Assembly: GCA_964629655.1 (NCBI GenBank)
Contig: CAZVQU010000002.1
Span: 162,814-226,813 of the forward strand
Source of the DNA: an uncultured Planctomycetia bacterium
Lineage (GTDB): Bacteria; Omnitrophota; Gorgyraeia; Duberdicusellales; 4484-171
Length of the DNA stretch: 64,000 nt
Reading direction: 5' to 3'
Part shown: piece after piece, positions 1 to 64,000 of the stretch
How the letters are laid out: each line of letters starts with the position of its first letter
Position numbering within the stretch: the first letter of the stretch is position 1
The notes under the pieces: model-generated
Seen by the model: the letters and a program-made list of their open reading frames with translations, nothing else
Told to the model about the DNA's origin: nothing
The model's database searches: none
Program-made: the position numbers and the translations under genes

Positions 1-1098
1 AGACCTGAAACGTTTGTTCCTTGTAATTATTTCCCAAACCTTCAAAAATAAAGCTGCCAGAACAATTGAGAACCCGAACGAAGGCAGATAAAGATATCTC
101 TCTGAGATAATATTGCACACCGGAATAAGATTTGAATAAGGTGCGTAAGTGATAAAAAACCACATTATTCCAAAAGAAACCGGCTTAAAATTACGCCGGC
201 ACTTGAAGAAAGAAACTATTGCTATCCCAATTATACTTAGAGACAGGAAGAAAGCCGGACTAAAGGCTTGAATGTTAGTAACGTTAAAAGCAAAAGGGTG
301 GACAAGCCCACGCTGAAGCGGCAAGTAAAGAATCTTTAGATAATAAACAAAAGCCTTGGCAGCTACCACTAAGTATCTAAAACCCCTGACGTAGAAAATC
401 AGATGCATGAATTCATTCTTTGATACAAAGAATAAGCTGATAAAAAGAAAAGATACGGCCGAGAGCAAAATTAATAGCATTATTCGCAGCCGGCGCAGAA
501 AAATGTCGTTCTCACTTCTCTGTCGAAAGAATATGTCATAGGAAATAAACAGGAGCGGCAAAACTGCCACTGCATTGCCGGCTAGAAAACAAAGGCTGAA
601 AGCAACTACTGAAAAAGTTAAATTAAAAATAGATCTGTCTGACTTAACATAAAATAAAAAAGAGGCGATGAAAAATAGGCTCGATAAAGCATAGGGGCCG
701 CCAGAAATCCAACTAACCGCTTCAGTATGGATTGGATGAAGAGCAAAAATAAGGCTACTTAGGAAAGATAAGGCTCGATTATTAAATAAGACGCTGCAAA
801 GAAGAAAAACAAGGATTACACACCCAATGTGAGCTAAAACATTAGCTAAGTGATAGGGATAAGGATTCTGGCCCCAAAAATTCCAGATAAAAACTTTTGG
901 TATTTCAACTAAGACTCCGGGATGTATCGAAAAATATTTCGAAAAGTACGTCCCAGCATCATGTATCCTTTTATTCCTTAATATGCCTACGGTATCATCA
1001 ATTAAAAAGTCACCTTGTAGAGAATTTGCATAGACCGCAAAAGCAATAAGACCTAGCAATACAATTAAACCCCAATCTTTTAACTTGCTAGAGTGCAT
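1..1098 (-). CDS. TMTC/PMT-family (GT-C type) polytopic membrane glycosyltransferase, N-terminal part; C-terminus lies beyond the window start
   Basis: Manual translation from ATG at 1098..1096 (RBS AGGA 6 nt upstream): MHSSKLKDWGLIVLLGLIAFAVYANSLQGDFLIDDTVGILRNKRIH..., multiple TM helices, FxDD motif near N-terminus typical of PMT/TMTC-like proteins. Not in ORF track because the stop lies outside the window. Confidence 0.55.
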   Translation of the reverse strand, partial: MHSSKLKDWGLIVLLGLIAFAVYANSLQGDFLIDDTVGILRNKRIHDAGTYFSKYFSIHPGVLVEIPKVFIWNFWGQNPYPYHLANVLAHIGCVILVFLLCSVLFNNRALSFLSSLIFALHPIHTEAVSWISGGPYALSSLFFIASFLFYVKSDRSIFNLTFSVVAFSLCFLAGNAVAVLPLLFISYDIFFRQRSENDIFLRRLRIMLLILLSAVSFLFISLFFVSKNEFMHLIFYVRGFRYLVVAAKAFVYYLKILYLPLQRGLVHPFAFNVTNIQAFSPAFFLSLSIIGIAIVSFFKCRRNFKPVSFGIMWFFITYAPYSNLIPVCNIISERYLYLPSFGFSIVLAALFLKVWEIITRNKRFRS

Positions 1099-1125
1099 GG
1101 GCTGTTCCTAAAGAATAAAGATACG

Positions 1126-1184
1126 TTTTAATAAAAAACAAGGCTGACTCCTCATCCGTTAAAATCAACAATGAAAAGTCAGCC
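1126..1184 (-). terminator. Putative intrinsic terminator downstream of the pilin gene
   Basis: Inverted repeat GGCTGACT...AGTCAGCC (1142-1149 / 1177-1184, 8-bp stem, long loop) followed on the minus strand by TTGTTTTTTATT. Confidence 0.35.
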
Positions 1185-1231
1185 ATTATTTGTATCGTAA
1201 AAAAATAATTAATTTAGTTAAACACTCAGTT

Positions 1232-1627
1232 TTAGAATCCTGAACCCTGAGTCTCGGTAGCTGAGCTCCAAATCCTGCCAGTATTTGCATCATAAATCCA
1301 TCCAGCAGCTGAATTTGCTGTCTCAGATGCTCCAGCTACAAAGCTAGCTGAGTTCGTGTAAGGGTTTTCGGGGACTTGTCCGTTAGACATAACGCCGTTA
1401 GTTGCTTGACTCATTTCAGCTAGCGTAGGCCAAGCAGCTGCACCTGAAGCAGCTGTTTTAGCATACCAAATTGAAATACCGCTACGCAACCCTCCCAGGC
1501 CTCCTTTAAGTGCTGATTCTTTAGCTTCATCTTGTAAATTGAAAAATGTAGGTGTAGCGACCGCCGCTAGAATTCCTAAAATGACCATTACCATAACTAA
1601 TTCAATCAGTGTAAAACCTTTTCTCAC
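1232..1627 (-). CDS. Type IV pilin / pseudopilin (prepilin-type N-terminal cleavage/methylation domain)
   Basis: N-terminus (GTG start) RKGFTLIELVMVMVILGILAAVA = class III signal peptide with G^FTLIEL motif; 131 aa; strong RBS AGGAGGTG 6 nt upstream. Confidence 0.85.
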   Translation of the reverse strand: MRKGFTLIELVMVMVILGILAAVATPTFFNLQDEAKESALKGGLGGLRSGISIWYAKTAASGAAAWPTLAEMSQATNGVMSNGQVPENPYTNSASFVAGASETANSAAGWIYDANTGRIWSSATETQGSGF

Positions 1628-1672
1628 TAGACACCTCCTTGTTGTAACATAGATAGCACTTCTTTCATCTAC

Positions 1673-2887
1673 CTAGTTCGGTTTAAATACTCTTATTAAA
1701 TTCCACATCGGCATAAATATTCCCAAAGCCATAATTAAAACCATGACCGCTAAAATGAAAATAAGTATTGGCTCAATATAAGTAGTTAGGTTATTGATCA
1801 TATAGGCTGCTTCACGATCATAATAATCAGCAGCACTTAAAAGTAACTCGTCAGTCTTTCCTGATTGTTCACCAATGGCAACCATTTGAGTTACCACCGG
1901 GGGAAATAAATTGGAAATCTTCATTGGCTCGGATATGCCCTTGCCTTGGCTAACACTCTCTCGGATATTTTGGATTGCTCGAACAATTATACTATTTCCC
2001 GACGAAATAGCAACTAAATCCAGGACTTTTAAAATAGGCACTCCGCTCTTCATTAATATGGCGGTAACTCTAGCAAAGCGCGACATTACTAACATTGATA
2101 CAAGTGGACCAAAGACAGGAACGCTTAATTTAAAGTTATCCCAGAGTGTTCTTCCGGTTTTAGACTTGATGAAATATCTAAAAGCAATGATTAACCCTCC
2201 TAAGACCAGAATAAATAAATACCAGAATTCTTTTATGACTACATTTGTACTAATTAAGATACGTGTGGGAAGCGGTAAAGCTGCATTGAATTTACCATAT
2301 AGACTGGCAAAACGGGGAATCACAAAGGTAATGACAACTAAAAAGCCTAAACATAAAACCCCTAAAGCAATCATCGGGTAGCGGGTAGCCGATTTTATTC
2401 TCATCCGGGTTTCGATCTCGCGGTCAATTAGCTCTGAAAGCCTTTCTAGGACCTCGACCATTCTACCGCTAGCCTCAGCTGCTTTTACCATCCCGACATA
2501 AATATTGTTAAAAGTACTTCCATGTTTTTCTAAACCTTGAGAAAAACTTGAACCTCCTCTGATGTCACGCACGATTTCTTCTATAGTTATTTTAAAATAT
2601 TGATCTTTGGTTTGAATGGCAATTGCCTCAAGACTAGCAAGCAAGGGTACTCCGGCTTTCTGCAAAGAATAAAGCTGACGGGTAAAAGCATTTATCTCGC
2701 CAGGTTTTACGCGCTTAAATCTTTTTAGAATACCACTAGTCTTTATCTCAGCTGTCTTAGCTATAGAGACCAGAACATACCCCATCTCCTTAAGCTTCTT
2801 AGCAGCATCCCCCTTGGCTTCAGCCGAGATTACCCCAGTTACTAACCTTGCGAATTTATCCCTGGCTTTGTATTTAAAATTAGCCAT
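1673..2887 (-). CDS. pilC: Type IV pilus / type II secretion inner-membrane platform protein (PilC/GspF family)
   Basis: 404 aa, two GspF-type repeats, 3 TM segments, positioned between the PilB-like ATPase and the pilin gene. Confidence 0.8.
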   Translation of the reverse strand: MANFKYKARDKFARLVTGVISAEAKGDAAKKLKEMGYVLVSIAKTAEIKTSGILKRFKRVKPGEINAFTRQLYSLQKAGVPLLASLEAIAIQTKDQYFKITIEEIVRDIRGGSSFSQGLEKHGSTFNNIYVGMVKAAEASGRMVEVLERLSELIDREIETRMRIKSATRYPMIALGVLCLGFLVVITFVIPRFASLYGKFNAALPLPTRILISTNVVIKEFWYLFILVLGGLIIAFRYFIKSKTGRTLWDNFKLSVPVFGPLVSMLVMSRFARVTAILMKSGVPILKVLDLVAISSGNSIIVRAIQNIRESVSQGKGISEPMKISNLFPPVVTQMVAIGEQSGKTDELLLSAADYYDREAAYMINNLTTYIEPILIFILAVMVLIMALGIFMPMWNLIRVFKPN

Positions 2888-2893
2888 ATTCTG

Positions 2894-4567
2894 CTATATC
2901 TCTTCAGTCACCCTTAAAACTTCAGCTAGAGTAGTTATTCCCTTTAGGACTTTCTCCATTCCGTCATCATACAAAATTCGCATACCCAATTCTATCGCTT
3001 TTTTCTTGATCTCGTTGGCTGATGCCTTGGCTGCAACCATATTTCTGATTTCATCATTTACTACCAATAACGCATAAATTCCTATCCGGCCAAGAAATCC
3101 TGTATTTTTACATGCTCGACACCCCTTACCCTGATAAAATTTTGCATTCAAGCTCAAGTTTAAATCTTTACGCACTTCATCTGAAGGTATATGTTCTTCC
3201 TTACACTTAGGGCAAATTACCCTTACCAAGCGTTGAGCCAATATAGCGATAATTGACCCTGAAACCAAAAAAGGTTCAATGTCCATGTCTAATAGACGAG
3301 TTAAAGCGCTAGGAGCATCATTGGTGTGAAGAGTTGAAAAAACCAAATGTCCGGTTAACGAAGCTTGAATTGCTATTTCAGCAGTTTCTTTATCGCGAAT
3401 TTCACCGACCATTATAATATCCGGGTCTTGCCTTAAAATGTTTCTTAAACCATTGGCAAAGGTTAAACCAGCCTTAGGGTTGACCTGAGTCTGACGAATT
3501 AAGGGCAATTCATATTCTACCGGGTCTTCAATAGTAATTATATTCTTCTCCATGGAGTTTATAGTGGCTAGAGCTGAATAAAGGGTAGTGGTTTTCCCTG
3601 AACCAGTAGGACCGGTAACAAGAATTATCCCGTTGGGGTGCCTAATCATCTTACCAAAGATTTCCAAGACTTTATCAGAAAGCCCTAGCTCAGCTAATCC
3701 CAGAAGCACTGAAGTCTTATCAAGAATTCTAATAACGATATTCTCGCCATGAATAGTAGGAAAAGAAGAAATTCTTAAATCTAGGCTCTTATTCTCTACT
3801 TTAAGCTGCATTCTCCCGTCTTGAGGCTTACGGGTTTCAGCAATATCCATGTCTGAGACTACTTTAATTCGTGAAGCTAGAGCACTCTGCAGATGCTTAG
3901 GAAACTCCTGGATCTCATGCAAGATCCCATCAATGCGATAACGGACAAGAACCTTCTTTTGATCGGGCTCAATATGGATATCACTGGCTCCATCTTTAAC
4001 TGCCTGCATTATAATTAGATTAACTAACTTAATTACCGGAGCATCAGCAGCGATTTCAATTAACCCTTTAGGTTTCTTTTTTCCCTTCTCAGCTGCCTCT
4101 TTTGTCAACCCTTCAACCAGACTATCAACACTTCCTAAAGTACCATAATATTGATCGATAACCTTCTGTATCATATCAGGAGTTGAGAGAACTGGATCAA
4201 CTGCCTCAGCACCACTTTTCTTCCTGAGATCATCAATTGCGGTAATGTCTTGGGGATCTACCATGGCCACAGTTAAGGTATTCCCTATTTTAAACAAAGG
4301 TACAGCTTTATGTTTTTTAGCCACATTTTCAGGAACTAACTTTACCACTTCGGAATCAATTAAATAGTCATTTAAATCTATAAAAGGAATGCCTAAAGAA
4401 CCAGCCACAACCCTGACGATGTCAATCTCAGAAACAAATCCTAACTTCTCTAAGGCTTTCTCTGTAGGCATACCGGTTTTATGAACCTCTTCCTTAGCCT
4501 TATCAAGCTGCTCCTTAGTAATTATTCCTTTCTCAACTAATAACTCGATGTTTAGTTTTCTAGCCAT
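2894..4567 (-). CDS. pilB: Type IV pilus assembly ATPase PilB/GspE family with N-terminal T2SSE_N (MshEN-like) domain
   Basis: Walker A VTGPTGSGKTTTLYSAL, Asp box, His box, C-terminal tetra-Cys (CPKCK...CRAC) typical of GspE/PilB; 557 aa. Confidence 0.85.
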   Translation of the reverse strand: MARKLNIELLVEKGIITKEQLDKAKEEVHKTGMPTEKALEKLGFVSEIDIVRVVAGSLGIPFIDLNDYLIDSEVVKLVPENVAKKHKAVPLFKIGNTLTVAMVDPQDITAIDDLRKKSGAEAVDPVLSTPDMIQKVIDQYYGTLGSVDSLVEGLTKEAAEKGKKKPKGLIEIAADAPVIKLVNLIIMQAVKDGASDIHIEPDQKKVLVRYRIDGILHEIQEFPKHLQSALASRIKVVSDMDIAETRKPQDGRMQLKVENKSLDLRISSFPTIHGENIVIRILDKTSVLLGLAELGLSDKVLEIFGKMIRHPNGIILVTGPTGSGKTTTLYSALATINSMEKNIITIEDPVEYELPLIRQTQVNPKAGLTFANGLRNILRQDPDIIMVGEIRDKETAEIAIQASLTGHLVFSTLHTNDAPSALTRLLDMDIEPFLVSGSIIAILAQRLVRVICPKCKEEHIPSDEVRKDLNLSLNAKFYQGKGCRACKNTGFLGRIGIYALLVVNDEIRNMVAAKASANEIKKKAIELGMRILYDDGMEKVLKGITTLAEVLRVTEEI

Positions 4568-4637
4568 CTTCTACCTATCTCCTCAATTTCTTATTTTACT
4601 TCCTCTCTGCTAAAACCTCAACCGCTAAGAATTGTAA

Positions 4638-5759
4638 TTACGTGACTTCCGAGCTAGGTCTTGCCAAAAAGTACCCCTGTCCGGCATCAATACCGTAATC
4701 AACCAAGACCTTTAACTCCTCTTCTTTTTCAATCCCCTCGGCAATAGAAATTATGTTACTCTGCCTACAAAAACTAATTATCGCCTTAAGGAGGTTTTGC
4801 TTAACTGGATTGTCTTGGATGTCCTGAATAAGATGTCTGTCAATTTTTATAAAATCAGGCTTAATCTCAACTATTAGATCTAAAGCAGCATATCCGCTTC
4901 CAATATCATCAATAGAAGTTTTAAATCCCTTTTCCTTAAAAAATTTCAAAGTCTTTAGGAAACCAGCGAAATTATTAATTGCTGTACGTTCAGTCAGCTC
5001 TAAAACGATATTCTCAGCTTGAGCATAGCTTTCGTAAAATGAACTAAACTCTTTGAATTTTTCATCTTGAATAAGATAAGGGCTGACATTAAAAAAGGTT
5101 AAACTTTCCTTGGCCTTATCTCCTAACTTAGTTAGAGCCTTTTTATGACACATTATCTCTAAGTCAAAAAGCATACCTAGGTGGAAAGCAGTATCAAATA
5201 AAACTTCCGGGTTTGGGAAATAACTTCCCGGTAACGGCCGACTCAAGACTTCTCTACCTAAAAGACCTTGAGGGCTTAAGTAAAATATGGGTTGAAAATA
5301 AGGATTAACCAGCTCACCATTGATAATCCCCTTAACTTCATTGATTGCCTTAGCTTTATCTTTTACTCTCTCCTCAAATGGCTGATTACGCCGCAGGACT
5401 GCCTCTAGCCGTGCAAACAACTCTTCAATATCAAAAGGCTTAGTAACATAATCATCGGCACCAGTATGTAAGCCCTCAACCTTATCTTGAGAAGCATCTT
5501 TACCGGTAAGCATAACAATAGGAATTCGACTCGTTACCTTATCTGAGCGTAGCCGCCGGCAAACCTCGTAACCACTCACATCAGGCAACACCAGGTCTAG
5601 GAGAATAAGGTCGGGTGCATCTTTGACCCTTTCAAAAGCCTCTTCGGCAGTAGAAGCTACATTAACTATATAATCACGGGAATGAAGACGCATGCTAAAG
5701 ATATCTACAAAGTCACGATCGTCATCAACTAGAAGGATTCGTTTCTTTACTGTAACCAC
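4638..5759 (-). CDS. Response regulator with receiver + EAL (c-di-GMP phosphodiesterase) domains
   Basis: N-terminal REC (ILLVDDDRDF...DLILLDLVLPDVSG...MLTGK); C-terminal EAL-domain motifs ELTER, DDIGSGYAALD, IKIDRHLIQ, EGIE, QGYFLARP. Confidence 0.8.
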   Translation of the reverse strand: MVTVKKRILLVDDDRDFVDIFSMRLHSRDYIVNVASTAEEAFERVKDAPDLILLDLVLPDVSGYEVCRRLRSDKVTSRIPIVMLTGKDASQDKVEGLHTGADDYVTKPFDIEELFARLEAVLRRNQPFEERVKDKAKAINEVKGIINGELVNPYFQPIFYLSPQGLLGREVLSRPLPGSYFPNPEVLFDTAFHLGMLFDLEIMCHKKALTKLGDKAKESLTFFNVSPYLIQDEKFKEFSSFYESYAQAENIVLELTERTAINNFAGFLKTLKFFKEKGFKTSIDDIGSGYAALDLIVEIKPDFIKIDRHLIQDIQDNPVKQNLLKAIISFCRQSNIISIAEGIEKEEELKVLVDYGIDAGQGYFLARPSSEVT

Positions 5760-5769
5760 ATTAACCTCT

Positions 5770-6141
5770 TTATTGTTCTCCTAAAAGTTCCTTAATTTTT
5801 GAAAGTAATACCTGAGGCTCAAAAGGCTTTGTTATATAGGCATCTGCTCCTACCTGAGCACCCATCTCCTTATCTGAAGCTTGAGCCCGAGCAGTAAAGA
5901 GAATTATCGGAATGCTCTTATACTTCTCATCAAACTTAAGCATCCGGCAGACCTTATACCCGTCTAATTTGGGTAGCATTAAATCCAGCACTATCAAATC
6001 GGGGTTCTCAGCCCTTGCCTTATCTACAGCTTCCTGCCCATCGTAAGCAGATAAAACTTTATATCCACTAGCTTCAAGCCGCATCTTTAGCATCTCAACT
6101 AATTGAACCTCATCGTCAACCACTAAAATTCTTTTTGCCAT
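5770..6141 (-). CDS. CheY-like single-domain response regulator (paralog 4 of 4)
   Basis: 123 aa REC-only protein; DDE..D..K signature (VVDDE, LDLMLP, ILFTAR...KPF). Confidence 0.85.
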   Translation of the reverse strand: MAKRILVVDDEVQLVEMLKMRLEASGYKVLSAYDGQEAVDKARAENPDLIVLDLMLPKLDGYKVCRMLKFDEKYKSIPIILFTARAQASDKEMGAQVGADAYITKPFEPQVLLSKIKELLGEQ

Positions 6142-6165
6142 TATAGTATTTTCCTCCGGTACAGG

Positions 6166-6528
6166 CTAAACGTATCTTTTAATAAAATCTAATAACTCTT
6201 TTGTGTCAAATGGTTTGATGAAATAATCTGTTGAGCCTAAATCGTGTGTCTTAAACATAGTCTCTGTATCTCCTTTTGCCGTAAGCATCACTACCGGTGT
6301 ATGCTGAGTTTCTAAATCAGCTCTTAACCTGCGTAATACCTCAAATCCATCCATCTTTGGCATCATGATATCTAAAACAATCAGATCAGGCTTAAGGTCT
6401 TTGGCTTTCCCTAAGGCCTCTTCACCATCAGAGGCAGTACTGACTTCATAGCCTTCAGCTTCCAACCGCATCTTTAGCATCTCAACTAATTGGACTTCAT
6501 CGTCAACCACTAAAATTCTTCTTGCCAT
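6166..6528 (-). CDS. CheY-like single-domain response regulator (paralog 3 of 4)
   Basis: 120 aa REC-only protein; N-terminal 22 aa and ~70 nt nearly identical to paralog 4. Confidence 0.85.
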   Translation of the reverse strand: MARRILVVDDEVQLVEMLKMRLEAEGYEVSTASDGEEALGKAKDLKPDLIVLDIMMPKMDGFEVLRRLRADLETQHTPVVMLTAKGDTETMFKTHDLGSTDYFIKPFDTKELLDFIKRYV

Positions 6529-6545
6529 AACTACTCCTCACTTAA

Positions 6546-6917
6546 TTATTTCTTCAAAACCTTATCGACCATTAGCAATAACTTATCAGCCTCAAAAGGT
6601 TTAGCAATAAAAAGATTATCACCTATTTCTTCACTACCTTGGTTCTCGGTCATCCCATCAGCTAAGCAAGTTAAAAAGATAATTGGGATTTTAGAAAATT
6701 GATCGTCTTCCTTTAAAGCCGCACCTACCTCATTGCCAGCCATCTTTGGCATTACGATATCCAAGATGATCAAATCAGGCTTAAGGTCTTTAGCTTTCTG
6801 TAACCCCTCTTCACCATCAAAGGCAGTAATGACTTCGTAACCGTTGGCTTGAAGGCGCATCTTTAGCATAGTTACTAATTGAGGTTCGTCGTCAACTACT
6901 AAAACTCTTTTGGCCAT
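6546..6917 (-). CDS. CheY-like single-domain response regulator (paralog 2 of 4)
   Basis: 123 aa REC-only protein. Confidence 0.85.
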   Translation of the reverse strand: MAKRVLVVDDEPQLVTMLKMRLQANGYEVITAFDGEEGLQKAKDLKPDLIILDIVMPKMAGNEVGAALKEDDQFSKIPIIFLTCLADGMTENQGSEEIGDNLFIAKPFEADKLLLMVDKVLKK

Positions 6918-6942
6918 TTCACTCTCCTTATGATTTATTATA

Positions 6943-7314
6943 CTATACCTTTAAGCACTCGCTAATCTTATTTAGAAGGTCATCAGCGTCAAAAGGCTTC
7001 ACAACTAGATCATCAGCCCCGGCTTCCCTACACTTCTCGACTAAATCTTTATTGCCAGAAGCAGTAACCATGATTATTGGAATATCCTTTGCTTGGGCAT
7101 CGCTTTTAAGCTGACGGCAAAGTGACCAACCGTCAAGTTTGGGCATTACTATATCAAGAAGTATGAGGTCAGGTTTGCCCTCCTGAACCTTCTCTAATCC
7201 TTCCTCACCATCAGAAGCAGAAATCATCTCATAGCCGCTAGCCTGAAGTCGCATCCTCATCATGGTAACGAGTTCTTCCTCATCTTCAATAAGTAATATT
7301 TTCTTCTTACCCAT
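6943..7314 (-). CDS. CheY-like single-domain response regulator (paralog 1 of 4)
   Basis: 123 aa REC-only protein. Confidence 0.85.
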   Translation of the reverse strand: MGKKKILLIEDEEELVTMMRMRLQASGYEMISASDGEEGLEKVQEGKPDLILLDIVMPKLDGWSLCRQLKSDAQAKDIPIIMVTASGNKDLVEKCREAGADDLVVKPFDADDLLNKISECLKV

Positions 7315-7328
7315 GACTCCTCCTAACG

Positions 7329-10061
7329 TTATGCCTTGCCGGATAAACCAAGATTATCCAATAACCCTTGGCTGCTATTAGCCTGGTCAGGATATGTGGT
7401 TAAACCAGCTTCTAATTTGATGCTTCCGGATAAATTCTTACCCCGTAAATAATCTTTTACTATTTCGATTAACCTGTTTTCAATCCTTTGAGCATTGTCG
7501 TTATCACAAGCAGTCAGCAAAACAGCAACTCCCTGAGAAATTTTAAACGCTTTATCATTTTCTCGACGAAAAGTACTCTTTAAAGCCTTCTCAAGATCAC
7601 TGAGTGCTGTCTGCAGCTGATTATCGGTAAGTTTTTTCTTTATTTTATCAGGAAAAGTTAGGCAAATCTTGATAAGGGAAACCTTTGATTTTTCCATCAC
7701 CGCTTCGTTCACCGCTCTGTCAAGATGCTTCTTAAGAAACAGTCCGGAAACATACTTGGGCAGGGTGAAGATGAATTTTGATCCCTTACCAAGCTTACTT
7801 TTAACCTTTATGGTGCCGCCATGCTCTTCAACTAAGTTTTTGGTAATTGCTAAACCTAGCCCGGTACCTTTTGCGCCCGGCCCGGCTACCCGCCCGAACT
7901 GCTGAAACTTAGTAAATACTTTAGGTAAATCATTCTTGGATATCCCCTGACCGGTATCAGAAATTGAGATTTCTACATCGTTTTTGCTATCTATTAACTC
8001 AATTTTTATTCTGCCTTTCTCAGAAGTATATTTTATGGCATTAGAAACAAGATTATCCAAAACCTGAGTTATCTTGTCAGGATCAACAGAAATGTTTACC
8101 GGGATATCCGGTACAGAACAGTCTAAGTCCTGTTCTTTCTTTTTGCTCTCTATCTTCCACTCCTCACATATAGTTCTTACCATCTGGCGAATATCTACCA
8201 GAGATTTCTCCAGCTTTAACTTCCCGGCTTCAATCTTAGAAATATCCAAAAGATTATTTATAATCCTTGCCAAACGATCAATGTTTTCGCTGCCCATTTT
8301 AAGGATATTTTTCTGTTTCTGGTTCACTTTGCCCGGTATCTCGTCTGCAATCAAAGACACCCCTTCCTTGATTATAGACAATGGGGTACGTAACTCATGG
8401 GAAACGGTACTAATAAACTCATCTTTAAGCTTCTCAACTTTTTTACGTTCAGTAATATCCTTAGCTATATGCACTGCGCCGACAATCTTTCCTTCTTCAT
8501 CAAAAATTGGTGACACAGTAATTAAAAGAGGTATTCCGATGTGTGGGTCGTCAACTTCTTCACTGTGAGCCTTTCCGGTTTTCTCCATAGCTTGGAAAGG
8601 ACATCCCGGCCAAGAAAAATTTTGTCCATGAACTACTTCATGACATTTTTTGCCTATAATCTCCTCCGGCTTAGCCTTCATTGCTGCAGCAAAAGCTTTG
8701 TTAACCTTAACAATAGTAGAGTCTCTATCTTGGATAAAGATTAAGTCGGTTATGGAATTAAATGTTCTTTGCCATTCTTCGGCAGCTTTCTTTATTGAAC
8801 TGTCAGCTTTTTTACGTTCGGTAATATCCCGAACCGTTGCCTGGACAAACTCTTTATCTCCAATCTGCATTTTAGTTAACAAAACTGTAGCTGGAAATTC
8901 ATCTCCACTTAATCGCTTATGTTGCCATTCAAAGAAGTTTGAACCGGTTTTTAACGCCTCTCCTATCCTCACCTTAGCTTTTACCTCTGATTTTTGTCCG
9001 TCGGGCTGATACTCTGGAGATAATTTCCCCGGCCCTTTTGATATAAACTCGGCTTCATCTTTAGCACCGAACACCCTAATTGTGGCCGGGTTTCCAGAAA
9101 TAAACTTCCAATCTGGAGGAGCTAAGACCATAATCGCATCCATGGAAGACTCATAAAGTGTTCTGAATTTTTCCTCGCTTTCGGTTAAAGCTACTTCGAC
9201 CTGCTTACGTTCAGCAATTTCTCTGTTCAAAGCAACTATAGAGATAGTGCTATTTTTTAAATTTTCTGTCATCTTATCAAAAGCCCTTGAAAGTTGACCG
9301 ATTTCATCTTTTGAGCCAGTGCCTACTTTATAATCTAAATTGCCCCCTCCGATTATCTCCATCCCCTTACGTAAAGCCTTCATCGGATTAGCAATTGTTC
9401 TAGAAACAAACATACTTACGCCCAACACTGACATCAAAAATAAAAGAACGGTATAGAAAACCCTGTATTTGCTGTGATGGACTGAATTCTGCACATTTGT
9501 TACTGCCTCATTTAATGTCAGATCAGAAGCTATGATTGCTTTATTGCGCTTTAGACTCATTGTGTCAACATAAGCCTTAAGGCCACCTGCATAAATATCC
9601 TTGTTCTCCCAGTAAGCATCACTCTCCAAAATCTTAGCTGCTTCTTCTCCTTCTCCGGCATCAACGAGCTTAATCGACATATGTTCCATTTCCACCAGAG
9701 CTATGTTTGCTTTGTCGACGCTTGCAAAAAATTTTTTGCCGGACTGATCTATTCTTGCAATAGCTTGTTTTATTGTCTTGTCTAACTTGGGCTCAATATC
9801 GTAATAGCGTTGTTTCCATTTTTCATCTCCGGTAAATGCATAATTTCGCGCAGATTGAGTTAAAACTTCGTCATGATATCGGATTGATTTAGCCAATCCA
9901 TCCATAAACGTTGTCTCGGCTATTGCATAAATATCTTCTGGTATATCTCTATTTAACGGTTTAGCAATCTCATTTAGTTGACTTATGGTTACATAACCCA
10001 TAACCGCAACTAAAAAAGTAACCAACGAAAATCCTAGCAATAATTTCTGTCCTATTCTCAC
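7329..10061 (-). CDS. Sensor histidine kinase: periplasmic sensor domain, TM, HAMP, two PAS domains, HisKA, HATPase_c, plus ~170-aa uncharacterized C-terminal domain
   Basis: TM helices flanking a ~170-aa extracytoplasmic region; HAMP (IANPMKALRKGMEIIGGGNLDY); PAS with Cys-rich CHEVVHGQNFSWPGCPF; H-box HELRTPLSII; G-boxes DTGQGI and GTGLGLAITK; 910 aa. Confidence 0.85.
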   Translation of the reverse strand: MRIGQKLLLGFSLVTFLVAVMGYVTISQLNEIAKPLNRDIPEDIYAIAETTFMDGLAKSIRYHDEVLTQSARNYAFTGDEKWKQRYYDIEPKLDKTIKQAIARIDQSGKKFFASVDKANIALVEMEHMSIKLVDAGEGEEAAKILESDAYWENKDIYAGGLKAYVDTMSLKRNKAIIASDLTLNEAVTNVQNSVHHSKYRVFYTVLLFLMSVLGVSMFVSRTIANPMKALRKGMEIIGGGNLDYKVGTGSKDEIGQLSRAFDKMTENLKNSTISIVALNREIAERKQVEVALTESEEKFRTLYESSMDAIMVLAPPDWKFISGNPATIRVFGAKDEAEFISKGPGKLSPEYQPDGQKSEVKAKVRIGEALKTGSNFFEWQHKRLSGDEFPATVLLTKMQIGDKEFVQATVRDITERKKADSSIKKAAEEWQRTFNSITDLIFIQDRDSTIVKVNKAFAAAMKAKPEEIIGKKCHEVVHGQNFSWPGCPFQAMEKTGKAHSEEVDDPHIGIPLLITVSPIFDEEGKIVGAVHIAKDITERKKVEKLKDEFISTVSHELRTPLSIIKEGVSLIADEIPGKVNQKQKNILKMGSENIDRLARIINNLLDISKIEAGKLKLEKSLVDIRQMVRTICEEWKIESKKKEQDLDCSVPDIPVNISVDPDKITQVLDNLVSNAIKYTSEKGRIKIELIDSKNDVEISISDTGQGISKNDLPKVFTKFQQFGRVAGPGAKGTGLGLAITKNLVEEHGGTIKVKSKLGKGSKFIFTLPKYVSGLFLKKHLDRAVNEAVMEKSKVSLIKICLTFPDKIKKKLTDNQLQTALSDLEKALKSTFRRENDKAFKISQGVAVLLTACDNDNAQRIENRLIEIVKDYLRGKNLSGSIKLEAGLTTYPDQANSSQGLLDNLGLSGKA

Positions 10062-10239
10062 AATATATACTTTAGTTTTTTAAATAAGCTTTTTAACTTC
10101 TCCAATTAAGTCTGACAAATCACTGGTCTCGGGGCAATAATCATCAACCCCCCAATTTTCTAGCCTTTGCTGCATCTATGGCTCCACCGGAAGAAGAAAA
10201 ACCCTTAGTAACCTATTGTATATAGGCAATTTAGGCTAG

Positions 10240-11475
10240 TCAAGGCTTTTTGCCTTTCCGTTTAGAAGCTAACTTGCCTCCGGCCCGAAAGATTGCCTCC
10301 CGGCCGAATTTATCCTTTATCTTATCAATAGCCTTATGCATTCTCTCCTGCTTTTCTTCCTTGCCTTGGTCAAAAAGGGTAACCTGAACTTCACCCTGAG
10401 TGAAATTTGAGACCTTGACTCCCACTAAACGCACCCTCTTACCCTTACGGTTAAACTTATCTAAAAGCTCTTTTATAGTCTTATAGATCGTATCAATAAA
10501 ATTAGTCGGCTTATCCAGGGTCTTAGCCCGGGTAAAGGTCAAAAAACCCTCCAACCTTATCTTTAAGGTAATAGTTTTTCCCTTAAAGCCCTGTTGGCGC
10601 AGGCGACCGGACACCTTCTCGCAAAGGTTAATCAAAGCTGCATAAATTATCTTTCTATCCCCTGTGTCCTCAGCAAAGGTATATTCATTACCTACTGACT
10701 TTGTCTCATCTTCTACTTCTACCTCTCGCTCATCTATACCATTAGCCAAGGTCCAGAAGTATTCACCATTTTTACCTAATATCTGCCCTACTTCTTGCAA
10801 ATCCTTCTTGGCTAAATCACCTATGGTCTTAATTCCTAAATCATTAAAGATAACTTTACTCTTCTTGCCCAATCCGGGAATCTTATCAATATCTAAAGGC
10901 CAGAGAAAATCAAGAACTTTATCTTGACCAACCTCAACTAAACCATCAGGCTTATCAATATCTGAGGCTATTTTTGCAGCCATCTTAGTAGGAGCTAAAC
11001 CAACTGAAGCAGTTAGCTTAGTCTTCTCGTTTATTCTAGACTTTAATAACCTACAGGTCTCTCGGGGACCTCCAAAGAGATGATGACTTCCGGTTATATC
11101 TAAAAAAGCTTCATCAACGCTTATCATCTCAACCTTAGGAGTAAACTCATGGAAAATCTCGTAAATCTCATCAGATACCTGGCTATACTTCGCAGAATCC
11201 ACTGACAGGAATATACCCTTAGGGCACTTCTTATAAGCCGTAGATATTGGTTGACCGGAGTGTATGCCAAACTTTCTGGCTTGATAAGAACAGGTTGAGA
11301 CAACCCCCCTACCCTTGCCCCCCTTAGGATCAGCTCCGACTATTACTGGCTTGCCAATAAGAGCAGGATTATCCCTCTGCTCTATGGCTGCGAAAAAAGC
11401 ATCCATATCTACATGTAAAATATAGCGTATTTTAAGAATAGGGTTTATTGGGCTAATTTTAGCCTTTTTTGCCAT
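10240..11475 (-). CDS. dinB: DNA polymerase IV (Y-family translesion polymerase)
   Basis: ILHVDMDAFFAAIEQRDNPALIGKPVIVG... catalytic palm/fingers motifs; 411 aa. Confidence 0.85.
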   Translation of the reverse strand: MAKKAKISPINPILKIRYILHVDMDAFFAAIEQRDNPALIGKPVIVGADPKGGKGRGVVSTCSYQARKFGIHSGQPISTAYKKCPKGIFLSVDSAKYSQVSDEIYEIFHEFTPKVEMISVDEAFLDITGSHHLFGGPRETCRLLKSRINEKTKLTASVGLAPTKMAAKIASDIDKPDGLVEVGQDKVLDFLWPLDIDKIPGLGKKSKVIFNDLGIKTIGDLAKKDLQEVGQILGKNGEYFWTLANGIDEREVEVEDETKSVGNEYTFAEDTGDRKIIYAALINLCEKVSGRLRQQGFKGKTITLKIRLEGFLTFTRAKTLDKPTNFIDTIYKTIKELLDKFNRKGKRVRLVGVKVSNFTQGEVQVTLFDQGKEEKQERMHKAIDKIKDKFGREAIFRAGGKLASKRKGKKP

Positions 11476-11605
11476 TCTAGATTATATAGATAATTTAGTA
11501 TATATACTATGTACCCCCCTTAAAAACCTCATTTTTATCCCAAATAAGGGTATTCTAAGAGGTATTTTTTCTCCTCTTGGAGATTGTCCCTAAGGGGATG
11601 TTTCA

Positions 11606-12835
11606 CTACCACCTTAAAGCCTTGATCCGCTCTAAAACCGGGGGGTGGCTATAAGACATAAAGACCTTTAAAGGGTGGGGTGTTAAATTAGAAAGGTTAT
11701 CTACGCTTAACTTCTTTAAAGCCAGAATAAAAGCCTCGGGCTTTTTGTAGGTAGAGGCTACATATTTATCCGCCTCATACTCATGTTTTCGCGAAAGAAC
11801 ACTCCTAGCTAAAGAAAGAATTATATTAATCGGTGTATAGAGAAAACTAAAAAATAAAAGGCTAGCGTAAATTGAAAGATTATCCATTCGAAAAGCAGCA
11901 AACATCCCGGGATTATTAATAAAAAGAGAAAGAATAAAAAACATCAAACCATTGGTAAGGATCGAGATAACCATCATCTTTAAAATATGTTTCTTCTTAT
12001 AGTGGCCCATCTCATGAGCCAATACTGAGACTAACTCATCAACGCTATGGTTCTTAATTAAGGTGTCAAACAAAACAATCCGCCGATACTTACCAAAACC
12101 AGTAAAAAAAGCATTAGACTTAGAAGAACGCCGTGAACCATCCATCTTAAATAAACCCCTTAACTTAAAATTTTGGCTTTGAGCATAAGTTTGGATGGCT
12201 TGCTTTAATTCTCCTTCCTCCAGAGGAGTGAACTTATTGAACAAAGGCATTATTACTATCGGAGCAATAAAGATTATAAAAAACTCAAATATAGTTACTC
12301 CTAGCCAACAGAAGAGCCAAGCTAGACTATCGCTCTTGATGAAAAACCAAAGAATCAAAGAAAGAAGCAGGCCACCAATAATAATTGATAGCAGCCAACC
12401 CTTTAGAATATCCAAAATGAAGGTCTTAGGCTTAGCACGGTTAAAACCGTATTTCTCCTCAATGACAAAAGTATGATATGCCGAGAAAGGTATTCCGATA
12501 ATCTGAAAGAAAAAGAATAGAATCCCGATAAAGATAAGGCCGGTAGGAATAATGCTAAAGTTAAAACTTCTAGCTACACTGTCAATAAAGTTGAATCCGC
12601 CGCTTAAAATAAGACACAGGACTACTACGGTTGTAGCTGCACCTTGAATTAGCTTAAAATAAGTATTATCCTTTAAATACTCCTGAGACTCCTTATATTT
12701 AGCTGCAATATAAAAGCCCTCAAACTCTCCTGGTAATTCCTTTTTTGCAGACCTTACGTTAAGAATCTCAATAATGAGATCTAAGATATAATTACCGATG
12801 ATGATAGCTAAAATAACTATTAGATAAATATTCAT
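11606..12835 (-). CDS. M48A family zinc metalloprotease (Ste24/CAAX prenyl protease-like), polytopic membrane protein
   Basis: 7 predicted TM helices and HEXXH zinc site VLAHEMGHYKKKH; 409 aa. Confidence 0.75.
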   Translation of the reverse strand: MNIYLIVILAIIIGNYILDLIIEILNVRSAKKELPGEFEGFYIAAKYKESQEYLKDNTYFKLIQGAATTVVVLCLILSGGFNFIDSVARSFNFSIIPTGLIFIGILFFFFQIIGIPFSAYHTFVIEEKYGFNRAKPKTFILDILKGWLLSIIIGGLLLSLILWFFIKSDSLAWLFCWLGVTIFEFFIIFIAPIVIMPLFNKFTPLEEGELKQAIQTYAQSQNFKLRGLFKMDGSRRSSKSNAFFTGFGKYRRIVLFDTLIKNHSVDELVSVLAHEMGHYKKKHILKMMVISILTNGLMFFILSLFINNPGMFAAFRMDNLSIYASLLFFSFLYTPINIILSLARSVLSRKHEYEADKYVASTYKKPEAFILALKKLSVDNLSNLTPHPLKVFMSYSHPPVLERIKALRW

Positions 12836-12870
12836 CTTTTTCTCTTAAAGGAGGGACGAGCTCTCAGAGC

Positions 12871-13932
12871 CTACTTATTTAAATGTATAGTCTGAGTGGG
12901 AAAAGCAAACTCAATTTTTTTCTTCTCAAACTCTTCTTTGATAAGGAAGTTTATCTCCTGCTGAATATTCATATACTTATTATAGTCACTGCTTAAGACA
13001 TAATAGACAACTTCAAAAACAAGGTTAAAATCACCATAAGAGGAGAAATGAGCCCGGTCAAATACTGTATCCTTAATGCTCTTAATAGCTTTCTCAATTA
13101 TCTGGGGTATTTCTTTTAAGGTTTTAAGGCGTGTGTCATAGACCACACCTAATTTGAAAACTACTCTCCGCTTCTGCATCCGCTTATAATTACGTACCCG
13201 GGAATTAGTAAGGTCGGAGTTAGAAAAAACTAATTGCTCACCGCCTAAGCTACGGATACGGGTAGTCTTAATTCCGATATGCTCTATTGTCCCCAAAAGG
13301 TCTCCGACAATAATAAAGTCGCCAACCTCAAAGGGCCGATCAAAGAGTATAGAAAAATAACTGAATAAATCCTTTAGTACTGCTTGAGCTGCCAGAGCAA
13401 TAGCAACACCGCCAATACCTAAGCCGGCAATTACCGCTGATATTTTAAATCCCAGATTATCCAAAAAGAATATAGCTGCTCCTGACCAAAGAATAAACCT
13501 GATCACTTTAAGTATGCCTTTAAGGCTATGATCAGTAGCTGAACTCTGCCTGGTCTTTCGGGAGTAAGTTTGAAAACCATAGGTGATTAACAGTGAGGCT
13601 ATGCGGACAGTAAAAATAGTTACTACCGCCATACCGACAATATTAATACCTTTAACAATTAAGTCCCCTAGGGTTAGAATCTGAACGCTTAAGTAGAGTG
13701 CACCAAGATAAAGAAAAGGAACAACCACTCTTTTAAAAACACCGACTATAAAGTCATCTAGGGTAGTGGCGGTCTTCTTGGCCCAGTTCTCTAATCTCTT
13801 TAAAATGATCGCTTCAAAAATTTTAATTATAATAACACTAAGTAAGAATACACCTACGCAGATTAAATAATCCAAAACCCGGTTGCTTAGAAAGCTTAGC
13901 TCTAAAATCTCTTTAAACATATTCTCCTCCAT
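12871..13932 (-). CDS. Small-conductance mechanosensitive channel (MscS family)
   Basis: TM3-beta domain signature GIGGVAIALAAQAVLKDLFSYFSILFDRPFEVGDFI...GTIEHIGIKTTRIR; 353 aa. Confidence 0.8.
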   Translation of the reverse strand: MEENMFKEILELSFLSNRVLDYLICVGVFLLSVIIIKIFEAIILKRLENWAKKTATTLDDFIVGVFKRVVVPFLYLGALYLSVQILTLGDLIVKGINIVGMAVVTIFTVRIASLLITYGFQTYSRKTRQSSATDHSLKGILKVIRFILWSGAAIFFLDNLGFKISAVIAGLGIGGVAIALAAQAVLKDLFSYFSILFDRPFEVGDFIIVGDLLGTIEHIGIKTTRIRSLGGEQLVFSNSDLTNSRVRNYKRMQKRRVVFKLGVVYDTRLKTLKEIPQIIEKAIKSIKDTVFDRAHFSSYGDFNLVFEVVYYVLSSDYNKYMNIQQEINFLIKEEFEKKKIEFAFPTQTIHLNK

Positions 13933-13934
13933 CT

Positions 13935-15128
13935 TTAATTCTTAAGGGCTGAGTTAGAAGACTTGACTCTCTGGACACTTAAAGCCTCTTGTATCTGCTG
14001 ATCACCGACAAAACCCAGTTCTTTAAGGACCTCACCTAATACTATTCCCCTCTTCCAATGCAGATTTAAAGCCTCATCTAATTGTTCATAAGAGATTGCC
14101 TGGTTCTGAAGCAATATCTGACCCAAGGGTTGGTAGGGATAGGCTGGGGTCTTCTTATTAACTTGGGGTACCTTGTTAGCAAAAGAAACCGAATCCCTTC
14201 GCTCAGCCATAAATATACTCTCGGGAATTGTTTTTAAAAATCTCTTTATCTCGGCAATCCGTTCATTGACCTCGATAATACTCTTGACCTTAGAAGAATC
14301 ATCTTTGTTGAACACAGCAATAGACACACTCATCAACGGTGACTTCTTTATCTTCCGGGCCCGATCCCTAGCCATAACAAAGCCCTTGGTACGGTCACTA
14401 GCTGAATAGTGGAAAGGGGTAATGTTGTCAAAGAAATTAATAAAATTCTTACAGACCCTCTCATATTTATCAGGAGTAGTAATAAAAGCAAAGTCATCAC
14501 CGCCGATATGACTGATAAAATCGTCACCATTACCGAAATCTTTCAAGGTTGTAAATAATAAATAAGCGGTCTGCAAAATTACTCTATCCCCCTTGCGATA
14601 TCCATAAACGTCATTAAAAGACTTAAAATTATCGATATCTACGTAAGCAAAAGAAAAAGGCATACCAGAGCTTAACCTCTCCTTAAGCGTATCTTCAAGA
14701 ATCTTTCCTCCAGGAAGGCCGGTTAAAGGGCTAGCATAAATACTATGTTTTGCCCTTCTTACTGACATCTCAATTCTTATCCGTAAATCCAGAGGATCTG
14801 GCGGTTTAATAAGATAGTCATCTACCCCCTGTTTAAGATTTAGAAGTTGAGCTCGCAAGTGACGCTTATTAATTAAGGTTATTACCGGAATGAAAGCAGT
14901 GGTGAAGTCTTTTTTTAGATTTCGACAGATATCAAGCTGTTGTTTGCTGGCTGTTTGAACATCAACCACGATAACATCAGGAGAGACTTTCTTGATTTCT
15001 TCAATGTCAGAGTCTGGTGAAGAATCTTTCAAGAAAACTTCATACCCCCAGCCATCAAAGCAAAAACTAAGTACATCCTTAAGCTTGCTATCTGAAGACA
15101 CGATCAAGATCTTCTTAATTTTATCCAT
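13935..15128 (-). CDS. Three-domain c-di-GMP signalling protein: atypical receiver + GGDEF-type cyclase domain (GGDDF variant) + C-terminal T2SSE_N/MshEN-like domain
   Basis: N-terminal REC-like fold with SSDS replacing the acidic DD pair; GGDEF domain with YGYRKGD and HIGGDDFAFI; C-terminal LGEVLKELGFVGDQQIQEALSVQ matches the MshEN/T2SSE_N c-di-GMP-binding repeat. Confidence 0.7.
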   Translation of the reverse strand: MDKIKKILIVSSDSKLKDVLSFCFDGWGYEVFLKDSSPDSDIEEIKKVSPDVIVVDVQTASKQQLDICRNLKKDFTTAFIPVITLINKRHLRAQLLNLKQGVDDYLIKPPDPLDLRIRIEMSVRRAKHSIYASPLTGLPGGKILEDTLKERLSSGMPFSFAYVDIDNFKSFNDVYGYRKGDRVILQTAYLLFTTLKDFGNGDDFISHIGGDDFAFITTPDKYERVCKNFINFFDNITPFHYSASDRTKGFVMARDRARKIKKSPLMSVSIAVFNKDDSSKVKSIIEVNERIAEIKRFLKTIPESIFMAERRDSVSFANKVPQVNKKTPAYPYQPLGQILLQNQAISYEQLDEALNLHWKRGIVLGEVLKELGFVGDQQIQEALSVQRVKSSNSALKN

Positions 15129-15178
15129 ATAATAGAATTATATCACAGGACTAAGAAAATCATATAGGAATTCGACTC

Positions 15179-18100
15179 CTAATCCTTCTTTTTGGCTTGT
15201 TCTTTTTCCTCGATTATTCTCTTAGCTATTTCTTTAGGAACTTGGGTGTATTTTTTAAAGTGCATAGAGCAATTAGCCCTTCCGCTGCTTAAAGAACGCA
15301 TATTAGTAGCATAACCGAACATCTCCGATAGTGGGGCCTCAGCCATGATTGTCTTTTGAGTCCCTTTAGTCTCCATGCCTAAAATCTTTCCTCGCTTAGA
15401 ACAGACATAACCGACAAGGTTGCTGGTATACTCATCAGGAGCATTTATCTCTAGCTCCATACAGGGCTCAAGCAATACTGGGTCACACTTCATAAAAGCG
15501 CTCTTAAAACAACTCCTGGCGGTTAGCTTAAAAGCTAACTCTGAAGAATCAACATCATGATAAGAACCATCAACTAATTTTACCTTTACGTCTACTACCG
15601 GATAGCCGGCACAAGGGCCCTGCTTCATGGCTTCAATAATTCCTTTTTCAACAGCCGGAATATAATTTCTTGGTATAACCCCACCGGTAATGGCATCTTC
15701 GAACTCAAAGCCTTCTCCGGGGGCATTCGGTGAGAGCTCAATCACCACATGGCCATATTGGCCCCGGCCTCCGGTCTGTTTTATATGTTTATACTCTTCA
15801 GTTATACTATTGAGTATTGCTTCTTTATAAGCTACCTTAGGCTGCCCAACAGTAGCGCTAACTTTGAATTCTTCTTTTAATCTATCTACAATTATCTCTA
15901 AATGCAATTCGCCCATCCCTGAGAGAATGGTCTCTGAAGTCTCCTCATCTATATGAGCCTTAAAGGTAGGGTCTTCCTCGGATAGCTTAGCTAAGCCTTT
16001 ACTTAATTTATCCTGTTCACTTCTGCTATCAGGTCTAATGCTGATTGAAATTACCGGTTCGGAGAATTCAATTGACTCTAAGATAATCGGGCTCTCCGGA
16101 TTGGTAAGGGTATCTCCGGTTAAAGTGCTACTTAAACCAACTACTGCTGCGATATCTCCGGTAAAAACAGCATCTAAGTTCTCACGTTGATTAGCATGCA
16201 TCTGGACAATTCTTCCAACCCTTTCCTTCTTCTCCTTAGTAGCATTGTATATATAAGTTCCGGCTTTTAGATATCCGGAGTAGACCCGGATATAGACTAA
16301 TTTACCAATATGTTGATCAGCCTGAATCTTAAAAGCTAAGGCTGAGAAAGGTTCCTGGTCTGATGGCTTACGCTGGAGCTTATTCTCTGAATCAGAAGCA
16401 TCATGTCCTTGTATTGGTGGAATATCTAAGGGTGAAGGAAGATACAGAGTTACCGCGTCAAGAAGACTCTGTACTCCTTTATTTTTAAAAGCTGAACCGC
16501 AAAGCACCGGAACAATCTTGCGGGCTATCGCCCCTTTGCGAATAGCTTTTTTTAATTCCTCTTCGGTAATTGACTTCTCATCTTTTAAGTACTTTTCAGT
16601 AAGAAGACTATCCTCAGCTGCCGCTTTCTCTAGAAGGGTATGCCGATACTTATCACAGGTATCTTTATATTCTTGAGGAATCTCTTCAACTTTGAAATCA
16701 TTTCCTAAAGTATCATCTTCGTAGACATAGGCTTTCATAGTAATAAGATCAATTACTCCTTTAAAATTCTCTTCAGCCCCAATCGGAATCTGTAAAGCTA
16801 AAGCATTAGCACCTAACTCTTTCTCAATACTCCCTAAAACCGCAAAAAAATCTGCACCCATGCGGTCCATCTTATTAACAAAAACAATTTTAGGTACCTC
16901 ATATTTATCAGATTGACGCCAGACCGTCTCTGATTGGGGCTCAACCCCTCCAACAGCACAGAAAACTGCTACTGCTCCATCTAAGACCCGTAAACTCCTC
17001 TCAACTTCAGCAGTAAAATCTACATGCCCGGGAGTGTCAATAATGCTAACCCGATAATCTCCCCAAATACAAGTAGTGGCAGCTGAAGTAATAGTAATCC
17101 CTCTCTCCTGTTCCTGTTTCATCCAGTCCATCTGGGCAGCACCATCATGAACCTCTCCGATCTTATGAGAACGGCCGGTATAAAAGAGAATCCTTTCGGT
17201 TAAGGTGGTCTTACCGGCATCAATATGGGCCATAATCCCGATATTTCGTAATTTAGCTAGGTCATTCTTTCTAACTAAAGGGGGCTCTTCTTTCCCTGCC
17301 TTTGGCGGGACTTCTCCTTCACTACGCTCAGGACTTTGCTCTGGTCGCTTTTTGGGCTTTTCCTTAACTTTCTCTTTAGACTCTTCTGCCTTAACCTCTT
17401 CTTTAGGTTTTTCTTCTTTCTTCTCTTCAACTACCTCTTGAGGCTTGGTAACCTCAGCTGCCAGTACTTCTTCTTTAACCTCGGAAGGAAGCACTTCTGC
17501 GGTCTTCTTCTCTTCCTCTTCTTTTGCCTTCTCTTGCTTAATGGAAACTTCAACTATTGGCTCTATGCCTTGTTCTTTAAGCTGATGAGCCAAACGCATC
17601 CGCTCTTTGTCTTTGGCCTCTATCTCTTTACTCCTCAGCTCTACTTCTTTCTTACTAATTTCTAAATGCTGCTTTAACTCCTCTTTTTCTTCAACTAAAC
17701 TATTGTACTCCTCTTTAGAAACCCAGCCGCTCTCCTTTTCTCTCTTCCTTAACTTTGCTACTTCTTCCTTCTGAGCCCGTAAATCACCTACTACCTTAAC
17801 CATCCTCTCGTCAGCAGATTTGATCTTTTTCTCTAAAGCTCCTCTTTCATCCTTTAAGCTCTTGATATTTCCCTCTAAAAGCTTTACTTCTCTGTGGGCA
17901 TCCGAGACATCCCTTTTTAGATTCACATTCTTAGTAAATTCCTGCTCTAATTGTTTTTCCTTATCGAGAAGACTCTTCCTAAGCTCTCGCTCCGGTCCTT
18001 TTTCTTTCTTTAAGAGCTTCTGCTGATAAGTGAGCCACTTTTTACTTTGCTTATCTTTCTCTCTTAGCTCAGCTTCTTTCTTCTTTAAGTTTTCTAGCTC

Positions 18101-18343
18101 CTTTTTCATAACAGAGCTGCGGACCTTAATTTTTTCTAAAGCGGCAAGCTCAGCCTTATAGTCAAAAACTTTTTTCCTTAAGGATTGACTCTTATCGGTT
18201 AGGTCTACGATTCTCTTCTCGATAGCCCGGACTTGAACTTTTTCTTTAGTCTTTTTCCTGGCATCTTTGGCATCTTCGCTGTTTAAGGAGTAGACAACAA
18301 GGACTATAGCTGAAGCAATAAGTATCGAGGCAAAAATAATCAT
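15179..18343 (-). CDS. Elongation factor G homolog fused to a ~365-aa N-terminal extension (TM helix + K/E-rich coiled coil)
   Basis: Residues ~366-1054 are a full EF-G ([33 protein letters not shown]-prime, domains II-V). Residues 1-365 are [20 protein letters not shown] (TM) followed by heptad-rich KE repeats. No in-frame ATG/GTG/TTG start precedes the EF-G core. Confidence 0.75.
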
Positions 18344-18371
18344 TATGTCTTAGAAAAGCTTATTCTGATTC

Positions 18372-18818
18372 TTAATCCCTGGCAATAGAACGAACGATAT
18401 CTTTCTTGGTGATTACTCCTACTAGTTTACCTGCCTCTGCCACTGGGCAGTAGTAACTAGCCTTCTCAATCATAGCTGTGGCAGCATCTTCAACGCTCGT
18501 CTCAGGGCTTAGGATAACAATGTCTTTTTCTAGAATATCAGCAACTTTAGTAGCAGTAACCTTTTTTATCTCTTCTTCGTACTTTTTCATCCCTAAGGTC
18601 AGAAATCCTAGGGAAATATGCAAAAATGTAGGCAAGTGGACCTTTTTGTCCTGAAAAATTACCCCTTCCTCTTGGACAATGCCCAATAAGACACCGTTAT
18701 TATCTACTACCGGAGCACCACTTATATTCTTTTCAATAAATAATTCTGCTAAGGCATGCACATTTGTAGCTGGGGTAACAGCAATCGGGTCTGTGGTCAT
18801 TATATCCTTTACCTGCAT
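18372..18818 (-). CDS. CBS-domain pair protein
   Basis: Two CBS motifs (DIMTTDPIAV...; ...LVGVITKKDIVRSI); 148 aa. Confidence 0.75.
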   Translation of the reverse strand: MQVKDIMTTDPIAVTPATNVHALAELFIEKNISGAPVVDNNGVLLGIVQEEGVIFQDKKVHLPTFLHISLGFLTLGMKKYEEEIKKVTATKVADILEKDIVILSPETSVEDAATAMIEKASYYCPVAEAGKLVGVITKKDIVRSIARD

Positions 18819-18928
18819 CTGGCCTCCTTTAATAATCCCGAAAAGGTCGGGGGAATTAAACCCTGAACATCACCGAAGGGCCTAAATTAATATTTACTTA
18901 AAATTATATCACATATTTGCAGAAATTA

Positions 18929-18937
18929 TGATATAAT
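18929..18937 (+). promoter_or_regulatory. Putative extended -10 element (TGaTATAAT) for the only plus-strand gene
   Basis: TGnTATAAT at 18929-18937, 9 nt before the ATG at 18947, implying a leaderless or near-leaderless transcript. Confidence 0.3.
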
Positions 18938-18946
18938 CTCTGCATT

Positions 18947-19393
18947 ATGCTGGAAGATAAGATTTACCAGGATTACACTCAGGCTCTTAGGGCTAAAGAT
19001 AGGCAAAAAATTGATTTCTTAAGCCTTATCCGGGCTGATATAAAAAATCAGGCTATTGACCTCAAAAAAGATAAGCTTGAGGATGCAGAAGTCTTGGCAG
19101 TATTGAAAAAAGCCCAGAAAAAGCTTCAAGATGCTAAAGAAAGCATTGCTAAATCTGAACGTACTGATCTCCTCGAAGGCCTAGAGAAAGAACTTGCTAT
19201 CGTAGGAGAATATCTGCCTAAACCTCTCGAAGATGCTCAAATTCTAGAAATTGTTAATACAGTAATAAGTGAGCTTTCAGCCTCTTCAATGAAAGATATG
19301 GGCAAAGTCATGAAAGAAACCTTAGCCAGGGTAGGTGTTCGAGCTGATTCCAAAAAGGTAAGTCGCCTGGTTAAAGAAAAACTCTCCTCTTAA
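18947..19393 (+). CDS. GatB/YqeY-domain protein
   Basis: 148 aa; YqeY-like helical protein (ALRAKD...LSLIRADIKNQAID...EYLPKPL...); only plus-strand gene in the window. Confidence 0.7.
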   Translation: MLEDKIYQDYTQALRAKDRQKIDFLSLIRADIKNQAIDLKKDKLEDAEVLAVLKKAQKKLQDAKESIAKSERTDLLEGLEKELAIVGEYLPKPLEDAQILEIVNTVISELSASSMKDMGKVMKETLARVGVRADSKKVSRLVKEKLSS

Positions 19394-19412
19394 ACTAATC
19401 TTTATTTAAATT

Positions 19413-19709
19413 TTAAGAAGCTAAATCCTTAAAGAGTTCTTCTACGAATTCAACTACAGGGTGGGTATTTTTTTCTTTCGCCTTGGCAATAAGGTAGGCT
19501 AACTTCTGAGGCTGCTCTATCTCCTTGCGTATCTTATCCAAGTCAAAATCAACCTCTTGGTCAAAGTATTTAACTAAATCAATAAGAAAGTCGTCGCAGG
19601 TATATCCGGTTTTATAGTCTCCTAGTTGACTCAACTTAAAACTTTTAGCTTGGCGCTGAAACCGGATTTCTCTACCTTCGCTGTCAAAGGCCTTCTTGTC
19701 ATCTTCCAT
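19413..19709 (-). CDS. Hypothetical protein (98 aa, acidic)
   Basis: Intact ORF; no recognisable motif. Confidence 0.4.
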   Translation of the reverse strand: MEDDKKAFDSEGREIRFQRQAKSFKLSQLGDYKTGYTCDDFLIDLVKYFDQEVDFDLDKIRKEIEQPQKLAYLIAKAKEKNTHPVVEFVEELFKDLAS

Positions 19710-19738
19710 CTTATTAAATCTTACCTAAAAAGGCTCTC

Positions 19739-19972
19739 TTACATCTTAGCTAAAGCTTCCTGAATCAAAGGCAAGATCCCTTCGGCTTCGTCTTTAGCTA
19801 AACGACCTAACTTAGTGAATCTATATTCACCTTCATTAGTTTGATTCTCTCGGGTAATCTGCAGCTTCTTAACTCCCTTATTGTAAGAGTAAACGCTGAC
19901 AGTAATCTTAGTTCCCTCACCCTCCCAAGCGCTAGAAAACAATTGTTCGTCTAAACTACCATCGTATGGCAT
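19739..19972 (-). CDS. Hypothetical small protein, possibly PC4/YdbC-like ssDNA-binding fold
   Basis: 77 aa; KITVSVYSYNKGVKKLQITRE...GEYRFTKLGRLAKDEAEGILPLIQ pattern resembles bacterial PC4-like proteins; weak. Confidence 0.35.
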   Translation of the reverse strand: MPYDGSLDEQLFSSAWEGEGTKITVSVYSYNKGVKKLQITRENQTNEGEYRFTKLGRLAKDEAEGILPLIQEALAKM

Positions 19973-20060
19973 ATGCCCTCCTTTATTATCCTAAGCCAGT
20001 AAAATCACTTTCTTATATTCTAACCAAAGACTTTTCCTTGTCAAGGTTATCTAGGAATTG

Positions 20061-20777
20061 CTAACAGCTAGGACGAGTAAGATGTTTTTCTACGAATTCG
20101 GCAATTTTCTCTTGTTTCTCAGGAGTTATGTTGTGAAATTCTAAACCCATCCCTGGATAATCCTCAGACTGAATCTCTTCATCAGCTAGCCAAACCACCT
20201 TAACATCAGCTTCTATGGTTCCTGTCTGAGGTTGAAGATCCATCCGGGTAACTAATAACTCTCCTATCGAGAATATCTTGTTGCTAACTATAAATACTCC
20301 TTCGGCGCTTAAATTTACTATTTTACCCTCATGGAATGGTTCATCCTTAAGAAGTTTTTGTCTGTATTCAATAGCAGTATCAAAAGGTATCCGCTCGAAC
20401 CTCCTTCTTAAAGGATCCTGAGCTAAACGTTCCATCTCTCGCTCATGCTTAATCGCTTCTAAGGCTTGCTCTTCGCTAATATGAAATTTAAAGATTCTAT
20501 CCATGCCAACAATTGAGAATAGCCTCATTACATGCGAAGGAACATTATATAACTCAATTTTTCCCTTATGGTTTAAGACATTCTTATATATAACTGAAAT
20601 CAAAGACACTCCTACGTAATCGACTAAGTTTACGCTTTCAAAATTACAAATTATATCTTTAGCCTGGTGGTTGAGAACCCATCCTACAGTCTCAACAAAA
20701 TCTGAGGCATCAATACCAATGCTACCTTCTAACTCTAAGATTGCTACCCCTTCTTTTATTTTAATCTTAATTCTCAT
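20061..20777 (-). CDS. STAS (anti-sigma-factor antagonist SpoIIAA-like) domain fused to a C-terminal PilZ (c-di-GMP-binding) domain
   Basis: N-terminal STAS fold (EGVAILELEGSIGIDASDF...YVGVSLISVI); C-terminal PilZ with RRRFERIP (RxxxR) and VNLSAEG (D/NxSxxG); 238 aa; 4-nt overlap with uppP. Confidence 0.7.
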   Translation of the reverse strand: MRIKIKIKEGVAILELEGSIGIDASDFVETVGWVLNHQAKDIICNFESVNLVDYVGVSLISVIYKNVLNHKGKIELYNVPSHVMRLFSIVGMDRIFKFHISEEQALEAIKHEREMERLAQDPLRRRFERIPFDTAIEYRQKLLKDEPFHEGKIVNLSAEGVFIVSNKIFSIGELLVTRMDLQPQTGTIEADVKVVWLADEEIQSEDYPGMGLEFHNITPEKQEKIAEFVEKHLTRPSC

Positions 20778-21529
20778 ACGATTAGAGTAAGTAACGCCAG
20801 CAATAAACAGTAGTAAGCGAAGTTCTTAAACCTCCTGCTTATTAAAGTTCTTTTAACTAAACTCAAAGCGATTAATCCGAAAACAAAAGCAACTATGAAT
20901 CCCAAACCCATATTTTTCAAAGCAAAATTAGGCGAAGCCATCTCCTTAGAGATACTCTGGCCCAATCCTTTAAACTCAATAAAAAAAGCACCGACGATAA
21001 GAGGAATTGCCATTAAAAAAGAAAGAATAAAAGCTTCGCTACGTTTAAAACCTCTTCTTAATAACCCGACAATAGTGATACCAGAACGGGATACTCCCGG
21101 TAAGGGAGAAAGTCCCTGCAAAAGCCCTAAGAAAAGAATATCTTTGAACTTTATACTACCAATATCTCTTTGGCCCGAAGAAGGCCGAATACTAAGCAAT
21201 ATTCCGGCATTAGCTAGAAAACAAAAAGTCAGCATGAGGGTAGTGTCGAAGAGCTCCTTAAGATAAAATCTAATCCCTAACCCCATAATCCCGCTTATTA
21301 AGGTTATTAGGAGAATGCTCAGTAGAATCCTCACTTTACAAAATAGTTTAATCTTCTTGAAAAAAAAGACAATTATAGCCAGGAGTGTTGCTAAGTGTAG
21401 AAAAACAAAAAAGGGAAGATGATCTCCCCTTATTCTTAGTAATTTTTGTATGAGAAATAAATGGCCGGAGCTGCTTATCGGCAGGAATTCAGTTACCCCC
21501 TGCACAATACCAAGAAATATCAATTTCAC
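20774..21529 (-). CDS. uppP: Undecaprenyl-diphosphatase
   Basis: GIVQGVTEFLPISSSGHLFLIQ signature, 8 TM; 251 aa. Confidence 0.85.
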   Translation of the reverse strand: MKLIFLGIVQGVTEFLPISSSGHLFLIQKLLRIRGDHLPFFVFLHLATLLAIIVFFFKKIKLFCKVRILLSILLITLISGIMGLGIRFYLKELFDTTLMLTFCFLANAGILLSIRPSSGQRDIGSIKFKDILFLGLLQGLSPLPGVSRSGITIVGLLRRGFKRSEAFILSFLMAIPLIVGAFFIEFKGLGQSISKEMASPNFALKNMGLGFIVAFVFGLIALSLVKRTLISRRFKNFAYYCLLLALLTLIV

Positions 21530-21533
21530 TGGA

Positions 21534-22901
21534 TTAACCCTTTAAAAGAAGATAGCCTAGAAATCCCAAAACACCCAAACCAACGACTACGCATAAGTAC
21601 TCCAGAAAACCTGAATCATTCTTCTCTAATGGCGCCCCGTCAAGAGAATAAGATGTCTCTCCTGACGACTCCTGGCTCTCTTCAGCTTCCTCTAAAGGTA
21701 TTTCTTTTTCTTTCGACGCCGGTTCTTCCAATCCCTCTTCTTCAAGTTCTATAGCGGCTTCTGGTGAAGGTTCGGGCACCTCTTCGGCTTTTTTTACTTC
21801 CTTCTTTTCTTCTATTACCTCTTCCACCTTTTCCTCTTCCAAGGAAAGCTCTGCTTTCTCTTCCAAGGGAGGTTCGGCCTTGGCTTCTTCCTTATCCTGA
21901 ATGACAACAGGCTCTGCCTCTTGGGGTTTCTCTCCGGGGTCTCCCTTGCCTAGCTCAGGTTTTCCTAAGATATCATCAACCTTATCCAAAGAAGCTTCGA
22001 TGTCCTCTCCGGGGAAATACTCTATATCTTCTTCCTTCTCGCTTTCATCCTTCGGCTTCACTTCCAAGGACTCCCCTTGGCTTTGGTCCTCTTTAAGAGG
22101 AACTTGCTCTTCTCTAATCTCAGGAGTTTGCTCCGGTTGTTCTTCCTCTATCTCTCTGACTTCAGAAACTGGTATTTCTTCTTCCTTTATTTCTTCCGTT
22201 GCTTCTTCAGCCTTCTTCTCTTCCAAGGGAGGTTCGACCTTGGCTTCTTCCTTATCCTGAATGACAACAGGCTCTGCCTCCTGGGGTTTATCTCCGGGGT
22301 CTCCCTTGCCTAGCTCAGGTTTTCCTAAGATATCATCAACCTTATCCAAAGAAGCTTCGATGTCCTCTCCGGGGAAATACTCTATATCTTCTTCCTTCTC
22401 GCTTTCATCCTTCGGCTTCACTTCCAAGGACTCCCCTTGGCTTTGGTCCTCTTTAAGAGGAACTTGCTCTTCTCTAATCTCAGGAGTTTGCTCCGGTTGT
22501 TCTTCCTCTATCTCTCTGACTTCAGAAACTGGTATTTCTTCTTCCTTTATTTCTTCCGTTGCTTCTTCAGCCTTCTTCTCTTCCAAGGGAGGTTCGACCT
22601 TGGCTTCTTCCTTATCCTGAATGACAACAGGCTCTGCCTCCTGGGGTTTATCTTCCTCAAGAGAAGGCTTCGCCTCCTCTTTTACCTTTTCCTCTTCCGG
22701 AGAGAGAGATTCTGGCTGCGCTTGGGCAGAAACCTCTGCTGCTTCTTCAACTTCTGAAACTTTATCCATTAACTCGCCTAAAACTGTGCGGCAATCATGG
22801 CAAACGCAAAGATGCTCCTCTACCGTTTGGATTTCTTCCTCACTGGCAGTATGCTGGAAGTACCTAGGAATTACTCTCTTAATCTCTTCGCACTCCATCA
22901 A
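21534..22901 (-). CDS. Membrane-anchored anti-sigma factor-like protein: N-terminal zf-HC2 domain, ~380-aa acidic E/K/P-rich repetitive linker, C-terminal TM helix
   Basis: CEEIKRVIPRYF...EEHLCVCHDCRTVLGEL matches the zf-HC2 anti-sigma zinc finger; C-terminal LEYLCVVVGLGVLGFLGYLLL; contains 2.2 tandem copies of a 120-aa repeat. Confidence 0.65.
   Translation of the reverse strand: MMECEEIKRVIPRYFQHTASEEEIQTVEEHLCVCHDCRTVLGELMDKVSEVEEAAEVSAQAQPESLSPEEEKVKEEAKPSLEEDKPQEAEPVVIQDKEEAKVEPPLEEKKAEEATEEIKEEEIPVSEVREIEEEQPEQTPEIREEQVPLKEDQSQGESLEVKPKDESEKEEDIEYFPGEDIEASLDKVDDILGKPELGKGDPGDKPQEAEPVVIQDKEEAKVEPPLEEKKAEEATEEIKEEEIPVSEVREIEEEQPEQTPEIREEQVPLKEDQSQGESLEVKPKDESEKEEDIEYFPGEDIEASLDKVDDILGKPELGKGDPGEKPQEAEPVVIQDKEEAKAEPPLEEKAELSLEEEKVEEVIEEKKEVKKAEEVPEPSPEAAIELEEEGLEEPASKEKEIPLEEAEESQESSGETSYSLDGAPLEKNDSGFLEYLCVVVGLGVLGFLGYLLLKG
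21857..22653. repeat. Direct tandem repeat, 360-bp unit, 2.2 copies, ~99% identical, in-frame inside the anti-sigma-like gene
   Basis: Anchor CTTGGCTTCTTCCTTATCCTGAATGACAACAGGCTCTGCCTC recurs at 21879, 22239 and 22599 (period exactly 360). Copies differ by 2-3 SNPs; the third copy diverges at ~22654. Confidence 0.9.
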
Positions 22902-22979
22902 AAATATTATATCAAAGACAACGAATATTACAAGACGATAATTCCTACGATTTTTAAAAAAGGCAAAAAAGAGGGGTTT

Positions 22980-23648
22980 TCAGAGTGGTATTAAGTCGCA
23001 ATAATAAAAACGTTCATCCCGCAAGATGACTTCACCTAATTTATAAGGTATTTTTTCTTTGAATATCGGGCCATCATAAACAAAAGAGTGAAATTCGCCA
23101 TTCTCACCGCAGGGATCAATACTCACTGGAAGTTGAGATAGAAAATCCTGGTCAAATTCTCTACCCACGAACTCCTTTCCCAGAATTCTTGAATCAACGC
23201 AAGTGATAACCGCTTTAAAGCCTGAGGCTATGAAACTTTGAGCAAGAGATTTGGTATTTCTCTGCCACAAAGGAAAAATTGCCTTCAAACCTACTTTTGA
23301 TAGCTTATCCTCGCGATATTTGCGAATATCCTCTAAGAATATATCGCCAAAAGCTACTTGGAAAGCGCCGCTTTGCTTACATTCCTCTAAGGCCTTGCGC
23401 ATTTTTGTTTCATATTCCTGACTAGACCGGGCCTTTGAGATAAGTACTTTTTTCAGCTCAATCCCGATTGATACAGCTTGCTTCTCCAACAATGCTTCCC
23501 GGACACCATGCATGCTAATTCTACCGTAATCGTTAGTTACAGTTGTCAGGAGGGAAAAAATATCATAGTTTCCGCTTTTTTGGGCCTCATAGAAAGCCAT
23601 GGCACTGTCTTTACCACTACTCCAACAAAATAATATTCTTTGTTTCAT
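22980..23648 (-). CDS. PP-loop ATP pyrophosphatase of the Dph6/MJ0570 (DUF71, ATP_bind_4) family, paralog A
   Basis: N-terminal SSGKDS PP-loop, C-terminal ENGEFHSFVYDGPIF signature; 222 aa; last gene of the B12-riboswitch operon. Confidence 0.7.
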   Translation of the reverse strand: MKQRILFCWSSGKDSAMAFYEAQKSGNYDIFSLLTTVTNDYGRISMHGVREALLEKQAVSIGIELKKVLISKARSSQEYETKMRKALEECKQSGAFQVAFGDIFLEDIRKYREDKLSKVGLKAIFPLWQRNTKSLAQSFIASGFKAVITCVDSRILGKEFVGREFDQDFLSQLPVSIDPCGENGEFHSFVYDGPIFKEKIPYKLGEVILRDERFYYCDLIPL

Positions 23649-23672
23649 TTACGGTTTTAAGAATAACTTAAT

Positions 23673-25541
23673 CTAAAACGTATATTTTGCCCCCAGATAC
23701 CAGGAAAATTTAGGAGTCTGGTAACCATTTGCAAGTTCATAATCATCGCTAAGAATATTTTCGAATCTTAAAAATGTATTGAGCTTATCATTTACTTTAT
23801 AATTAAAATCAACACCGCCTAAAATGTATGATTTCAATTTTACGTTAGATGAATCCATCCTGTTGCCCACGTAAGAAACATTAGCAGATATATCTAATTT
23901 TTTAAAGGCAGTTTTTATTTTACAGGTTACCTTACTGTTTGGCCTGCGAGTAAGCCGTGTTCCATCGGATAATTTTTCTGTATCCATATGGGCGTAGGCT
24001 ACAGTTAAAGTTGTATTATCGCCAAGCAAATATTCAGCAAAGCTCTCAATACCGTAAATTCTTGCTTTTCCAGTATTTTTATACTCCCCAGCCCAAAGAC
24101 CGGTTGAAACCCATTCTATAGAATTTTTAATATGGGTATGAAAATAAGTTGAGCCAAGGATTAAATACTCACCTAGCTCTTGCTCAAAGCCTGCTTCATA
24201 ACTTTCTGACTCTTCGGGATTCAAATTTTCATTTCCATAACTACCATTAAAAAGTTGATAGAGTGACGGGGCCTTAAATCCTTCTCCAAAAGAACCTTTT
24301 AGTTTTGTACCAGTCCCTTCTATGGAATAACTCCCTGAGAGGCTAAAAGTATTATGTCTGTTAAATTGTGAGTGATCTTCCAAACGGAAAGATGCAGCGA
24401 GAAATAGATTGTCAATAGGCGTAAAAATGTTTTCTATATAATATCCTTTAGTATTCGCTGTCGTCTTTGGGCCAAGAGAAATTCCAAAAGCGCTATCCCT
24501 ACGACTTTCGCCAAGTTCTCTTAGATAATCAAAGCCAAAAACAATCTGGTCAAAATCACAAAGTTGGTAATCTCCCTGCCATTTTGCTTGATAAGTTTTA
24601 CCATTATTCCACCCATGTGTTGTCGCGCTTTGCCAATCCTTCCGATAAGTTCGTGTATACCCAAAAATTGCCTTGTAAGAAAAACGGTCCGATAATTGAT
24701 GTTTTAAATTTATTCCTCCAACTCCTTGGTAAAAATATGCATAATTGTCGCCATCATCCGTAGGTAAATAAGGAGGGATCCCACTATTTGCGTCGTATTC
24801 GTACTTAGCATACGTATAATCCACAAGCAATCCCACATCAATATCGTTAGTTAGTATATAATCAAGCCTTAACGAAGAATTCAAATTATAGTAGGGATCC
24901 TTTTCATGATTTCCGTCTTTATATTTGCTAGAATAAAACCCATTCACGTCAGCTCTTGATACAGACAAAGAATAGCTTAGTTTATCTATCTCACCCTGGG
25001 AGGAAAGCTTTTCGCGATAAGTTTGGTAACTTCCAAATTCTTGGGTATACGAGAGAGTCGGTTTACCCTGACCTTTACGCGTTATAAGGCTGACGGTTCC
25101 GCCAATGGAATCTGAACCATACAAAGAGCTATAAGGGCCCTTTGATACTTCTATTGTCTCAAGATTATCAAGTGACATATAGGTATACCCATAAAAATAA
25201 GCCGCGGTAACAATCGGATCGTATAATTTTATGCCATCAAGCAAAACCTGGGTATGCTCAGAATCAGCACCTCTTATGAAAACTCCGGTAATCCCGCCTA
25301 CTCCTCCGGAAGTGGAATAGCTTACGCTAGGAATACCCTTTATCGCGTCGGTTAAAGTAAAAACCCCCTTGTCATTTAACCCTTCGGCCGAAATCACATC
25401 GGTTGACGAAGGATCCTGGGAAACGCTTACCCCTATCCTGTAAGGGGTAACTACAATTCCTTCTAACTCAATTGCTTCTTGAGCACTACAAAGCTGAACC
25501 GGGATAATTCCTAAAAGAAGAATAAGAAACTTTTTAATCAT
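23673..25541 (-). CDS. btuB: TonB-dependent outer-membrane receptor, BtuB-like (cobalamin/corrinoid)
   Basis: Signal peptide, TonB box GIVVTPY, plug domain (FIRGADSEHTQVLLDGIKL), 22-strand barrel ending in aromatic terminal YTF; 622 aa; in B12-riboswitch operon. Confidence 0.75.
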   Translation of the reverse strand: MIKKFLILLLGIIPVQLCSAQEAIELEGIVVTPYRIGVSVSQDPSSTDVISAEGLNDKGVFTLTDAIKGIPSVSYSTSGGVGGITGVFIRGADSEHTQVLLDGIKLYDPIVTAAYFYGYTYMSLDNLETIEVSKGPYSSLYGSDSIGGTVSLITRKGQGKPTLSYTQEFGSYQTYREKLSSQGEIDKLSYSLSVSRADVNGFYSSKYKDGNHEKDPYYNLNSSLRLDYILTNDIDVGLLVDYTYAKYEYDANSGIPPYLPTDDGDNYAYFYQGVGGINLKHQLSDRFSYKAIFGYTRTYRKDWQSATTHGWNNGKTYQAKWQGDYQLCDFDQIVFGFDYLRELGESRRDSAFGISLGPKTTANTKGYYIENIFTPIDNLFLAASFRLEDHSQFNRHNTFSLSGSYSIEGTGTKLKGSFGEGFKAPSLYQLFNGSYGNENLNPEESESYEAGFEQELGEYLILGSTYFHTHIKNSIEWVSTGLWAGEYKNTGKARIYGIESFAEYLLGDNTTLTVAYAHMDTEKLSDGTRLTRRPNSKVTCKIKTAFKKLDISANVSYVGNRMDSSNVKLKSYILGGVDFNYKVNDKLNTFLRFENILSDDYELANGYQTPKFSWYLGAKYTF

Positions 25542-25593
25542 ACCTGCCTCCGCTTAAATTGTGATTAACCTACCAGTATAATTTCACTCAGAC

Positions 25594-26307
25594 TTAAGAA
25601 ACGTCTATGAACCAATAACCGTCTTTTAAAACCTTTTGTTTTATCTCCAGATGCAGCGGCGAAGTAAAAATCGGACCGTCAGTAACAACACTATGAAACT
25701 CTCCGTTTTCACCACAGATATCAACACCGGCGACTTCCAACTGGTTAATTAAATCAGTGTCTATGTTTTTGCCTAAAAATCTTCTATCTAAAGAGTTTTC
25801 TTTAACAGCAATGATTGTAGCCTTAAATCCATCTTTGAGAAACTGCTTTAGAATCAAACCACGGGGTTTCTGCCAAAGAGGATGGTAGGCCTTAACCTGG
25901 GAATAAGAACATGCCTTTTCTACCCACTGACGGTGAGATTCGATATCGATGTCACCGAAAACACCGGTTTTAATTCCCTGCTCTTTGAGTTTGCCAAGGG
26001 CTGAGATGAAAACTGTCTCATAATTTATCCAGGAAGCAGCATGAAAAATCACCGGAATACCTAAAGCTGCCGCTTGCTTCTTAATCAGCCTAGTGCTTAA
26101 GCCATGAGACCGGGACCGCTTGCCGTCTTCAGTCAACATTGTTAAGAGCAGAGCCGGTTTGCCCCATTTTTTGATTGCATAATGCAGAGCCAGGCAACAA
26201 TCCTTTCCGCCACTCCATGAGCAGAAAAAAGAACGGCCTTTAGTTGGCCTTCTGCTCTTTTTAGCGATATCCTTTGTTTTACACAGAGTTAATTTTGCTA
26301 ACATCAT
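25594..26307 (-). CDS. PP-loop ATP pyrophosphatase of the Dph6/MJ0570 (DUF71) family, paralog B
   Basis: WSGGKDC PP-loop, C-terminal ENGEFHSVVTDGPIF; 237 aa; 4-nt overlap with upstream ABC ATPase gene. Confidence 0.7.
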   Translation of the reverse strand: MMLAKLTLCKTKDIAKKSRRPTKGRSFFCSWSGGKDCCLALHYAIKKWGKPALLLTMLTEDGKRSRSHGLSTRLIKKQAAALGIPVIFHAASWINYETVFISALGKLKEQGIKTGVFGDIDIESHRQWVEKACSYSQVKAYHPLWQKPRGLILKQFLKDGFKATIIAVKENSLDRRFLGKNIDTDLINQLEVAGVDICGENGEFHSVVTDGPIFTSPLHLEIKQKVLKDGYWFIDVS

Positions 26308-27092
26308 TTTCCCTTAGAAACTAGTATTACGTAAGGCTTGGCAGAAATAGGATTTTCTTTCACTACCACAACAGTCTTGTACACAGATTCGATATTCTGA
26401 TAAGTCAGAACCGAAGCAGGTTCGCCATCCTTAAATATCTCTCCCTGATTAAGCAAAATAAGCCGGTTGCAATATTCACTAGCTAAATTTAAATCATGCA
26501 TAACTAAAATTATAGTAAGTTTGGTCTCCTGATTCAGTCTTTTTAATAAATCCAATATCTGTATCTTGTGCCCAATATCTAAGTGCGAAGTAGGCTCATC
26601 CAATAACAAGAGAATCGGCTCTTGGGCTAGAGCCTTAGCAATAATAACCCTCTGACGCTCTCCGGCGCTTAACTGATTTATTTGTTTAGCTTCCAGATGC
26701 AGTGAATCTGTCGACGAAAGAGCTTTCTTGGCAATTGCTAAATCTTTACTACTCTCAAATTGAAGCCTCTTAAGATGGGGGGTTCTCCCCAAAAGTGCAA
26801 TCTCCCAAACAGTAAATGAGAAATTAATCAAAGTCTCTTGAGGAACAAAGGCAATTTTCCGGCAAAGTTCTTTAAGCTTTATCTTACTTATATCTTTATC
26901 CTCAAAAACCACGCTTCCCCCCCGAGGGCAGAGAGCCTTGCTAATCAACTTAAGCAAGGTAGATTTACCTGAGCCGTTAGGGCCGATTATTCCTAAAAAA
27001 TCACCTTTCCCTACCTCAAACGAAACATCATTTATTACCAATTTTTGATCGTAGGCTCCGGATAAATTATCTACTTTTAGCAAAATGCTCAT
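26304..27092 (-). CDS. btuD: ABC transporter ATP-binding protein, BtuD/FecE family
   Basis: Walker A GPNGSGKST, signature LSAGERQRV, Walker B LLLDEP; 262 aa. Confidence 0.8.
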   Translation of the reverse strand: MSILLKVDNLSGAYDQKLVINDVSFEVGKGDFLGIIGPNGSGKSTLLKLISKALCPRGGSVVFEDKDISKIKLKELCRKIAFVPQETLINFSFTVWEIALLGRTPHLKRLQFESSKDLAIAKKALSSTDSLHLEAKQINQLSAGERQRVIIAKALAQEPILLLLDEPTSHLDIGHKIQILDLLKRLNQETKLTIILVMHDLNLASEYCNRLILLNQGEIFKDGEPASVLTYQNIESVYKTVVVVKENPISAKPYVILVSKGK

Positions 27093-27095
27093 AGA

Positions 27096-28058
27096 CTACT
27101 TGATTTTTTGTTCTCTTCTCAATAAAAATATAAAAATTGGTGCTCCAACTAAAGATGTAATGACTCCAATCGAAATTTCAACCGGCGAAAAAAGACTGCG
27201 TGCTAAGGTATCTGATAAAATTAAGAATGCAGCTCCCGATAAGCAAGACGCGGGGATAAGAACCTTATGATTGGGGCCGACAACCATTCGCATCATATGG
27301 GGAATAATCAATCCGACAAATCCGATTATCCCGGTAATTGAAACTAAGGCTCCGGTAATTAAGGCAGTGGTGACGAATAATATTTTCTTCACTGTCTCAA
27401 CCTCAATACCTAAATGAACAGCCTCTTCCTCGCCAAGGCTTATCGCATTTAAATCCTGGAAAAGAATAAAAATCGGTATAATCCCTAAACAAACTATACT
27501 GCCGACTATTAAAAGAAGTTTAAAATTGTAGACTTCCAGACTTCCCAATAACCACCAAAGTATTCCACGCAAAGCCTGATTGTTTGATATCGATACCAAA
27601 AACACGATTAGCCCTGAGATAGCTATCGCCACAATTACTCCTGATAAAATAAGTGACTGAACCGAAATTCTTCCATTTTGCTTAGCAAGGTTATATACTA
27701 AAATAATACTTAATAAGGCTCCGATGAAGGCAACTAAAGGAATTAGACTAATCGAAAGCCCGAAGAATATTCCCAAAGCAGCACCAAGCCCAGCTCCGCT
27801 TGAAGTCCCTAATAAATAGGGTTCGGCGAGCGGGTTTCGTAAAATTGCTTGTAATACCGCTCCTGAGACACCTAAACCAGCTCCAGCGAATAACCCCAAC
27901 ATAATTCTTGCTAAACGTAATTGCAAAATATTCCGGTTGGCTTGAGAGAACAACTCTCCCAAAGGAATCTTTACTGAACCATAATAAACTCCTAAGGCTA
28001 TACTAGCTAAGAGGATTAAAAATAATATTAGAAGTTTTTTCCGGTTATTTACGTTCAT
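27096..28058 (-). CDS. btuC: ABC transporter permease, FecCD/BtuC family
   Basis: 320 aa, ~9 TM helices, FecCD-family conserved Gly-rich segments. Confidence 0.8.
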   Translation of the reverse strand: MNVNNRKKLLILFLILLASIALGVYYGSVKIPLGELFSQANRNILQLRLARIMLGLFAGAGLGVSGAVLQAILRNPLAEPYLLGTSSGAGLGAALGIFFGLSISLIPLVAFIGALLSIILVYNLAKQNGRISVQSLILSGVIVAIAISGLIVFLVSISNNQALRGILWWLLGSLEVYNFKLLLIVGSIVCLGIIPIFILFQDLNAISLGEEEAVHLGIEVETVKKILFVTTALITGALVSITGIIGFVGLIIPHMMRMVVGPNHKVLIPASCLSGAAFLILSDTLARSLFSPVEISIGVITSLVGAPIFIFLLRREQKIK

Positions 28059-28906
28059 TCTGGATACAGCCTCTTATGAATTGCCTCCAGACCTTCGACT
28101 AACCTCGGTCCGGGCCGGAAAAAAAGATTGGGGTCGATATCCCGATAGATACGGTTATTCTTTACGGCCGCAATATTTCCCCAACCTAACCGGCTTCCAA
28201 TCTTAAGTGCATCCGGATTCTTATTCATATACCCGAGAATAATGCAGTCGGGATTACGCTCTAGGACTTGTTCACTGCTAAAATAGCTGTAGCTTCTAGG
28301 AAGATCACTGGCTATATTTATACCCCCGGCTAAACTAATCAACTCACCTACAAAAGACCCACTACCGGCAGTCATTAAAGGATCGACCCCAATTTCAATA
28401 AATACGCTTAGCCGCTTGGCTTGGGGAATAAGTTTAACCTTATCGTTAATCCGTTCAATCCTCTCCTCCATTTGCCTAATTAGTAATTCGGCCTTTTGCT
28501 CTCGATGAATAAGCTTTGCGATTTCCCTTATCGAACTAAATAGCTCTTTAAAACTTGCCGGGTCGCTAACGAAAACTTTCATACCAAGTCTGCGTAAATC
28601 ATCGACTATCGAAGCTTGTTCCAGGCCGGTAGCAAAAACTATATCCGGTTTTAAAAAGACAATTTTTTCGATACTCGGCTGGCTAAAAGTACCCGCCTTT
28701 TCCTTAGCCTTGGCCTTAGGCGGATAATTACAGAATGTACTTACCCCGACAATCTCATCATCGAGCCCTAAACGGAATAATATTTCGGTTACCGACGGAG
28801 CAATTGAAACAACCCTCTGTTTGGGAACCGCCTGCGAAAGTAGTGGCCTGGGGCCAAAACAGATAAGTATGACTACTAAGCTGCTGAGTAAAATATTCTT
28901 TCTCAT
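28055..28906 (-). CDS. btuF: Periplasmic corrinoid-binding protein, BtuF-like (class III SBP); start reassigned to internal Met
   Basis: VVSIAPSVTEILFRLGLDDEIVGVSTFCNYPP...KPDIVFAT matches BtuF. ORF-track start 29011 would place a terminator hairpin inside the CDS, so the ATG at 28906 (MRKNILLSSLVVILICFG signal peptide) is preferred. Confidence 0.7.
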   Translation of the reverse strand: MRKNILLSSLVVILICFGPRPLLSQAVPKQRVVSIAPSVTEILFRLGLDDEIVGVSTFCNYPPKAKAKEKAGTFSQPSIEKIVFLKPDIVFATGLEQASIVDDLRRLGMKVFVSDPASFKELFSSIREIAKLIHREQKAELLIRQMEERIERINDKVKLIPQAKRLSVFIEIGVDPLMTAGSGSFVGELISLAGGINIASDLPRSYSYFSSEQVLERNPDCIILGYMNKNPDALKIGSRLGWGNIAAVKNNRIYRDIDPNLFFRPGPRLVEGLEAIHKRLYPE

Positions 28907-28942
28907 CTCTAAAATAAAAAATCCCCGACTGTTATGTCGGGG
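28907..28942 (-). terminator. Riboswitch expression-platform terminator (attenuator)
   Basis: Minus strand CCCCGAC-ATAACA-GTCGGGG (7-bp GC-rich stem) immediately followed by ATTTTTTATTTT, ending 1 nt before the btuF start codon. Confidence 0.6.
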
Positions 28943-29014
28943 TGCACCCTCTTTTCTTGGCCCGGAAATAAAAAATTTTAGGTTATTATTCCGCGTAAAA
29001 CCTAAATTCAATTC

Positions 29015-29195
29015 TTCTCGGCAGGTCTTCTGACTCTCTCACTTTTCCTAGCGGTCTTCCCATCAGCCTCAAGCTGATAGTGACACGAAGTGCTAAGAAA
29101 ATTTTCCTGGCTTATGCCTAGGGTGGGATTACAGCACCGGGAGTGTCTCCGATTCTCACGGAGTTCCCTATTATGCCTTACGGCACCGAAAAAAA
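29015..29195 (-). ncRNA. Cobalamin (adenosylcobalamin) riboswitch aptamer
   Basis: Minus strand reads CGGTGCCGTAAGGCATAATAGGGAACTCCGTGAGAATCGGAGACACTCCCGGTGCTGTAA...AAGCCAGGAAAA...AGAAGACCTGCCGAG. This matches the conserved cobalamin-riboswitch core (AATAGGGAA / GTGAGAATC / CCGGTGCTGTAA) and B12 box (AGCCAGGA...GAAGACCTGCC), upstream of a btu operon. Confidence 0.75.
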
Positions 29196-29223
29196 TAATC
29201 CTTAACTCCCAAAGAACAACTTT

Positions 29224-29251
29224 ATTCTATCTTTACCGACTATCTTGTCAA
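29224..29251 (-). promoter_or_regulatory. Putative sigma-70 promoter of the riboswitch/btu operon
   Basis: Minus strand TTGACA (29251-29246), 16-nt spacer, TAGAAT (29229-29224), ~25 nt upstream of the aptamer. Confidence 0.4.
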
Positions 29252-29262
29252 CATTTTTATCA

Positions 29263-29335
29263 TGCGCCCGGGCCGACTCGAACAGCCACATCAGCCTTAG
29301 GAGGGCCGCGCTCTATCCTGTTGAGCTACGGGCGC
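29263..29335 (-). tRNA. tRNA-Arg (anticodon CCU)
   Basis: 73-nt cloverleaf found by eye: acceptor GCGCCCG/CGGGCGC, D-arm GCTC-AACAGGATA-GAGC, anticodon arm CGGCC-CUCCUAA-GGCUG (CCU), 4-nt variable loop, T-arm GGCTG-TTCGAGT-CGGCC, discriminator A, no encoded CCA. Confidence 0.85.
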
Positions 29336-29355
29336 GAATCGAATAAAGATTATAA

Positions 29356-29868
29356 TTAATATTTGATTAAAGAAAGTACCGGGTATTTCTTTAGTCTATT
29401 TCGCCCTTTTAGGAAAGTCAACTCAATGAGAAAGATAATCGCTGTAACTTTCCCCTTTAATTTTTCAACTAGCTTCGCCGAAGCTAAAGCAGTTCCCCCG
29501 GTGGCTAACAGGTCATCTAAAACCAGAATCTTTGAACCGGAAGAAAAAGCATCACGATGGATCTCTAATGAATCTTTACCATACTCCAAAGAATAGGTAT
29601 AGCAGTAAGTTTTCCCGGGAAGCTTTCCGGGCTTTCTTACTGGAACAAACCCGCAATTTAAACGATAAGCTAAGGCTGAGCCAAAGATAAAACCTCGGGA
29701 TTCTGCAGCCACAATATAGTCGATTTTTTTCCCTTTTAAAGCCTTGGCCATATCATTGATTGCCCTTCTGAATGCTCCCTTGTCATTAAGCAAGGTGGTT
29801 ATATCTTTAAAAAGAATACCTTTCTTGGGAAAATCAGGAATATCGCGGATATGTTTTTCTAATTTCAT
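29356..29868 (-). CDS. apt: Adenine phosphoribosyltransferase
   Basis: 170 aa; PRPP-binding motif ILVLDDLLATGGTALA and Apt-specific N-terminus IRDIPDFPKKGILFKDIT. Confidence 0.85.
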   Translation of the reverse strand: MKLEKHIRDIPDFPKKGILFKDITTLLNDKGAFRRAINDMAKALKGKKIDYIVAAESRGFIFGSALAYRLNCGFVPVRKPGKLPGKTYCYTYSLEYGKDSLEIHRDAFSSGSKILVLDDLLATGGTALASAKLVEKLKGKVTAIIFLIELTFLKGRNRLKKYPVLSLIKY

Positions 29869-29881
29869 AAGAATCTCCAGC

Positions 29882-30703
29882 CTAAGCCTCTATTTTTTTC
29901 TTCTGTTGGTCAACGACATAAGTACGCAGCCTTTTAAGAGCCTCTTTCTCAATTTGCCGCACTCTTTCTCGAGATACCTTTAATACTTTAGCCACCTCAG
30001 CCAAGGTATGAGCCCTGCCATTAGTTATTCCGAAACGTAAATCTAAAACTAATCTTTCACGTCCAGTAGTAAAACTAAGCAGTTCCTCTATCTTCTCGTG
30101 ATTAAAAACTTTATCTGCAGCTGAAGTTGTCATTGTGCTGTCATCGGTAGCAATAAAATCAGCAAGCTGTGAATCACCGTCACCACCTACCGGTGCATCT
30201 AAAGAAGATTGTTTCTGGGTCCAAAGCTCAATCTCAGCCACCCTCTTCACAGTTACTCTTAAACCTTTAGCAACTTCTCCTCGACGAGGTTCCCGGCCTA
30301 ATTTCTGGCGTAAGACCTCTTTAGCCCGTTTATGTTTTGCAATAAGTTCACTCATATAAACCGGGACACGAATGGTCTTGCCTTGATCAATAAGTGCCCG
30401 GGTTACGGCTTGACGTATCCACCAGGCAGCGTATGTAGAGAAACGGTAACCTTTACGGGCGTCAAACTTATCAATAGCCCGCATAAGGCCGATATTACCT
30501 TCAGCAATTAAATCCATTAAAGAAAGGTTGTAGTGAGAGTAGTGTTTGACAATGCTTACAACCAGCTTTAAGTTACAATTAATTATTTTACGCCGAGATA
30601 CCCGGCTACCGCGCTTGGCCTTTCGGATAAGCTCAACCTCTTCCTTTTTCTTTAATATTGGAAGATCTTTAATCCTCTCTAGATAAGCTTTAATTGCTTC
30701 CAT
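29882..30703 (-). CDS. RNA polymerase sigma factor, sigma-70 family (RpoD/RpoS-like group 2, regions 1.2-4.2)
   Basis: [37 protein letters not shown] (region 2), [28 protein letters not shown] (region 4.2); 273 aa. Confidence 0.8.
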
Positions 30704-30720
30704 ATTCTTCTAAAACCTTT

Positions 30721-33417
30721 CTATTTTTTACTCCTGCCTTTTTCTTGTATTGCTATTTGAGCAGCAGCTAGCCTGGCAATCGGAACCCGATAGGGGGAAC
30801 AGCTAACGTAATTTAAGCCGGCTTTGTGGCAAAATTTAACCGACTTCGGATCTCCTCCGTGCTCTCCGCATATACCGCATTTAAGTTTCTTATTTGTTTT
30901 TCTGCCTAAGTCTACGGCTGTTTTTAAAAGCTGGCCTACGCCCTCCTGATCAATTGTCTGAAATGGATCATCGGGTAGAATTTTCTTCTCTATATATTCC
31001 GGTAGAAAAACTCCGGCATCATCGCGGCTATAACCAAAGGTCATCTGGGTAAGGTCATTTGTCCCAAAAGAGAAAAATTCAGCCTTTGCCGCAACCTTAT
31101 CAGCAGTTAATGCTGCCCGAGGAATTTCAATCATTGTTCCTACCGTATATTTTACATTTGATTTCGATTTACTAATAATGCTCTTGGCAGCTTTTCGAAC
31201 AATTTCTTCCAGATAGTCAAATTCGTTAACTGTGCCAATAAGCGGAATCATAATCTCAGGAATAACCTTAATTCCCGCCTTGGCCACATTACAAGCTGCT
31301 TCGATTATCGCTGTTGTCTGCATCAGGCAAAGTTCAGGATAAGTAATCGACAATCTACAACCGCGATGGCCGAGCATCGGGTTTAACTCGTGTAGCTTCT
31401 TAACAAGATCCTCTACCTTTGCCGGTGAGATTTTCAAACGCTTAGCCATTTCTTTTTGCCCGTCTGGATCATTAGGCAAAAATTCATGCAGCGGCGGATC
31501 GAGAAGCCGTATTGTCACCGGAAGCCCATTCATCTCCTTAAAAATCCCCTCAAAGTCTTTTCTCTGGTAAGGTAACAATTTCTTAAGAGCTTTCTCTCTT
31601 GTTTTGCTATCCTGGGCTAGAATAAACTCACGAACAGCCCAAATCCTCTCTCCTTCAAAAAACATATGTTCAGTTCTGGTAAGACCAATACCTTCAGCGC
31701 CTAATCTCCGAGCTGCCATTGAATCTTTAGGTGTGTCAGCGTTAGTACGAACTTTAAGTGTTCGGTATTGATCTGCCCATTTCATTGTCTGAATAAACAT
31801 CTTGTAAATTGGACTCTTCTTAGCCCGAGGATTATTTTCAACAACTCCGGCAATTACCGGGCTGGTTGTCGACTTCACATCGCCGAGCATAACCTCTCCG
31901 GTTGCACCGTTTAGGGAAAGATAATCGCCCTCCTTGACTATGACTCCTTCAACCGATATCTGTTTTTTAGAGTAGTTAATATTTAAAGCGCTGCATCCGG
32001 CGATACAACACTTACCCCAACCTCTGGCAACTACAGCTGCATGTGAAGTCATTCCACCGGTTGAGGTCAATATTCCCTCAGCAGCATCCATTCCGGCTAC
32101 ATCCTCCGGAGAGGTCTCATGGCGGACAAGAATAACCTTTTTCCCCTTCTTCTTCCAGGCTTCTGCATCATCAGCTGTGAATACCACATGCCCTGAAGCA
32201 GCACCCGGTCCAGCCGGAAGGCCCTTGGCTACCTTTTTAGCTTTACTGGCAGCTACAGGGTCAAAAATCGGAAAGAGAAGCTGATTAAGCTGTTCACCCT
32301 CAATCCGCAGGAGAGCTTCTTGAGCTGTAATCATTTTTTCTCCTACCATATCGTATGCAATCTTAACTGCTGCAAGCCCGGTACGTTTACCGGTACGTGT
32401 CTGAAGCATAAAAAGCCTGCCTTCCTGTATGGTAAATTCTACATCCTGTATATCTCTATAGTGTTTCTCAAGTTTTTTTCTTATATCATCGAGTTGTTTA
32501 TAAATTTTCGGCATTTCCTTTTTAAGATCATTTATAGGCTCAGGAGTCCTTATCCCGGCTACTACATCTTCACCCTGAGCGTTAATAAGAAACTCGCCAA
32601 AAAATTCATTATCTCCGGTTGAAGGATTACGGGTGAAGGCTACTCCGGTTCCGGAAGTATTACCCATATTCCCAAAAACCATTGTTTGAACATTAACTGC
32701 TGTACCAAGAAGTCCGGTAATTTTATTTATTCTTCTGTAAATTACGGCTCTCTCAATATTCCATGAGCCAAATACCGCGTTAACTGCAGACATTAGCTGT
32801 TTTTTTGCGTCAGTCGGAAAAGGTTTCTTTACATATCTCTTATATACATCCTTATACTGACCGACTAGTTCTTTAAGCTGAACAACTGTAAGGTCATTAT
32901 CTTGTTTTGCTCTATATTTTTTCTTAATAGCTGTTAATTTTTCTTCAAAATGCTCATGGTCGACTCCCATAACAACATTTCCGAACATATCAATAAAGCG
33001 TCGATAAGCATCCCAGGCAAGGCGTTGATTGCCGGTTTTCTTTGCAAGACCGATTACTGCATCATCATTTAACCCAAGATTAAGAACAGTATCCATCATC
33101 CCCGGCATTGAGACTGCGGCACCGCTGCGCACTGAAACCAGCAAAGGATTCTTAGAATCCCCCAACTTTGCGCCCATGCTTTTCTCTAACATAGCAATAT
33201 TAGCATCTATTTGTTTTTGTAGCTCAGAAGGATATTTCCTTCCATGTTTATAGTAGTAGTCACAAACTTCGGTTGAAATTGTGAATCCCGGAGGCACCGG
33301 AACTCCGATACTGCACATCTCAGCTAGATTTGCACCTTTGCCGCCTAGAATATTCTTCATTGTAGCGTTACCATCAGATTTTCCCTTGCTGAAAAAATAT
33401 ACAAATTTTTTAGCCAT
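30721..33417 (-). CDS. ppdK: Pyruvate, phosphate dikinase
   Basis: 898 aa; N-terminal ATP-grasp (MKNILGGKGANLAEM), central phospho-His domain (GGMTSHAAVVARGWGKCCI), C-terminal PEP-utilizing TIM barrel. Confidence 0.9.
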   Translation of the reverse strand: MAKKFVYFFSKGKSDGNATMKNILGGKGANLAEMCSIGVPVPPGFTISTEVCDYYYKHGRKYPSELQKQIDANIAMLEKSMGAKLGDSKNPLLVSVRSGAAVSMPGMMDTVLNLGLNDDAVIGLAKKTGNQRLAWDAYRRFIDMFGNVVMGVDHEHFEEKLTAIKKKYRAKQDNDLTVVQLKELVGQYKDVYKRYVKKPFPTDAKKQLMSAVNAVFGSWNIERAVIYRRINKITGLLGTAVNVQTMVFGNMGNTSGTGVAFTRNPSTGDNEFFGEFLINAQGEDVVAGIRTPEPINDLKKEMPKIYKQLDDIRKKLEKHYRDIQDVEFTIQEGRLFMLQTRTGKRTGLAAVKIAYDMVGEKMITAQEALLRIEGEQLNQLLFPIFDPVAASKAKKVAKGLPAGPGAASGHVVFTADDAEAWKKKGKKVILVRHETSPEDVAGMDAAEGILTSTGGMTSHAAVVARGWGKCCIAGCSALNINYSKKQISVEGVIVKEGDYLSLNGATGEVMLGDVKSTTSPVIAGVVENNPRAKKSPIYKMFIQTMKWADQYRTLKVRTNADTPKDSMAARRLGAEGIGLTRTEHMFFEGERIWAVREFILAQDSKTREKALKKLLPYQRKDFEGIFKEMNGLPVTIRLLDPPLHEFLPNDPDGQKEMAKRLKISPAKVEDLVKKLHELNPMLGHRGCRLSITYPELCLMQTTAIIEAACNVAKAGIKVIPEIMIPLIGTVNEFDYLEEIVRKAAKSIISKSKSNVKYTVGTMIEIPRAALTADKVAAKAEFFSFGTNDLTQMTFGYSRDDAGVFLPEYIEKKILPDDPFQTIDQEGVGQLLKTAVDLGRKTNKKLKCGICGEHGGDPKSVKFCHKAGLNYVSCSPYRVPIARLAAAQIAIQEKGRSKK

Positions 33418-33439
33418 CTCTCTTCTCTCCTCCCTATGA

Positions 33440-33469
33440 ATTAACCCTTTGGCTTCGCTCAGGGTTAAT
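33440..33469 (-). other. Perfect 8-bp hairpin (ATTAACCC/GGGTTAAT, 14-nt loop) in the glyQS-ppdK intergenic region, just upstream of the ppdK RBS
   Basis: Seen directly; no U-tract, so not a canonical terminator. Confidence 0.3.
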
Positions 33470-33488
33470 GCTGAGCAACGCCGAAGTA

Positions 33489-34826
33489 TTAATTAAATTT
33501 TACTCGTTGTTTAAGAAATTCCTTAACTTTAGTTTTGTCAACCCTCTCCTGCTCCATGCTATCTCTATCCCTGATGGTAACCTTTCCATCATTTAAGCTT
33601 TCTACATCAACAGTGATGCAAAAAGGAGTCCCAATTTCGTCTTGGCGGCGATAAAGCTTGCCAATTGCTGCTGTGTCGTCATAAAGGGCAGGCAACTCAT
33701 CTTTTATATCACAAAAAATACTTTTTGCAAGCTCAACTACTTCCGGTTTATTCTTCAGCAAAGGAAAAACTGCTGCTGAATAAGGTGCCAGGTCCGGTTT
33801 TAATTTCAAAACATTCCTGACTCTACCCTTAACCTCCTCACTGCAGAAGGCGTCGGAAAGGCAAGCAAAAAAAGTCCTGTCTACTCCGGCTGAAGGTTCA
33901 ATAACATAAGGAATAAACTTCTCACTACTAGTGTTATCAAAATATGATAGGTCTTTCTTGCTTACTCTAGCATGTTCACTTAAATCAAAATCTCCCCGAT
34001 TGGCTATTCCCTCTAATTCACTCCAGCCAAAGGGAAATTCAAACTCAACATCAGTGCAAGACTTAGCGTAATGGGCCAACTCATCCCTAGCATGCTCCCT
34101 TAACCTTAGGTTCTCTTTCTTCAAACCAATTCTTTCAATGTAGAAATTAAATCTCTCTTTAACCCAATACTTATAAAACTGATCAGCCTCTTTAGGATGG
34201 ACAAAATATTCAATCTCCATCTGATCGAATTCTTTCATCCTAAACACAAAGCTACCGGTAGTAACTTCATTTCTAAAGGCTTTGCCAATCTGGGCTATAC
34301 CTAAGGGGAGTTTTTTAGAGGTAGTCTTAAGAACATTAGCAAAATTTACAAATATCCCTTGAGCAGTCTCAGGACGCAGATAAGCATAATTAGGTTCATC
34401 CTCAGTAGCACTCATATTAGTCTTTAGCATGAGGTTGAACTTGCGGGGTTTATTCTTATCGGTGTCTATCTCCTGCTTACACTCCAGGCAGCTATAGACT
34501 GTGCCGCCTATCTTTTCCAGCTTATCGACTCGAAATCTCTTCTTACAATTCGGACAATCAATGAGTAAATCAGCAAATCCCTGGAGATGGCCAGACGCCA
34601 TGAAAACCTGGTCCTTCATGATTATGCTACTGTCTAAACCAACGATATCAGCTCTTTTCTCTACATACTCCTTCCACCAGATATCCTTGATTCGTTTTTT
34701 AAGCCTTGAGCCTAAAGGACCATAATCCCAAATGCTAGAGAGCCCTCCGTAGATCTCCGAGCCACCGAAGATAAAACCTCTTCTCTTACATAAGGATACT
34801 ATTTGTGCTAACTTATCCTGACTCAT
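33489..34826 (-). CDS. glyQS: Glycine--tRNA ligase (alpha2 dimeric class II type)
   Basis: 445 aa; N-terminus RGFIFGGSEIYGGLSSIWDYGPLG and class II motifs plus C-terminal anticodon-binding domain. Confidence 0.85.
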   Translation of the reverse strand: MSQDKLAQIVSLCKRRGFIFGGSEIYGGLSSIWDYGPLGSRLKKRIKDIWWKEYVEKRADIVGLDSSIIMKDQVFMASGHLQGFADLLIDCPNCKKRFRVDKLEKIGGTVYSCLECKQEIDTDKNKPRKFNLMLKTNMSATEDEPNYAYLRPETAQGIFVNFANVLKTTSKKLPLGIAQIGKAFRNEVTTGSFVFRMKEFDQMEIEYFVHPKEADQFYKYWVKERFNFYIERIGLKKENLRLREHARDELAHYAKSCTDVEFEFPFGWSELEGIANRGDFDLSEHARVSKKDLSYFDNTSSEKFIPYVIEPSAGVDRTFFACLSDAFCSEEVKGRVRNVLKLKPDLAPYSAAVFPLLKNKPEVVELAKSIFCDIKDELPALYDDTAAIGKLYRRQDEIGTPFCITVDVESLNDGKVTIRDRDSMEQERVDKTKVKEFLKQRVKFN

Positions 34827-34894
34827 TTTAAGTTATTATTATACCCTAAAAACTGTTTTTTTTAAGAGAAATTTTCGCGAAGTAAAGACGCGGG

Positions 34895-35698
34895 CTATTT
34901 TGAAGGTCGCTTGCGAAAATCCTTTATCTTTGATGATGAATCTGTTGTATTACTGCTCATAACCTCTTTTATCTTGGTATCTGCCGCAGCGTAACGGTCT
35001 TTAGGTTTGGGGTGGCTGCGCAGAAAAATCGGCATAGCAGTAGAACCATACTCCTTTTCTATCTCTTCAAACCGCTTAAAAACAAGAAGGGATGCTTTAG
35101 GGTCAAATCCGGCCTGATAACCATAGCTAACTCCTAAGGAGTCAGCTAAATACTCATCCTTGCGGGAAAAACCCAGACTAACATACTTATCGACCTCGGC
35201 AATTAAATCTCCGATGGCCTTTTGGTTGGACTGGCCTGATAAAACTGCCATGACCAGCTGCAGACCAAAGATCTTTTCAAATCTTTTAAAACCATGCCGA
35301 GCACAGATATGGCCAACCTCATGGGCCATAACAAAAGCTAACTCCGGTTCAGTGAATGAATCAAGCAACCCTTTATTGACAAAGATATGCCCGCCTAGGA
35401 GAGCGTAAGCATTTATATCCTCACTATCAATAATATAGAATTGATAATCTAAGTAACTGCGGTGACTAGTAGCAACTACCCGCTCTCCGATTTCTTTTAG
35501 GTAAGCTAAAGCCTCGGGGTCATTGACCATCTTGGTTTTGGAAATCATTTGTTTAGCTAAGCTATTACCTAATTTAATCTCATATTTTTCATCAAAAAGA
35601 TGCATCTCTCTTCGGCCAGTAGCCGGGTTATATACAGTTATGCAACCAACAAGCAAAAGTGTGAGTATCGCGACAATCCAAACAGTTCTTTTCTTCAT
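34895..35698 (-). CDS. M48 family metallopeptidase lipoprotein (BepA/YfgC-like)
   Basis: Lipobox LLVGC, HEXXH site MAHEVGHICARH; 267 aa. Confidence 0.7.
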   Translation of the reverse strand: MKKRTVWIVAILTLLLVGCITVYNPATGRREMHLFDEKYEIKLGNSLAKQMISKTKMVNDPEALAYLKEIGERVVATSHRSYLDYQFYIIDSEDINAYALLGGHIFVNKGLLDSFTEPELAFVMAHEVGHICARHGFKRFEKIFGLQLVMAVLSGQSNQKAIGDLIAEVDKYVSLGFSRKDEYLADSLGVSYGYQAGFDPKASLLVFKRFEEIEKEYGSTAMPIFLRSHPKPKDRYAAADTKIKEVMSSNTTDSSSKIKDFRKRPSK

Positions 35699-35699
35699 T

Positions 35700-36467
35700 T
35701 TACTCCCCTTCTAATACTTCTATCTCGTAAGGACTATTAACAATAACCTCAGGTCCATTATACTCCTGAATCCTTCCGTTAACACGTATTTTCTTTCCAT
35801 TATAAAAATCTAAAGGGTTAATGCCTCTTCGGCTAAAGGCATTGAGGACATTATTAAAGATAACTACGCTAAAGTCTTTCTTGTAATCCTGGCCAAAATT
35901 TAAAAATACACACTTTGCTGATTTATAGCTACCGAGAACTACCCCCTCGACGCTCCTTATCTGATTAATATACTTATTGGCCTGGCTGTGGTTAATAACC
36001 GGAAAACTGCCCCATAAGCCATTTTTTGCCTCACGAGCTCTTTTTTGTGCGTCTATAAAAAGCTCAACATACTTTACATTCGGCGGATAAGTATAGAGAA
36101 CGGCATACCCTTGCTCTATTAACCTTGCATTTACAAAAGTCTCCTCGAGAAAGCAATAGCCTAAGAGCCGGCCATAACGATCGGTCTTCTCGATATCAAA
36201 TTCAATCCGGACGAGTTTTCCTTCTACCAACTTTCGGTTAAACTCTTTTGCTTCTAAGCTAAATGGTTGAGGCCGGTACTTAAAATCACCGGCTTTTTCT
36301 TTTATTCTTACCTCAGGAGTATCTAGGCCAATATAGCGCAAAAGCCTTCCGTTGGAAAGCTTAATAGTATCGCCATCGATAACCTCTAAGACTCTTATTT
36401 GAGAATAATTAGATTGGCTGCAGGAAAGGATTAAAAGAAGACTTAAAAGGAATAATCTCTTTATCAC
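35700..36467 (-). CDS. Thermonuclease (SNase/micrococcal nuclease-like) lipoprotein with C-terminal extra domain
   Basis: Lipobox ILSCS; SNase core VIDGDTIKL...LRYIGLDTPE...RYGRLLGY; 255 aa. Confidence 0.7.
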   Translation of the reverse strand: MIKRLFLLSLLLILSCSQSNYSQIRVLEVIDGDTIKLSNGRLLRYIGLDTPEVRIKEKAGDFKYRPQPFSLEAKEFNRKLVEGKLVRIEFDIEKTDRYGRLLGYCFLEETFVNARLIEQGYAVLYTYPPNVKYVELFIDAQKRAREAKNGLWGSFPVINHSQANKYINQIRSVEGVVLGSYKSAKCVFLNFGQDYKKDFSVVIFNNVLNAFSRRGINPLDFYNGKKIRVNGRIQEYNGPEVIVNSPYEIEVLEGE

Positions 36468-36835
36468 TTAAAATCAGAGAGTATCTTTAAGAATATTTTC
36501 TGGGCAAATTGTGCCTTTGGCATTAAAAGTTGACGTGCTGATACTTTCAACCTCTGGGTATTCGTACTAATACTGTCTATCTTCACAGCTATGTTATGCT
36601 CGGAGAGCTTAGCCTTTATCGCGCCTTTAGACTCATTGCTAACTACTATCTCAGCCTCCATCGCTTCCAGCTTATCCAGACAAAGATCCCATAATACCCG
36701 ATACTCTACGTTTACATTACCGGAAGCAGTAGCATTACTTAAACTATATCCGGTCACTACTCCGGCACCAATAAGAACCGGGATACATCCTGATATTAGT
36801 GCTAACCCTAAAATTAAACTAATTATCTTTTTCAT
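36464..36835 (-). CDS. Small lipoprotein, function unknown
   Basis: Signal peptide with lipobox LISGC; 123 aa. Confidence 0.5.
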   Translation of the reverse strand: MKKIISLILGLALISGCIPVLIGAGVVTGYSLSNATASGNVNVEYRVLWDLCLDKLEAMEAEIVVSNESKGAIKAKLSEHNIAVKIDSISTNTQRLKVSARQLLMPKAQFAQKIFLKILSDFK

Positions 36836-36912
36836 ATTATTAACTCCTTTATATTAACTATAGCAAAATTATATTATTTTGCAAGGGTTGGTTGATAAAA
36901 AAAACAACTAGG

Positions 36913-37527
36913 TTAACCAACCGAAATACCGAGATTCTTTAAATCCACCAACAGCTGTTTAAAGCTAGTAAATTGCAGACACTGTAAGTAAAAGTCCTTG
37001 GCTTTTGTAATCAAATCTTCGCGGTCATCAATATAAATTATATCTTCAAAATCTACCCCGGCTGTATCTTTTAAGACCTGGTAGATTGCCTTTTCAGGCT
37101 TAACTGACTTAACTTTGAAAGAGAGAATCAACTGGTTAAAAAGGGAAAAAATTCCCCGGTGCTCTTTGAAAAGATGTTCAAAATGGAGCTCATTTATATT
37201 AGAAATAAGATACAAAGGATATCTTCCTTTGAGATATCTTACTAAGTCTATCACATCTTTTTTAGGTGAGAATATCTTACACCAAGCATCAACAAAACAA
37301 TCATAGCTTAAAGTCGCTTTGAAGGTATTTTTAAAGTAAGAATAAAACTCACTAGGGCTAAGTTCTCCTTTCTCAAAACTTGTTCCAAAGTCATTCTCAA
37401 ACAATTCTTTAATCACCTCTTCGATTGGCACACCAATCTTATCTTTGATCCTCTCTAAAGCAATATTATAGTCAAAATCAAAGAGTACTCTTCCTAAATC
37501 AAATGCAATTACTTTTTTGCTTTCCAT
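36913..37527 (-). CDS. HAD-superfamily hydrolase
   Basis: N-terminal DxD motif (IAFDLGRVLFDFD), C-terminal YIDDRED; 204 aa. Confidence 0.65.
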   Translation of the reverse strand: MESKKVIAFDLGRVLFDFDYNIALERIKDKIGVPIEEVIKELFENDFGTSFEKGELSPSEFYSYFKNTFKATLSYDCFVDAWCKIFSPKKDVIDLVRYLKGRYPLYLISNINELHFEHLFKEHRGIFSLFNQLILSFKVKSVKPEKAIYQVLKDTAGVDFEDIIYIDDREDLITKAKDFYLQCLQFTSFKQLLVDLKNLGISVG

Positions 37528-38462
37528 AGACTTTTTCTCCCCAAAAAAGATTGAGCGCTCTTAGTGAGGCTTTCTCTGGCCTTAAAAGGTGTTTTAAACC
37601 CTAATGATCTTATTCTCTCTAAGCTATAAACTCTATCCTTAGAGAAGAAACCTATTTTTCTACCGATAAAAGGCAGCCTTATCACTACTGGCTTCAACCA
37701 AGCTGAAAGATTAGGCAGTGGCTTTACCTTTAGGGCTTTGGCGAAAGTATCAAATACCTCTCTTACCGTGAGGACCTCTTCATCACCAAGGAAAAAAGAA
37801 CCTTCCAAAGCCTCTTGCTTATCCAACAAAAAAATCATCGCCTCAGCAATATTCTTCACATAGCCAAGATGAAACTTAGCCTTTCCCTTATCAATTAGAG
37901 GAAAAAGCCTATACTTAGTAAGAAAAAGCAAAACTTTCAGCATGTGAGGCTCATCTTCTCCATAAACCATGGGAGGACGGACAATCACTATATTCAAACC
38001 CTTTTCTCTATAGTTAAGAATTACTTTTTCAGCCTCAATCTTAGACTCGCCATAGATATTAGTAGCTTTAAATGGTAGCTCTTCAGTAAGAGGTACTTGG
38101 TGATTTCCACTTACAACAGATACTGAACTAGTATAAACCATCTTTTTCACTCCTAAAGATAGGGCCAGTTCGCAGATGTTCTCGCTACCTAACACGTTGG
38201 TTCTATGAAGAAGGTTAGGATTTTTATTCTCTACATAGGCAGCATTATGAAATATAACGTCGATCTTATAATTGAGGAGTTTACTCAAAGAAGCCTTATC
38301 AGTAATGTCACCATAGATAAGTTTTGCTCCGTAAGGTTCTAAAGCTTTTGCTTTGGCCGGATTTCTTACAAAGCAAAAAAGAGCATGCCCGCCTTTATTA
38401 AAAAGGCCTTCCACTAAACTCTTGCCGATAAACCCAGTGGCTCCGGTTATAAGTATATTCAT
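37509..38462 (-). CDS. NAD-dependent epimerase/dehydratase (extended SDR)
   Basis: ILITGATGFIGKSLVEGL Rossmann motif, YGESK catalytic motif; 317 aa. Confidence 0.75.
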   Translation of the reverse strand: MNILITGATGFIGKSLVEGLFNKGGHALFCFVRNPAKAKALEPYGAKLIYGDITDKASLSKLLNYKIDVIFHNAAYVENKNPNLLHRTNVLGSENICELALSLGVKKMVYTSSVSVVSGNHQVPLTEELPFKATNIYGESKIEAEKVILNYREKGLNIVIVRPPMVYGEDEPHMLKVLLFLTKYRLFPLIDKGKAKFHLGYVKNIAEAMIFLLDKQEALEGSFFLGDEEVLTVREVFDTFAKALKVKPLPNLSAWLKPVVIRLPFIGRKIGFFSKDRVYSLERIRSLGFKTPFKARESLTKSAQSFLGRKSLWKAKK

Positions 38463-39439
38463 ACCTTCTCTTTGACCTTCTCAATCTCGCTGAGCCTCTC
38501 GGCTAAAATACCTTCTATTGTTCTTAAGTCTTCTTCACTAATCTTCCAGCCGACACTACCTAAGTTATCATATAGCTGAGCAAGCTTTCTGGTCCCGGCA
38601 ATAGCCGAGGCTATTCCCTTCTGGTTATAGTTCCAATTTAATACCAATTGAGCTAAAGTTTTCCCTTGACTGTCAGCTAAATTTTTTAGCTTAAGGAGAG
38701 TTGTTTTGTTTATTGAGAAGCAGGGTTCTTCTAATTCCTGCCTTTTCATCTTGCGATTAATATCACTGGGGACCTTTGCACCATCTAAGAAGAACTTTCC
38801 GGTTAATAAACCACTATATAAAGGAGCGTAGGTGACGATGCTAATAGAGTTCTCAAGGCAAAAGGGCACAATACTCTCTTCAATCCCCCGGTCAAACATG
38901 CTATAGGGAGGTTGTAAGCTATGGATCGGCGAATGCTTTTTAAACTCATCCATCTGGGCCACAGAGTAATTGCTGACTCCGATAGCTTTAATAACACCCT
39001 CTTGGTAAAACTTATGCATTATCTCAGCAACCTGCCCGATCGGCGTATCAGGATCGTGCCAATGTACTTGATAAAGATCAAAATAATCTGTCTTAAGGCG
39101 TCTACGCGAGGCATCAATTTCGTCAAACATCCTCTTTCTCGATAAATCATGGAAAATACTTCTCCCATCCCAGCGCAAGCCTAATTTTGTGGCTAAAATT
39201 ACTTTCTCTCTTATATTTTCCGTAGCAATAAATGTTCCGATAACCTCTTCGGAGTGCCCGCGTCCATAGATCGGAGCAGTATCAATAAAGTTAACTCCTC
39301 TAGCTATTGACTCTTCTAACACTGCCAGGGAATCCTTATCCTCTTGATGACCCCACCACTTATCATCGCCAAAAGCCCAAGTGCCTAAACAAATTGATGA
39401 AACCTCTAGTGAAGAACTTCCTAGTTTTCTATATTCCAT
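38459..39439 (-). CDS. Aldo/keto reductase
   Basis: LGTWAFGD...FIDTAPIYGRGHSEEVIG AKR signature; 326 aa. Confidence 0.8.
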   Translation of the reverse strand: MEYRKLGSSSLEVSSICLGTWAFGDDKWWGHQEDKDSLAVLEESIARGVNFIDTAPIYGRGHSEEVIGTFIATENIREKVILATKLGLRWDGRSIFHDLSRKRMFDEIDASRRRLKTDYFDLYQVHWHDPDTPIGQVAEIMHKFYQEGVIKAIGVSNYSVAQMDEFKKHSPIHSLQPPYSMFDRGIEESIVPFCLENSISIVTYAPLYSGLLTGKFFLDGAKVPSDINRKMKRQELEEPCFSINKTTLLKLKNLADSQGKTLAQLVLNWNYNQKGIASAIAGTRKLAQLYDNLGSVGWKISEEDLRTIEGILAERLSEIEKVKEKV

Positions 39440-39453
39440 ATATTCGACTCCCT

Positions 39454-40950
39454 TTAAAAATAAAGATCTCTCTGGCCACCCTTAATTCTCTGATAATATT
39501 CTATAACCTTAGGATAAGTCCTTGGCATAAGAGTTTTGATCTCTGCTAACTCCTTGCGAATAATTTCCTCACCATCTTTTCTAGTTTCGCCAGTAGCAAA
39601 ATCATCTAACCACTCCCTAAAGGTAAGCACAGCATTTAATTTGCAAAGTTTACCCTCCTCTCCGGTCCTTAAAAGTTCCATAATGCACTTGCCGGTTCTT
39701 CCGCAACGATAACCGGCAGTACAAAAAGAAGTGATATGGCCGGCATAAGAGAGTTCCCTTACTACCTCATCCAAGCTCCTGGTATCTCCTAAAAAGAATT
39801 GTTGCCTTTGACCTTCTTGTTCCCTATAGCGGTCACTATAGGCGCCGATACCAATACGTGTAGAGGCATCAGTCTGGGTACAGCCTAAAGGAATAGATTC
39901 TCTTCGCATCTGGGCATTTTCCCGGGCGGTAATAATCATTCCGGCATGAGGAACAGCTAATCTTATAATCGTAATCAGTTTTTTAAAATCCTGATCACTT
40001 ACTTTATAACGAGACTCTTGGGTAAAAGGTGTATTAGCTGCCGGCTCAAGACGCGGAAAAGAAATTGTATGTGGCCCAACACCAAATCTTGCTTCTAGTT
40101 CCCGTGAGTGCAGAAGAAGACTTAAAACTTCAGACTTCCAGTCATATAAACCAAAAAGAACGCCAATGCCAACATCGTCGATACCAGCTTCAAATGCCCG
40201 ATGCATACAATATAATCGCCACTGATAATCAGCTTTTAGAGTTCCTTTGGGATGAAGAGCCTGATAAGTATCGGGATGGTAGGTCTCTTGGAATACCTGA
40301 TAGGTTCCTATTCCGCTGTTTTTCAAAATTTTAAGGTCCTCAATAGATAAAGGCGCAGCATTGACATTAACTCTACGGATCTGACCATAGCCTCTCCTAG
40401 TCTTTGTTTTAACTCCATAGATTGTTTTTATGGTTGAGTTCATATAATCTATATCAGTCTGAGGATGTTCTCCGTAGACTACTACCAAGCGTTTATGTCC
40501 AATCTCACCAGCTAAAACCTCAGTCTCACTCTTGACCTCATTTAAACCAAGCATTCTCCTATGAACATTAAAATTATCTTTTCTAAACCCACAATAAAGA
40601 CAATTATTCACACAAAGATTACTCATATACAAAGGAGCAAAGGTAACTATTCTGTTATCATAAACCTTCTTCTTAACCTCTCCAGCAACCTCAGCCATTC
40701 TTGCCAGCGAATCTCTATCCTCAACACTTAATAATAGCGCTGTTTCTTCAAGCCCTAAGGTCTCAATAGCTAGAGACTTATCAAGAATATCTTTAATTTG
40801 TGCCTTAGATGGTTTAAAATTAACAGCTAAAGCTCTCTCGATTGCTTCTTGATCAATAAAAAGCCTACCCTTATCTAGGTATTTTTCTACCTGCTCTTCT
40901 TTAATCTGGCTCTTTACCCAAGAATCTGGTGAACTTGTCTTTGTAGACAT
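39454..40950 (-). CDS. Radical SAM enzyme of the ThiH/HydG (tyrosine-lyase) family, HydG-like with C-terminal Cys-containing extension
   Basis: LGLEETALLLSVED...YDNRIVTFAPLYMSNLCVNNCLYCGFR (CX3CX2C after a HydG-type ~100-aa N-terminal domain); 498 aa, longer than ThiH; C-terminal FCTAGYRCGRTGKC...LC...LNAVLTF Cys cluster. Confidence 0.6.
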   Translation of the reverse strand: MSTKTSSPDSWVKSQIKEEQVEKYLDKGRLFIDQEAIERALAVNFKPSKAQIKDILDKSLAIETLGLEETALLLSVEDRDSLARMAEVAGEVKKKVYDNRIVTFAPLYMSNLCVNNCLYCGFRKDNFNVHRRMLGLNEVKSETEVLAGEIGHKRLVVVYGEHPQTDIDYMNSTIKTIYGVKTKTRRGYGQIRRVNVNAAPLSIEDLKILKNSGIGTYQVFQETYHPDTYQALHPKGTLKADYQWRLYCMHRAFEAGIDDVGIGVLFGLYDWKSEVLSLLLHSRELEARFGVGPHTISFPRLEPAANTPFTQESRYKVSDQDFKKLITIIRLAVPHAGMIITARENAQMRRESIPLGCTQTDASTRIGIGAYSDRYREQEGQRQQFFLGDTRSLDEVVRELSYAGHITSFCTAGYRCGRTGKCIMELLRTGEEGKLCKLNAVLTFREWLDDFATGETRKDGEEIIRKELAEIKTLMPRTYPKVIEYYQRIKGGQRDLYF

Positions 40951-40953
40951 ATT

Positions 40954-41607
40954 TTATCCTGCTTTGCCCTGTCTTCGTTTAGTAAGAAATATTAAACTCT
41001 CCAACTCAGAAGCCATATCAACATTAGACACTGATACGGCTTGAGGCACCTTTAGCACTATCGGTGCAAAATTTAAAATGCCCTTTATGCCTGAAGAAGC
41101 TAATTCATCAGCAACTCCTTGGGCAGCTTCCGGAGGCGTAGAGATTATTGCAACCTTGATGTTATTCTGCTTGACAATATCCTTTATCTCTTTTATGTGA
41201 TTAATCTTTACCCCTTTTCGGGCCTTACCTATCTTATCTTTGTCAATGTCAAAAGCAAAAGTTATTTTAATGTTGAATTTAGAGAATCCTTCGAAACCTA
41301 AGAGCGCCATACCTAACTTCCCTACGCCGACTATGGCAATCGCCCGCTCTTTGTTTATTCCTAATATATTTTCTATCTCTTCAGTTAACCTGACAACATT
41401 ATAACCAACTCCTCTCTTGCCAAACCCGCCAAAGAAGGAGAGATCTTTTCTAAATTGTGCCGGAGTAACATTAAGGAACTTTGTCAGTTTATTTGAAGAA
41501 ATAATATCTATGCCCTGCTCTTTCAATCTCTTTAAATTCCGCAAATAGAGGCTGAGACGCTTAATCGTCTCCAAAGAAAAGCCATTCTTGTTATTTCTTC
41601 TTTCCAT
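40954..41607 (-). CDS. rex: Redox-sensing transcriptional repressor Rex
   Basis: Winged-helix N-terminus (TIKRLSLYLRNLKRL) plus Rossmann NADH-binding domain (IAIVGVGKLGMALL); 217 aa. Confidence 0.85.
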   Translation of the reverse strand: MERRNNKNGFSLETIKRLSLYLRNLKRLKEQGIDIISSNKLTKFLNVTPAQFRKDLSFFGGFGKRGVGYNVVRLTEEIENILGINKERAIAIVGVGKLGMALLGFEGFSKFNIKITFAFDIDKDKIGKARKGVKINHIKEIKDIVKQNNIKVAIISTPPEAAQGVADELASSGIKGILNFAPIVLKVPQAVSVSNVDMASELESLIFLTKRRQGKAG

Positions 41608-41610
41608 AAC

Positions 41611-42918
41611 CTAATTAACCTCGCTTACACCTAAATCAGTAGGAGCCCGGCCTAAAGATTTAAGTAAAGCTATAGTCTGATCAATTTGCCTATCTATTAA
41701 CTCCTTATCATAAGCCCTATTAGGATAAATTTCATACAGTTTTCGATACTTAACTGGTGTAACGTTAAGCATCAAAGAATTAGCACCCGAAAGTAACCCC
41801 TGCTTGCGCGTAGCCGGCGCATAAGTTTCTAAGGCTGTGGTTACTAGAATTTTGGCTCGCTGGGGATCGATCAGGCGGGCCAAAGCTAAGGCCTTTAAAA
41901 CCAGCTCCTCTGTAGGGCTTTTGAGATCTCCCAAAGCTGTCTCAGGGTGTGGTAGAAATGGTCCAAAAGAGTACATTTCAGCGCTTAATTCTCTAGCCAG
42001 ATGAATATCATTTATAACATCCTGGTTAGTCTGTCCGGGTAGACCAACAAGCGCACCGGTCATGATTAAATAACCCAATAAGTGAGCCTTCCTGATATGC
42101 TCTAATCTGGTTTCCAGTTTCCTCCCGGGATGAAGCCGAGCATAGATATCTGGATTGGAACTCTCAAAACGCATAAGCAGGGCTCTGGCTCCGGCAAGAT
42201 AGAGCTCCTCTAAAGCCTCTAATCCTACTTCACCAAAACTGATACAAATTAATACCGGAACCTTTTCTTTAATTTTCTTTATGGTTATAGCTAGCTTCTC
42301 AACGCTATATCCGGGATCTTCTCCACTCTGTAAGAGGAGAGCCTGAAAACCATATTTCTCTACCGCTTCAACGGCAGTTTCGATAATCTCCTCCTGAGTC
42401 ATCCGGTAACGAGGCAGATCTTTATTGTGGGTTGATATCCCACAATAAGCACACTGCTGCTGACAATGATTTGAAATTTCAATTATTCCGTGGATACAGC
42501 AGGAATTTTTATGGTATTTTTGGCGTAAGAAATTTGCCGATTTATAAAGAAGCTGGCAAGACTGTTGATCGTCTAAGTCAAGCAAATACAATAATTCGTC
42601 TTTCTTTAAGGGAATATTCTCTAGGGCCTTATCTAAAATGAGATGTAGTTTCTTGTCGCTACCCTCTCCTGAGTCCAGCCGGGAGAGACGTAAATCAACA
42701 TCTTGAAGCTCGAAGAATAATTCCTGCCAGGCTGATAAGGTCTCTTTAGCTTCATCTTCTTTAACTTTTTTTATTACAAACCCGCCTTGAGCACAGATAT
42801 AGTCTCCAACGGCAATATCATAAAACTCATTAATTGCTCTTTTCTCTTCACCGAAGTAGTCTACTAAAACCTGTTTTCCCCAAATCTTTTTTACTTTTCC
42901 GGGAATCGCGTAACACAT
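41611..42918 (-). CDS. Fusion protein: HypC/HupF-family domain (N-terminal ~75 aa) + HydE/BioB-like radical SAM enzyme
   Basis: N-terminus MCYAIPGKVKKIWGKQVLVDYFGEEKRAINEFYDIAVGDYICAQGGFVIKKVKEDEAKETL aligns with HypC (MC-x-x-VPG...VGDWVLVHVGFA...EAxxTL). Downstream, HGIIEISNHCQQQCAYCGI (CX3CX2C) and the LLQSGEDP, MRFESSNP, GLPGQT motifs are typical of HydE/biotin-synthase-like enzymes; 435 aa. Confidence 0.7.
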   Translation of the reverse strand: MCYAIPGKVKKIWGKQVLVDYFGEEKRAINEFYDIAVGDYICAQGGFVIKKVKEDEAKETLSAWQELFFELQDVDLRLSRLDSGEGSDKKLHLILDKALENIPLKKDELLYLLDLDDQQSCQLLYKSANFLRQKYHKNSCCIHGIIEISNHCQQQCAYCGISTHNKDLPRYRMTQEEIIETAVEAVEKYGFQALLLQSGEDPGYSVEKLAITIKKIKEKVPVLICISFGEVGLEALEELYLAGARALLMRFESSNPDIYARLHPGRKLETRLEHIRKAHLLGYLIMTGALVGLPGQTNQDVINDIHLARELSAEMYSFGPFLPHPETALGDLKSPTEELVLKALALARLIDPQRAKILVTTALETYAPATRKQGLLSGANSLMLNVTPVKYRKLYEIYPNRAYDKELIDRQIDQTIALLKSLGRAPTDLGVSEVN

Positions 42919-42956
42919 AATAAAACTTAAACCTATTAAAGTTAGTTGAATTATCC

Positions 42957-43199
42957 CTATTCACAATCAAAGGAAACAACTTCTATGCGCGTGCTGGGGA
43001 AAAAAATAATCTCTAAGCTAGCACCTTCAAGTATAGTCCCCTTAGCCAAAAGGTTAAAAGTCTCCCTAAACGACTCTTCTTTAACGCCGGTAAGCTCTCC
43101 GATCTTTAACCTTAACTTAGTTATATTCTTTGCCCCTTCTTCTTCGGCATGCTTAACTATGCCTTTAATTACTGGTTCTATTAAGTGAGTCTCATGCAT
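42957..43199 (-). CDS. HypA-like nickel-insertion protein, truncated (Ni-binding N-domain only, zinc finger missing)
   Basis: MHETHLIEPVIKGIVKHAEEEGAKNITKLRLKIGELTGV... aligns with HypA (MHE Ni-binding motif) but ends after 80 aa with a single Cys; no CxxC...CxxC. Confidence 0.6.
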   Translation of the reverse strand: MHETHLIEPVIKGIVKHAEEEGAKNITKLRLKIGELTGVKEESFRETFNLLAKGTILEGASLEIIFFPSTRIEVVSFDCE

Positions 43200-43653
43200 T
43201 GACTACCTCCAAAATATTTCCTGACACCTCATCTAATACCGCTTTAAGCTCCTCTGACATCTCTGAACCTAGTTCAATACTTTGAGGCTGAACCCCAAGC
43301 ATATAGATATTCGCCTCTGTCTCTTTGGTTAAATAATCCATAAACATTACCGGAGAGACATCGTGAGTAGTAAATCCACACCTTGCTATATCTTCTCCCT
43401 TTAAAATCTCGCATTCACCAGGATTCTTGCCTAGATGAACAGCATCAACAATTAAAACCGTATCGGGGTTTTCTTTGGCGATTTTACCCAGATAATTCTC
43501 AGGAGCAGTCCCGCCGTCTAAACAGATAACCTTAGCCTCATTCTTTATCTTTTCAACTAGTAAAGGTCCGAAGCCATCATCCCCGCGGATAATGTTTCCA
43601 ATACCAATAATAATAACCTTTCCCTTGATAATATCTTTCAAATTAGTTTGCAT
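43192..43653 (-). CDS. Hydrogenase maturation endopeptidase (HycI/HyaD family)
   Basis: IIGIGNIIRGDDGFGPLLVEKI...LDGGTAPEN...VLIVDAVHLG; 153 aa. Confidence 0.8.
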   Translation of the reverse strand: MQTNLKDIIKGKVIIIGIGNIIRGDDGFGPLLVEKIKNEAKVICLDGGTAPENYLGKIAKENPDTVLIVDAVHLGKNPGECEILKGEDIARCGFTTHDVSPVMFMDYLTKETEANIYMLGVQPQSIELGSEMSEELKAVLDEVSGNILEVVNA

Positions 43654-43666
43654 TGTAATTACGCGG

Positions 43667-44272
43667 TCAGGTAGTTTCCCTTCTGCAGCTAGCGCAAAGA
43701 ATTTTTACTCGGTCGGAACGTCCTTGGTCAGCTAAGGCCGATATGATATTCTGATCTATAATGCCTAAGCGCTTGAGACGAGGAAGATATAGCGTTGGGC
43801 TGGAAAAACTAAGCTCTCCTATCCTTTTAACAATCCACTCTAGATGGTCACGGCAAGCAATAGCTTCGCCACAAATCTCACAGAGTTGCAACTCTTTCTC
43901 TATACGCTCGTCAGACTTACTGCGATCAAAAAAGGAAAGCTCCCAATCATTAGATAATTTAATACCCTGATTATCGGCAATACAGGCAGCCTCGCATTGA
44001 CCGCAGAATATACAGGTATCAGTATAGTGAATCATGACCCTTCGCGGATCACTCTTACCGTCAATAAGATCTAAACAATCAATCGCCTCTACCGGACAAA
44101 CCTCTTTACAAGCAGTACAGCCTACACACTTTTCCTCGTTAAACTTAGGCTGCCCTCTAAAATTAGGGTGAGGCTGGTGTGGCTGGATAGGAAACTTTGA
44201 AGTATAAGGCCCTTTTATAAGAGCTTTTATGGCTTCAATTAATTCTCTGATCTTTGGTAACCGTATTTGCAT
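43667..44272 (-). CDS. NuoI/MbhN-like 2x[4Fe-4S] ferredoxin subunit with Cys-rich C-terminal extension
   Basis: CVGCTACKEVCP and CIFCGQCEAACI motifs; extra CEICGEAIAC...CASC at the C-terminus; 201 aa. Confidence 0.7.
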   Translation of the reverse strand: MQIRLPKIRELIEAIKALIKGPYTSKFPIQPHQPHPNFRGQPKFNEEKCVGCTACKEVCPVEAIDCLDLIDGKSDPRRVMIHYTDTCIFCGQCEAACIADNQGIKLSNDWELSFFDRSKSDERIEKELQLCEICGEAIACRDHLEWIVKRIGELSFSSPTLYLPRLKRLGIIDQNIISALADQGRSDRVKILCASCRRETT

Positions 44273-44294
44273 CTTCTGACCTCAAACTCCTAAG

Positions 44295-44630
44295 CTAGAC
44301 TTCTCCCTCTTTATCTTCTAGATACTTATCGACAACGCTCTCTTTGCTAAGCTTCACCCCTGCCCTATGTGCACCTCTGGCTATAGCATGGGCAGCCACC
44401 GGAGAGGTTAATAACAAAAATATCATACATAAAAGTGCTTTCATTCCGGCAGCTGTAGGACCAACAACAATAAATGTCCCGAATAGAATACTGCAAGTGC
44501 CTAAAGTAACGCACTTTGTTGCAGCTTGGAGACGATTATATACATCAGGAAGACGTACCAGGCCTAAAACACCGAAAAGATTAAAAGCTAATCCTAAACC
44601 GATAAATGTCAAACCGATAATGCTACTCAT
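44295..44630 (-). CDS. Mrp/Mnh antiporter subunit G-like membrane protein (MbhC-like)
   Basis: 111 aa, 3 TM; LVRLPDVYNRLQAATK signature of MnhG/PhaG. Confidence 0.65.
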   Translation of the reverse strand: MSSIIGLTFIGLGLAFNLFGVLGLVRLPDVYNRLQAATKCVTLGTCSILFGTFIVVGPTAAGMKALLCMIFLLLTSPVAAHAIARGAHRAGVKLSKESVVDKYLEDKEGEV

Positions 44631-45009
44631 CGAACCCTCTTCCTTCTAAGTATTTAGAAAGCGCTAAAGTACTTATAAAACTCTGCAAGGCCCAGGCTAT
44701 TCCGATATCAATATACCAAGATCTCCCGGTAGAAATGGTCAGTATTGCGCACAAACCAGCAATCATAATACCCAAAATATCAATTGCCACTACACGGTCA
44801 GCACCAGTCGGCCCCTTGTAAATACGATAGAGACATAAAAAACAGGCTAGGATAAGTATGTAGCGGGCCCTTCCTACAAACCCGATGAAGGGAAGATCGG
44901 AACAAAAAAGAAAAGGAAGCGGCCGGATTATTATTAAACCTACGATCCCTCCCAAAACAATTGCGCCAATAAACCATTTAGTTCTTTTCATCTTAACCTC
45001 TCTAGTCAA
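44623..45009 (-). CDS. Mrp/Mnh antiporter subunit F-like membrane protein (MbhB-like)
   Basis: 128 aa, 3 TM, MrpF-like. Confidence 0.55.
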   Translation of the reverse strand: MTREVKMKRTKWFIGAIVLGGIVGLIIIRPLPFLFCSDLPFIGFVGRARYILILACFLCLYRIYKGPTGADRVVAIDILGIMIAGLCAILTISTGRSWYIDIGIAWALQSFISTLALSKYLEGRGFDE

Positions 45010-45499
45010 AAATCTTTTTTAGTATTTTTTCAAAGCGTTGGACAATAATTTTTGTAGCGCCTTCGGTATCTTTTGCTCTTACATTAATCCAGTGTATATA
45101 TAAAACACCACTATCCTTATCTATATCCACACTCATAGTGCCGGGGGTCAAGGTTATAGAATTAGCTAAAAAAGTAAGAGCAGTATCGCTCTTTAGGCTT
45201 GTCTTCACTTTAACAATTCCCGGTTTTATCGGTAAATCAGGATGCAATACGCGATAAGCAACATCAACATTTGCTTTAATAAGCTCCCATAAAAATACCG
45301 GTAAATAATGGGCAACGAAATACCAGTACCGCCAAGGATGCTTTAAGACATGCGGACGGGTAAGGAATAAATCTCCGGTTAGAATAGCTACAAAAGCTGC
45401 CACAAAAATTCCAGTTATAAGGTGCTGGGAATCGGGAACCCAGCTTAAAAGACACCAGCCTAAAAATGCTACCAGAAAAAGTATTATCCTACTTTTCAT
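45002..45499 (-). CDS. Mrp/Mnh antiporter subunit E-like protein (MbhA-like)
   Basis: 165 aa; LWELIKANVDVAYRVL...TLTPGTMSVDID MnhE signature. Confidence 0.6.
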   Translation of the reverse strand: MKSRIILFLVAFLGWCLLSWVPDSQHLITGIFVAAFVAILTGDLFLTRPHVLKHPWRYWYFVAHYLPVFLWELIKANVDVAYRVLHPDLPIKPGIVKVKTSLKSDTALTFLANSITLTPGTMSVDIDKDSGVLYIHWINVRAKDTEGATKIIVQRFEKILKKIFD

Positions 45500-45501
45500 T
45501 T

Positions 45502-47007
45502 CTACCTCACTGCCTCAAAAACTATCGGGCCATATTTTACACCTTTGGTGAGCACATCTGCAGCTGGTTTTAAGAAAACTTCTTTTATTCCCGGCAAAAG
45601 CAAAACTCCTCCGATAATACAGATACCGGCTAAAGCTATCATAGCCAAAACCATAAAAACAGGGACTTCTTTTATTTTGCGCCATTTTTCTCTTAGCTTA
45701 CCAAAAAAACCATACTTCATAACCTTAGTGAATGAAGCTAAAGTCAATACGCTGGCTAAAACTGCCCAAAAAGCATAACCAGGATGGCCAGCGCTTACAG
45801 CAGCAATTATAATCAACAGCTTACTCCAAAATCCATTAAAAGGCGGGATTCCGGCAATAGACATCGAAGCAGTAAGGCCAGTGGTGCTGGTTACCGGCAT
45901 TTTCTCTCTTAACCCACCCATTTTTTGTAAATCCCGGGTTCCTGCAGAATACTCTACTGCTCCCGAATTCAGAAACAAGAGCGACTTAAATATTGAATGG
46001 TTAAAGAGATGAAACAGACCGCCTAATATACCTAACGGTGTGCCTAAGCCAATGCCTAGAACAACATAACCGATTTGACTTATTGAATGGTATGCTAAGA
46101 GACGCTTAAAATCCCACTGACCAATCGCTAAGAATACTCCGATCACCATCGAAATTGCCCCCAGAAACATCAGCAAAGAAGAGATTTTTAAGCTTAATCC
46201 AATCACATTAAAAAATATCCTACAAATAGTATAAACACCTAGAGACTTTATCAGGACTCCTGAAAGCATGGCTGATATCGGAGCCGGTGCCGAAGGATGA
46301 GCATCAGGAAGCCAAGCATGAAAAGGAACTAATGCAGCTTTTAATCCGAAACCCATGATAAATAAAACACTTACTATAAGACCGATATTGCCAACGCCTT
46401 TCTCGGCCAAGATTACTGCCATATCAGCCATATTCAATGTTGAGGTATAACTATACAAGAATACAATTCCGATAAGAATAAAAAGGGAGCCAACAGTACT
46501 CATAACTGCATATTTAAAAGCAGCTTCTAACTCATGACGTTCAGTTCCGAAAGCAACTAAAGCATAGCTTGCTACTGAAGCAATCTCTAAAAATACAAAC
46601 AGGTTAAAAATATCGCCGGTAATAATTACCCCGTTCATTCCGGCTAACATCAAAAGGAATAAGGCATAAAACTTCCACTTAGAAGTATACTTCTCCATGT
46701 AATTTATCGCATAGATCGAGATTATAAAAGCAACTAAGTTTACAGTAACAAGCATGAATGAAGTTAGGCCATCAAGAACTAAGCCTATACCAACCGGCGG
46801 CTTCCAGTAACCAACACTGTAAACTACAGTTCCGTAAGAATTAGATAGCTTTACCGCAAAAATAGAGAGACAAAGTAAGGTAAAAGTAGTCAAGTTACCC
46901 AATGCATCTGGCAACCACTTTATTCTTTTACCAACCAGAGCAATTAAAAAAGCTCCTGATAACGCTATAGCTACAAAAAGAGGTATTATATTAATGCCTG
47001 GAATCAT
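45502..47007 (-). CDS. Proton/sodium-translocating antiporter-like subunit (MrpD/NuoN/MbhH family)
   Basis: 501 aa, ~14 TM, NuoL/M/N-family conserved core. Confidence 0.75.
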   Translation of the reverse strand: MIPGINIIPLFVAIALSGAFLIALVGKRIKWLPDALGNLTTFTLLCLSIFAVKLSNSYGTVVYSVGYWKPPVGIGLVLDGLTSFMLVTVNLVAFIISIYAINYMEKYTSKWKFYALFLLMLAGMNGVIITGDIFNLFVFLEIASVASYALVAFGTERHELEAAFKYAVMSTVGSLFILIGIVFLYSYTSTLNMADMAVILAEKGVGNIGLIVSVLFIMGFGLKAALVPFHAWLPDAHPSAPAPISAMLSGVLIKSLGVYTICRIFFNVIGLSLKISSLLMFLGAISMVIGVFLAIGQWDFKRLLAYHSISQIGYVVLGIGLGTPLGILGGLFHLFNHSIFKSLLFLNSGAVEYSAGTRDLQKMGGLREKMPVTSTTGLTASMSIAGIPPFNGFWSKLLIIIAAVSAGHPGYAFWAVLASVLTLASFTKVMKYGFFGKLREKWRKIKEVPVFMVLAMIALAGICIIGGVLLLPGIKEVFLKPAADVLTKGVKYGPIVFEAVR

Positions 47008-47348
47008 CCTCGCAACTCCCTAATTTTTGTAATATCAAAAGTACCGTATTTTTCATAAATTCTCATAGCAATAGCAACTAATAAAGCTGTAGTCGCTAAA
47101 CCAATAACAATAGCTGTAAGGACCAAAGCGTGCGGTAGGGGATCAACCATAGTAGAAGCAGATATGTCTGCTTGAGATGAGAATATCGGAGCTCTGCCGC
47201 CGATACGATAGGCTACCAAGATAAAAAAGAGATTAACAGCATACTCGCATATAATAATCCCCACAATAATCTTAATAATATTACGCTTTCGTAAAATACA
47301 ATATAGCCCTACGCAAAAAAGCACTAAGCAAAGAAAATATATCATCAT
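47004..47348 (-). CDS. MrpC/NuoK-like small membrane subunit
   Basis: 114 aa, 3 TM. Confidence 0.6.
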   Translation of the reverse strand: MMIYFLCLVLFCVGLYCILRKRNIIKIIVGIIICEYAVNLFFILVAYRIGGRAPIFSSQADISASTMVDPLPHALVLTAIVIGLATTALLVAIAMRIYEKYGTFDITKIRELRG

Positions 47349-47797
47349 TGTTTACTCTCCGATTCCAATTTTACTAAGACCAAGGCAACAAATATTGCAA
47401 ACAGTCCGGCACCAACCTTAAGACTAATAGCTATATTGCAAAGAGGGATAATCCCGGCACTAAATAACTCATAAGGACTTCCTTTAGTCATGAAGTTTAA
47501 GAAAAAATATCCTCCGGTAAAACCTAGCAAAGCTATAGCTAAAAACATTATTGCTCCGGCGTTCTCTAAAAATGAGACCATTCCTTTAGGGAATTTCTTC
47601 AAAGCAACCTCCTTGCCGTAAGCTAACATAAGATGGATGAAGGAAAGGGCAATGATAACCCCTCCGGCAAATCCTCCACCGGGAGATAAGTGACCATGCG
47701 TGAGAATATAAATACCGTAGAGCAATATCAAGCCTATTGTAAGACGGGTAATAGTCTTAACAATTACTGACATACCTTTGTCGTGTTCTCTACTCAT
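47345..47797 (-). CDS. MrpB/MnhB-like membrane subunit
   Basis: HGHLSPGGGFAGGVIIALSFI motif typical of MrpB; 150 aa. Confidence 0.65.
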   Translation of the reverse strand: MSREHDKGMSVIVKTITRLTIGLILLYGIYILTHGHLSPGGGFAGGVIIALSFIHLMLAYGKEVALKKFPKGMVSFLENAGAIMFLAIALLGFTGGYFFLNFMTKGSPYELFSAGIIPLCNIAISLKVGAGLFAIFVALVLVKLESESKQ

Positions 47798-48335
47798 CTT
47801 CTTCTATGACCTCATCTTGTTTTTTTCTGCCGATTTTACGCACAACAGCCAAAACTCCGATTACAGCAGTGAATAGCACTGTGGCCTCACCTAAAGTATC
47901 ATAGGCTCTAAAATCTAATATTACCGAAGAAACAACATTAGCTGCACCGGTCTGGCTTAGCCCCTTAGCAAGATATATTTTGGCAACTTTCATAATTGGA
48001 TAACCAAAACTAGGCAATTCCCTTAAAGCCTTGATAACGACAAATAAGAATATGGCGATAAAGCTGAGAGTAATAAGTGTATTTAGAAACCATCTGCCAG
48101 TAGTAGCGAAAGGTAAATCTTTCTTCAAGGTCGCTCGAATCAAAATCATCAAACACAATATCTCAACTACAAGCTGGGTAATTGCTACATCCGGTGCTTT
48201 TAAAATTAAAAAGACCATAGAAAGTGCTATGCCCACTGCACCAACGGTTACCACCGAAGAAAGTAAATCCTTCACCTCGATAGCAATTACTGCACCGATG
48301 ATCATAAATATTAGAAGAATGTATAGCTCAATCAT
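47790..48335 (-). CDS. MnhB-domain (DUF4040) membrane subunit (MbhD/E-like); start placed at internal ATG 48335
   Basis: ANVVSSVILDFRAYDTLGEATVLFTAVIGV MnhB-domain signature. The ORF-track start at 48389 overlaps the upstream gene by 49 nt, whereas the ATG at 48335 lies 5 nt after the upstream stop. Confidence 0.55.
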   Translation of the reverse strand: MIELYILLIFMIIGAVIAIEVKDLLSSVVTVGAVGIALSMVFLILKAPDVAITQLVVEILCLMILIRATLKKDLPFATTGRWFLNTLITLSFIAIFLFVVIKALRELPSFGYPIMKVAKIYLAKGLSQTGAANVVSSVILDFRAYDTLGEATVLFTAVIGVLAVVRKIGRKKQDEVIEEDE

Positions 48336-48340
48336 AAGAC

Positions 48341-49996
48341 CTACCGCAACAGAATATAGAATATTATCGCCATACCTAAAAGGCACCAAGCCATGTAGGT
48401 AGGAAGTATCCCATTGTGAATGAAACGCAATACCTTGTTAAAACCAAAAGTTATCTTCGAACCAACCTCGTAGACATCAAAGACCTTCTTCTTGGCTAAT
48501 TTGTATATAGCTTTAAGGAAACCGAACTCTTGAATCGTATGATAGAAGTCAATGCCGGAGACTCGCATATCAGGATGCTTTTCTAAAAACTCTCCTCCGA
48601 CGAAACTTTCGGTCTCTCTTGTCTTAGTCGCCTTACCAAGAAGATAGATTACCATACCAATAATAATTCCGATGACTATTAAAACTGTAGCTAAACCAGC
48701 ATCCCAAACCCCAGTGAATCCAACTCCCCCTCCTAAACTAGGGAAGACAAACATTTTAAGCGGAACTGTGAGAGCAAAGACTCCAAAAACAATACAAAGT
48801 ATAGCTAAAAAGCATTGAGGAATCCACATACTCGGACCAACATCTCTTAAAACCTTGCCGGCAACTCCTGATTCGCAAGAAGGCTGGCCCAAGAATACAG
48901 CATGAATTAACTTCATAAAACTAGCTAAGGTAAGAGCGCTACCAAACATAGCCGCAACCAACCAAACTATCCAGAGATATCCTCCACCCTTAGCAGTCTC
49001 GATTATGCCCTGATAAATCATCCACTTCGAAGCAAAGCCATTAAAAGGCGGAACCCCGGAAATTGCTAAAGACGCTATAAGAAAGGTAACGAATGTAATT
49101 GGCATAGCTTTAGCTAAACCACCTAATTTTCCCAAATCTGTAGTCCCGGCCTTCTTCTCTACTGAGCCGCCGGAAAAGAATAAACAGGATTTATAAATTG
49201 CATGATTTAACATGTGAAATAGACCACCAGCAATTCCAATTGGATTTCCGGTTCCAATACCTAAGACCATATATCCAACCTGGCTAACAGCATGGTATCC
49301 TAAGAGCCTCTTTAAATCGTGTTGAATTAGAGCCATCATAACTGCAGCTACGATCGTAATGCTGCCGACTACCATCAAAAAAGTATTCATGCCGTTGTCC
49401 ATCTGAAAGATATTCAACGATAATCTAGCCAAGAAATAAATACCAAGAAGCTTATCCAAAGAGGCTGGTAGAAAAGCAGTGACTGGTGTCGGTCCATCTT
49501 CGGCAGCATCAGGAACCCAGGTATGAAAAGGCATAGCTCCGGCCTTAGCAAAGGCACCGGCTGCCAGGTACAAATAAGCCAAGACTGCTACGTGAGTATT
49601 CAAAGGTATACTCATCTTATCAATCTGGAAATTCTTGGTTAATGCCCAGATAAAAGCTACCCCCAAAAGCATTAGGGCGTCGGTTCCACCAATTATAATA
49701 AAAGCTTTCTTTGCTGTAGCTTGAGTCTGAGCCTTTTTCCCAAAACCAATTAAAAGATACAAAAGCATACCCAAGAAACCCCAGAAGACCATAAACAGAA
49801 TAATATTGTTGGAAAAAACAGCGCCTAAAGAAGCTAAAAGGGTAAGAACTATATATAGGTAATAACGAATTAGCTCCTTGCCTCTCTTCATAAAACCTAC
49901 TGAATAGATAATCGTCAGTAGTGAGAATATTCCAATAAATATCCCTACAAATATAGAAAGTTTATCGAATTTGAAAAATTGTTCAATCAAGCTCAT
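48341..49996 (-). CDS. MrpA/NuoL-like large antiporter-type membrane subunit
   Basis: 551 aa, ~16 TM, NuoL-family core (WVPDAAEDGPTPVTAF...). Confidence 0.75.
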   Translation of the reverse strand: MSLIEQFFKFDKLSIFVGIFIGIFSLLTIIYSVGFMKRGKELIRYYLYIVLTLLASLGAVFSNNIILFMVFWGFLGMLLYLLIGFGKKAQTQATAKKAFIIIGGTDALMLLGVAFIWALTKNFQIDKMSIPLNTHVAVLAYLYLAAGAFAKAGAMPFHTWVPDAAEDGPTPVTAFLPASLDKLLGIYFLARLSLNIFQMDNGMNTFLMVVGSITIVAAVMMALIQHDLKRLLGYHAVSQVGYMVLGIGTGNPIGIAGGLFHMLNHAIYKSCLFFSGGSVEKKAGTTDLGKLGGLAKAMPITFVTFLIASLAISGVPPFNGFASKWMIYQGIIETAKGGGYLWIVWLVAAMFGSALTLASFMKLIHAVFLGQPSCESGVAGKVLRDVGPSMWIPQCFLAILCIVFGVFALTVPLKMFVFPSLGGGVGFTGVWDAGLATVLIVIGIIIGMVIYLLGKATKTRETESFVGGEFLEKHPDMRVSGIDFYHTIQEFGFLKAIYKLAKKKVFDVYEVGSKITFGFNKVLRFIHNGILPTYMAWCLLGMAIIFYILLR

Positions 49997-51177
49997 TTAA
50001 TACCTAATTTACTCTTTACTTGTGCAGTCTTCTCTTGTGAGAGCCGTATTAGATCTTCTCCGTTGTAAATCTTCTTCCCTTTAGTATTACGTACAGCCAT
50101 TCTCTCGGTACAGCAATAACAAGGGTCAATAGCTGCAAAGATTATAGTTGCGTCAGATATAGTCTGGCCAACAACAGTTGATTTATAAGTTGGTAAATTC
50201 ATAAAAGTTGGCGCTCTAACCTTATGACGAGCCGGTCGGTTAGTGCCGTCACTCTTCACATAATGGAAACACTCTCCTCTTGGCGCTTCAATCTGGCCAA
50301 TACCTTCTCCGGGAGGAATGCTCTTAATTTTAGCGTCGATCTCACCTTTAGGAAGGTTCAAGAGACAGTGTTTTATTATTTTTATAGATTCAAAGGTCTC
50401 CAAAACTCTTACTACTAACTTATCAAAGACATCACCATTGGAAGTTACAATCATATCCCAGTCTAACTCCTGGTAAGCTCCATAAGGACAATCTTTTCGC
50501 AAGTCCTTAGCTACGCCTGATGCTCTTGAGGTCGGACCCAGAGCCGAATACCTTATAGCGTCTTCTTTGGTAAGTACGCCTATTCCTTTAGTCCGGGCAT
50601 GCAACACCGGATCATCAATAACTGCCTTTTTAAGCATTATCAATGTCGGTATAATTGAATCTATTTTCTTCAAAACTGTCGGTATGTCATCTGCTTTTAT
50701 GTCTCTTCTTACTCCTCCGGGTTTAAACATAGCGTAATTATTTCTATTTCCTGATAGAATTTCCATAGCATCTAGTATTTCTTCTCTTAACTTCCAAGCC
50801 CACATGTATACTGTATTATACCCTAAGAAGTGTCCTGCTAAGCCCAACCAAAGAAGATGGGAGTGTATCCTCTCACCCTCAGCAATTATAGTTCGGATAT
50901 ACTTGGCCCGCTCGGGTACCTCCAAAGAAATAACATCCTCAACCGCCCTGGTATAAGCAAAAGGGTGGCTAGTAGAACAAATACCGCAAATTCTCTCAAC
51001 CAGAAAAGTTGATTGGTCAAAGGTTTTGCGTTCGGAAAGTTTTTCTATGCCCCGATGGTTATAGCCTACTTCAACCTCAACAGCGACAATCTTTTCACCC
51101 TCAACAGTAAGCGTAAAAAACTCCGGTTCTTCCTGCAAAGGATGATAAGGTCCTATCGGTACTATTGTTCTTGCCAT
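49993..51177 (-). CDS. Group 4 (energy-converting, membrane-bound) [NiFe] hydrogenase catalytic large subunit (MbhL/EchE/HycE-like)
   Basis: N-terminal L1 motif ERICGICSTSH and C-terminal L2 motif AIDPCYCCTERM, the four Ni-Fe-ligating cysteines absent from NuoD; 394 aa. Confidence 0.85.
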   Translation of the reverse strand: MARTIVPIGPYHPLQEEPEFFTLTVEGEKIVAVEVEVGYNHRGIEKLSERKTFDQSTFLVERICGICSTSHPFAYTRAVEDVISLEVPERAKYIRTIIAEGERIHSHLLWLGLAGHFLGYNTVYMWAWKLREEILDAMEILSGNRNNYAMFKPGGVRRDIKADDIPTVLKKIDSIIPTLIMLKKAVIDDPVLHARTKGIGVLTKEDAIRYSALGPTSRASGVAKDLRKDCPYGAYQELDWDMIVTSNGDVFDKLVVRVLETFESIKIIKHCLLNLPKGEIDAKIKSIPPGEGIGQIEAPRGECFHYVKSDGTNRPARHKVRAPTFMNLPTYKSTVVGQTISDATIIFAAIDPCYCCTERMAVRNTKGKKIYNGEDLIRLSQEKTAQVKSKLGIK

Positions 51178-51653
51178 TATACTCCTCTATCTCTAATTGC
51201 TTTCCCATCCCACTCTTTGTAGTCTTTACGTAAAGGATAAGAATCTTTCGGCCACTCATCAGGTAAAAGAAGTTTTCTTAAATCAGGATGGCCCTTAAAA
51301 TTAATTCCCAACATCTCAGTAATCTCCCGTTCAATCCAATTTGCCGCTTCAAATGAAGGCGTAAGCGAGTCTATCTCTAGCTTTGGCTTGGCTAACTTTA
51401 CTCTTAAAGAAATTACTAGATTTATATCGTCAAAGGTAAAATGATATAAGATCTCCATATGAGAACGGGCATCAACGCCGGATGCAATACTAAACCTGGC
51501 CTTTAAGTTTTTAAAAATATATTCTGCAACCTTAACAAGCGAAGAAGGCTTAATCTCGATATATACCCGAGTAGAAGACTTATCAACAAGATCAATAATG
51601 TCCTCCTTAAATTTCTGGTTAATATCTCCTAAAACGCCACTTCTGTCCATCAT
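51177..51653 (-). CDS. NuoC/MbhK-like subunit of group 4 hydrogenase
   Basis: 158 aa; NuoC-family fold (EREITEMLGINFKGHPDLRKLLLPDEW). Confidence 0.7.
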   Translation of the reverse strand: MMDRSGVLGDINQKFKEDIIDLVDKSSTRVYIEIKPSSLVKVAEYIFKNLKARFSIASGVDARSHMEILYHFTFDDINLVISLRVKLAKPKLEIDSLTPSFEAANWIEREITEMLGINFKGHPDLRKLLLPDEWPKDSYPLRKDYKEWDGKAIRDRGV

Positions 51654-52090
51654 TTCCCCTTCTTCTTGATTGTACCTTGTACCTTTCCGATTAGTTTAAC
51701 TACACCGGCAATAATAGCCTCTGGCTTAGGTGGACATCCCGGAATGTAAACATCCACCGGAATAATCTTATCTATCGGAACCGGACAATTGTAGCTATGT
51801 ATAAACATACCCCTAGACAAAGAGCACTCTCCGATTGCCACCACTAAACAAGGTTTAGGCACCTGATCATATAATCTCTTGACTCGCTCCATTGATTTTC
51901 TATTAGCTGAACCAGTAACCAAGAGCACATCAGCATGCCTTATGCTCCCGGCCAAAATCATGCCAAACCTCTCGATATCAAACCTGGGAGTAAGGCAATC
52001 CAATATCTCGATATCGCAATTATTGCAGCTGCCGGTAGCAAGATGAAAGACCCAGGGTGATTTTAATAATGCTTTTAACTTTACACTCAT
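51650..52090 (-). CDS. [NiFe] hydrogenase small subunit of NuoB type (MbhJ/EchC/HycG-like), proximal [4Fe-4S]
   Basis: GSCNNCDIE ... GECS ... GCPP cysteine pattern of NuoB-like subunits; 146 aa. Confidence 0.8.
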   Translation of the reverse strand: MSVKLKALLKSPWVFHLATGSCNNCDIEILDCLTPRFDIERFGMILAGSIRHADVLLVTGSANRKSMERVKRLYDQVPKPCLVVAIGECSLSRGMFIHSYNCPVPIDKIIPVDVYIPGCPPKPEAIIAGVVKLIGKVQGTIKKKGK

Positions 52091-52091
52091 A

Positions 52092-53015
52092 TTACTTTCC
52101 GATTAATGCTAAAGCAACTGCCAATGCGGCGATTATGGTCATCGGGCCCCAGAAAAACCGCATTGCCTGATCAATCCTTACCCGAGGATTGGTATTTCTA
52201 ATAACTGTTATGAGAGCAACTATGCCCACATACTTTAATATTCCAAAAAGTAAGTGTATCCCGTCAAACCTTAAACCGCCCATAAGAAGAATCATTAAAA
52301 AAAACGGCAAGACAAATAAAAGCATATTTTTAGTGAGTCTGTAGATAGCCAGTCCTGTTCCTGAATATTCGATTAGCGGACCGCCGACTATCTCGGTTTC
52401 AGCCTCAGGAATATCAAAGGGAACTAAAGCTAATTTAGCCTGCACACACATTATAAGCACGATGAAAGCTAATATCCCTGATAAATTTCCCAAGATTACT
52501 CCATTTTGAGCCTGGGCAGTTATGATTTCCCCTAAGCGTATAGAAAAGTTAGATTTTATAACCGGAACTAATACTGCCAAAACAAAGGGAAGCTCATAAC
52601 TCAAGATTAGTTTCATCTCCCGAGATGCCCCCAAGCTCGCTAAGGGATTACGAGAAGCAAAACCACCAATAATAATACTCATTGAAGGGATAGTTAATAA
52701 ATATAAAACTACTATTAAATCGCCAAGGAAAGTCTTACCGGGATTAATATTGTTCAGCCACAGGAGAGTAGATACTAAGATTACACCAGCAAGCCCAACA
52801 ACCGGAGCCATAAGAAAGGTCGACTTTGACGAACCGACCGGTACAAGATTCTCTTTCCCAAGAAGCTTTACAATGTCTATTAAGGGCTGCAGAATCGGTG
52901 GTCCCTTCCGATACTGAACCCGGGCAGTAACTTTACGGTCTATCCAACTAGCCAGCAACCCAATAACCGCTGTTGCCAGAAAACCAAATACTAAAAAATA
53001 GAATAAATAAATCAT
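52092..53015 (-). CDS. NuoH/MbhM/HycD-like membrane subunit
   Basis: 307 aa, 8 TM, NuoH-family. Confidence 0.75.
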   Translation of the reverse strand: MIYLFYFLVFGFLATAVIGLLASWIDRKVTARVQYRKGPPILQPLIDIVKLLGKENLVPVGSSKSTFLMAPVVGLAGVILVSTLLWLNNINPGKTFLGDLIVVLYLLTIPSMSIIIGGFASRNPLASLGASREMKLILSYELPFVLAVLVPVIKSNFSIRLGEIITAQAQNGVILGNLSGILAFIVLIMCVQAKLALVPFDIPEAETEIVGGPLIEYSGTGLAIYRLTKNMLLFVLPFFLMILLMGGLRFDGIHLLFGILKYVGIVALITVIRNTNPRVRIDQAMRFFWGPMTIIAALAVALALIGK

Positions 53016-53578
53016 GCCCTGTCTCTTTCCCAGTGAGTTGAATGAACTATCAAATTATCACCGACTAAAAATGTATTTTCGTCAAGCTCAACGCTTCCTT
53101 CTTTTAAACTTAAAGCTCCATGAGGGCAACTCTTTATACATAGAGGTTCACTCTTGGCCTCTCTTCTGTCTAAACAAAAATCACAATTATGAATCAAGTA
53201 AGGCACATGCTCAGGATATATAGTGCCATAGGGACAAGCATGGGAACAAGATTTACAACTTACACAACGCATATTATGACGTATTAACAGTTTATTTTTA
53301 TCTTCTTGCTGTTCTAAGGCATCGGCTGGACAAGAGTCAACGCAGTGAGGCTCCTCGCACCGACGACAGACAAGAGCATAGGTAGCAAGCTCAGCCACCG
53401 AGATAATACCATTATTCACCGGGCTCTGAGTGTGGTAATAATAACTGCATTCAAGCACGCACTCTTTACATTCACCAGAAGCACAAAGGTCTAAGTCAAC
53501 GAATAGCCTCCTATCCTTTGATTTTTTAGCATTTACGTTTAACTTGCCTTGATGTAATTGTTCTGCGCTTGAACTCAT
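53012..53578 (-). CDS. HycB-like polyferredoxin (four [4Fe-4S]-binding Cys motifs)
   Basis: CASGECKECVLEC, CRRCEEPHCVDSCP, CVSCKSCSHACP, CDFC...CIKSCP; 188 aa. Confidence 0.75.
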   Translation of the reverse strand: MSSSAEQLHQGKLNVNAKKSKDRRLFVDLDLCASGECKECVLECSYYYHTQSPVNNGIISVAELATYALVCRRCEEPHCVDSCPADALEQQEDKNKLLIRHNMRCVSCKSCSHACPYGTIYPEHVPYLIHNCDFCLDRREAKSEPLCIKSCPHGALSLKEGSVELDENTFLVGDNLIVHSTHWERDRA

Positions 53579-53579
53579 T

Positions 53580-54404
53580 TTAATCCCAAATTTCGTGAAA
53601 GTTCTTTATCTTATCGTAGGTAAAAACCGGACCATCTTTGCAAGCATAGTAGATTCCGATTCGACAATGCCCACACTTACCAATACCACAAGACATGTTC
53701 TTCTCCATCGAAAGGTAGATATTCTCATCGACAAAGCCCATCTCGAGGAGTTTCTTGGTGGCAAATTTCATCATTATCGGCGGCCCACAAACAACAGCAA
53801 TGCCTTTTCCGCAATCCATGCCTAAATCATCTAATATGGTAGTGACAACACCAACATTACCATTCCACTGGCTATCGCCCTTATCTACAGTAAGCTTTAA
53901 GTCTAAATCATCCCGCTGGGCCCATTCGCCCATCTCGCCTCTATAGACTAATTCTTGAGAAGTCTTACAACCACCTCTAAAAATCAGCTTTTTAAACTCA
54001 CTGCTCCTATGAAAAAGTGCATACATAAGACTACGCAGAGGTGCAAAACCGCACCCTCCTCCAACAACCAAAACTTCTTTTCCTTTAAACTCATCTAAGG
54101 GGTATCCTTGCCCCATCGGGCCCCTTACGCCAATAATATCTCCTTTCTTTAGCTGATGAATCTTCTCAGTAACTTTGCCAACCCTCATCACAGTAACTTC
54201 CATTAAGTCCTTTACCGTAGATTTTGAAGACGGAGTAAAAGGAGCCTCTCCTACCCCAGGGATAGTTACCTCTATAAACTGACCGGTAGCAAAACCGATC
54301 GGTTCCTGTGGCTTAAACTTAATAGTCTTTATGGTAGGAGTCTCCTCGATAACTTCCACAATCTCAGCTTTAATCGATCGATAAGGATTTTTACAATTAA
54401 TCAT
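53580..54404 (-). CDS. FAD/NAD(P)-binding oxidoreductase with C-terminal [2Fe-2S] (AsrB / sulfhydrogenase gamma / PyrK family)
   Basis: FNR-like fold (RFTP... VVGGGCGFAPLRSL) and C-terminal CGIGKCGHCRIG cluster; 274 aa. Confidence 0.7.
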   Translation of the reverse strand: MINCKNPYRSIKAEIVEVIEETPTIKTIKFKPQEPIGFATGQFIEVTIPGVGEAPFTPSSKSTVKDLMEVTVMRVGKVTEKIHQLKKGDIIGVRGPMGQGYPLDEFKGKEVLVVGGGCGFAPLRSLMYALFHRSSEFKKLIFRGGCKTSQELVYRGEMGEWAQRDDLDLKLTVDKGDSQWNGNVGVVTTILDDLGMDCGKGIAVVCGPPIMMKFATKKLLEMGFVDENIYLSMEKNMSCGIGKCGHCRIGIYYACKDGPVFTYDKIKNFHEIWD

Positions 54405-55422
54405 TGGCTACTAGCTTATTTAATACTTTCCTAATATCTATCTTGGCCGGACAAGCCGAAATGCAACGACCACAGCCAGTACAGGCATAAACACCAGCAA
54501 CTTTAGGAAAAAAATCAAACTTCTTTTCAAATCTATTTCGCAGTCGCATCCAGAGTTTTTCCCGGGGATTAGCTCCGCCAGCAACTCTAGCAAAGTCCTT
54601 TATCATGCATGAATCCCAAATTCGCAGGCGAGCCATCTTTTTCTCGTCTTTCTGATCATACAAAAGAAAACAATGGCAAGTAGGGCAAATTACATTACAG
54701 GCTCCGCATTCAACGCAGGTTTGGGCTTCGTCTTTCCAGATGTTAGCATCATAATTCTTCTCAATAATGCCTTCAAAACTATCTTGCACAGGAATTTTAT
54801 TAGTTTTAATATTCTCATCTACTGCGCTTACTACCTCAAGCCGTTGCCCATCTCTGGCTTTAACTTCTTCCTTACCAGCCTCACTAAATAATGATGAATT
54901 TTTGCTGATCAGGGCCTCTCCCTTCCCAGAACCAGACTCAACAGCAAAACCACCTTTAACTTCAGATAAATTAAGGTCAAAATATTTTTGGGGATATGGC
55001 TTAAGGCCTAAGGCCAAACAAAAACAAGTATCAATCGCACAGGTACAATCTGCAGAAATAATAAGATTTTCTTCTCGAGGTTTATTGTAGAAAGGTTCCG
55101 GGCAATCTTGATTTTGGAAGACATAATCCTGAACTTTAAAACCTTTTAAGTCGCAGGCTTTAACACCAACCACAGCTAAAGGCTTATCGCCAGAACGAGA
55201 AACATCGTCTTTGAATCCTTCAGCAACTACTTCTCTTGCTCGGAAAAAAAATGACTTCAGAGGCTCTAAAGCTCTTACCTCGCCAATTACAACATCGTCA
55301 CCAAAAGAATCATACCTTTGATAAAGACGCTGTTCGCCTTTTTTTACCGGTAAGCAAACAGTATAGTCATTCTTTAAATTATCTAGAAATACAGCGAAAT
55401 CGCTTAATGAGATGTAATGCAT
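54397..55422 (-). CDS. Iron-sulfur subunit of AsrA / sulfhydrogenase beta type (2x CxxCxxCxxxCP)
   Basis: CVECGACNVICPTC and CTGCGRCISACP; 341 aa; first gene of the hydrogenase operon. Confidence 0.65.
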   Translation of the reverse strand: MHYISLSDFAVFLDNLKNDYTVCLPVKKGEQRLYQRYDSFGDDVVIGEVRALEPLKSFFFRAREVVAEGFKDDVSRSGDKPLAVVGVKACDLKGFKVQDYVFQNQDCPEPFYNKPREENLIISADCTCAIDTCFCLALGLKPYPQKYFDLNLSEVKGGFAVESGSGKGEALISKNSSLFSEAGKEEVKARDGQRLEVVSAVDENIKTNKIPVQDSFEGIIEKNYDANIWKDEAQTCVECGACNVICPTCHCFLLYDQKDEKKMARLRIWDSCMIKDFARVAGGANPREKLWMRLRNRFEKKFDFFPKVAGVYACTGCGRCISACPAKIDIRKVLNKLVAND

Positions 55423-55481
55423 CCAGCCCCGAATTTTAAGTTGTTAATTGTGGTAAGTTACCTAAAAGGTACTTTAATACT

Positions 55482-55499
55482 TTGTGAATAAAATCACAA
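55482..55499. promoter_or_regulatory. Rex operator (TTGTGAA-N4-ATCACAA) in the promoter of the hydrogenase operon
   Basis: TTGTGAATAAAATCACAA, 17/18 match to the palindromic Rex consensus TTGTGAAnnnnTTCACAA, 60 bp upstream of the first operon gene. It overlaps a putative minus-strand -35/-10 (TTGTGA-17-TAAAGT). rex is encoded in the same locus. Confidence 0.7.
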
Positions 55500-55588
55500 T
55501 CAAGATAATTAATCGTATCATACAAGAATAAACTTGTCAAACAATTTTTATGTTTTTGATTGCGTTAGGTCTGTCTTAATCTAGCAGA

Positions 55589-55876
55589 TTACCCTTTAAC
55601 ATCTACATATTTAGCTAAGGTAGGGTTGAATTTGCTCAAAAAAATCATCATTCCCCAAAGTAAAGTTGTCGCTACGACAATAAGCACTCCCAGAACTAAA
55701 TCCTTAGGCGTGTTTGCAGAAACAAGGAACAACTCGCCATTGTAAAGGTGATCTATTACTCCGAACATGGCTCCTCCGTAAAACATCAGGGTCAACCACC
55801 AAACTTTGATACTCCTGTTCCTCTTCCAAGTTAATGAAGTAACTGCGGCTGCAGCTATTGATACAACATAACACAT
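55589..55876 (-). CDS. Small hypothetical membrane protein (3 TM)
   Basis: 95 aa hydrophobic ORF. Confidence 0.45.
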   Translation of the reverse strand: MCYVVSIAAAAVTSLTWKRNRSIKVWWLTLMFYGGAMFGVIDHLYNGELFLVSANTPKDLVLGVLIVVATTLLWGMMIFLSKFNPTLAKYVDVKG

Positions 55877-55934
55877 ATCTGACCTCCTCTTATTTATTTC
55901 TCCTTTTAAAAAGATACTACTTTTCTAAAATATG

Positions 55935-56963
55935 TCAAATGCTAAGAAATGAAATTGCTTTATCAACCACCTCTTGAGGGGTAATTTCTTCAAGGCAAAG
56001 AAAACCTTTCATGCAATTATGAGCTAAGCACTTGGTGCAGCCGACATCTTTATGAAAATAGAAACTTTTGCTGCCTCGTGGTCCCCATCGCAGGGGCGAA
56101 AGCCCTGAATCATCTCTGCCGAAAATGGAAATTACCGGAGTATTAAAACTAGCAGCAATATGAACCGGGCCGGAATCGTTAGAGATAAAAAGGGCTGCTT
56201 GTTTAAGTAAGGCTCCTAGCTCTGGGGTATTTAATCTTCCCCTTAGGTCAATAACGCCGCTATCCCTAACTAATTCCTCCCCGTGTTTTCTCTCGCTCTG
56301 CGAGGTTATTACAATTATCTTAAAATCCACTTTTTCGCTTAGCAATTTAATTACCTTCTGAAAAGACTCCTGAGGCCACCGCTTAGAAGGACAAGACGCT
56401 GAAGGATGAATGACAATGAATTTATCACTTATCCCTACCCCCTCGTCGTTAAGCAATTGTTCCACTGCTGCCCTAGCCTTAGATTTAATCGGGAAATAAG
56501 TATTAGTATTCTTAATCGGAATGTCCAGCTCTTTTAAAAGATCCAATGTATATTCGAGTTCATGCTTTTTGCCTTCTTGTTTCGTATGCTTAATCCTTTT
56601 AGTGAGTAACCTGCCTAACTTTTTATCCCATCCTACTCTTTGGGGTATTGCAGCTAAAAAGGTAATTAGATGAGCTCTGTTCGTAGGATGCAATATGAGA
56701 GCAAGGTCGAATTTCTTCTTGCGTAAATAAAGGGAAAATTTGATTGAAGCCCAAAGATTCTTTTGTTCTCGATACTTATCATAAATAATAACCTCATCTA
56801 AGTCCGGATTTCCCTCTAGAGCACTTCGGGTATATGGCCGGCAGAGAAAAGCAATATGAGCTTTGGGAAAGGCGAGACGCAAATTCCTAATCACTGGCGT
56901 AGAGAGCACAACATCTCCTAGCCTATCAGTACGAACTATTAAAATCTTATTTGGTTTTTGCAT
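55935..56963 (-). CDS. Glycosyltransferase family 9 (LPS heptosyltransferase-like)
   Basis: ILIVRTDRLGDVVLSTPVIRNL N-terminus and C-terminal NDSGPVHIAAS motif; 342 aa. Confidence 0.8.
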   Translation of the reverse strand: MQKPNKILIVRTDRLGDVVLSTPVIRNLRLAFPKAHIAFLCRPYTRSALEGNPDLDEVIIYDKYREQKNLWASIKFSLYLRKKKFDLALILHPTNRAHLITFLAAIPQRVGWDKKLGRLLTKRIKHTKQEGKKHELEYTLDLLKELDIPIKNTNTYFPIKSKARAAVEQLLNDEGVGISDKFIVIHPSASCPSKRWPQESFQKVIKLLSEKVDFKIIVITSQSERKHGEELVRDSGVIDLRGRLNTPELGALLKQAALFISNDSGPVHIAASFNTPVISIFGRDDSGLSPLRWGPRGSKSFYFHKDVGCTKCLAHNCMKGFLCLEEITPQEVVDKAISFLSI

Positions 56964-57882
56964 CCTTTAATATTTTATTTATAGCAGCAATAACCTCTTG
57001 GGGCGTTATCTTCATGCATTCACCGTTACGACTACATCTTGCCGTCTCGCAAGGCAGACAATCTAGCTCCTCCTTTCGTAAAACTACCGAACGTTTTGAA
57101 CGCGGATATGATCTTTCATAACTAGTTGGACCGAAAAGACAAACCACCGGCAGGCCGAGATAGCTCCCCATATGGGTAATGCTTGAATCAACTCCTAAAA
57201 GCAAACTCGCATATTTCTTAAGGAGATAAAAGATATCGCAGATACCGGTCTTACCCACCAAATCAATGACCCCCTTTTGCTTAAGTATATCCTTATAAAA
57301 TCCCCTATCTTGTTCCTGACCTAGAATAATAATGTTTTGTTTATCCTTAAAATATGAGACCACATCCTTGAGGTTAGCATATGGATATTGTTTTATATCT
57401 GAGCGTGAGCTGCAAGCAACAAATATAGCTTTTTTTATCCCCAAAGAATCCCATTTATTTTTTTCATCGTCTGTGAGAATAAAATTACTCTCTTCGCGAG
57501 TCTCTTTAGGAGCAATCTTGCTTATCAAGCTAAGATATTTATCCTCTATATGCACTTTATTAGAAAACCGGCGGATAAAAGGTGTCCTCTTGCCGATACC
57601 CAGAGCAACTGGAAGAAAGGAGTTCTTTAAGTCAGCAATCACATCATACTTGCCTCTTAAGTAACGACAGAATTTTATCTTTGCTCGTAGTTTCCAGGAC
57701 TTATCGAAGAGGATAACTTCATCGATAAAGCGATTGCGCATAAAAAATTTATGGGTCTGCGGGGAGGTGATAGCTGAGATTTTAGCCTGAGGATAGTTAG
57801 AGTGCAGCCTGTCTAGAACCGGTAAAGCGACGATTGCATCACCTAAATTAGTAGGGAAATTTATTATTATCCTCTTAACCAT
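56947..57882 (-). CDS. Glycosyltransferase family 9 (heptosyltransferase-like)
   Basis: NLGDAIVALPVL... and C-terminal GVDSSITHMGSYLGLPVVCLFGPT; 311 aa. Confidence 0.75.
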   Translation of the reverse strand: MVKRIIINFPTNLGDAIVALPVLDRLHSNYPQAKISAITSPQTHKFFMRNRFIDEVILFDKSWKLRAKIKFCRYLRGKYDVIADLKNSFLPVALGIGKRTPFIRRFSNKVHIEDKYLSLISKIAPKETREESNFILTDDEKNKWDSLGIKKAIFVACSSRSDIKQYPYANLKDVVSYFKDKQNIIILGQEQDRGFYKDILKQKGVIDLVGKTGICDIFYLLKKYASLLLGVDSSITHMGSYLGLPVVCLFGPTSYERSYPRSKRSVVLRKEELDCLPCETARCSRNGECMKITPQEVIAAINKILKDAKTK

Positions 57883-58894
57883 TAGTTAATATATTTTTAG
57901 CTTGAGAATAGACTTCACTGACACTTAAATCCTTTAGACAAGTATTATCCTGGCAATCAAGCCTATAGCAAGGTATCTGGCAATCGACATTCTTCTTAAC
58001 CACCTTAACCGCTACTCCTCGCGGTACTGTAGCCGAAGGCGAAGTAGGACCAAAAATGACCACGGTATTTACTCCTAAAGACGCAGCTAAGTGGGCTGGC
58101 CCGGAGTCATTAGATATAAAAAGCTTTAAATTTTGCATTAGAGCACCTAGGCTCTTAAGGCTAGTCTTGCCGCAAAAGTTAAAGGACTTTTGACTCATCT
58201 TGGCTCTAACCTCCTCAATAAGTGTCCGCTGTGCTTGGGTTCCGATAAAAATAATTGCGGCCTTAAAATCCCTGACTAAAGAATCAGCCAAATTAGCAAA
58301 ATAACTCCTCGGCCAGCGCTTAAGCTCCCAGTTAGCTGAAGGATTTATACCAATAAGAAAAGCGTGATCTTTCTTTAATGGCTCTAAGTCCTTACCAACC
58401 TCATCCTTAACATCCTCAGGTATAAAAAAACTAGGCAATCTATCTTCAACAGCAATACCAGATTTCTCAAAAAGATAGAGATAGTGATCTTGACGATGAG
58501 GAGAGTCCCCAGAAGGCTCTATCTTTTTATTAAGAATCAAAGAATTCTTAATGCGCCGGTACCCGATTCTTAATTTTATGCCGGCTAAAAAACAAACCAG
58601 GGCTCGGGTAAATGAGCGATGGATAAGAAAGACCGTATCGAATTTCTTCTTTCTTAAAAGCTGAATGAATTTCAACTTAGCGAAAAAACCTCTCTGTCGA
58701 CCTCTTTCGTCAAAAACTATTACCTCATCGATATAAGGATTGTCTTGGAAAACATCTTTTACTCTATCAACCGTCATAACCCCTAGGTAAGATCCGGGAA
58801 GCTTCTTCTTCAAAGCTTTGAAAGCCGGAGTAGTGAGTAGTGAGTCACCTAGCCAATTGACACCTACAACTAAGATTTTTTTCATATTCTTCAT
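57875..58894 (-). CDS. Glycosyltransferase family 9 (heptosyltransferase WaaF/WaaC-like)
   Basis: NWLGDSLLTTPAFKAL... and NDSGPAHLAASLGVNTVVIFGPT; 339 aa. Confidence 0.8.
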   Translation of the reverse strand: MKNMKKILVVGVNWLGDSLLTTPAFKALKKKLPGSYLGVMTVDRVKDVFQDNPYIDEVIVFDERGRQRGFFAKLKFIQLLRKKKFDTVFLIHRSFTRALVCFLAGIKLRIGYRRIKNSLILNKKIEPSGDSPHRQDHYLYLFEKSGIAVEDRLPSFFIPEDVKDEVGKDLEPLKKDHAFLIGINPSANWELKRWPRSYFANLADSLVRDFKAAIIFIGTQAQRTLIEEVRAKMSQKSFNFCGKTSLKSLGALMQNLKLFISNDSGPAHLAASLGVNTVVIFGPTSPSATVPRGVAVKVVKKNVDCQIPCYRLDCQDNTCLKDLSVSEVYSQAKNILTNG

Positions 58895-58905
58895 TGTCCT
58901 AAATA

Positions 58906-59682
58906 CTAATAAGGTTTCTTGGGTTTTCTGAAGGAATTGTAGAATCCGCTTAACTTAGCCCAAAGTTTATAACCTAAATCCCGATTGGTAATTTTAATTC
59001 TCCGCAAGGCAAAACGGTTAAGTTTTCGGGAAAAACCTCTATTGGTAGCGCAAGCGCATAGATATCCAGCCTCTTCGACATCAGACAAAGCTTCTTCAGT
59101 AAATCCGCCTATAGGATAAGAGAGTGCTCCGACGTCTTGGGAAAAGTTTTTCTCTAGCTGCCTCTTTGACTGGAAAATCTCCCTTTTCATTATCAATCTC
59201 TCTTGATCCGGCAAATAGGCATGGCTTAAGGTATGTGAACCAATATTAACTTTTATCTTATCATCAGTCAAAAAAGATACGATATTTTCTCTGGACAAGA
59301 AACCGTCTCTTCCTATTTTTTTGGCAATGACAAAGATGGTTACTGGGTAGCCAAACTCTTTTAACACCTCCATAGCCTTAAGATTATCTTTGTATCCATC
59401 ATCAAAAGTTATTACTACTAAATTTCGGGGGATAGCCTCTGCCTCCTTAAGCAATTTGCAATACTCCGGGAGAGAAACTACCTTGTAACCACCAACCCTA
59501 ATGAATTCCATTTGTTTACGAAAAACTTCAGAATCTACTGCAGCGTAAGTAGCTACCCTTGACTTATCTAAAGAGTGATACATTAATATCGGGGTTGCAT
59601 AATTTTGGTTAAGATATATCCAGAATGAACCTACCAAGAGAGCTACTACAAGAAAAAATAATGTTAATTTTTTCATTGGCAA
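58906..59682 (-). CDS. Polysaccharide deacetylase (NodB homology domain), secreted/membrane-anchored
   Basis: N-terminal TM; VVITFDDGYKDN catalytic motif; 258 aa. Confidence 0.75.
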   Translation of the reverse strand: MPMKKLTLFFLVVALLVGSFWIYLNQNYATPILMYHSLDKSRVATYAAVDSEVFRKQMEFIRVGGYKVVSLPEYCKLLKEAEAIPRNLVVITFDDGYKDNLKAMEVLKEFGYPVTIFVIAKKIGRDGFLSRENIVSFLTDDKIKVNIGSHTLSHAYLPDQERLIMKREIFQSKRQLEKNFSQDVGALSYPIGGFTEEALSDVEEAGYLCACATNRGFSRKLNRFALRRIKITNRDLGYKLWAKLSGFYNSFRKPKKPY

Positions 59683-60746
59683 ACCTCTCTGTATACCCTT
59701 TCTGTATCGGTTGCCATACGTTGGCTTGAAAAGCGCAAGACGTCTTGGCTGGCCTGCTGCACAACTTTCCGGCGTAAATTATCGTTAGAAATAATATCTT
59801 CCATTCTCTCAACCAGAGCAAGGCTACTATAATTGTAAAACAAAAGGCCATTCTCTCGATCTCTTATAATTTCGGCAATACCCCCGGTATTGTAGCCAAT
59901 TACCGGAACACCCTTAGAGAAAGCTTCAAGAATTGAATAGCCAAAACCTTCTTTCTGGGAAGGCATTAATAGCAAATCTATAATATCTAAAAATTGATTA
60001 GGCCGGCAATCAATAAACCTAACTTTCTCCTCTAGCCCCTCTTGCTTCAAATATGCCCGCAATTGACTATCCAGCCTGCCCCTACCGGAAACTAACAAGT
60101 AAGCATTCTTGTGTCTAGCGGCAAGCTTAGCAATCGCATCAGCAGCCAAAAAGTGACCTTTTTCCTGCGAGACTCTGCCCAGGATGCCTATTAAATAATC
60201 TTGATTACTAAAACCCCAGTCGCCTCTAATAGCCTCTTTAGATGAAAACTCATCACTATTAATTCCATTATAAACAACCTTTATCTTCTCATCTTTTATA
60301 TTCAAATCCTTTATCAAGTGCTCTTTTACTGCTTTACTTACGGCAATACTGATTACTCCTGAGAGTTTAAATTGCTTCCTGAAGATTGACGGCCGATAAA
60401 ATCCATGATAGGCACCTATGTAGGGAAGATTGAAACGCTTATAGAGAAGAAATCCCAGGAACTGGGTTACCCGGGTATTGCAATGGACTACATCGAAATT
60501 CTCTCGACGGATAAACTTGCCTAAAGCTAGAAAAGAAAAAAGTATTTTCAGACTGCAGATAGATTTTGTTTTAATCGGAATATTCTTATAATTTACGCCG
60601 TTCTCACTTAACCTTCCAATCCACTCTCCGCCGCTACAGGCGACCCAAACATTATGATTTTGCCTCCTTAAAGATGCGCTTAAGTTAAGAACATAGCGGG
60701 AAAGACCTCCGGGATTAAGGTGAGTAGTAAGAATAAGGATATTCAC
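59673..60746 (-). CDS. Glycosyltransferase family 4 (GT-B, GT1 superfamily)
   Basis: EGFGYSILEAFSKGVPVI E-X7-E-region motif; 357 aa. Confidence 0.8.
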   Translation of the reverse strand: MNILILTTHLNPGGLSRYVLNLSASLRRQNHNVWVACSGGEWIGRLSENGVNYKNIPIKTKSICSLKILFSFLALGKFIRRENFDVVHCNTRVTQFLGFLLYKRFNLPYIGAYHGFYRPSIFRKQFKLSGVISIAVSKAVKEHLIKDLNIKDEKIKVVYNGINSDEFSSKEAIRGDWGFSNQDYLIGILGRVSQEKGHFLAADAIAKLAARHKNAYLLVSGRGRLDSQLRAYLKQEGLEEKVRFIDCRPNQFLDIIDLLLMPSQKEGFGYSILEAFSKGVPVIGYNTGGIAEIIRDRENGLLFYNYSSLALVERMEDIISNDNLRRKVVQQASQDVLRFSSQRMATDTERVYREVCQ

Positions 60747-62800
60747 CTCTTAAGTATCTCCTTTATTTTAGCTAAGACTCTTGAAGGAGAAATCTTAGCC
60801 AAACAGGCATTTGTTTCTTCAAGCCCGCACTTTGACCGGTAACAAAAAGAGCAAGGCATCTTTTCGCAAAAAACATGGAGGTCCTTGCTCTTAACTGTAT
60901 GGCGAGCCGGATCAGTAGGGCCAAAAAGGGCAATGGTAGGAATACCTAAGGCTACAGATAAATGCAGAGTTGCAGTATCAGGAGTAATGAATGCCTTTAA
61001 ATCCTTCATCACCTGAGGCAGGGTACGCAAAGTAGTCTTTCCACAAAGGTTAAGTGGTGAAGGCACAATAGACTTCTCTATTTTCCTAGCCTCCTCTCTT
61101 GAATCTTCATCTCCAAGGAGAACCACTCGAGAATTATTAAAATTCTTATGTACTAAGTCAATTAACCTTAGGATATGTCCCCGAGGCCAATTCTTTGACC
61201 GCCACTTTCGCGAAGCTGATATGTTTACACCAATAAGTTCAGCTGCCGGCAAAGCAATGGGACGTTCGGGCTCTTGAGGCCAAAAGACTAGTTTCTTTTC
61301 AGCAAATTTAATACCCAATAGCTGTAATATTCTCTCTTGGGAAAGCAACGGAGAATCCGGACGATTATATTTTATCCTCTTGGTCAACAAGAAACCTCCC
61401 CGAAAAGAATAACCAAAGGATTGTCGGGGAAAACTCAAAAAAGAGATGAGATGAGATGAACGACTATTTTGTAAATCCACTATATAATCAAATGAATAAC
61501 GCCTTAAGGCCCGAGTGATGCTAAATATATTCTTAATCTTCTTATACTTGCCCTCTAAGGTAATGACTTCATCAACATAGGGACAATCACAGAAGAAAGA
61601 GTGATATTTTTTGAGAGTTAAAAGACTGATAAAACTGCGTGGAAACTCGTCACGCAACGCCTTCAAAGAAGGTAAGCTTAATATTAAATCACCAAAAGAA
61701 GAAATCTTAATTACCAGAATTCTTAATGTCTCAGCGGTTTTCTTGTAAACTTCTTCAGTCTTTAACAAGCACTCCTCCATAGTATACTTTCGCTCTACCC
61801 CTTCCCGGGCTTGCTTGACTAACTTTTCAGCAAAATTAGAATCATCCAAAATCTTAAGAATACCTTCGGATATAGCTGAGCTGTCTCCTGGCTCAACCAA
61901 GAGTCCGTTTTTTCCATCCTCAATTATCTCTTTGAATCCTCCTACAGCAGTAGCAATAACCGGAACTCCGCAAGCAAAAGCCTCGATAGCTACCCTGCCA
62001 AAAGACTCTTCAATTACTGATGGTGCGACTAGAATGCGAGCCTTGGCCAGAATCGCTTCAACATCTTGCGTAAAACCAACAAATTCAACATTATAGTTTA
62101 GAGAAAAACGGCTTACCAAGGTTTTTAAATAATCTAAATATCTCTGTTTAGATTTATCGGCAGAACCAACTATCTTTAACTTTAGATAAGGATTAAATCT
62201 AACTACCTTTTTGAATCCTTTAATCAAATGCTCATAGCCTTTACTCGGAGAAATTCGACCAATGCTAACAATATAATTACTGTTCTTTCGGCTTTTATAG
62301 TCAGTAAAGCTAAACTTATCTAAATCAACCCAACGGCTTATAATACTTACCTTAGCTTCTGGCACCCCAAACTTATCACGCATATGGCGGGCAACTACCC
62401 GGGAAGGCGCAATAACAAATTTGCCCCACCCCATAACTTCACTAAAGAAACGATTCTTATAAATCCCATGGGCTGTGGTAACGAAATGAGTGAGACTGGA
62501 ACGAGAAGCAAAAAAACTTATCCAGCCCGGTACTCGGCTACGGGCATGAACGATATCTATCTTTTCATCTTTAATAATCTTCCTTAGTTTAGGAATAAGA
62601 AGTAATCCTAACGGCGATTTCTTATAGACCGGCAACGTGTAATGCTTAATCCCCTCAGCCTCTAGCTCGCTAGCTAGCTGACCTCCTCCGCTGACAATAA
62701 CGGTGGTGATATCCTTATCCTTAAAGAACCTGGCCAGGTCATAGACCCCTCTTTCGACACCACCGACACACATCCGAGGAAGAATTTGCATTACCCTCAT
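60743..62800 (-). CDS. Bifunctional fusion: N-terminal GT4 glycosyltransferase + C-terminal GT9 heptosyltransferase-like domain
   Basis: N-terminal half with ESFGRVAIEAFACGVPVIATAVGG; C-terminal half starts ILVIKISSFGDLILSLPSLKAL and ends with the GT9 PDTATLHLSVALGIPTIALFGPT motif; 685 aa. Confidence 0.75.
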   Translation of the reverse strand: MRVMQILPRMCVGGVERGVYDLARFFKDKDITTVIVSGGGQLASELEAEGIKHYTLPVYKKSPLGLLLIPKLRKIIKDEKIDIVHARSRVPGWISFFASRSSLTHFVTTAHGIYKNRFFSEVMGWGKFVIAPSRVVARHMRDKFGVPEAKVSIISRWVDLDKFSFTDYKSRKNSNYIVSIGRISPSKGYEHLIKGFKKVVRFNPYLKLKIVGSADKSKQRYLDYLKTLVSRFSLNYNVEFVGFTQDVEAILAKARILVAPSVIEESFGRVAIEAFACGVPVIATAVGGFKEIIEDGKNGLLVEPGDSSAISEGILKILDDSNFAEKLVKQAREGVERKYTMEECLLKTEEVYKKTAETLRILVIKISSFGDLILSLPSLKALRDEFPRSFISLLTLKKYHSFFCDCPYVDEVITLEGKYKKIKNIFSITRALRRYSFDYIVDLQNSRSSHLISFLSFPRQSFGYSFRGGFLLTKRIKYNRPDSPLLSQERILQLLGIKFAEKKLVFWPQEPERPIALPAAELIGVNISASRKWRSKNWPRGHILRLIDLVHKNFNNSRVVLLGDEDSREEARKIEKSIVPSPLNLCGKTTLRTLPQVMKDLKAFITPDTATLHLSVALGIPTIALFGPTDPARHTVKSKDLHVFCEKMPCSFCYRSKCGLEETNACLAKISPSRVLAKIKEILKR

Positions 62801-64000
62801 AGTAATTTCTCCAAAGCTCTTCCTACTGCCTCTTTATTCTTATCGAAAATCAGTGAAGTCTTTAGTTTCATTGAGCTTATGTTATAAGGTTTTCTTAAAA
62901 AACTTATCTCTCCCTCCATCGACTTTAGGAAAACTCTGCGCTTATCATCCTCGGGTTCAAGAAACACGCACACACAGGGTTTCTGTAAAGACGCAATCTC
63001 TGAAACCATAGAGATACTCTCACTGCTAACAAAAATAACATCGGCTAGATCGCCAAAACCTTCAAAAACAAAATCGTAATTATTCTTATTAGCTACAACT
63101 AAAGCCTCTAAATTAGTAAAGCCTTTTAACTCTTTCTCTAAATAGTCTTCAGCTTCCTTGGGGGTACGCCGAGACGTGCTAATAAGAATCTTATAGCCTT
63201 CTTTTAAGGAAAATTCTTTTAGCTTGGGAATGAAGAGTTTTAGATTTTCGACAAACTCTTCTTTCTCTGAAATCGGCCCTCCCAAAAAGAAAGAAATCTT
63301 CTTATCTTTGCCCAAGTTAAAAAACTCTCTGCAATCTTTCACCTTTCCTTCAAGATTATCGGGATAAAATAAAGCTCCCTTAATCATTACAGCAAAATCA
63401 CTCTGTATCCGATCGTGCTCAGGAATAATTGCTAGGTCAAATTTTCGCAAAGGTATATTTGGACGTAAAACCGTAACTGCTTTCGCTCCCAAATAAGAAG
63501 AAACCAACTTATTCACCGGGGCAATAAAACTCCCCGCGCTTATTACAATATCAGCATAAGTTCTGTCTAACTCCTGCCAGGTCTTTTTATCAACCAGATG
63601 GGTTAGAAAGGTCCCGCAACTAAGCCAGTTTCTCCCGGCAAAGAAAGCTATCATATCAGCGAATATCCTCCCAAACTTATTCTTATACTTAACCTCGATG
63701 ACCTTGCTTCTTATCTGCAAACCTTCTACAGGCAATAAAGACAGTAGAGCTTTCGCTTGCTTAAGATGGCCGGGTTTACCGTCACTTAAGATTAGGATAT
63801 CACGATCCACCTTATGTTTGAAACGCTTATAATACCAGAAATACTCCCAGGGATACTTCTTTAGGAGTTCTTCGTAAATTTTATTTAATTCTGTTAATAC
63901 TTCTCTATCATCCCTGCCTTCAACATCTATAGGCTCACTTATTTCCAGTAGATGAGAAAAATTCTTCCGGCGGCGGCAAAAAGTAATATATATCTTCTTA
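62797..64000 (-). CDS. ELM1/DUF1022-family protein (putative LPS-core-associated glycosyltransferase); reading frame stays open to the window end, so the true N-terminus may lie beyond 64000
   Basis: ILSDGKPGHLKQAKAL N-terminal motif of the ELM1 family. The ORF track begins at GTG 63810, but the same frame has no stop for a further 63 codons up to the window edge (...YEELLKKYPWEYFWYYKRFKHK-VDRDIL...). Confidence 0.5.
   Translation of the reverse strand, partial: KKIYITFCRRRKNFSHLLEISEPIDVEGRDDREVLTELNKIYEELLKKYPWEYFWYYKRFKHKVDRDILILSDGKPGHLKQAKALLSLLPVEGLQIRSKVIEVKYKNKFGRIFADMIAFFAGRNWLSCGTFLTHLVDKKTWQELDRTYADIVISAGSFIAPVNKLVSSYLGAKAVTVLRPNIPLRKFDLAIIPEHDRIQSDFAVMIKGALFYPDNLEGKVKDCREFFNLGKDKKISFFLGGPISEKEEFVENLKLFIPKLKEFSLKEGYKILISTSRRTPKEAEDYLEKELKGFTNLEALVVANKNNYDFVFEGFGDLADVIFVSSESISMVSEIASLQKPCVCVFLEPEDDKRRVFLKSMEGEISFLRKPYNISSMKLKTSLIFDKNKEAVGRALEKLL

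Follow-up and report, generated by a model that had tools for sequence, protein, structure and literature searches.

The window, i.e., the whole stretch of 64,000 nucleotides that was analysed, carries a two-component locus that we read, with a probability of roughly 0.6, as a conserved Omnitrophota operon encoding a branched pathway in which one kinase serves many receivers. Its genes run in the order kinase, REC1, REC2, REC3 (in part of the related loci), REC4, REC-EAL, PilB, PilC and pilin. Judged from the sequence, the single kinase most likely feeds five receivers, which would regulate type IV pili and c-di-GMP.

An earlier sequence-only reading had placed four REC-only genes between a PAS histidine kinase and a REC-EAL gene, and their open reading frames, lengths, coordinates and domains were verified. 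All lie on the minus strand: REC1 at 6943-7314 (123 aa), REC2 at 6546-6917 (123 aa), REC3 at 6166-6528 (120 aa) and REC4 at 5770-6141 (123 aa). The intergenic spacing is 10-25 nt, and a GGAG-type ribosome-binding site stands ahead of each gene. A Pfam search found one full-length PF00072 domain and no further domain in each product (E 1e-22 to 6e-31), with scores of 80.8-107.4 bits against a cut-off of 30.2 bits and coverage of profile positions 1-110/111. Sequence signatures are MPKMAGNEV, LTCLA and GxNLFIAKPF in REC2, HDLGSTDYFIKPFDxKELLxFIKRY in REC3 and CRMLKFDEKYK in REC4. In an alignment of the five receivers, including that of REC-EAL, residues Asp10, Asp53, Thr83 and Lys105 (REC4 numbering) are invariant, and position 9 of the acidic pair is Asp except in REC1, which has Glu. 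The retention of the acidic pocket, the acceptor Asp, the Thr and the Lys suggests that REC1-REC4 can each probably be phosphorylated. The receiver alignment also revealed a Leu in REC1 in place of the aromatic residue three positions N-terminal to the conserved Lys. The best NCBIfam and PDB matches of the receivers are REC domains of the PhoB, OmpR, PleD, RpaB and YycF type, and REC4 has a clear sequence match with RR468 from Thermotoga maritima (3dge chain C, E = 3e-25).

The sensor histidine kinase gene (7329-10061, minus strand) encodes a transmembrane protein with HAMP, two PAS, HisKA and HATPase domains and a degenerate GGDEF-like tail, as shown by its open reading frame and a Pfam search. 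Other annotators start this protein at an ATG 21 nt downstream, which gives 903 aa. In the tail, the active-site motif is degenerate (SQGVA), and an RxxD motif, REND, is located five residues upstream. SgmT, a histidine kinase from Myxococcus xanthus, binds c-di-GMP through a degenerate GGDEF domain at its C-terminus (PMC3509222). The window kinase resembles it in ending in a GGDEF-like domain, for which c-di-GMP binding is only putative; it differs in that the tail falls narrowly under the Pfam GGDEF threshold (22.9 versus 23.8 bits) and is missing from the kinases of the related loci L020, L022 and L025. The DHp helices of the kinase are near-invariant across the syntenic loci, whereas the sensor parts vary.

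The REC-EAL response regulator (4638-5759, minus strand; Pfam REC and EAL) is predicted to be an active c-di-GMP phosphodiesterase. Its motifs EVLSR, N (in FFN), ELTE, DDIGSGY, KID, AEGIE and GQGY align with solved EAL enzymes and agree with every element of the active-EAL pattern (ExLxR, N, ExxE, DDxGxGY, KxD, EGxE and QGY), leaving the catalytic residues intact. The alignment with PDB entry 3sy8 spans residues 88-371, i.e., the end of the REC domain and the EAL domain (E = 1.1e-22); "RocR" is the depositors' name for that entry. The NCBIfam PvrR model matches over its full length but far under the cut-off (85 versus 580 bits). The product of the fifth receiver gene thus combines REC and EAL like RocR and PvrR of Pseudomonas, but it is not an equivalog of either, and its gene follows those of four stand-alone receivers within a pilus operon.

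The minus strand continues with a PilB/GspE-type assembly ATPase (2894-4567; Pfam T2SSE and MshEN), which scores slightly under the NCBIfam cut-offs of both GspE and PilB, a PilC/GspF-type platform protein (1673-2887; Pfam and NCBIfam searches) and a type IV pilin-like protein with an N-terminal methylation motif (1232-1627; Pfam). We considered PilB as a c-di-GMP receiver that could link the EAL branch to the pilus. The MshEN motif consists of two tandem 24-residue RLGxx(L/V/I)(L/V/I)xxG(L/V/I)(L/V/I)xxxxLxxxLxxQ sequences with a 5-residue spacer (PMC5013675), and a scan of PilB with strict and relaxed forms of this motif found neither. The Pfam MshEN match covers residues 58-145 only, and the PilB N-terminus reaches 35.0 bits against the 38-bit cut-off of NCBIfam NF053729. 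The proposal is therefore unsupported, and a connection between the EAL branch and the pilus motor is not established. A further protein of the window, encoded at 13935-15128, combines REC and GGDEF domains with an MshE motif.

The best promoter-like site, TTGACT and TACAAT with a 17-nt spacer, is located upstream of the kinase at 10215-10243 (minus strand); it is a consensus match only, and such matches are no more numerous in the region than expected by chance. No terminator-like site was found on the minus strand from this site to the pilin gene, which, together with the tight gene spacing, supports an operon. We also considered a decayed receiver gene 5' of the kinase, because the spacer at 10062-10239 encodes a receiver-like C-terminus across one frameshift, and rejected it for want of Pfam support.

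Six independent assemblies are 100% identical over 5,424 bp, from the kinase through EAL, which rules out an assembly artefact. The earlier concern that relatives might have one receiver, with the array here collapsed or duplicated in assembly, is thereby removed, as the relatives carry three to four receivers. A search with the kinase against GTDB species representatives found no syntenic relative, the best match being from an Omnitrophota MAG (46% identity) without downstream receivers. Therefore, syntenic loci were recovered by exact-protein look-ups of REC4 homologs. Loci L021 and L022-24 contain a kinase, three RECs, REC-EAL, PilB and PilC, and L025 has four RECs, one of them a 120-aa REC3. 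In L111, three RECs are followed by a GAF-kinase and then PilB, and in L112 REC4 closes a PilM/N pilus cluster. The REC3 family is missing from some related arrays. The REC4 family is widespread in Omnitrophota (hundreds of proteins, 70-92% identity) and lies in or beside a pilus cluster in 7 of 8 distinct syntenic loci, the exception being L019; L020 ends too early to tell. REC4 accompanies pilus clusters despite replacement of the kinase or EAL gene (L111 and L112). REC3-type and REC4-type genes were found next to other kinases too, which leaves room for cross-talk or another partner kinase.

The sequence-only reading had ascribed the likeness of two receivers to recent duplication or conversion, and the first of these is refuted. 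Whole-gene identity among REC1-REC4 is 54-61% at the nucleotide level and 44-53% at the protein level, compared with 73-92% between orthologous proteins. All four genes have positional orthologs in other Omnitrophota loci; those of REC1 are L021_g1, L022_g1, L025_g1 and L019_g2, and those of REC2 are L021_g2, L022_g2 and L025_g2. In the tree, the receivers form four families, each a clade with 200/200 bootstrap support. Quartet comparisons of the window with L025 gave orthology-type versus within-genome-type sites of 72:4 for REC3/REC4 and 70:9 for REC2/REC3. Recent tandem duplicates should be closer to each other over the whole gene than to their homologs in other genomes, which is not what we found. 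The four receivers are anciently separated, non-redundant families and not recent copies.

The strongest rival to a branched pathway of old families is a serious contender, to which we give somewhat less than even odds. It holds that the receivers arose by recent tandem duplication or that ongoing conversion maintains their similarity (concerted evolution), with a 72-nt tract as a fresh conversion between REC3 and REC4. These two genes are adjacent and furthest from the promoter. Codons 1-24, encoding strand beta1 and helix alpha1, are identical at 67/72 bases between REC3 (6457-6528, minus strand) and REC4 (6070-6141, minus strand), and identity drops to about 55% past codon 24. The near-identical DNA reported earlier is therefore real, but its bounds are these and not 6440-6528 and 6060-6141. 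Similarly, the shared N-terminus is near-identical (23/24 aa) and not a stretch of 22 identical residues, since Lys3 and Arg3 differ and the longest run is 21 aa.

Several results favour conversion of this tract. Among codons for the same amino acid, 17/20 are identical inside the tract and 10/37 outside (Fisher p = 5.6e-5), and a longest-run permutation test gave p = 0.002; the pair thus has the excess identity, synonymous sites included, that gene conversion predicts. The window pair is also the most alike of 21 REC3-by-REC4 pairs, with 5/72 differences versus 10-20 in every other pair (67/72 versus 52-62/72 identical), and REC4 and REC3 differ from their own orthologs at 9-17 and 10-11 tract positions, respectively. 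A triplet MaxChi2 test placed a break at codons 21-23 (p = 2e-4 in both directions), with REC3 and REC4 closer to each other than to their orthologs over codons 1-23, a result confounded by variation of the evolutionary rate along the gene. Furthermore, Leu18 (CTA) is common to REC2, REC3 and REC4 of the window; at this position, the orthologs carry Val or Ile in the case of REC4 and Met in the case of REC3.

However, the positional orthologs and the bootstrap support of the families exclude recent duplication, and across the REC2, REC3 and REC4 families every member, whatever its genome, matches the others at 50-67 of the 72 tract positions. The synonymous identity of the window pair is not significantly higher than that between REC4 and its orthologs (12-15/19, p = 0.16-0.70). 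Inside the tract, the quartet test has just two orthology-type and two within-genome-type informative sites, and one derived site only is uniquely shared. Same-genome REC3-REC4 identity is not elevated in L025 (56/72) or L027 (59/72). The claim of gene conversion is accordingly only partly upheld: the similarity appears to be mainly deep conservation of the beta1-alpha1 kinase-docking segment. As the window pair ranks first among the 21, short-patch gene conversion has probably added a modest lineage-specific homogenisation, which is plausible but unproven.

REC3 is a mosaic, with a front half like its array neighbours and a back half like REC3-family paralogs elsewhere in the genome. Residues 1-28 have 89% identity to REC4, residues 29-62 have 76% identity to REC2, and residues 63-120 have 86% identity to P0242, a paralog at another locus. 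The REC2-like middle tract (codons 31-62; 6343-6438 in REC3 and 6732-6827 in REC2, both minus strand) was absent from the sequence-only reading. It is identical to REC2 at 79/96 bases, compared with 71-74/96 for REC3 orthologs, and 10-codon windows within it reach 80-93% identity (permutation p = 0.0035). It includes an exact 18-nt match between 6385-6402 and 6774-6791, a sequence that occurs at only these two sites in the window, with 0.01 expected by chance. The KAKDLKPDL patch of REC3 is the same as that of REC2 in both protein and DNA, which also speaks for conversion. We considered REC3 as a single REC4::REC2 chimera formed by unequal crossover, for which the gene order, the 5' part and the middle part fit. 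However, over the last 58 residues the identity is 72-86% to the REC3 family but no more than 31% to REC2 or REC4, so a single crossover is insufficient. The only true ortholog from a metagenome scan for REC3 was L027, a near relative of L025, and the other 79 loci were generic receivers below 50% identity. The REC3 comparisons thus draw on two REC3-bearing lineages, and the polarity of the REC3 changes is ambiguous.

The alpha1 helix follows the locus rather than the receiver family. REC3 and REC4 of the pilus locus share QLVEM-x-(K/R)-(M/I)-RLEA. In a second locus (L107, with L113 as its ortholog), receivers of the REC3 and REC4 types share ELVKA-(I/L)-(R/Q)-(V/I)-RL, and the DHp of the adjacent kinase differs from that of the pilus-locus kinase. 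This pattern was observed at two loci, each in two genomes. The alpha1 helices of REC1 and of the REC-EAL receiver domain are more divergent.

An account free of recombination, which seems unlikely on balance, would explain the tract by purifying selection on beta1-alpha1, nucleotide selection at the gene start, where AT-rich codons and weak RNA structure would aid translation initiation, and strong codon bias in a genome of 39% GC. In its favour, the first 11 codons, ATG GCA AAA AGA ATT TTA GTG GTT GAC GAT GAR, hardly differ between REC3, REC4 and part of the REC2 genes across genomes, and synonymous identity across genomes and paralogs is 56-78% in the tract, compared with 27% outside it in the window pair. 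However, this account leaves unexplained the top rank of the window pair, the clustered switch of four REC3 residues to the REC2 state with identical DNA, and the co-variation of alpha1 in REC3-type and REC4-type genes at two loci.

A more far-reaching reading, which we regard as improbable, is that Omnitrophota receivers evolve as two-part modules, the front (beta1-beta3) being overwritten by conversion from neighbours and the back being inherited by family. Short-patch conversion would repeatedly rewrite the front half, including the docking helix alpha1, so that all receivers of an array would stay matched to the local kinase. REC3 would then have been caught in the act, with its 5' part from REC4, its middle from REC2 and its 3' part shared with a paralog in another kinase cluster. 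If true, gene conversion would be a mechanism for wiring and rewiring two-component specificity; unless this is borne out, current concepts are unchanged.

In the branched pathway that we favour, the HisKA kinase would dock on the common beta1-alpha1 surface, encoded by the 72-nt tract, of all five receivers. We infer this cognate pairing from gene adjacency and alpha1 similarity only. Each receiver would then relay the signal to a partner of its own, presumably a part of the type IV pilus machinery, by way of a C-terminal face (alpha4-beta5-alpha5) that differs from receiver to receiver, and the REC-EAL branch would lower c-di-GMP. The phosphate-sink or branched design suggested by the sequence-only reading is thus a reasonable deduction from the operon. 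Phosphate competition among the receivers, i.e., a sink effect, may shape the timing. The D+2/T+2 residues of REC3 and REC4 are Met/Lys and Met/Arg, which, according to work reportedly from the Bourret laboratory, resemble those of slow-dephosphorylating PhoB-type receivers, so a classical fast phosphate sink is not favoured. That the extra receivers are pure sinks or buffers without targets of their own, draining the kinase to sharpen the REC-EAL response, is the least probable reading: such a design is established (e.g., Sinorhizobium CheY1/CheY2) and would suit several receivers without an output domain behind one kinase, but each family keeps a distinct and strongly conserved C-terminal face across genomes (72-92% orthologous identity), which argues for specific partners, the D+2/T+2 residues would fit long-lived receivers, and REC4 stays with pilus clusters through kinase or EAL replacement.

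The branched pathway has partial counterparts in known systems. In the structure of the HK853-RR468 complex from Thermotoga maritima, the receiver alpha1 makes docking contacts. That pair, like the window operon, joins a HisKA kinase to a receiver-only partner, but it has one receiver per kinase, whereas the window has four or five in series. Other counterparts are the multi-CheY phosphate-sink systems, with CheY1/CheY2 in Sinorhizobium and CheY1-6 in Rhodobacter, and hub receivers, MrrA among them. In such systems, one kinase or pathway serves several single-domain receivers, and phosphate competition shapes the signal (PMC5964349). The window operon likewise has several single-domain receivers after one kinase; however, those systems act in chemotaxis or stress, and the phosphate-lifetime residues of the window receivers are unlike those of a fast sink. 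PilG/PilH of the Pseudomonas aeruginosa Pil-Chp system and PixG/PixH of the Synechocystis Tax1 system are stand-alone receivers associated with type IV pilus genes, where one kinase feeds antagonistic or branched regulators of pilus function (PMC10519157, PMC11181946). The window operon also encodes several stand-alone receivers with type IV pilus genes. It differs in having a HisKA membrane sensor instead of a CheA-type kinase with CheW and chemoreceptors, and four or five receivers, closest to PhoB/OmpR/PleD-type REC domains, instead of two. With its HAMP-PAS-HisKA-HATPase kinase, which is not of the CheA type, the system does not belong to the CheY or PilG/PilH type, and no CheA, CheW or chemoreceptor gene was found in 1-15 kb of the window or in the syntenic loci. 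Literature searches found neither this operon described nor any report of conversion between paralogous receivers.

The locus combines a constant kinase core and swapped sensor domains with several receivers that have a common docking helix and different output faces. With this constant core and its multiple receivers, it could be used to examine ideas on specificity, insulation and phosphate competition. Omnitrophota are uncultivated and mostly ultra-small, and host-dependent or predatory lifestyles have been proposed for them (PMC10066038). We regard their pili as plausible mediators of cell-cell contact, and the five-receiver cassette directly ahead of the pilus motor genes may offer a testable handle on the control of attachment in Omnitrophota.

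The receiver array was found to belong to a series of nine consecutive genes, called as ORFs and annotated with Pfam, which runs on the minus strand from 10061 to 1232. The first encodes a 910-aa sensor kinase (7329-10061) with HAMP, two PAS, HisKA and HATPase domains and a weak GGDEF-like tail. It is followed by the receiver-only genes REC1 (6943-7314), REC2 (6546-6917), REC3 (6166-6528) and REC4 (5770-6141), and by genes for a REC-EAL protein (4638-5759), a PilB/GspE-type ATPase (2894-4567), a PilC/GspF-type platform protein (1673-2887) and a pilin-like protein (1232-1627). The four receiver genes, their lengths and their flanking genes are as described in the sequence-only reading. Each receiver is a full-length PF00072 domain with no further domain, and the four share with the REC part of the EAL protein an invariant acidic pocket, acceptor Asp, Thr and Lys. 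Gaps of 10-25 nt surround the four genes, with a GGAG-type ribosome-binding site ahead of each. In consensus scans, whose hit numbers were not above chance, the top promoter-like match lay just upstream of the kinase gene and no terminator-like site on the same strand interrupted the series.

Several other features were noted around the array. A 27-nt direct repeat within the kinase gene (8434-8460, 8803-8829 and 9196-9222; spacing 369-393 nt) codes for a recurring (D/E)I(T/A)ERK(K/Q) linker after HAMP and each PAS unit, and is the trace of an internal PAS-module duplication. The spacer between the DinB and kinase genes (10062-10239) is ~70-100 nt longer than in the related loci L022 and L025. 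Read across one frameshift, it yields a receiver-like C-terminus (...AAKARKLG / VDDYCPETSDLSDLIGEVKKLI, then a stop), but the translated spacer has no Pfam match, so the likeness may be fortuitous or a heavily decayed remnant. The minus strand carries every one of the 37 ORFs of at least 250 aa in the 64-kb window, an unusually uniform gene orientation. In 500-nt windows, almost all of the first 16 kb has a negative GC skew (windows one and two, covering 1-1000, are slightly positive), and a lone tRNA-Arg(CCT) lies at 29263-29335.

An assembly artefact was ruled out. Six sequencing runs, from two run-accession series, each gave an independently assembled contig with the same array, and these contigs are 100% identical to the window from kinase to EAL gene (5,424 bp), with matches extending to as much as 14.3 kb overall. 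In addition, the receiver paralogs differ at ~40% of bases, so that assembly errors could neither create nor merge them. By the names of its homologs and the nearest GTDB match of the kinase, the window belongs to Candidatus Omnitrophota. Syntenic loci were recovered through exact-protein look-ups of REC4 homologs. A single receiver was not seen in the relatives; arrays of three or four were found instead. L021 carries a kinase, three RECs, REC-EAL, PilB, PilC, a 122-aa protein, a pilin and a TPR protein; L022, L023 and L024 carry DinB, a dCache-kinase, three RECs, REC-EAL, PilB and PilC; and L025 and L026 carry DinB, a 1263-aa kinase, four RECs (123, 124, 120 and 123 aa), REC-EAL and PilB through to PilM. 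A kinase with a GGDEF tail precedes three RECs in L019, and in L020 the kinase is followed directly by a REC4-type gene. L111 has a kinase, three RECs, a GAF-kinase, PilB, PilC and a pilin, and in L112 a REC4-type gene ends a PilM/N pilus cluster.

Recent duplication of the receivers, as previously proposed, is refuted by these loci. The translations sort by array position: REC1-type genes form one group, the REC2 type has MPKMAGNEV, LTCLA and GxNLFIAKPF in common, the 120-aa REC3 type carries HDLGSTDYFIKPFDxKELLxFIKRY, and the REC4 type carries CRMLKFDEKYK. Protein identity is 44-53% between paralogs in the window versus 73-92% between orthologs. In quartets of the window with L025, orthology-type to within-genome-type sites stood at 72:4 for REC3/REC4 and 70:9 for REC2/REC3, and a neighbour-joining tree of 31 receivers gave each of the four families 200/200 bootstrap support. 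REC1-REC4 represent four old families, not recent copies. REC3 was found in the window and the L025/L027 lineage and is missing from L021 and L022-L024, so arrays consist of three or four genes. REC4 belongs to a very large family, with more than 100 proteins among the matches listed (64-92% identical).

The similar pair, REC3 and REC4, consists of adjacent genes, the furthest from the promoter. Their near-identical 5' DNA was confirmed, although its coordinates and residue count needed correction: the tract comprises codons 1-24 (6457-6528 in REC3, 6070-6141 in REC4), with 67/72 bases and 23/24 residues identical, and past codon 24 identity is ~55% or lower. Codons for the same residue are identical in 17 of 20 cases inside the tract versus 10 of 37 outside (p = 5.6e-5), and the longest matching run at variable sites has a permutation p of 0.002. 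Within this pair, the tract is clearly non-random. It spans strand beta1, the acidic loop and helix alpha1. Kinase-receiver structures (HK853-RR468) and specificity-rewiring work, reportedly by Skerker, Capra and Laub, identify alpha1 as the main contact of the receiver with the DHp helices of the kinase. The same block is identical at 50-67 of 72 bases between any two REC2, REC3 and REC4 family members across genomes (window REC4 versus L025 REC2, 64/72). The near-identical DNA is therefore mostly a deeply conserved block and not private to this pair.

Gene conversion had been invoked for this tract, and short patches are plausible. Window REC3 and REC4 differ at 5 tract sites, all other REC3-by-REC4 pairs at 10-20; the same-genome pairs in L025 and L027 (16 and 13 differences) are not close. 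All orthologs of window REC4 are further from it (9-17 differences) than REC3 is, and triplet MaxChi2 placed breaks at codons 21-23 (p = 2e-4, both directions). Leu18 (CTA) is common to window REC2, REC3 and REC4, the orthologs having Val, Ile or Met. However, conversion was not demonstrated. Inside the tract the quartet test has just four informative sites, split 2:2, and the synonymous-codon identity of the window pair (85%, the highest seen) does not significantly exceed that of REC4 with close pilus-locus orthologs (58-79%; p = 0.16-0.70, four orthologs tested). We read the tract as a conserved docking sequence together with a short homogenisation in this lineage that is probable, though unproven, and we place the chance that conversion contributed to it at slightly under even.

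A second tract, which the sequence-only reading lacked, joins REC3 and REC2 over codons ~31-62 (80-93% identity per 10-codon window, p = 0.0035); an exact 18-mer shared by the two occurs only at 6385-6402 and 6774-6791. Window REC3 accordingly has the make-up of a mosaic, each segment being most like a different gene. Residues 1-28 best match REC4 (89%). Residues 29-62 best match the REC2 family (74-76%, versus 62-68% for REC3 orthologs), and residues 63-120 best match P0242, a REC3-family protein (86%, versus 72-78% for positional orthologs and at most 31% for REC2 and REC4). At codons 43-46 REC3 has K-D-L-K and matches REC2 exactly in its DNA, whereas REC3 orthologs have D-V-F-N. A short conversion patch running from REC2 into REC3 accounts best for these four adjacent swaps to the neighbour's state, although with just two REC3-bearing lineages the direction of change is not provable.

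P0242 lies at a different site on the same ~599-kb contig, in a cluster (L107, 6001-7638) of a Cache-PAS kinase, a REC-kinase, P0242, a 24-nt spacer, a REC4-type gene, an RF-1-like gene and a PilZ gene. The spacer equals that between window REC3 and REC4 in length, with 16/24 bases identical, and the cluster is conserved in another metagenome as the ortholog L113 (5001-6661). The REC3-type and REC4-type pair thus forms a recurring two-gene module. A third REC3-family gene, P0247, lies ~8 kb upstream of the L107 cluster (L109).

At the pilus locus alpha1 of both REC3 and REC4 reads QLVEM-x-(K/R)-(M/I)-RLEA, and in L107/L113 that of both types reads ELVKA-(I/L)-(R/Q)-(V/I)-RL. By these motifs, alpha1 goes with the locus and the back half of the receiver with the family. 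The DHp helices of pilus-locus kinases are nearly the same and their sensor regions differ (HAMP-PAS, dCache and the 1263-aa form); the DHp of the L107 REC-kinase differs just past the His box. This pattern, which is correlative, is the one expected if the receivers co-evolve with a shared local kinase or are converted toward a match with it.

The assembly ATPase scored just under the equivalog cut-offs of NCBIfam GspE (621.4 versus 630.25 bits) and PilB (614.4 versus 675.65), so standard models cannot choose between type II secretion and a type IV pilus; PilM/N genes in related clusters favour the latter. In the REC-EAL protein all catalytic motifs of the EAL domain are present (EVLSR, N, ELTE, DDIGSGY, KID, AEGIE and GQGY), and RocR aligns with it over the last part of the REC domain and the EAL domain. 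A direct c-di-GMP-to-PilB route is unsupported, because neither a strict nor a relaxed MshEN motif was found in the PilB N-terminus, which scored 35.0 bits against an NCBIfam cut-off of 38. The c-di-GMP branch is also not universal, since a GAF-kinase replaces the EAL gene in L111. A REC and partial GGDEF (GGDDF) protein at 13935-15128 on the minus strand, syntenic in L022, ends in a tandem MshE-type c-di-GMP-binding motif (residues 334-386; two 24-residue near-matches, 29 residues apart; NF053729, 49.6 versus 38 bits), and is a more credible candidate c-di-GMP receptor than PilB. The kinase tail (residues 775-901, 7359-7739) is a degenerate GGDEF-like region (Pfam 22.9 versus 23.8 bits) with SQGVA in place of the active-site motif and an RxxD (REND) five residues upstream, the arrangement found in I-site c-di-GMP receptors, SgmT among them. 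A similar tail occurs in the L019 kinase (RKAD...SGELV) and is absent from those of L020, L022 and L025.

The residues at Asp+2/Thr+2 are V/S in REC1, V/L in REC2, M/K in REC3, M/R in REC4 and V/K in REC-EAL, which suggests different phosphate lifetimes. The M/K and M/R pairs, which we take to resemble long-lived PhoB-type receivers, argue against REC3 and REC4 as fast sinks. By sequence the receivers are nearest to PhoB/OmpR/PleD-type REC domains. The locus lacks CheA, CheW and chemoreceptor genes and is therefore not in the chemosensory class, but it resembles one-kinase, several-receiver designs such as Pil-Chp, Tax1, multi-CheY sink systems and the MrrA hub. No description of this operon was found in the searched literature, and two-component and c-di-GMP systems go unmentioned in the main text of the principal Omnitrophota survey. 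Nothing found conflicts with current models; mildly unusual features are the mosaic REC3 and the conserved five-receiver cassette ahead of pilus genes. The branched-signalling reading, now anchored to a conserved pilus operon, is a reasonable one. One kinase would use the shared alpha1 surface to phosphorylate all five receivers, and the four stand-alone receivers would bind different partners through distinct alpha4-beta5-alpha5 faces. Going by PilG/PilH and PixG/PixH (PMC10519157, PMC11181946), these partners are probably components of the pilus motor or platform. The REC-EAL branch would lower c-di-GMP, and phosphate competition among the receivers may shape the response.

What the first reader, a model, noticed from the sequence alone, without database searches (positions are those of the whole stretch)
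13935..15128. Pseudo-receiver + GGDDF cyclase domain + MshEN-type c-di-GMP-binding domain in a single polypeptide
The receiver has lost the N-terminal acidic pair (SSDS instead of DD). The GGDEF signature reads GGDDF and there is no RxxD I-site. The C-terminus carries an LGxxLxxxGxxxxxxxxxALxxQ MshEN/T2SSE_N motif, the c-di-GMP receptor module normally found on pilus ATPases. The PilB in this window carries the same kind of N-domain. This architecture, a possible self-sensing cyclase or c-di-GMP effector, is uncommon.
Basis: partly seen in the sequence, partly recalled or inferred. Interest (0 to 1): 0.55.

Follow-up and report, generated by a model that had tools for sequence, protein, structure and literature searches.

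The report
Cyclase fused to c-di-GMP sensor
This Omnitrophota gene joins a receiver-like domain that probably cannot be phosphorylated, an unusual 'GGDDF' type of cyclic-di-GMP synthase domain and a small module predicted to bind cyclic-di-GMP, so the enzyme may sense its own product; the combination is real and conserved but has never been tested.

Summary
The 397-aa ORF (13935-15128, minus strand) has three parts:
- a receiver domain with Ser-Ser in place of the acidic pair;
- a complete GGDEF-fold domain that reads GGDDF and has no RxxD I-site;
- a C-terminal 53-residue MshEN_N four-helix bundle.

The bundle scores above the NCBIfam cut-off. It aligns without gaps to V. cholerae MshE residues 9-60. 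Its model superposes on c-di-GMP-bound MshE and PilF at 0.7-0.8 Å.

- GGDDF is not decay. GH[IV][GA]GDDF is the signature of a large, multi-phylum, uncharacterised REC-GGDEF subfamily. That subfamily keeps all GTP- and metal-binding residues and almost never has an I-site.
- The fusion to MshEN is common in Omnitrophota: ~397-aa forms carry MshEN_N only, and ~480-aa forms carry full MshEN. Every taxonomically named MshEN-bearing locus in a scan of GTDB species representatives was Omnitrophota.
- The PilB in this window has lost both essential glycines of the binding motif, so it is not the same kind of domain in terms of ligand binding.

Most likely this is a phosphorylation-independent diguanylate cyclase that senses its own product through MshEN_N. 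The direction of the feedback is unknown. It is a new variant of a known kind, of moderate interest.

The parts
13935..15128 (-). Whole ORF, 397 aa: REC (atypical) - GGDDF cyclase-type domain - linker - MshEN_N. The stop codon lies 2 nt before the start of the downstream MscS gene.
   Evidence: ORF list; Pfam and NCBIfam; 120 listed full-length orthologs at 60-91% identity, nearly all of the named ones from Omnitrophota; gap to the MscS gene.
14754..15116 (-). Receiver (REC) domain, residues 5-125. S11-S12 replace the Mg2+-binding acidic pair. D56, T84 and K108 are kept. The alpha4-beta5-alpha5 face and an F22-C-x-D-G-W-G-Y-E-V31 patch are nearly invariant.
   Evidence: Pfam 31.7 bits; alignment with canonical receivers; secondary structure beta1 = 5-10 and alpha1 from 14; conservation.
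14193..14735 (-). GGDEF-fold domain of the 'GGDDF' subfamily, residues 132-312. It has an LTGLPGG wide turn and D164/K169/N172/D181/H207/K295/K299 at the substrate- and metal-binding positions. There is an extra FHY..DR...RDR hairpin and a terminal ..RR strand.
   Evidence: Pfam GGDEF on residues 134-218 only; alignment to PleD; AF2 model and Foldseek hits to WspR, PleD, DgcR and isolated GGDEF domains; invariance.
14490..14504 (-). GGDDF signature, residues 209-213. It is preceded by H207 (the PleD R366 position) and by N200-G-D-D203 where the RxxD I-site would be.
   Evidence: Sequence; PleD alignment; GGDD kept in 121/121 orthologs; GH[IV][GA]GDDF in 146/150 representatives; RxxD at the I-site position in only 4/148.
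14130..14192 (-). Variable, low-confidence linker, residues 313-333.
   Evidence: pLDDT 54-63 in the model; length and sequence vary in alignments A1 and A3.
13971..14129 (-). MshEN_N four-helix bundle, residues 334-386. It consists of two 24-residue motifs (PLGQILLQNQAISYEQLDEALNLH and VLGEVLKELGFVGDQQIQEALSVQ) joined by the 5-residue spacer WKRGI. This is the predicted c-di-GMP-binding site. No MshEN_C subdomain follows.
   Evidence: NF053729 at 49.6 bits against a cut-off of 38; gap-free alignment to MshE 9-60 and to the PilF repeats; AF2 pLDDT 94; Foldseek best hits 5HTL and 8PFA/8PDK (c-di-GMP-bound), TMq 0.90-0.92, rmsd 0.6-0.8 Å; contact residues invariant.
4400..4558 (-). Context only: MshEN_N-like N-terminus of PilB (residues 4-56), with a degenerate binding motif. 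If its Gly14 and Gly43 are aligned with motif position 10, Ile and Glu fall at the MshE G11 and G40 positions.
   Evidence: NF053729 at 35 bits, below the cut-off of 38; sequence; G11 and G40 substitutions give poor, if any, binding in MshE (PMC5013675).
20061..20777 (-). Context only: STAS-PilZ gene carrying RxxxR and NxSxxG motifs. A gene of this type recurs near orthologs of the target.
   Evidence: Pfam; sequence; seen near orthologs in L001, L003 and L006.

Best explanation
The gene encodes a diguanylate cyclase of an uncharacterised, widespread 'REC-GGDDF' subfamily. In Omnitrophota this subfamily has acquired a C-terminal MshEN-type c-di-GMP receptor module.

Shown here:
- The domain architecture.
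- Family-wide invariance of the GTP-, metal- and phosphate-binding residues together with GGDDF.
- Absence of the RxxD I-site.
- Loss of the receiver's acidic pair.
- An MshEN_N bundle that keeps every residue whose mutation lowers or abolishes c-di-GMP binding in MshE.

Inferred:
- The receiver no longer takes a phosphoryl group and serves as a constitutive dimerisation scaffold, through its conserved alpha4-beta5-alpha5 face.
- The GGDDF domains of the dimer condense two GTP into c-di-GMP.
- The MshEN_N bundle, tethered by a flexible ~20-residue linker, binds c-di-GMP at sub-micromolar affinity and changes cyclase output.

This would make c-di-GMP, rather than phosphorylation, the regulatory input. 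My preferred direction is product inhibition that substitutes for the missing I-site. Positive feedback, or c-di-GMP-dependent recruitment to a partner, cannot be excluded.
For: Architecture.

Active site:
- The D164, K169, N172, D181, K295 and K299 equivalents of PleD D327, K332, N335, D344, K442 and R446 are kept in 121/121 orthologs, as are GGDD and H207.
- Most of them are also invariant across 24 MshEN-bearing relatives at 30-65% identity.
- GH[IV][GA]GDDF occurs in 146/150 cluster representatives.
- This pattern (active site kept, I-site absent in 144/148) is the opposite of known degenerate GGDEF receptors, which keep the I-site and lose the active site (my own knowledge of PelD-type receptors).
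- A GGDDF domain (GSU1937) is catalytically active in vivo (PMC8835794).

MshEN_N:
- It scores above the curated cut-off.
- It is in exact register with MshE.
- The equivalents of G11 and G40 (substitutions give poor, if any, binding) and of L10, L25, L29, L39, L54 and L58 (>10-fold effects) (PMC5013675) are all conserved.
- The missing Arg residues are not disqualifying. PilF GSPII-B binds at 6 nM with Lys and Leu at those positions, and its K167L mutant binds at 2 nM (PMC11731258). Position 363 is V/I/L/A/M in the orthologs.
- The fold superposes on ligand-bound structures at 0.6-0.8 Å.

Receiver:
- S11-S12 align with the DD pair of canonical receivers.
- In the wider MshEN-bearing clade the phospho-acceptor Asp itself is often replaced by S, A, G or E.
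- Non-MshEN members such as P0151, P0159 and P0163 keep DD.
Against: - No biochemical data exist for any member of the REC-GGDDF subfamily.
- The fourth motif residue is Asp, not the Glu of the accepted active consensus, and other GGDDF proteins (for example PA3258) show no cyclase activity (PMC8835794).
- Two subfamily members carry a GGDDF domain and a canonical GGEEF domain in one polypeptide (P0180, P0199). This hints that the two types may not be redundant.
- Motif 1 departs from every published consensus at position 10 (Q/N/K, not G/A/S) and position 24 (His, not Gln). The strict relaxed regex of Wang et al. is not matched.
- D56, T84 and K108 are conserved, so some form of phosphorylation or an Asp-dependent switch is not excluded.
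- The relative placement of MshEN_N and the cyclase domain is not predicted with confidence (linker pLDDT 54-63), so the feedback mechanism is pure inference.
Confidence: 0.45

Rival explanations
1. It is a c-di-GMP effector or adaptor, not an enzyme. The GGDDF domain is catalytically dead, or merely binds GTP. MshEN_N reads cellular c-di-GMP made by other cyclases, and the conserved REC surface passes the signal to a partner protein, for example the recurrent STAS-PilZ protein or the pilus machinery.
For: - The Glu-to-Asp change lies outside the accepted [G/A/S]G[D/E]E[F/Y] active motif, and some GGDDF proteins are inactive (PMC8835794).
- An invariant, unusual REC surface patch FCxDGWGYEV suggests a protein partner.
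- A STAS-PilZ gene lies within 5 kb in four of the five 397-aa-type contexts examined (the window, L001, L003, L006). It is immediately downstream in L006.
- MshEN-fold domains can dock PilZ proteins (X. citri PilB-PilZ, PMC8389850).
- GGDDF and GGEEF domains co-occur in single proteins.
Against: Every substrate-, metal- and phosphate-binding residue is invariant across a subfamily diverged to about 30% identity, which is hard to explain without nucleotide chemistry. There is no I-site for c-di-GMP binding on the GGDDF domain itself. Gene neighbourhood is otherwise variable.
Confidence: 0.25
2. It is a cyclase with a different product or substrate preference. The remodelled active site (GGDDF, His for PleD R366, LPGN/LPGG for the NRR wide turn) makes another cyclic or linear nucleotide, while MshEN_N senses c-di-GMP. 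The protein would then couple two nucleotide signals.
For: - Three co-varying changes around the active site are fixed across the subfamily.
- The only GGDDF enzyme shown to be active makes cGAMP as well as c-di-GMP (PMC8835794).
- A few MshEN-clade members have Asn at the guanine-reading Asp position ('GN' in P0129, P0134, P0277, P0312).
Against: The target and all 121 orthologs keep both guanine-specifying residues, N172 and D181 (the PleD N335 and D344 equivalents). They lack the Ser that marks Hypr cGAMP synthases. MshEN recognition is guanine-specific through backbone amides (PMC5013675), which fits a c-di-GMP product best.
Confidence: 0.1
3. It is an ordinary phosphorylation-activated REC-GGDEF response regulator, and the C-terminal helical bundle is a non-binding structural remnant of MshEN.
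For: D56, T84 and K108 are conserved, and D13 sits next to the lost pair. Motif 1 deviates from the published consensus at positions 1, 10 and 24. MshEN-like domains that look similar can fail to bind, for example PilF GSPII-A (PMC12002112).
Against: Both Mg2+-binding acidic residues are Ser in nearly all orthologs. The ligand-contact positions of MshEN_N are the most conserved columns of the C-terminus, including both glycines. The bundle has been retained as a separate module in two length classes of the family.
Confidence: 0.1

Closest known systems
REC-GGDEF diguanylate cyclases PleD (C. crescentus), WspR (P. aeruginosa) and DgcR (Leptospira)
   Same: Same order of receiver and GGDEF-fold domain. 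They are the best structural matches to the full model and the best sequence matches in the PDB. The metal- and guanine-binding residues are shared.
   Different: - Those enzymes have GG[DE]EF, an Arg before the motif, an NRR wide turn and an RxxD I-site for product inhibition. They are switched on by phosphorylation of a receiver with an intact acidic pocket.
- The target has GGDDF, His, LPGG and no I-site, Ser-Ser in the pocket, and an added MshEN_N domain.
MshEN / GSPII c-di-GMP receptor domains of the pilus and secretion ATPases MshE (V. cholerae) and PilF (T. thermophilus)
   Same: A 53-residue bipartite motif in identical register, with both glycines and all hydrophobic contact positions kept and the same four-helix bundle. 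Like PilF GSPII-B, it lacks Arg at the motif starts.
   Different: - It sits at the C-terminus of a cyclase, not the N-terminus of an ATPase.
- It lacks the MshEN_C (T2SSE_N1) subdomain.
- It has clade-specific Pro at motif 1 position 1 and His-Trp at the motif 1/spacer junction.
- Binding is untested.
MshEN_N-only and non-ATPase MshEN fusions catalogued by Wang et al. 2016
   Same: The examples are REC-MshEN_N-UNK Bd2402, (MshEN_N)2-REC-ACyc MXAN_7396, MshEN-HD-GYP-REC MXAN_2809 and the glycosyltransferase NfrB. All follow the same principle: the small bundle acts as a portable c-di-GMP input fused to signalling or enzymatic outputs, including a nucleotide cyclase and a c-di-GMP phosphodiesterase.
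   Different: No GGDEF-MshEN fusion is listed there, or in any paper I could find. Here the fused enzyme would make the very ligand that the module binds.
GSU1937 of Geobacter sulfurreducens (Hypr GGDEF with a GGDDF motif)
   Same: It carries GGDDF and no other catalytic domain, and it is experimentally active (PMC8835794).
   Different: GSU1937 has a transmembrane N-terminus and the Hypr Ser at the base-reading position. The target keeps Asp and belongs to a different subfamily linked to REC.

Membership tests
CheY-like phosphorylatable receiver (Response_reg, PF00072) | (beta/alpha)5 receiver fold and a profile match | tested here: met
   Pfam 31.7 bits against a cut-off of 30.2. The AF2 secondary structure is typical for a receiver. 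Foldseek hits WspR, PleD and DgcR.
CheY-like phosphorylatable receiver (Response_reg, PF00072) | Phospho-acceptor Asp plus the conserved Thr/Ser and Lys | tested here: met
   D56 is kept in 121/121 orthologs, T84 in 108/121 and K108 in 121/121. D56 and K108 fall in invariant Asp and Lys columns of the alignment with canonical receivers, and T84 aligns with the Thr of most of them.
CheY-like phosphorylatable receiver (Response_reg, PF00072) | Acidic pair after beta1 that binds the catalytic Mg2+ | tested here: not met
   S11-S12 align with the DD/ED of seven canonical receivers. Ser is found at position 11 in 120/121 orthologs and at position 12 in 109/121. D13 falls one position later, at the alpha1 N-cap.
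GGDEF diguanylate cyclase (PF00990) | GGDEF (palm-like) fold and a profile match | tested here: met
   Pfam 50 bits, covering only profile positions 5-89 of 161. The whole domain superposes on isolated GGDEF domains with TMt 0.65-0.78.
GGDEF diguanylate cyclase (PF00990) | Active-site signature [G/A/S]G[D/E]E[F/Y] | tested here: not met
   The motif reads GGDDF in the target and in 121/121 orthologs. One GGDDF domain is known to be active, so failing this test lowers the claim but does not exclude activity.
GGDEF diguanylate cyclase (PF00990) | Metal-, guanine- and phosphate-binding residues (PleD D327, K332, N335, D344, K442, R446) | tested here: met
   D164, K169, N172, D181, K295 and K299 are invariant in the orthologs. 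The mapping of K295 and K299 onto PleD K442 and R446 is my own reading of motif spacing, not a tool alignment.
GGDEF diguanylate cyclase (PF00990) | RxxD inhibitory site five residues before the motif (typical, not obligatory) | tested here: not met
   The position reads NGDD. RxxD is found there in only 4 of 148 subfamily representatives.
GGDEF diguanylate cyclase (PF00990) | Synthesis of c-di-GMP from GTP | not testable with these tools
   This needs an enzyme assay.
MshEN_N c-di-GMP-binding domain | Two 24-residue motifs separated by five residues, scoring above the curated threshold | tested here: met
   NF053729 matches 53/53 positions at 49.6 bits against a cut-off of 38. The alignment to MshE 9-60 has no gaps.
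MshEN_N c-di-GMP-binding domain | Gly at position 3 of both motifs and hydrophobic residues at the L10/L25/L29/L39/L54/L58 positions | tested here: met
   G336 and G365 are kept in 121/121 orthologs. L335, L350, L354, L364, I379 (I/L/V) and L383 are conserved. The requirement comes from PMC5013675.
MshEN_N c-di-GMP-binding domain | Published consensus at position 1 (R/K/L), position 10 (G) and position 24 (Q) | tested here: inconclusive
   - Motif 1 has P, Q and H at these positions. Motif 2 has V, G and Q.
- Pro is allowed at position 1 in the relaxed pattern of Wang et al..
- Hydrophobic residues at position 1 raise affinity in PilF.
- Pro and His are clade-wide (74/78 and 72/78), which points to a conserved variant rather than decay.
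MshEN_N c-di-GMP-binding domain | Four-helix bundle fold | tested here: met
   The AF2 model has pLDDT 94 and four helices. [quoted passage not shown]
MshEN_N c-di-GMP-binding domain | Binding of c-di-GMP | not testable with these tools
   This needs ITC or DRaCALA.
Full MshEN domain (Pfam PF05157, MshEN_N plus MshEN_C) | Presence of the C-terminal alpha/beta subdomain (T2SSE_N1) | tested here: not met
   PF05157 does not hit the target, and the protein ends 11 residues after the motif. The ~480-aa relatives do have the subdomain.
REC-'GGDDF' subfamily (uncharacterised; defined here) | GH[IV][GA]GDDF, an (N/S)PLTxLPG(N/G) wide turn, an FHY..DR hairpin, a terminal ..RR strand and an N-terminal REC | tested here: met
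   The target matches these over residues 5-312 to representatives of 305-320 aa at 30-38% identity with E = 1e-46 to 1e-57. The motifs were tallied.

The most novel reading that the evidence does not exclude
The Omnitrophota REC-GGDDF-MshEN(_N) proteins may be the first diguanylate cyclases in which a dedicated MshEN receptor module has replaced both the I-site and receiver phosphorylation as the control input. This would give an autoregulatory, self-sensing c-di-GMP synthase. The wider REC-GGDDF subfamily, which spans many phyla, would be a distinct catalytic class of GGDEF enzymes with a co-evolved Asp/His/LPGN active site.
Probability: 0.35. Interest if true: 0.6.

Novelty: new variant of a known kind. 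Interest (0 to 1): 0.45.

Why it matters
Product feedback in diguanylate cyclases is understood almost entirely through the RxxD I-site, and MshEN is known as an input for ATPases and glycosyltransferases. A cyclase that carries its own MshEN module would be a second, modular solution to product sensing. It would also offer a compact natural part for engineering c-di-GMP circuits.

Independently, the analysis shows that 'GGDDF' is the conserved signature of a large multi-phylum REC-linked subfamily that still keeps its active-site residues. Genome censuses that score any non-GG[DE]EF motif as 'degenerate/inactive' may therefore misclassify these proteins.

The finding also adds to the sparse picture of signalling in the uncultivated phylum Omnitrophota.

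Tried and rejected
- Pfam MshEN (PF05157) gave no hit on the target. I first read this as evidence against the finding. It turned out that the model matches only the part after the 53-residue motif: PilB 58-145, and 392-479 in the 480-aa relatives.
- The strict relaxed regex of Wang et al. matched nothing in the six-frame translation of the window, not even PilB, so it is too strict to decide the question.
- The first attempt to scan GTDB with the MshEN_N-only alignment failed for lack of a conserved 7-10 column stretch. The scan was redone with full-length alignment A3. That scan retrieves the whole GGDDF subfamily, so the count of MshEN-bearing loci (6-7 of 80) is a sample, not a census.
- NCBIfam has no dedicated model for the REC-GGDDF subfamily.
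- Literature searches for GGDDF and for MshEN with GGDEF or REC-GGDEF found no description of this subfamily or fusion.
- The promoter and terminator scan around the gene did not differ from shuffled sequence.
- I considered a Cas10-like GGDD palm (cyclic oligoadenylate synthase) from memory. I dropped it because all sequence and structure hits are to GGDEF cyclases and the guanine-reading Asn/Asp pair is kept.
- Gene-neighbourhood conservation (EF-G-like, MscS, M48 peptidase, Pol IV) holds only among close relatives, so I did not use it for function.
Full report
**What is there.** The finding's coordinates are exactly one ORF, 13935..15128 on the minus strand, 397 aa. The ORF lies in a 39-40% GC window in which almost every gene is on the minus strand. 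Pfam finds a receiver at residues 7-119 (31.7 bits, barely above the cut-off) and a GGDEF match limited to the first half of the model (residues 134-218). NCBIfam adds a full-length match of residues 334-386 to NF053729, 'cyclic di-GMP-binding domain, MshE-related' (E = 2.6e-13, 49.6 bits against a cut-off of 38).

**Receiver.**
- In the AF2 model beta1 is residues 5-10 and alpha1 starts at residue 14.
- In an alignment with the four stand-alone receivers and the REC-EAL protein of the same window, plus two subfamily members, S11-S12 fall on the DD/ED pair. D56 and K108 fall in invariant Asp and Lys columns, and T84 aligns with the Thr of most of those receivers.
- Among 121 orthologs, Ser is at position 11 in 120 and at position 12 in 109. 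D56 and K108 are kept in all 121.
- The Mg2+-binding pair is thus systematically absent, while the rest of the switch is retained.
- The alpha4-beta5-alpha5 face and an unusual F22-C-x-D-G-W-G-Y-E-V31 patch are invariant.

**Cyclase-type domain.**
- The alignment to PleD maps D164 to D327, K169 to K332, N172 to N335, D181 to D344, H207 to R366 and GGDDF to GGEEF. N200-G-D-D203 lies where RxxD would be.
- By motif spacing I map K295 and K299 to PleD K442 and R446. This is my own reading, not a tool result.
- The full model (pLDDT 78, pTM 0.72) matches WspR, PleD and DgcR. Its GGDEF part covers isolated GGDEF domains at TMt up to 0.78. The fold is therefore complete, even though the second half has diverged beyond the reach of the Pfam profile.

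**The key reinterpretation: GGDDF is a family signature, not decay.**
- An exhaustive phmmer search of 1.84 billion cluster representatives found 742 clusters at E <= 1e-30.
- Of the best 150, 146 carry GH[IV][GA]GDDF, and most of them also have an (N/S)PLTxLPG(N/G) wide turn.
- Most of these are ~310-aa REC-GGDDF proteins that match the target over residues 5-312. Several that I read keep a canonical DD pocket.
- RxxD at the I-site position occurs in only 4 of 148.
They came from Omnitrophota, Chloroflexota, Elusimicrobiota, Firmicutes, Acidobacteriota, Planctomycetota, Gemmatimonadota, Nitrospirota, Actinomycetota (Salinispora, Micromonospora, Actinoplanes), Desulfovibrio and others.
- No NCBIfam model is dedicated to this subfamily, and I found no paper on it.

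**The C-terminal module.**
- phmmer against PDB sequences aligns residues 334-385 without gaps to MshE 9-60 (5HTL), and to all three PilF repeats (best overall E = 2.8e-11).
- The mapping is P334 = R9, G336 = G11, L350 = L25, L354 = L29, H357 = Q32, WKRGI = the spacer, V363 = R38, G365 = G40, I379 = L54, L383 = L58 and Q386 = Q61.
- Wang et al. showed that G11 and G40 substitutions give poor, if any, binding. Single changes to the conserved hydrophobic residues cost more than 10-fold. Earlier work they cite found changes to R9, D12 or Q32 cost no more than about five-fold (PMC5013675).
- In 121 orthologs both glycines, L354, L383, P334 and W358 are invariant. H357 is kept in 120/121, and position 363 is always V, I, L, A or M.
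- PilF GSPII-B binds c-di-GMP at 6 nM with Lys and Leu instead of the two arginines, and its K167L mutant binds at 2 nM. The authors propose that hydrophobic replacements predict very high affinity (PMC11731258).
- A separate AF2 model of the 57-residue segment (pLDDT 94) has as its eleven best PDB matches only c-di-GMP-bound MshE and PilF GSPII-B structures (TMq 0.85-0.92, rmsd 0.6-1.1 Å).
- The deviations that remain unexplained are Q/N/K at motif 1 position 10 and His at position 24. They are why the strict published regex fails.
- Pro at position 1 and His at position 24 are clade-wide (74/78 and 72/78 in non-orthologous relatives). I read them as a conserved variant.

**Distribution of the fusion.**
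- Besides the ~397-aa type (107 of the sequences collected have fewer than 40 residues after the motif), there is a ~480-aa type (72 sequences) in which the 53-residue motif is followed by a Pfam MshEN hit, that is, a complete MshEN domain.
- Where sources name an organism, these proteins are almost always from Omnitrophota.
- In the GTDB sample, the loci whose match or encoded ORF includes the MshEN_N motif are L008-L011, L024, L026 and L034. Six are labelled Omnitrophota (including Ca. Gygaella obscura) and one is labelled 'uncultured bacterium'. None of the ~70 REC-GGDDF loci from other phyla has the motif.
- Wang et al. list MshEN_N fused to REC, an adenylate cyclase, HD-GYP, CheA, CheX, kinases and glycosyltransferases, but not to GGDEF. 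No later paper I could search describes such a fusion.
- In the MshEN-bearing clade the receiver is frequently degenerate. Several members have S, A, G or E at the phospho-acceptor position.

**PilB comparison.**
- The window's PilB (2894..4567) has T2SSE and Pfam MshEN domains.
- Its N-terminal motif scores 35 bits, below the NF053729 cut-off.
- It reads KLNIELLVEKGII... and ...PTEKALEKLGF. If its Gly14 and Gly43 are aligned with motif position 10, Ile and Glu fall where MshE has G11 and G40 (my own reading). G11 and G40 substitutions give poor, if any, binding in MshE.
- The pilus ATPase is therefore predicted not to bind c-di-GMP directly, as in Xanthomonas and Pseudomonas PilB (PMC8389850). 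The cyclase-type protein carries the better motif.

**Context.**
- The target's stop codon lies 2 nt before the start of an MscS gene.
- The order EF-G-like, target, MscS, M48 peptidase, Pol IV recurs only in a close relative. It does not recur in more distant orthologs.
- The one recurrent neighbour is a ~240-aa STAS-PilZ gene. It lies 5 kb upstream in the window (20061..20777; the protein has RxxxR and NxSxxG motifs) and 5 kb upstream in L001. It lies 2 kb upstream in L003 and is directly downstream in L006. L005 instead has three PilZ genes 4-5 kb upstream.
- This association is suggestive, not conclusive.

**Mechanism.** The pattern of active-site residues fixed, I-site absent and acidic pocket lost, with an intact high-affinity-type c-di-GMP module added, fits one reading best. 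That reading is a constitutively dimerising cyclase whose output is tuned by its own product through MshEN_N (confidence about 0.45).
- My separate estimates are: architecture about 0.97, c-di-GMP binding about 0.75, catalytic activity about 0.6, and inhibitory direction about 0.35.
- The main rival is a non-enzymatic c-di-GMP adaptor (0.25).
- A different nucleotide product (0.1) and a conventional phospho-activated regulator with a vestigial bundle (0.1) are less likely.
- None of these can be settled without biochemistry.

**Verdict.** The protein is a member of a conserved, uncharacterised family: a new variant of known kinds (REC-GGDEF cyclases and MshEN receptors), not a new category. 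Interest is moderate, at 0.45. The hypothesis is clear and cheap to test. There is a useful side result about the GGDDF subfamily. The domains and the logic of product feedback are familiar.

Noticed in passing
window 2894-4567 (PilB), N-terminus 4400-4558: The type IV pilus ATPase PilB has an MshEN fold, but its c-di-GMP motif is degenerate. Both Leu-Gly dipeptides are missing, and NF053729 gives 35 bits against a cut-off of 38. As in Xanthomonas and Pseudomonas PilB, it probably needs an adaptor rather than direct c-di-GMP binding.
   Followed up: partly
window 20061-20777; L001 1319-2038; L003 4253-4975; L006 9224-9946: A ~240-aa STAS-PilZ gene with canonical RxxxR and NxSxxG motifs recurs within 0-5 kb of REC-GGDDF-MshEN_N orthologs whose neighbourhoods are otherwise different. 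In L006 it is directly downstream. It is a possible functional partner.
   Followed up: partly
window 15179-18343; L001 3857-6973: The EF-G-like GTPase just upstream is 1054 aa. It has an N-terminal hydrophobic segment ([20 protein letters not shown]) and a K/E-rich, probably coiled-coil, extension of roughly 350 aa before the GTPase domain. A similarly long EF-G homolog (1038 aa) sits in the same position in L001. It may be a membrane-anchored EF-G paralog.
   Followed up: no
window 4638-10061: A signalling cluster lies upstream of pilB/pilC. It consists of a HAMP-PAS histidine kinase with a C-terminal GGDEF-like domain that has no GGDEF motif (22.9 bits, just below the Pfam cut-off of 23.8), four tandem stand-alone receivers that are 120-123 aa long and all have intact acidic pockets, and a REC-EAL protein with an ExLxR motif.
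   Followed up: partly
P0180, P0199 (relatives): Two members of the REC-GGDDF subfamily also carry a canonical GGEEF domain in the same polypeptide. P0180 also has a canonical DxLTxLxNR wide turn. This hints that the two domain types may not be functionally redundant.
   Followed up: no
alignment A3: P0139, P0161, P0182, P0277, P0284, P0316, P0334, P0346, P0133: In the ~480-aa REC-GGDDF-MshEN clade the phospho-acceptor Asp itself is replaced by S, A, G or E in many members. The shift towards pseudo-receivers therefore goes together with the presence of MshEN.
   Followed up: partly
alignment A3: P0129, P0134, P0277, P0312: A few MshEN-bearing relatives have Asn instead of Asp at the guanine-reading position (the PleD D344 equivalent, 'GN' for 'GD'). 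This could alter substrate preference.
   Followed up: no
window 1-64000: Almost all ORFs of at least 120 aa are on the minus strand, and GC skew is negative throughout. This is consistent with a single replichore arm with strong gene-strand bias.
   Followed up: no

Follow-up and report, generated by a model that had tools for sequence, protein, structure and literature searches.

The 64-kb window, by which we mean the whole stretch of DNA that was analysed, carries on its minus strand a single open reading frame with an ATG start and a product of 1054 amino acids (Table 1). In this product an N-terminal transmembrane (TM) helix, a coiled-coil stalk and a disordered linker precede a complete elongation factor G (EF-G). 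The full-length protein has a mass of ~120-kDa, and the EF-G part on its own would have ~77-kDa. Proteins of this design are called long here, and canonical EF-Gs of ~698 aa are called short. Public databases label long forms merely 'elongation factor G', and several entries have mis-called starts that mask the extension.

Table 1. Features of the long EF-G gene and its product, with positions in the window
Feature	Position	Strand	Residues	Basis
Whole gene, 1054-aa membrane-anchored EF-G	15179..18343	-		single ORF in the ORF listing of the window; stop codon 15179-15181
N-terminal transmembrane anchor, predicted N-out / C-in	18284..18340	-	2-20	Kyte-Doolittle, AF2, homologue charges
Basic juxtamembrane segment, predicted disordered	18239..18283	-	21-35	low pLDDT; K/R enrichment
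Coiled-coil stalk	17573..18238	-	36-257	AF2 helices, heptad register, dN/dS
Conserved stalk motif A	17909..18061	-	~95-145	homologue alignment
Conserved stalk motif B, including helix break 205-209	17654..17758	-	~196-230	homologue alignment, AF2
Disordered acidic E/P/K-rich linker	17279..17572	-	258-355	pLDDT, conservation, composition
Complete EF-G core	15182..17278	-	356-1054	Pfam, TIGR00484, PDB comparison, homologue invariance, dN/dS
GTP_EFTU (G domain + G')			364-637	Pfam
EF-G_D2 (domain II)			665-747	Pfam
EFG_III			760-833	Pfam
EFG_IV			835-953	Pfam
EFG_C (domain V)			956-1042	Pfam

Neighbouring genes in the window encode CBS, YqeY, RR-GGDEF, MscS and M48 proteins, the last a membrane metalloprotease that lies three genes downstream here and in close relatives. 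ORFs at 5770-11475, considered as nusA-infB-rbfA, encode a histidine kinase, four receiver proteins and DinB. The gene is not set in a str operon (rpsL-rpsG-fusA-tuf), a context that is typical of EF-G without defining it. No S12 or EF-Tu motifs were detected near any long or short locus, and the short copies have no str-operon context either. Clustering the flanking ORFs of 61 long loci yielded no operon partner conserved beyond close relatives, to which synteny is confined, and no conserved neighbour that ties the long EF-G to Sec, SRP or YidC.

Integrity of the reading frame

A first-pass annotation had described the gene as a complete EF-G fused to an N-terminal extension, with no usable start codon before the EF-G core, and both statements are borne out. 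Nothing in frame between codons 294 and 368 reads ATG, GTG, TTG, CTG or ATT. The closest candidates, GTG284 and ATG371, flank this interval, with ATG371 falling within the first beta-strand of the G domain, and the codon aligned to the start methionine of canonical Omnitrophota EF-Gs is TTA (L356). Nor is an internal start conserved among relatives. Over the 57 codons before the G domain, 21 of 60 long genes lack any ATG, GTG or TTG, and a start with a Shine-Dalgarno-like site occurs in only three of the 60, whereas 13 of 16 short copies carry an ATG at -16 with AGGAG. The junction of linker and EF-G shows no promoter-like or terminator-like site on the minus strand. A soluble pool of EF-G could still be produced by proteolysis within the linker.

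The alternative that an assembly chimera, a frameshift or a read-through has joined two separate genes can be regarded as effectively refuted. In its favour, the N-terminal module ends in a stop codon on two short contigs (P0001 at L001, and P0002 at L002, where an rbfA-like ORF follows), and one relative has an in-frame TAA within the stalk. However, more than 115 distinct full-length homologues (clusters at 90% identity, drawn from four sources, NCBI, JGI, ENA and Logan; 51-86% identity) and 61 GTDB species genomes (61 loci), nearly all Omnitrophota, independently show this uninterrupted frame, while the identical protein (P0003) is present in NCBI. All modules are under purifying selection, and indels in the linker keep the frame. 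The order TM helix, heptad stalk with motifs A and B, linker, EF-G holds in 116 of 120 top homologues and at the 61 loci. Three proteins considered as short or split versions (P0035, P0017 and P0034) proved to be annotation or sequence artefacts: one had been given a CTG start at the end of a contig, one a downstream ATG called in error, and one has a single in-frame TAA. A word-indexed search confined to the N-terminal 368 aa returned two matches and missed the identical protein; because K/E-rich words saturated its candidate list, this result is no evidence of rarity. The artefact that the first-pass annotation had allowed for is thus not what the homologues reveal, and the two parts are not separate genes everywhere: stand-alone N-terminal homologues exist, yet fusion is the rule in the long EF-G clade.

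The EF-G core and its canonical-length paralog

All five EF-G domains were found by Pfam between residues 364 and 1042. The NCBIfam equivalog TIGR00484 scores 1070.3 bits against a cutoff of 659.4, with profile positions 2-690 of 691 matched and residues 357-1048 aligned. Other families fall below their cutoffs: EF-G2 / EFG II with 486.6 vs 890 bits (NF009377) and 484.3 vs 1000 bits (NF058620), tetracycline ribosomal protection with 406.1 vs 775 bits (NF012153), and LepA with 158 vs 534 bits. In the PDB comparison Thermus thermophilus EF-G gives 884 bits; it is ~58% identical to the core, and AF2 models most of the core at pLDDT 80-93. The GTPase motifs A372-T380 (AHIDAGKTT), R414-I418 (RGITI), D436-H440 (DTPGH) and N490/K491/D493 (NKxD) are invariant in 120 homologues, as are Q856, G858, G859, G861, Q862, Y863, H865, H929, D932, S933 and S934 in domain IV. 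Core dN/dS is 0.05-0.07. To judge from these features, the EF-G is complete and apparently functional.

Canonical EF-Gs of ~698 aa, with an ATG and a Shine-Dalgarno site, are widespread in Omnitrophota. Long and short forms occur together in at least nine genomes or contigs and in tandem in five (L015/L086, L087, L021, L048 and L066), in keeping with the earlier suggestion of a tethered paralog. In neighbour-joining (NJ) analysis the split between long and short has 100/100 bootstrap support, and in the tree of the EF-G domain the window protein clusters with long forms (L006, L007, L008 and L011). Monophyly of the long form with Thermus as the sole outgroup receives 17-38% support (NJ). Rates of evolution are higher in the long form than in the short, but only two alignment columns tell them apart: the long-specific substitutions H to R567 (G') and Q to K997 (domain V), both present in the window protein, where the short copy and Thermus keep the other state.

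Might the long form be the sole housekeeping EF-G of the organism, extended at its N-terminus in a lineage-specific way, in which case all elongation would be membrane-tethered? There is no second EF-G within the 64-kb window, and the core is a top-scoring TIGR00484 equivalog. We nevertheless find this reading very improbable, because a canonical copy is also present in the closest relatives with data, CAZPYY01 (84% identity), CAYVYJ01 and JAIWAR01, and in the complete chromosome CP070797.1, short copies are widespread in the phylum, and S12-S7-EF-G-EF-Tu operons have been reported in complete Omnitrophota genomes (preprint, bioRxiv 10.64898/2026.06.07.730766). The long form appears to have arisen by tandem duplication of a canonical EF-G and fusion to a pre-existing membrane coiled-coil protein, although the short form may conversely derive from the long.

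Duplicates of EFG I are known, such as EF-G1A/EF-G1B of P. aeruginosa (PMC3832671) and spdEFG1/spdEFG2 (PMC3150367). As in Omnitrophota, two closely related paralogs of EFG I type coexist in a genome and one lies away from the str operon; such duplications are known to lead to a division of labour between translocation and recycling. Those proteins, however, are soluble and ~700 aa long, and the papers searched mention neither a membrane anchor nor an N-terminal extension; the Omnitrophota pair differs chiefly by the tether and not by core residues. Taken together, we are confident that this gene is genuine and conserved, that it is paralogous to canonical EF-G of the EFG I type, and that its product is a single polypeptide bearing the membrane tether at its N-terminus.

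Anchor, stalk and linker

The N-terminal transmembrane helix proposed at first pass is supported by a 19-residue Kyte-Doolittle mean of 2.68 and by a helix at residues 2-20 in AF2; juxtamembrane residues 21-37 have pLDDT <50. Across 108 homologues the hydrophobic segment is preceded by a median of 0 residues and ~0 K/R, and the next 20 residues contain 5.8 K/R. Under the positive-inside rule, this would place the stalk and the EF-G in the cytoplasm. A signal peptide, and with it an exported EF-G, was rejected, since a positively charged n-region is absent, the basic residues come after the helix and EF-G requires ribosomes.

The first-pass annotation had assigned ~330 aa of heptad-like K/E repeats to the extension. 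About 220 aa (~36-257) do form a true heptad coiled coil, whereas the following ~100 aa (258-355) are non-heptad and disordered. Stalk helices span residues 35-114, 116-204 and 210-257 in one AF2 model and 36-205 and 210-257 in another (pLDDT 85.6), with an uninterrupted heptad register (3.5-residue periodicity, p<0.001). The stalk would be roughly 30 nm long, or up to ~33 nm if extended. It is under purifying selection (dN/dS 0.10-0.12) and contains two non-generic motifs conserved to the level of many enzyme cores. Motif A has the consensus EL.RRE.WV.K...KEKELQ.EF.KNV.L.RE, with W103, K128, F136 and V140 nearly invariant, and motif B the consensus KKKE..SEWV(S/P)K.E(F/Y)N.L, including W207, K210 and L216.

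No Pfam family exceeds its gathering threshold in the N-terminal 260 aa, where generic coiled-coil models alone match below it (HMMR_N 15.9 vs 30.1 bits, DivIC 13.1 vs 28.9 bits). A PDB profile search with the stalk found generic coiled coils only (E>=6e-4), and Foldseek against the PDB gave 0 matches. The stalk is, however, homologous to stand-alone Omnitrophota membrane proteins of ~210-236 aa, a family without a Pfam model. One of them, MBF0523024.1 (P0265; 'hypothetical protein'), aligns to residues ~10-227 of the window protein with an hhalign probability of 98.4% (E 7e-15). These proteins retain the TM helix, the basic patch and both W-containing motifs, but end after motif B and lack the acidic linker and the EF-G. 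Comparable TM and coiled-coil stalks bear other cytoplasmic heads (MshEN-PilZ).

The conserved motifs and the stand-alone homologues suggest that the stalk has a partner or a function of its own, beyond what a tethered translocase would call for. One could go further and take a membrane function of the stalk as primary, with EF-G recruited not for elongation but as a GTP-driven conformational or regulatory module, or as a coupler to the translational state. The same motifs and homologues, together with the MshEN-PilZ-bearing stalks, favour such a view. It is hard to reconcile, however, with a core that shows no relaxation at its ribosome- and tRNA-contacting residues, which would be difficult to explain unless the protein works on ribosomes, and we find it quite unlikely.

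The linker is the least conserved part of the protein (1.06 bits), with pLDDT 25-34 in AF2. Across homologues it varies from 62 to 134 aa and is rich in E (26%), P (12%) and K (12%). That all homologues have a long, protease-accessible disordered linker in spite of absent sequence conservation would fit a membrane-stored pro-form, in which regulated cleavage of the linker would free soluble EF-G in a pulse that depends on stress or a signal. The downstream M48 protease could be counted for it as well, and the concept may be compared with the reported membrane storage of EF4/LepA and with membrane-tethered transcription factors. However, conservation of the M48 neighbour does not extend across the phylum, the homologue alignment contains no conserved cleavage motif in the linker, storage alone would not need a conserved 220-residue coiled coil, and a soluble EF-G is already encoded. 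A pro-form is therefore improbable in our estimate.

Possible roles and known systems

Our preferred reading is that the long EF-G is a membrane-tethered translocase or recycling factor for membrane-proximal ribosomes. As a whole statement, including architecture and paralogy, and on the evidence of sequence, we hold it to be about equally probable as its negation. Stalk and linker would confine the active EF-G to a shell lying a few tens of nm off the inner membrane. Within this shell the tethered factor would catalyse translocation and/or ribosome recycling on the ribosomes close to the membrane, such as those engaged on membrane or secreted proteins, while the soluble paralog would handle bulk translation. 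Because engineered L9-EF-G chimeras have been solved on ribosomes (PDB, e.g. 4wpo), an EF-G with an N-terminal fusion can still bind ribosomes. Omnitrophota cells measure ~0.2 um (PMC10066038), so that such a shell would be a large part of the cytoplasm, and their genes specify numerous giant proteins, most of them anchored in a membrane (bioRxiv 10.64898/2026.06.07.730766). More tentatively, the long form is possibly a dedicated EF-G confined near the membrane for membrane, secreted and giant envelope proteins, maybe dimeric through its coiled coil and maybe docking to an insertion or secretion partner through the stalk motifs. If true, this would amount to spatial compartmentalisation of bacterial translation at the level of a factor, a prokaryotic counterpart of ER-bound translation.

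A further possibility is that EF-G serves as a handle which docks idle or translating ribosomes at the membrane, as a receptor or hibernation-like store and not a turnover translocase. An anchor followed by a long coiled coil and a ribosome-binding module resembles, by analogy, the eukaryotic ER ribosome receptors; the long form is the faster-evolving one, its two fixed substitutions gain charge in ribosome-facing regions, and a canonical copy is available for bulk translocation. Yet the GTPase motifs and the domain IV tip residues required for translocation are all invariant and core dN/dS is low. A pure tether would not require conservation so tight that only two columns separate long from short, and we consider this alternative unlikely.

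That a catalytically intact EF-G bears a tether which is conserved and under selection raises the testable idea that some bacteria spatially partition elongation or recycling, here in very small cells that produce very large membrane-anchored proteins. The long EF-G may also be taken as a natural experiment in how much restricted diffusion EF-G function tolerates, and it offers a new modular family of membrane stalks and a marker architecture for the phylum. To our knowledge, EF-G is known only as a freely diffusing cytoplasmic factor. The family reviews we searched describe it solely in this way, and we found no description of an integral-membrane-anchored translational GTPase in the searchable literature.

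With canonical bacterial EF-G (FusA, EFG I, of T. thermophilus and E. coli) the window protein shares the five domains including G', the GTPase motifs and the domain IV loops. It differs in the 355-residue N-terminal addition of anchor, coiled coil and linker, in its place outside the str operon, in the clade-specific R567 and K997, and in its higher rate of evolution relative to the canonical copy in the same genome. A likeness in concept, the control of a ribosome-binding GTPase through membrane localisation, is offered by EF4/LepA, which is reported to associate with the membrane of E. coli or to be stored there. LepA, however, belongs to another translational GTPase family and has neither a TM helix nor a coiled coil. 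The topology of the long EF-G is that of RNase Y and EzrA-type proteins, in which a single N-terminal TM anchor is followed by a cytoplasmic coiled coil and a functional domain, so that a cytoplasmic enzyme of RNA or cell-cycle metabolism is tethered through an N-terminal helix and a helical stalk. There is no sequence relationship to them, however, and the head of the long EF-G is a translation factor. In the ER proteins p180/RRBP1 and kinectin, an N-terminal anchor and a long cytosolic coiled coil carry a ribosome-binding region that concentrates translation at the membrane. These are eukaryotic and not homologous, and their ribosome-binding part is a basic repeat and not a catalytic elongation factor, but the combination of anchor, long coiled coil and ribosome-binding part is one that the long EF-G shares.

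The fused gene and its conservation

The long EF-G of the window is encoded by a single open reading frame. Pfam places the GTP_EFTU, EF-G_D2, EFG_III, EFG_IV and EFG_C domains over residues 364-1042, and the NCBIfam EF-G equivalog TIGR00484 matches residues 357-1048 at 1070 bits (cutoff 659). The protein falls under each cutoff of the NCBIfam EF-G2, Tet-protection, RF3, LepA and BipA models. Its core shares ~58% identity with T. thermophilus EF-G, and the GTPase motifs and domain IV loops are all invariant among its homologues. A DNA scan found no in-frame ATG, GTG, TTG, CTG or ATT in codons 294-368; the next ATG encodes M371, within the G1 beta-strand. The first-pass annotation, which had proposed a complete EF-G that lacks a usable start of its own and is fused to an N-terminal extension, is borne out by the open frame, Pfam, TIGR00484 and the codon scan.

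Table. Coordinates of the genes and loci discussed
Feature	Coordinates	Strand	Remarks
Long EF-G, window	15179..18343	-	1054-aa ORF, ATG start
c-di-GMP/two-component cluster, window	4638-10061	-	
HAMP-PAS histidine kinase, window	7329-10061	-	910 aa, weak GGDEF match
Four tandem stand-alone receiver-domain genes, window	6943-7314, 6546-6917, 6166-6528, 5770-6141	-	120-123 aa
Receiver-EAL protein, window	4638-5759	-	
Short/long EF-G pair, L086 (CP070797.1)	8001-14847	same strand	tandem
Short/long EF-G pair, L087	10001-16940	same strand	tandem
Short/long EF-G pairs, L021, L048, L066		same strand	tandem
Interrupted long EF-G, L004	4257-7412		TAA in motif B
Stop-ended module, L001	630-1430		TM+stalk
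Stop-ended module, L002	506-1625		TM+stalk+linker

Canonical short Omnitrophota EF-Gs begin with an ATG at position -16 relative to AHIDAGKTT, and 13 of 16 also have an AGGAG(G) Shine-Dalgarno sequence. In 21 of 60 long genes, ATG, GTG and TTG are entirely absent from the 57 codons preceding the G domain, and only three of the 60 have a start and a Shine-Dalgarno-like site ahead of it. Neither a promoter-like nor a terminator-like site was seen on the coding strand at the extension/EF-G junction. Long genes are predicted to yield no free EF-G by internal initiation; a cleavable pro-form is a rival reading of the fusion.

A second rival is that the fused frame is an artefact. An identical NCBI protein lies on a 598,929-bp contig, and the full-length search recovered more than 115 further clusters (1000-1080 aa, 51-86% identity across ~100% of the query) drawn from NCBI, JGI, ENA and Logan, the named ones being Omnitrophota/Omnitrophica. 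The long open frame recurs at 61 loci in a scan of GTDB species genomes. Nearly all full-length homologues have a hydrophobic helix at the N-terminus. Of three seemingly shorter ones, one has a CTG start called where its contig ends, another a downstream ATG called in error, and the third a lone in-frame TAA. Relative to four relatives, dN/dS is 0.10-0.12 for TM and stalk, 0.14-0.33 for the linker and 0.05-0.07 for EF-G, and linker indels preserve the frame; because of these low ratios and in-frame indels, we consider the extension translated and selected. The annotated fusion thus holds against an assembly or frameshift error, which the clusters, loci and dN/dS together rule out.

Public annotations of long EF-Gs often mis-start, concealing anchor and stalk. 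Calls of 871 aa (L005, JAIPGM010000002.1) and 797 aa (L086, CP070797.1) extend upstream to a TM-containing start, and one of 696 aa with a CTG start (L003, JAGLMF010000250.1) extends to the contig end. In a close relative (L004, ~92% identity to the window in the EF-G core), a single in-frame TAA in stalk motif B (WVSK*DY) divides the gene into 210-aa and 803-aa calls; possible readings are an error in sequencing, a pseudogene confined to the strain and a truncation that is tolerated. Two short metagenomic contigs, L001 and L002, both with the window's upstream CBS gene, bear modules that a stop codon terminates; these are genuine truncated variants or else products of chimeric assembly. The next ORF in L002 starts MANSQRIQKVNELLKRELGRIIL... 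and is RbfA-like by eye. P0002, the module protein of L002, has almost the same N-terminus as full-length P0016. Within the window's c-di-GMP cluster, the four consecutive CheY-like genes are an unusual arrangement.

Anatomy and origin of the extension

The protein opens with a strongly hydrophobic helix at residues 2-20 (KD 2.68; also a helix in AF2), followed by a basic, predicted disordered patch (21-35). Among 108 homologues, there are zero charged residues ahead of the hydrophobic segment and 5.8 K/R in the 20 residues after it. Since K/R flank this segment C-terminally only, the positive-inside rule would give an N-out/C-in topology with stalk and EF-G in the cytoplasm.

A helical region spans residues ~36-257; AF2 of the N-terminus alone gives helices 36-205 and 210-257 (pLDDT 85.6), and the full-length model adds a break at G115-P116. 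Because the heptad register is near-unbroken and each helix shows 3.5-residue periodicity (p<0.001), this region is a genuine coiled coil that would reach up to ~33 nm when extended. The ~330 aa of K/E heptads described previously are therefore correct for this part but not for residues 258-355, a different kind of sequence that is E/P/K-rich (E 26%, P 12%, K 12%), net acidic and at pLDDT ~25-34 in AF2. This linker is the least conserved segment, spanning 62-134 aa among homologues. Conservation in the stalk goes beyond the generic and is most marked in two blocks (~95-145, motif A, and ~196-230, motif B), in which W103, K128, F136, V140, W207, K210 and L216 are invariant or nearly so. A function centred on the stalk is a further rival reading.

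A profile of the first ~260 residues gave 506 matches among 1.84 billion representatives, 70 of them at E<=1e-30. Many are N-terminal fragments. Others are complete proteins of ~210-236 aa that form a coherent group, with the TM helix, the basic patch and the two W motifs in common. A member of this group, P0265, is encoded by its own separate gene on a 52-kb Omnitrophica contig and matches the profile at an hhalign probability of 98.4%. The stalk has no specific match in Pfam families, PDB sequences or PDB folds. Given such stand-alone homologues, the long EF-G looks like a duplicated fusA joined to a pre-existing membrane coiled-coil protein.

Three other proteins of 529-724 aa (P0205, P0218, P0270), each with a TM helix at the N-terminus and repeated coiled-coil segments, match the stalk profile at E ~1e-15 to 1e-24, values that compositional similarity may inflate. 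P0205 ends in c-di-GMP-binding MshEN and PilZ domains (Pfam), and the other two each have an MshEN-like stretch by eye. This hints that the stalk may be a reusable membrane tether for varied cytoplasmic heads.

Relation to canonical EF-G

No second EF-G lies within the 64-kb window. In the genome scan, 16 copies were of canonical length (67-71% identity to the window's core), and four assemblies had both forms; a search with one short copy showed ~698-aa EF-Gs to be widespread across Omnitrophota, with one on the complete chromosome CP070797.1. These copies count against the rival reading that the long form is the sole housekeeping EF-G. On CP070797.1 and four other contigs, short and long genes lie 0.2-1.6 kb apart, typically in the order short, SpoU methyltransferase, PG-binding protein, long, or adjoining. 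Only a SpoU-family RNA methyltransferase and a PG_binding_1 protein intervene in two pairs, and in L021 and L066 the two EF-Gs are directly adjacent. This placement points to an origin by tandem duplication.

Neighbour-joining trees of the EF-G domain split long from short with 100/100 bootstrap; the apparent exceptions are P0035, a truncated long form, and P0032, seemingly a mosaic. A single outgroup did not fix the root of these trees. In the same genome pairs, long copies are more diverged than short (e.g. identity 0.645 vs 0.78-0.80). Only two columns are fixed differently, long R567 (G') and K997 (domain V) versus short H and Q, which Thermus shares. From sequence comparison, then, the long EF-G is a paralog of the canonical one, as the first-pass annotation had entertained, with the second copy found in related genomes and often in tandem.

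No str-operon context was found around the short copies, nor around the long ones; S12-S7-EF-G-EF-Tu operons are reported from several complete Omnitrophota genomes (2026 preprint, bioRxiv 10.64898/2026.06.07.730766). A third EF-G copy is possible, because the scan's peptide patterns could miss a str-operon EF-G.

P0032 (1029 aa, NCBI, 4465-bp contig) is a long-form protein whose core falls in the short clade, with the long form's R at column 203, the short form's Q at column 633 and a C-terminal half nearer short copies, which suggests inter-paralog gene conversion or a chimeric contig. Short EF-Gs of Candidatus Auribacterota/Aureabacteria (L063, L072; P0347, P0357) nest in the Omnitrophota short clade; no long form from these lineages was among the homologue hits. 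Omnitrophota-type long and short EF-Gs also occur in many 'uncultured Planctomycetia/Planctomycetales' MAGs and in JAIWAR01 (L011 and L070; 85% and 71% identity to the core of the window's EF-G), which bears the label 'Methanosarcinales archaeon'. Such labels suggest mis-binning or placeholder taxonomy.

Possible role and novelty

Because the GTPase motifs and domain IV loops are invariant and purifying selection is strong, ribosome binding and GTP hydrolysis have most likely been retained by the core. Engineered N-terminal L9-EF-G chimeras solved on ribosomes (e.g. 4wpo) show that EF-G can bind with a fusion at this end. The ~33-nm stalk and ~90-residue flexible spacer would hold EF-G a few tens of nm from the membrane at most. 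In Omnitrophota cells of ~0.2 um (PMC10066038) its reach would cover much of the cytoplasm, and the factor site on membrane-docked ribosomes would be easily reached. We favour a putative tethered factor that would act in translocation or recycling during translation near the membrane, attractive because the phylum is rich in giant membrane-anchored proteins (bioRxiv 10.64898/2026.06.07.730766). Its rival here is a tether or store for ribosomes.

Databases list long-form proteins as plain 'elongation factor G', and the literature searched on Omnitrophota EF-G and on membrane-anchored or N-terminally extended EF-G, together with EF-G subfamily and trGTPase surveys, yielded no account of the architecture. 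Judged from sequence, the domain architecture and predicted localisation are new within the very well-known EF-G family, and do not amount to a new kind of system.
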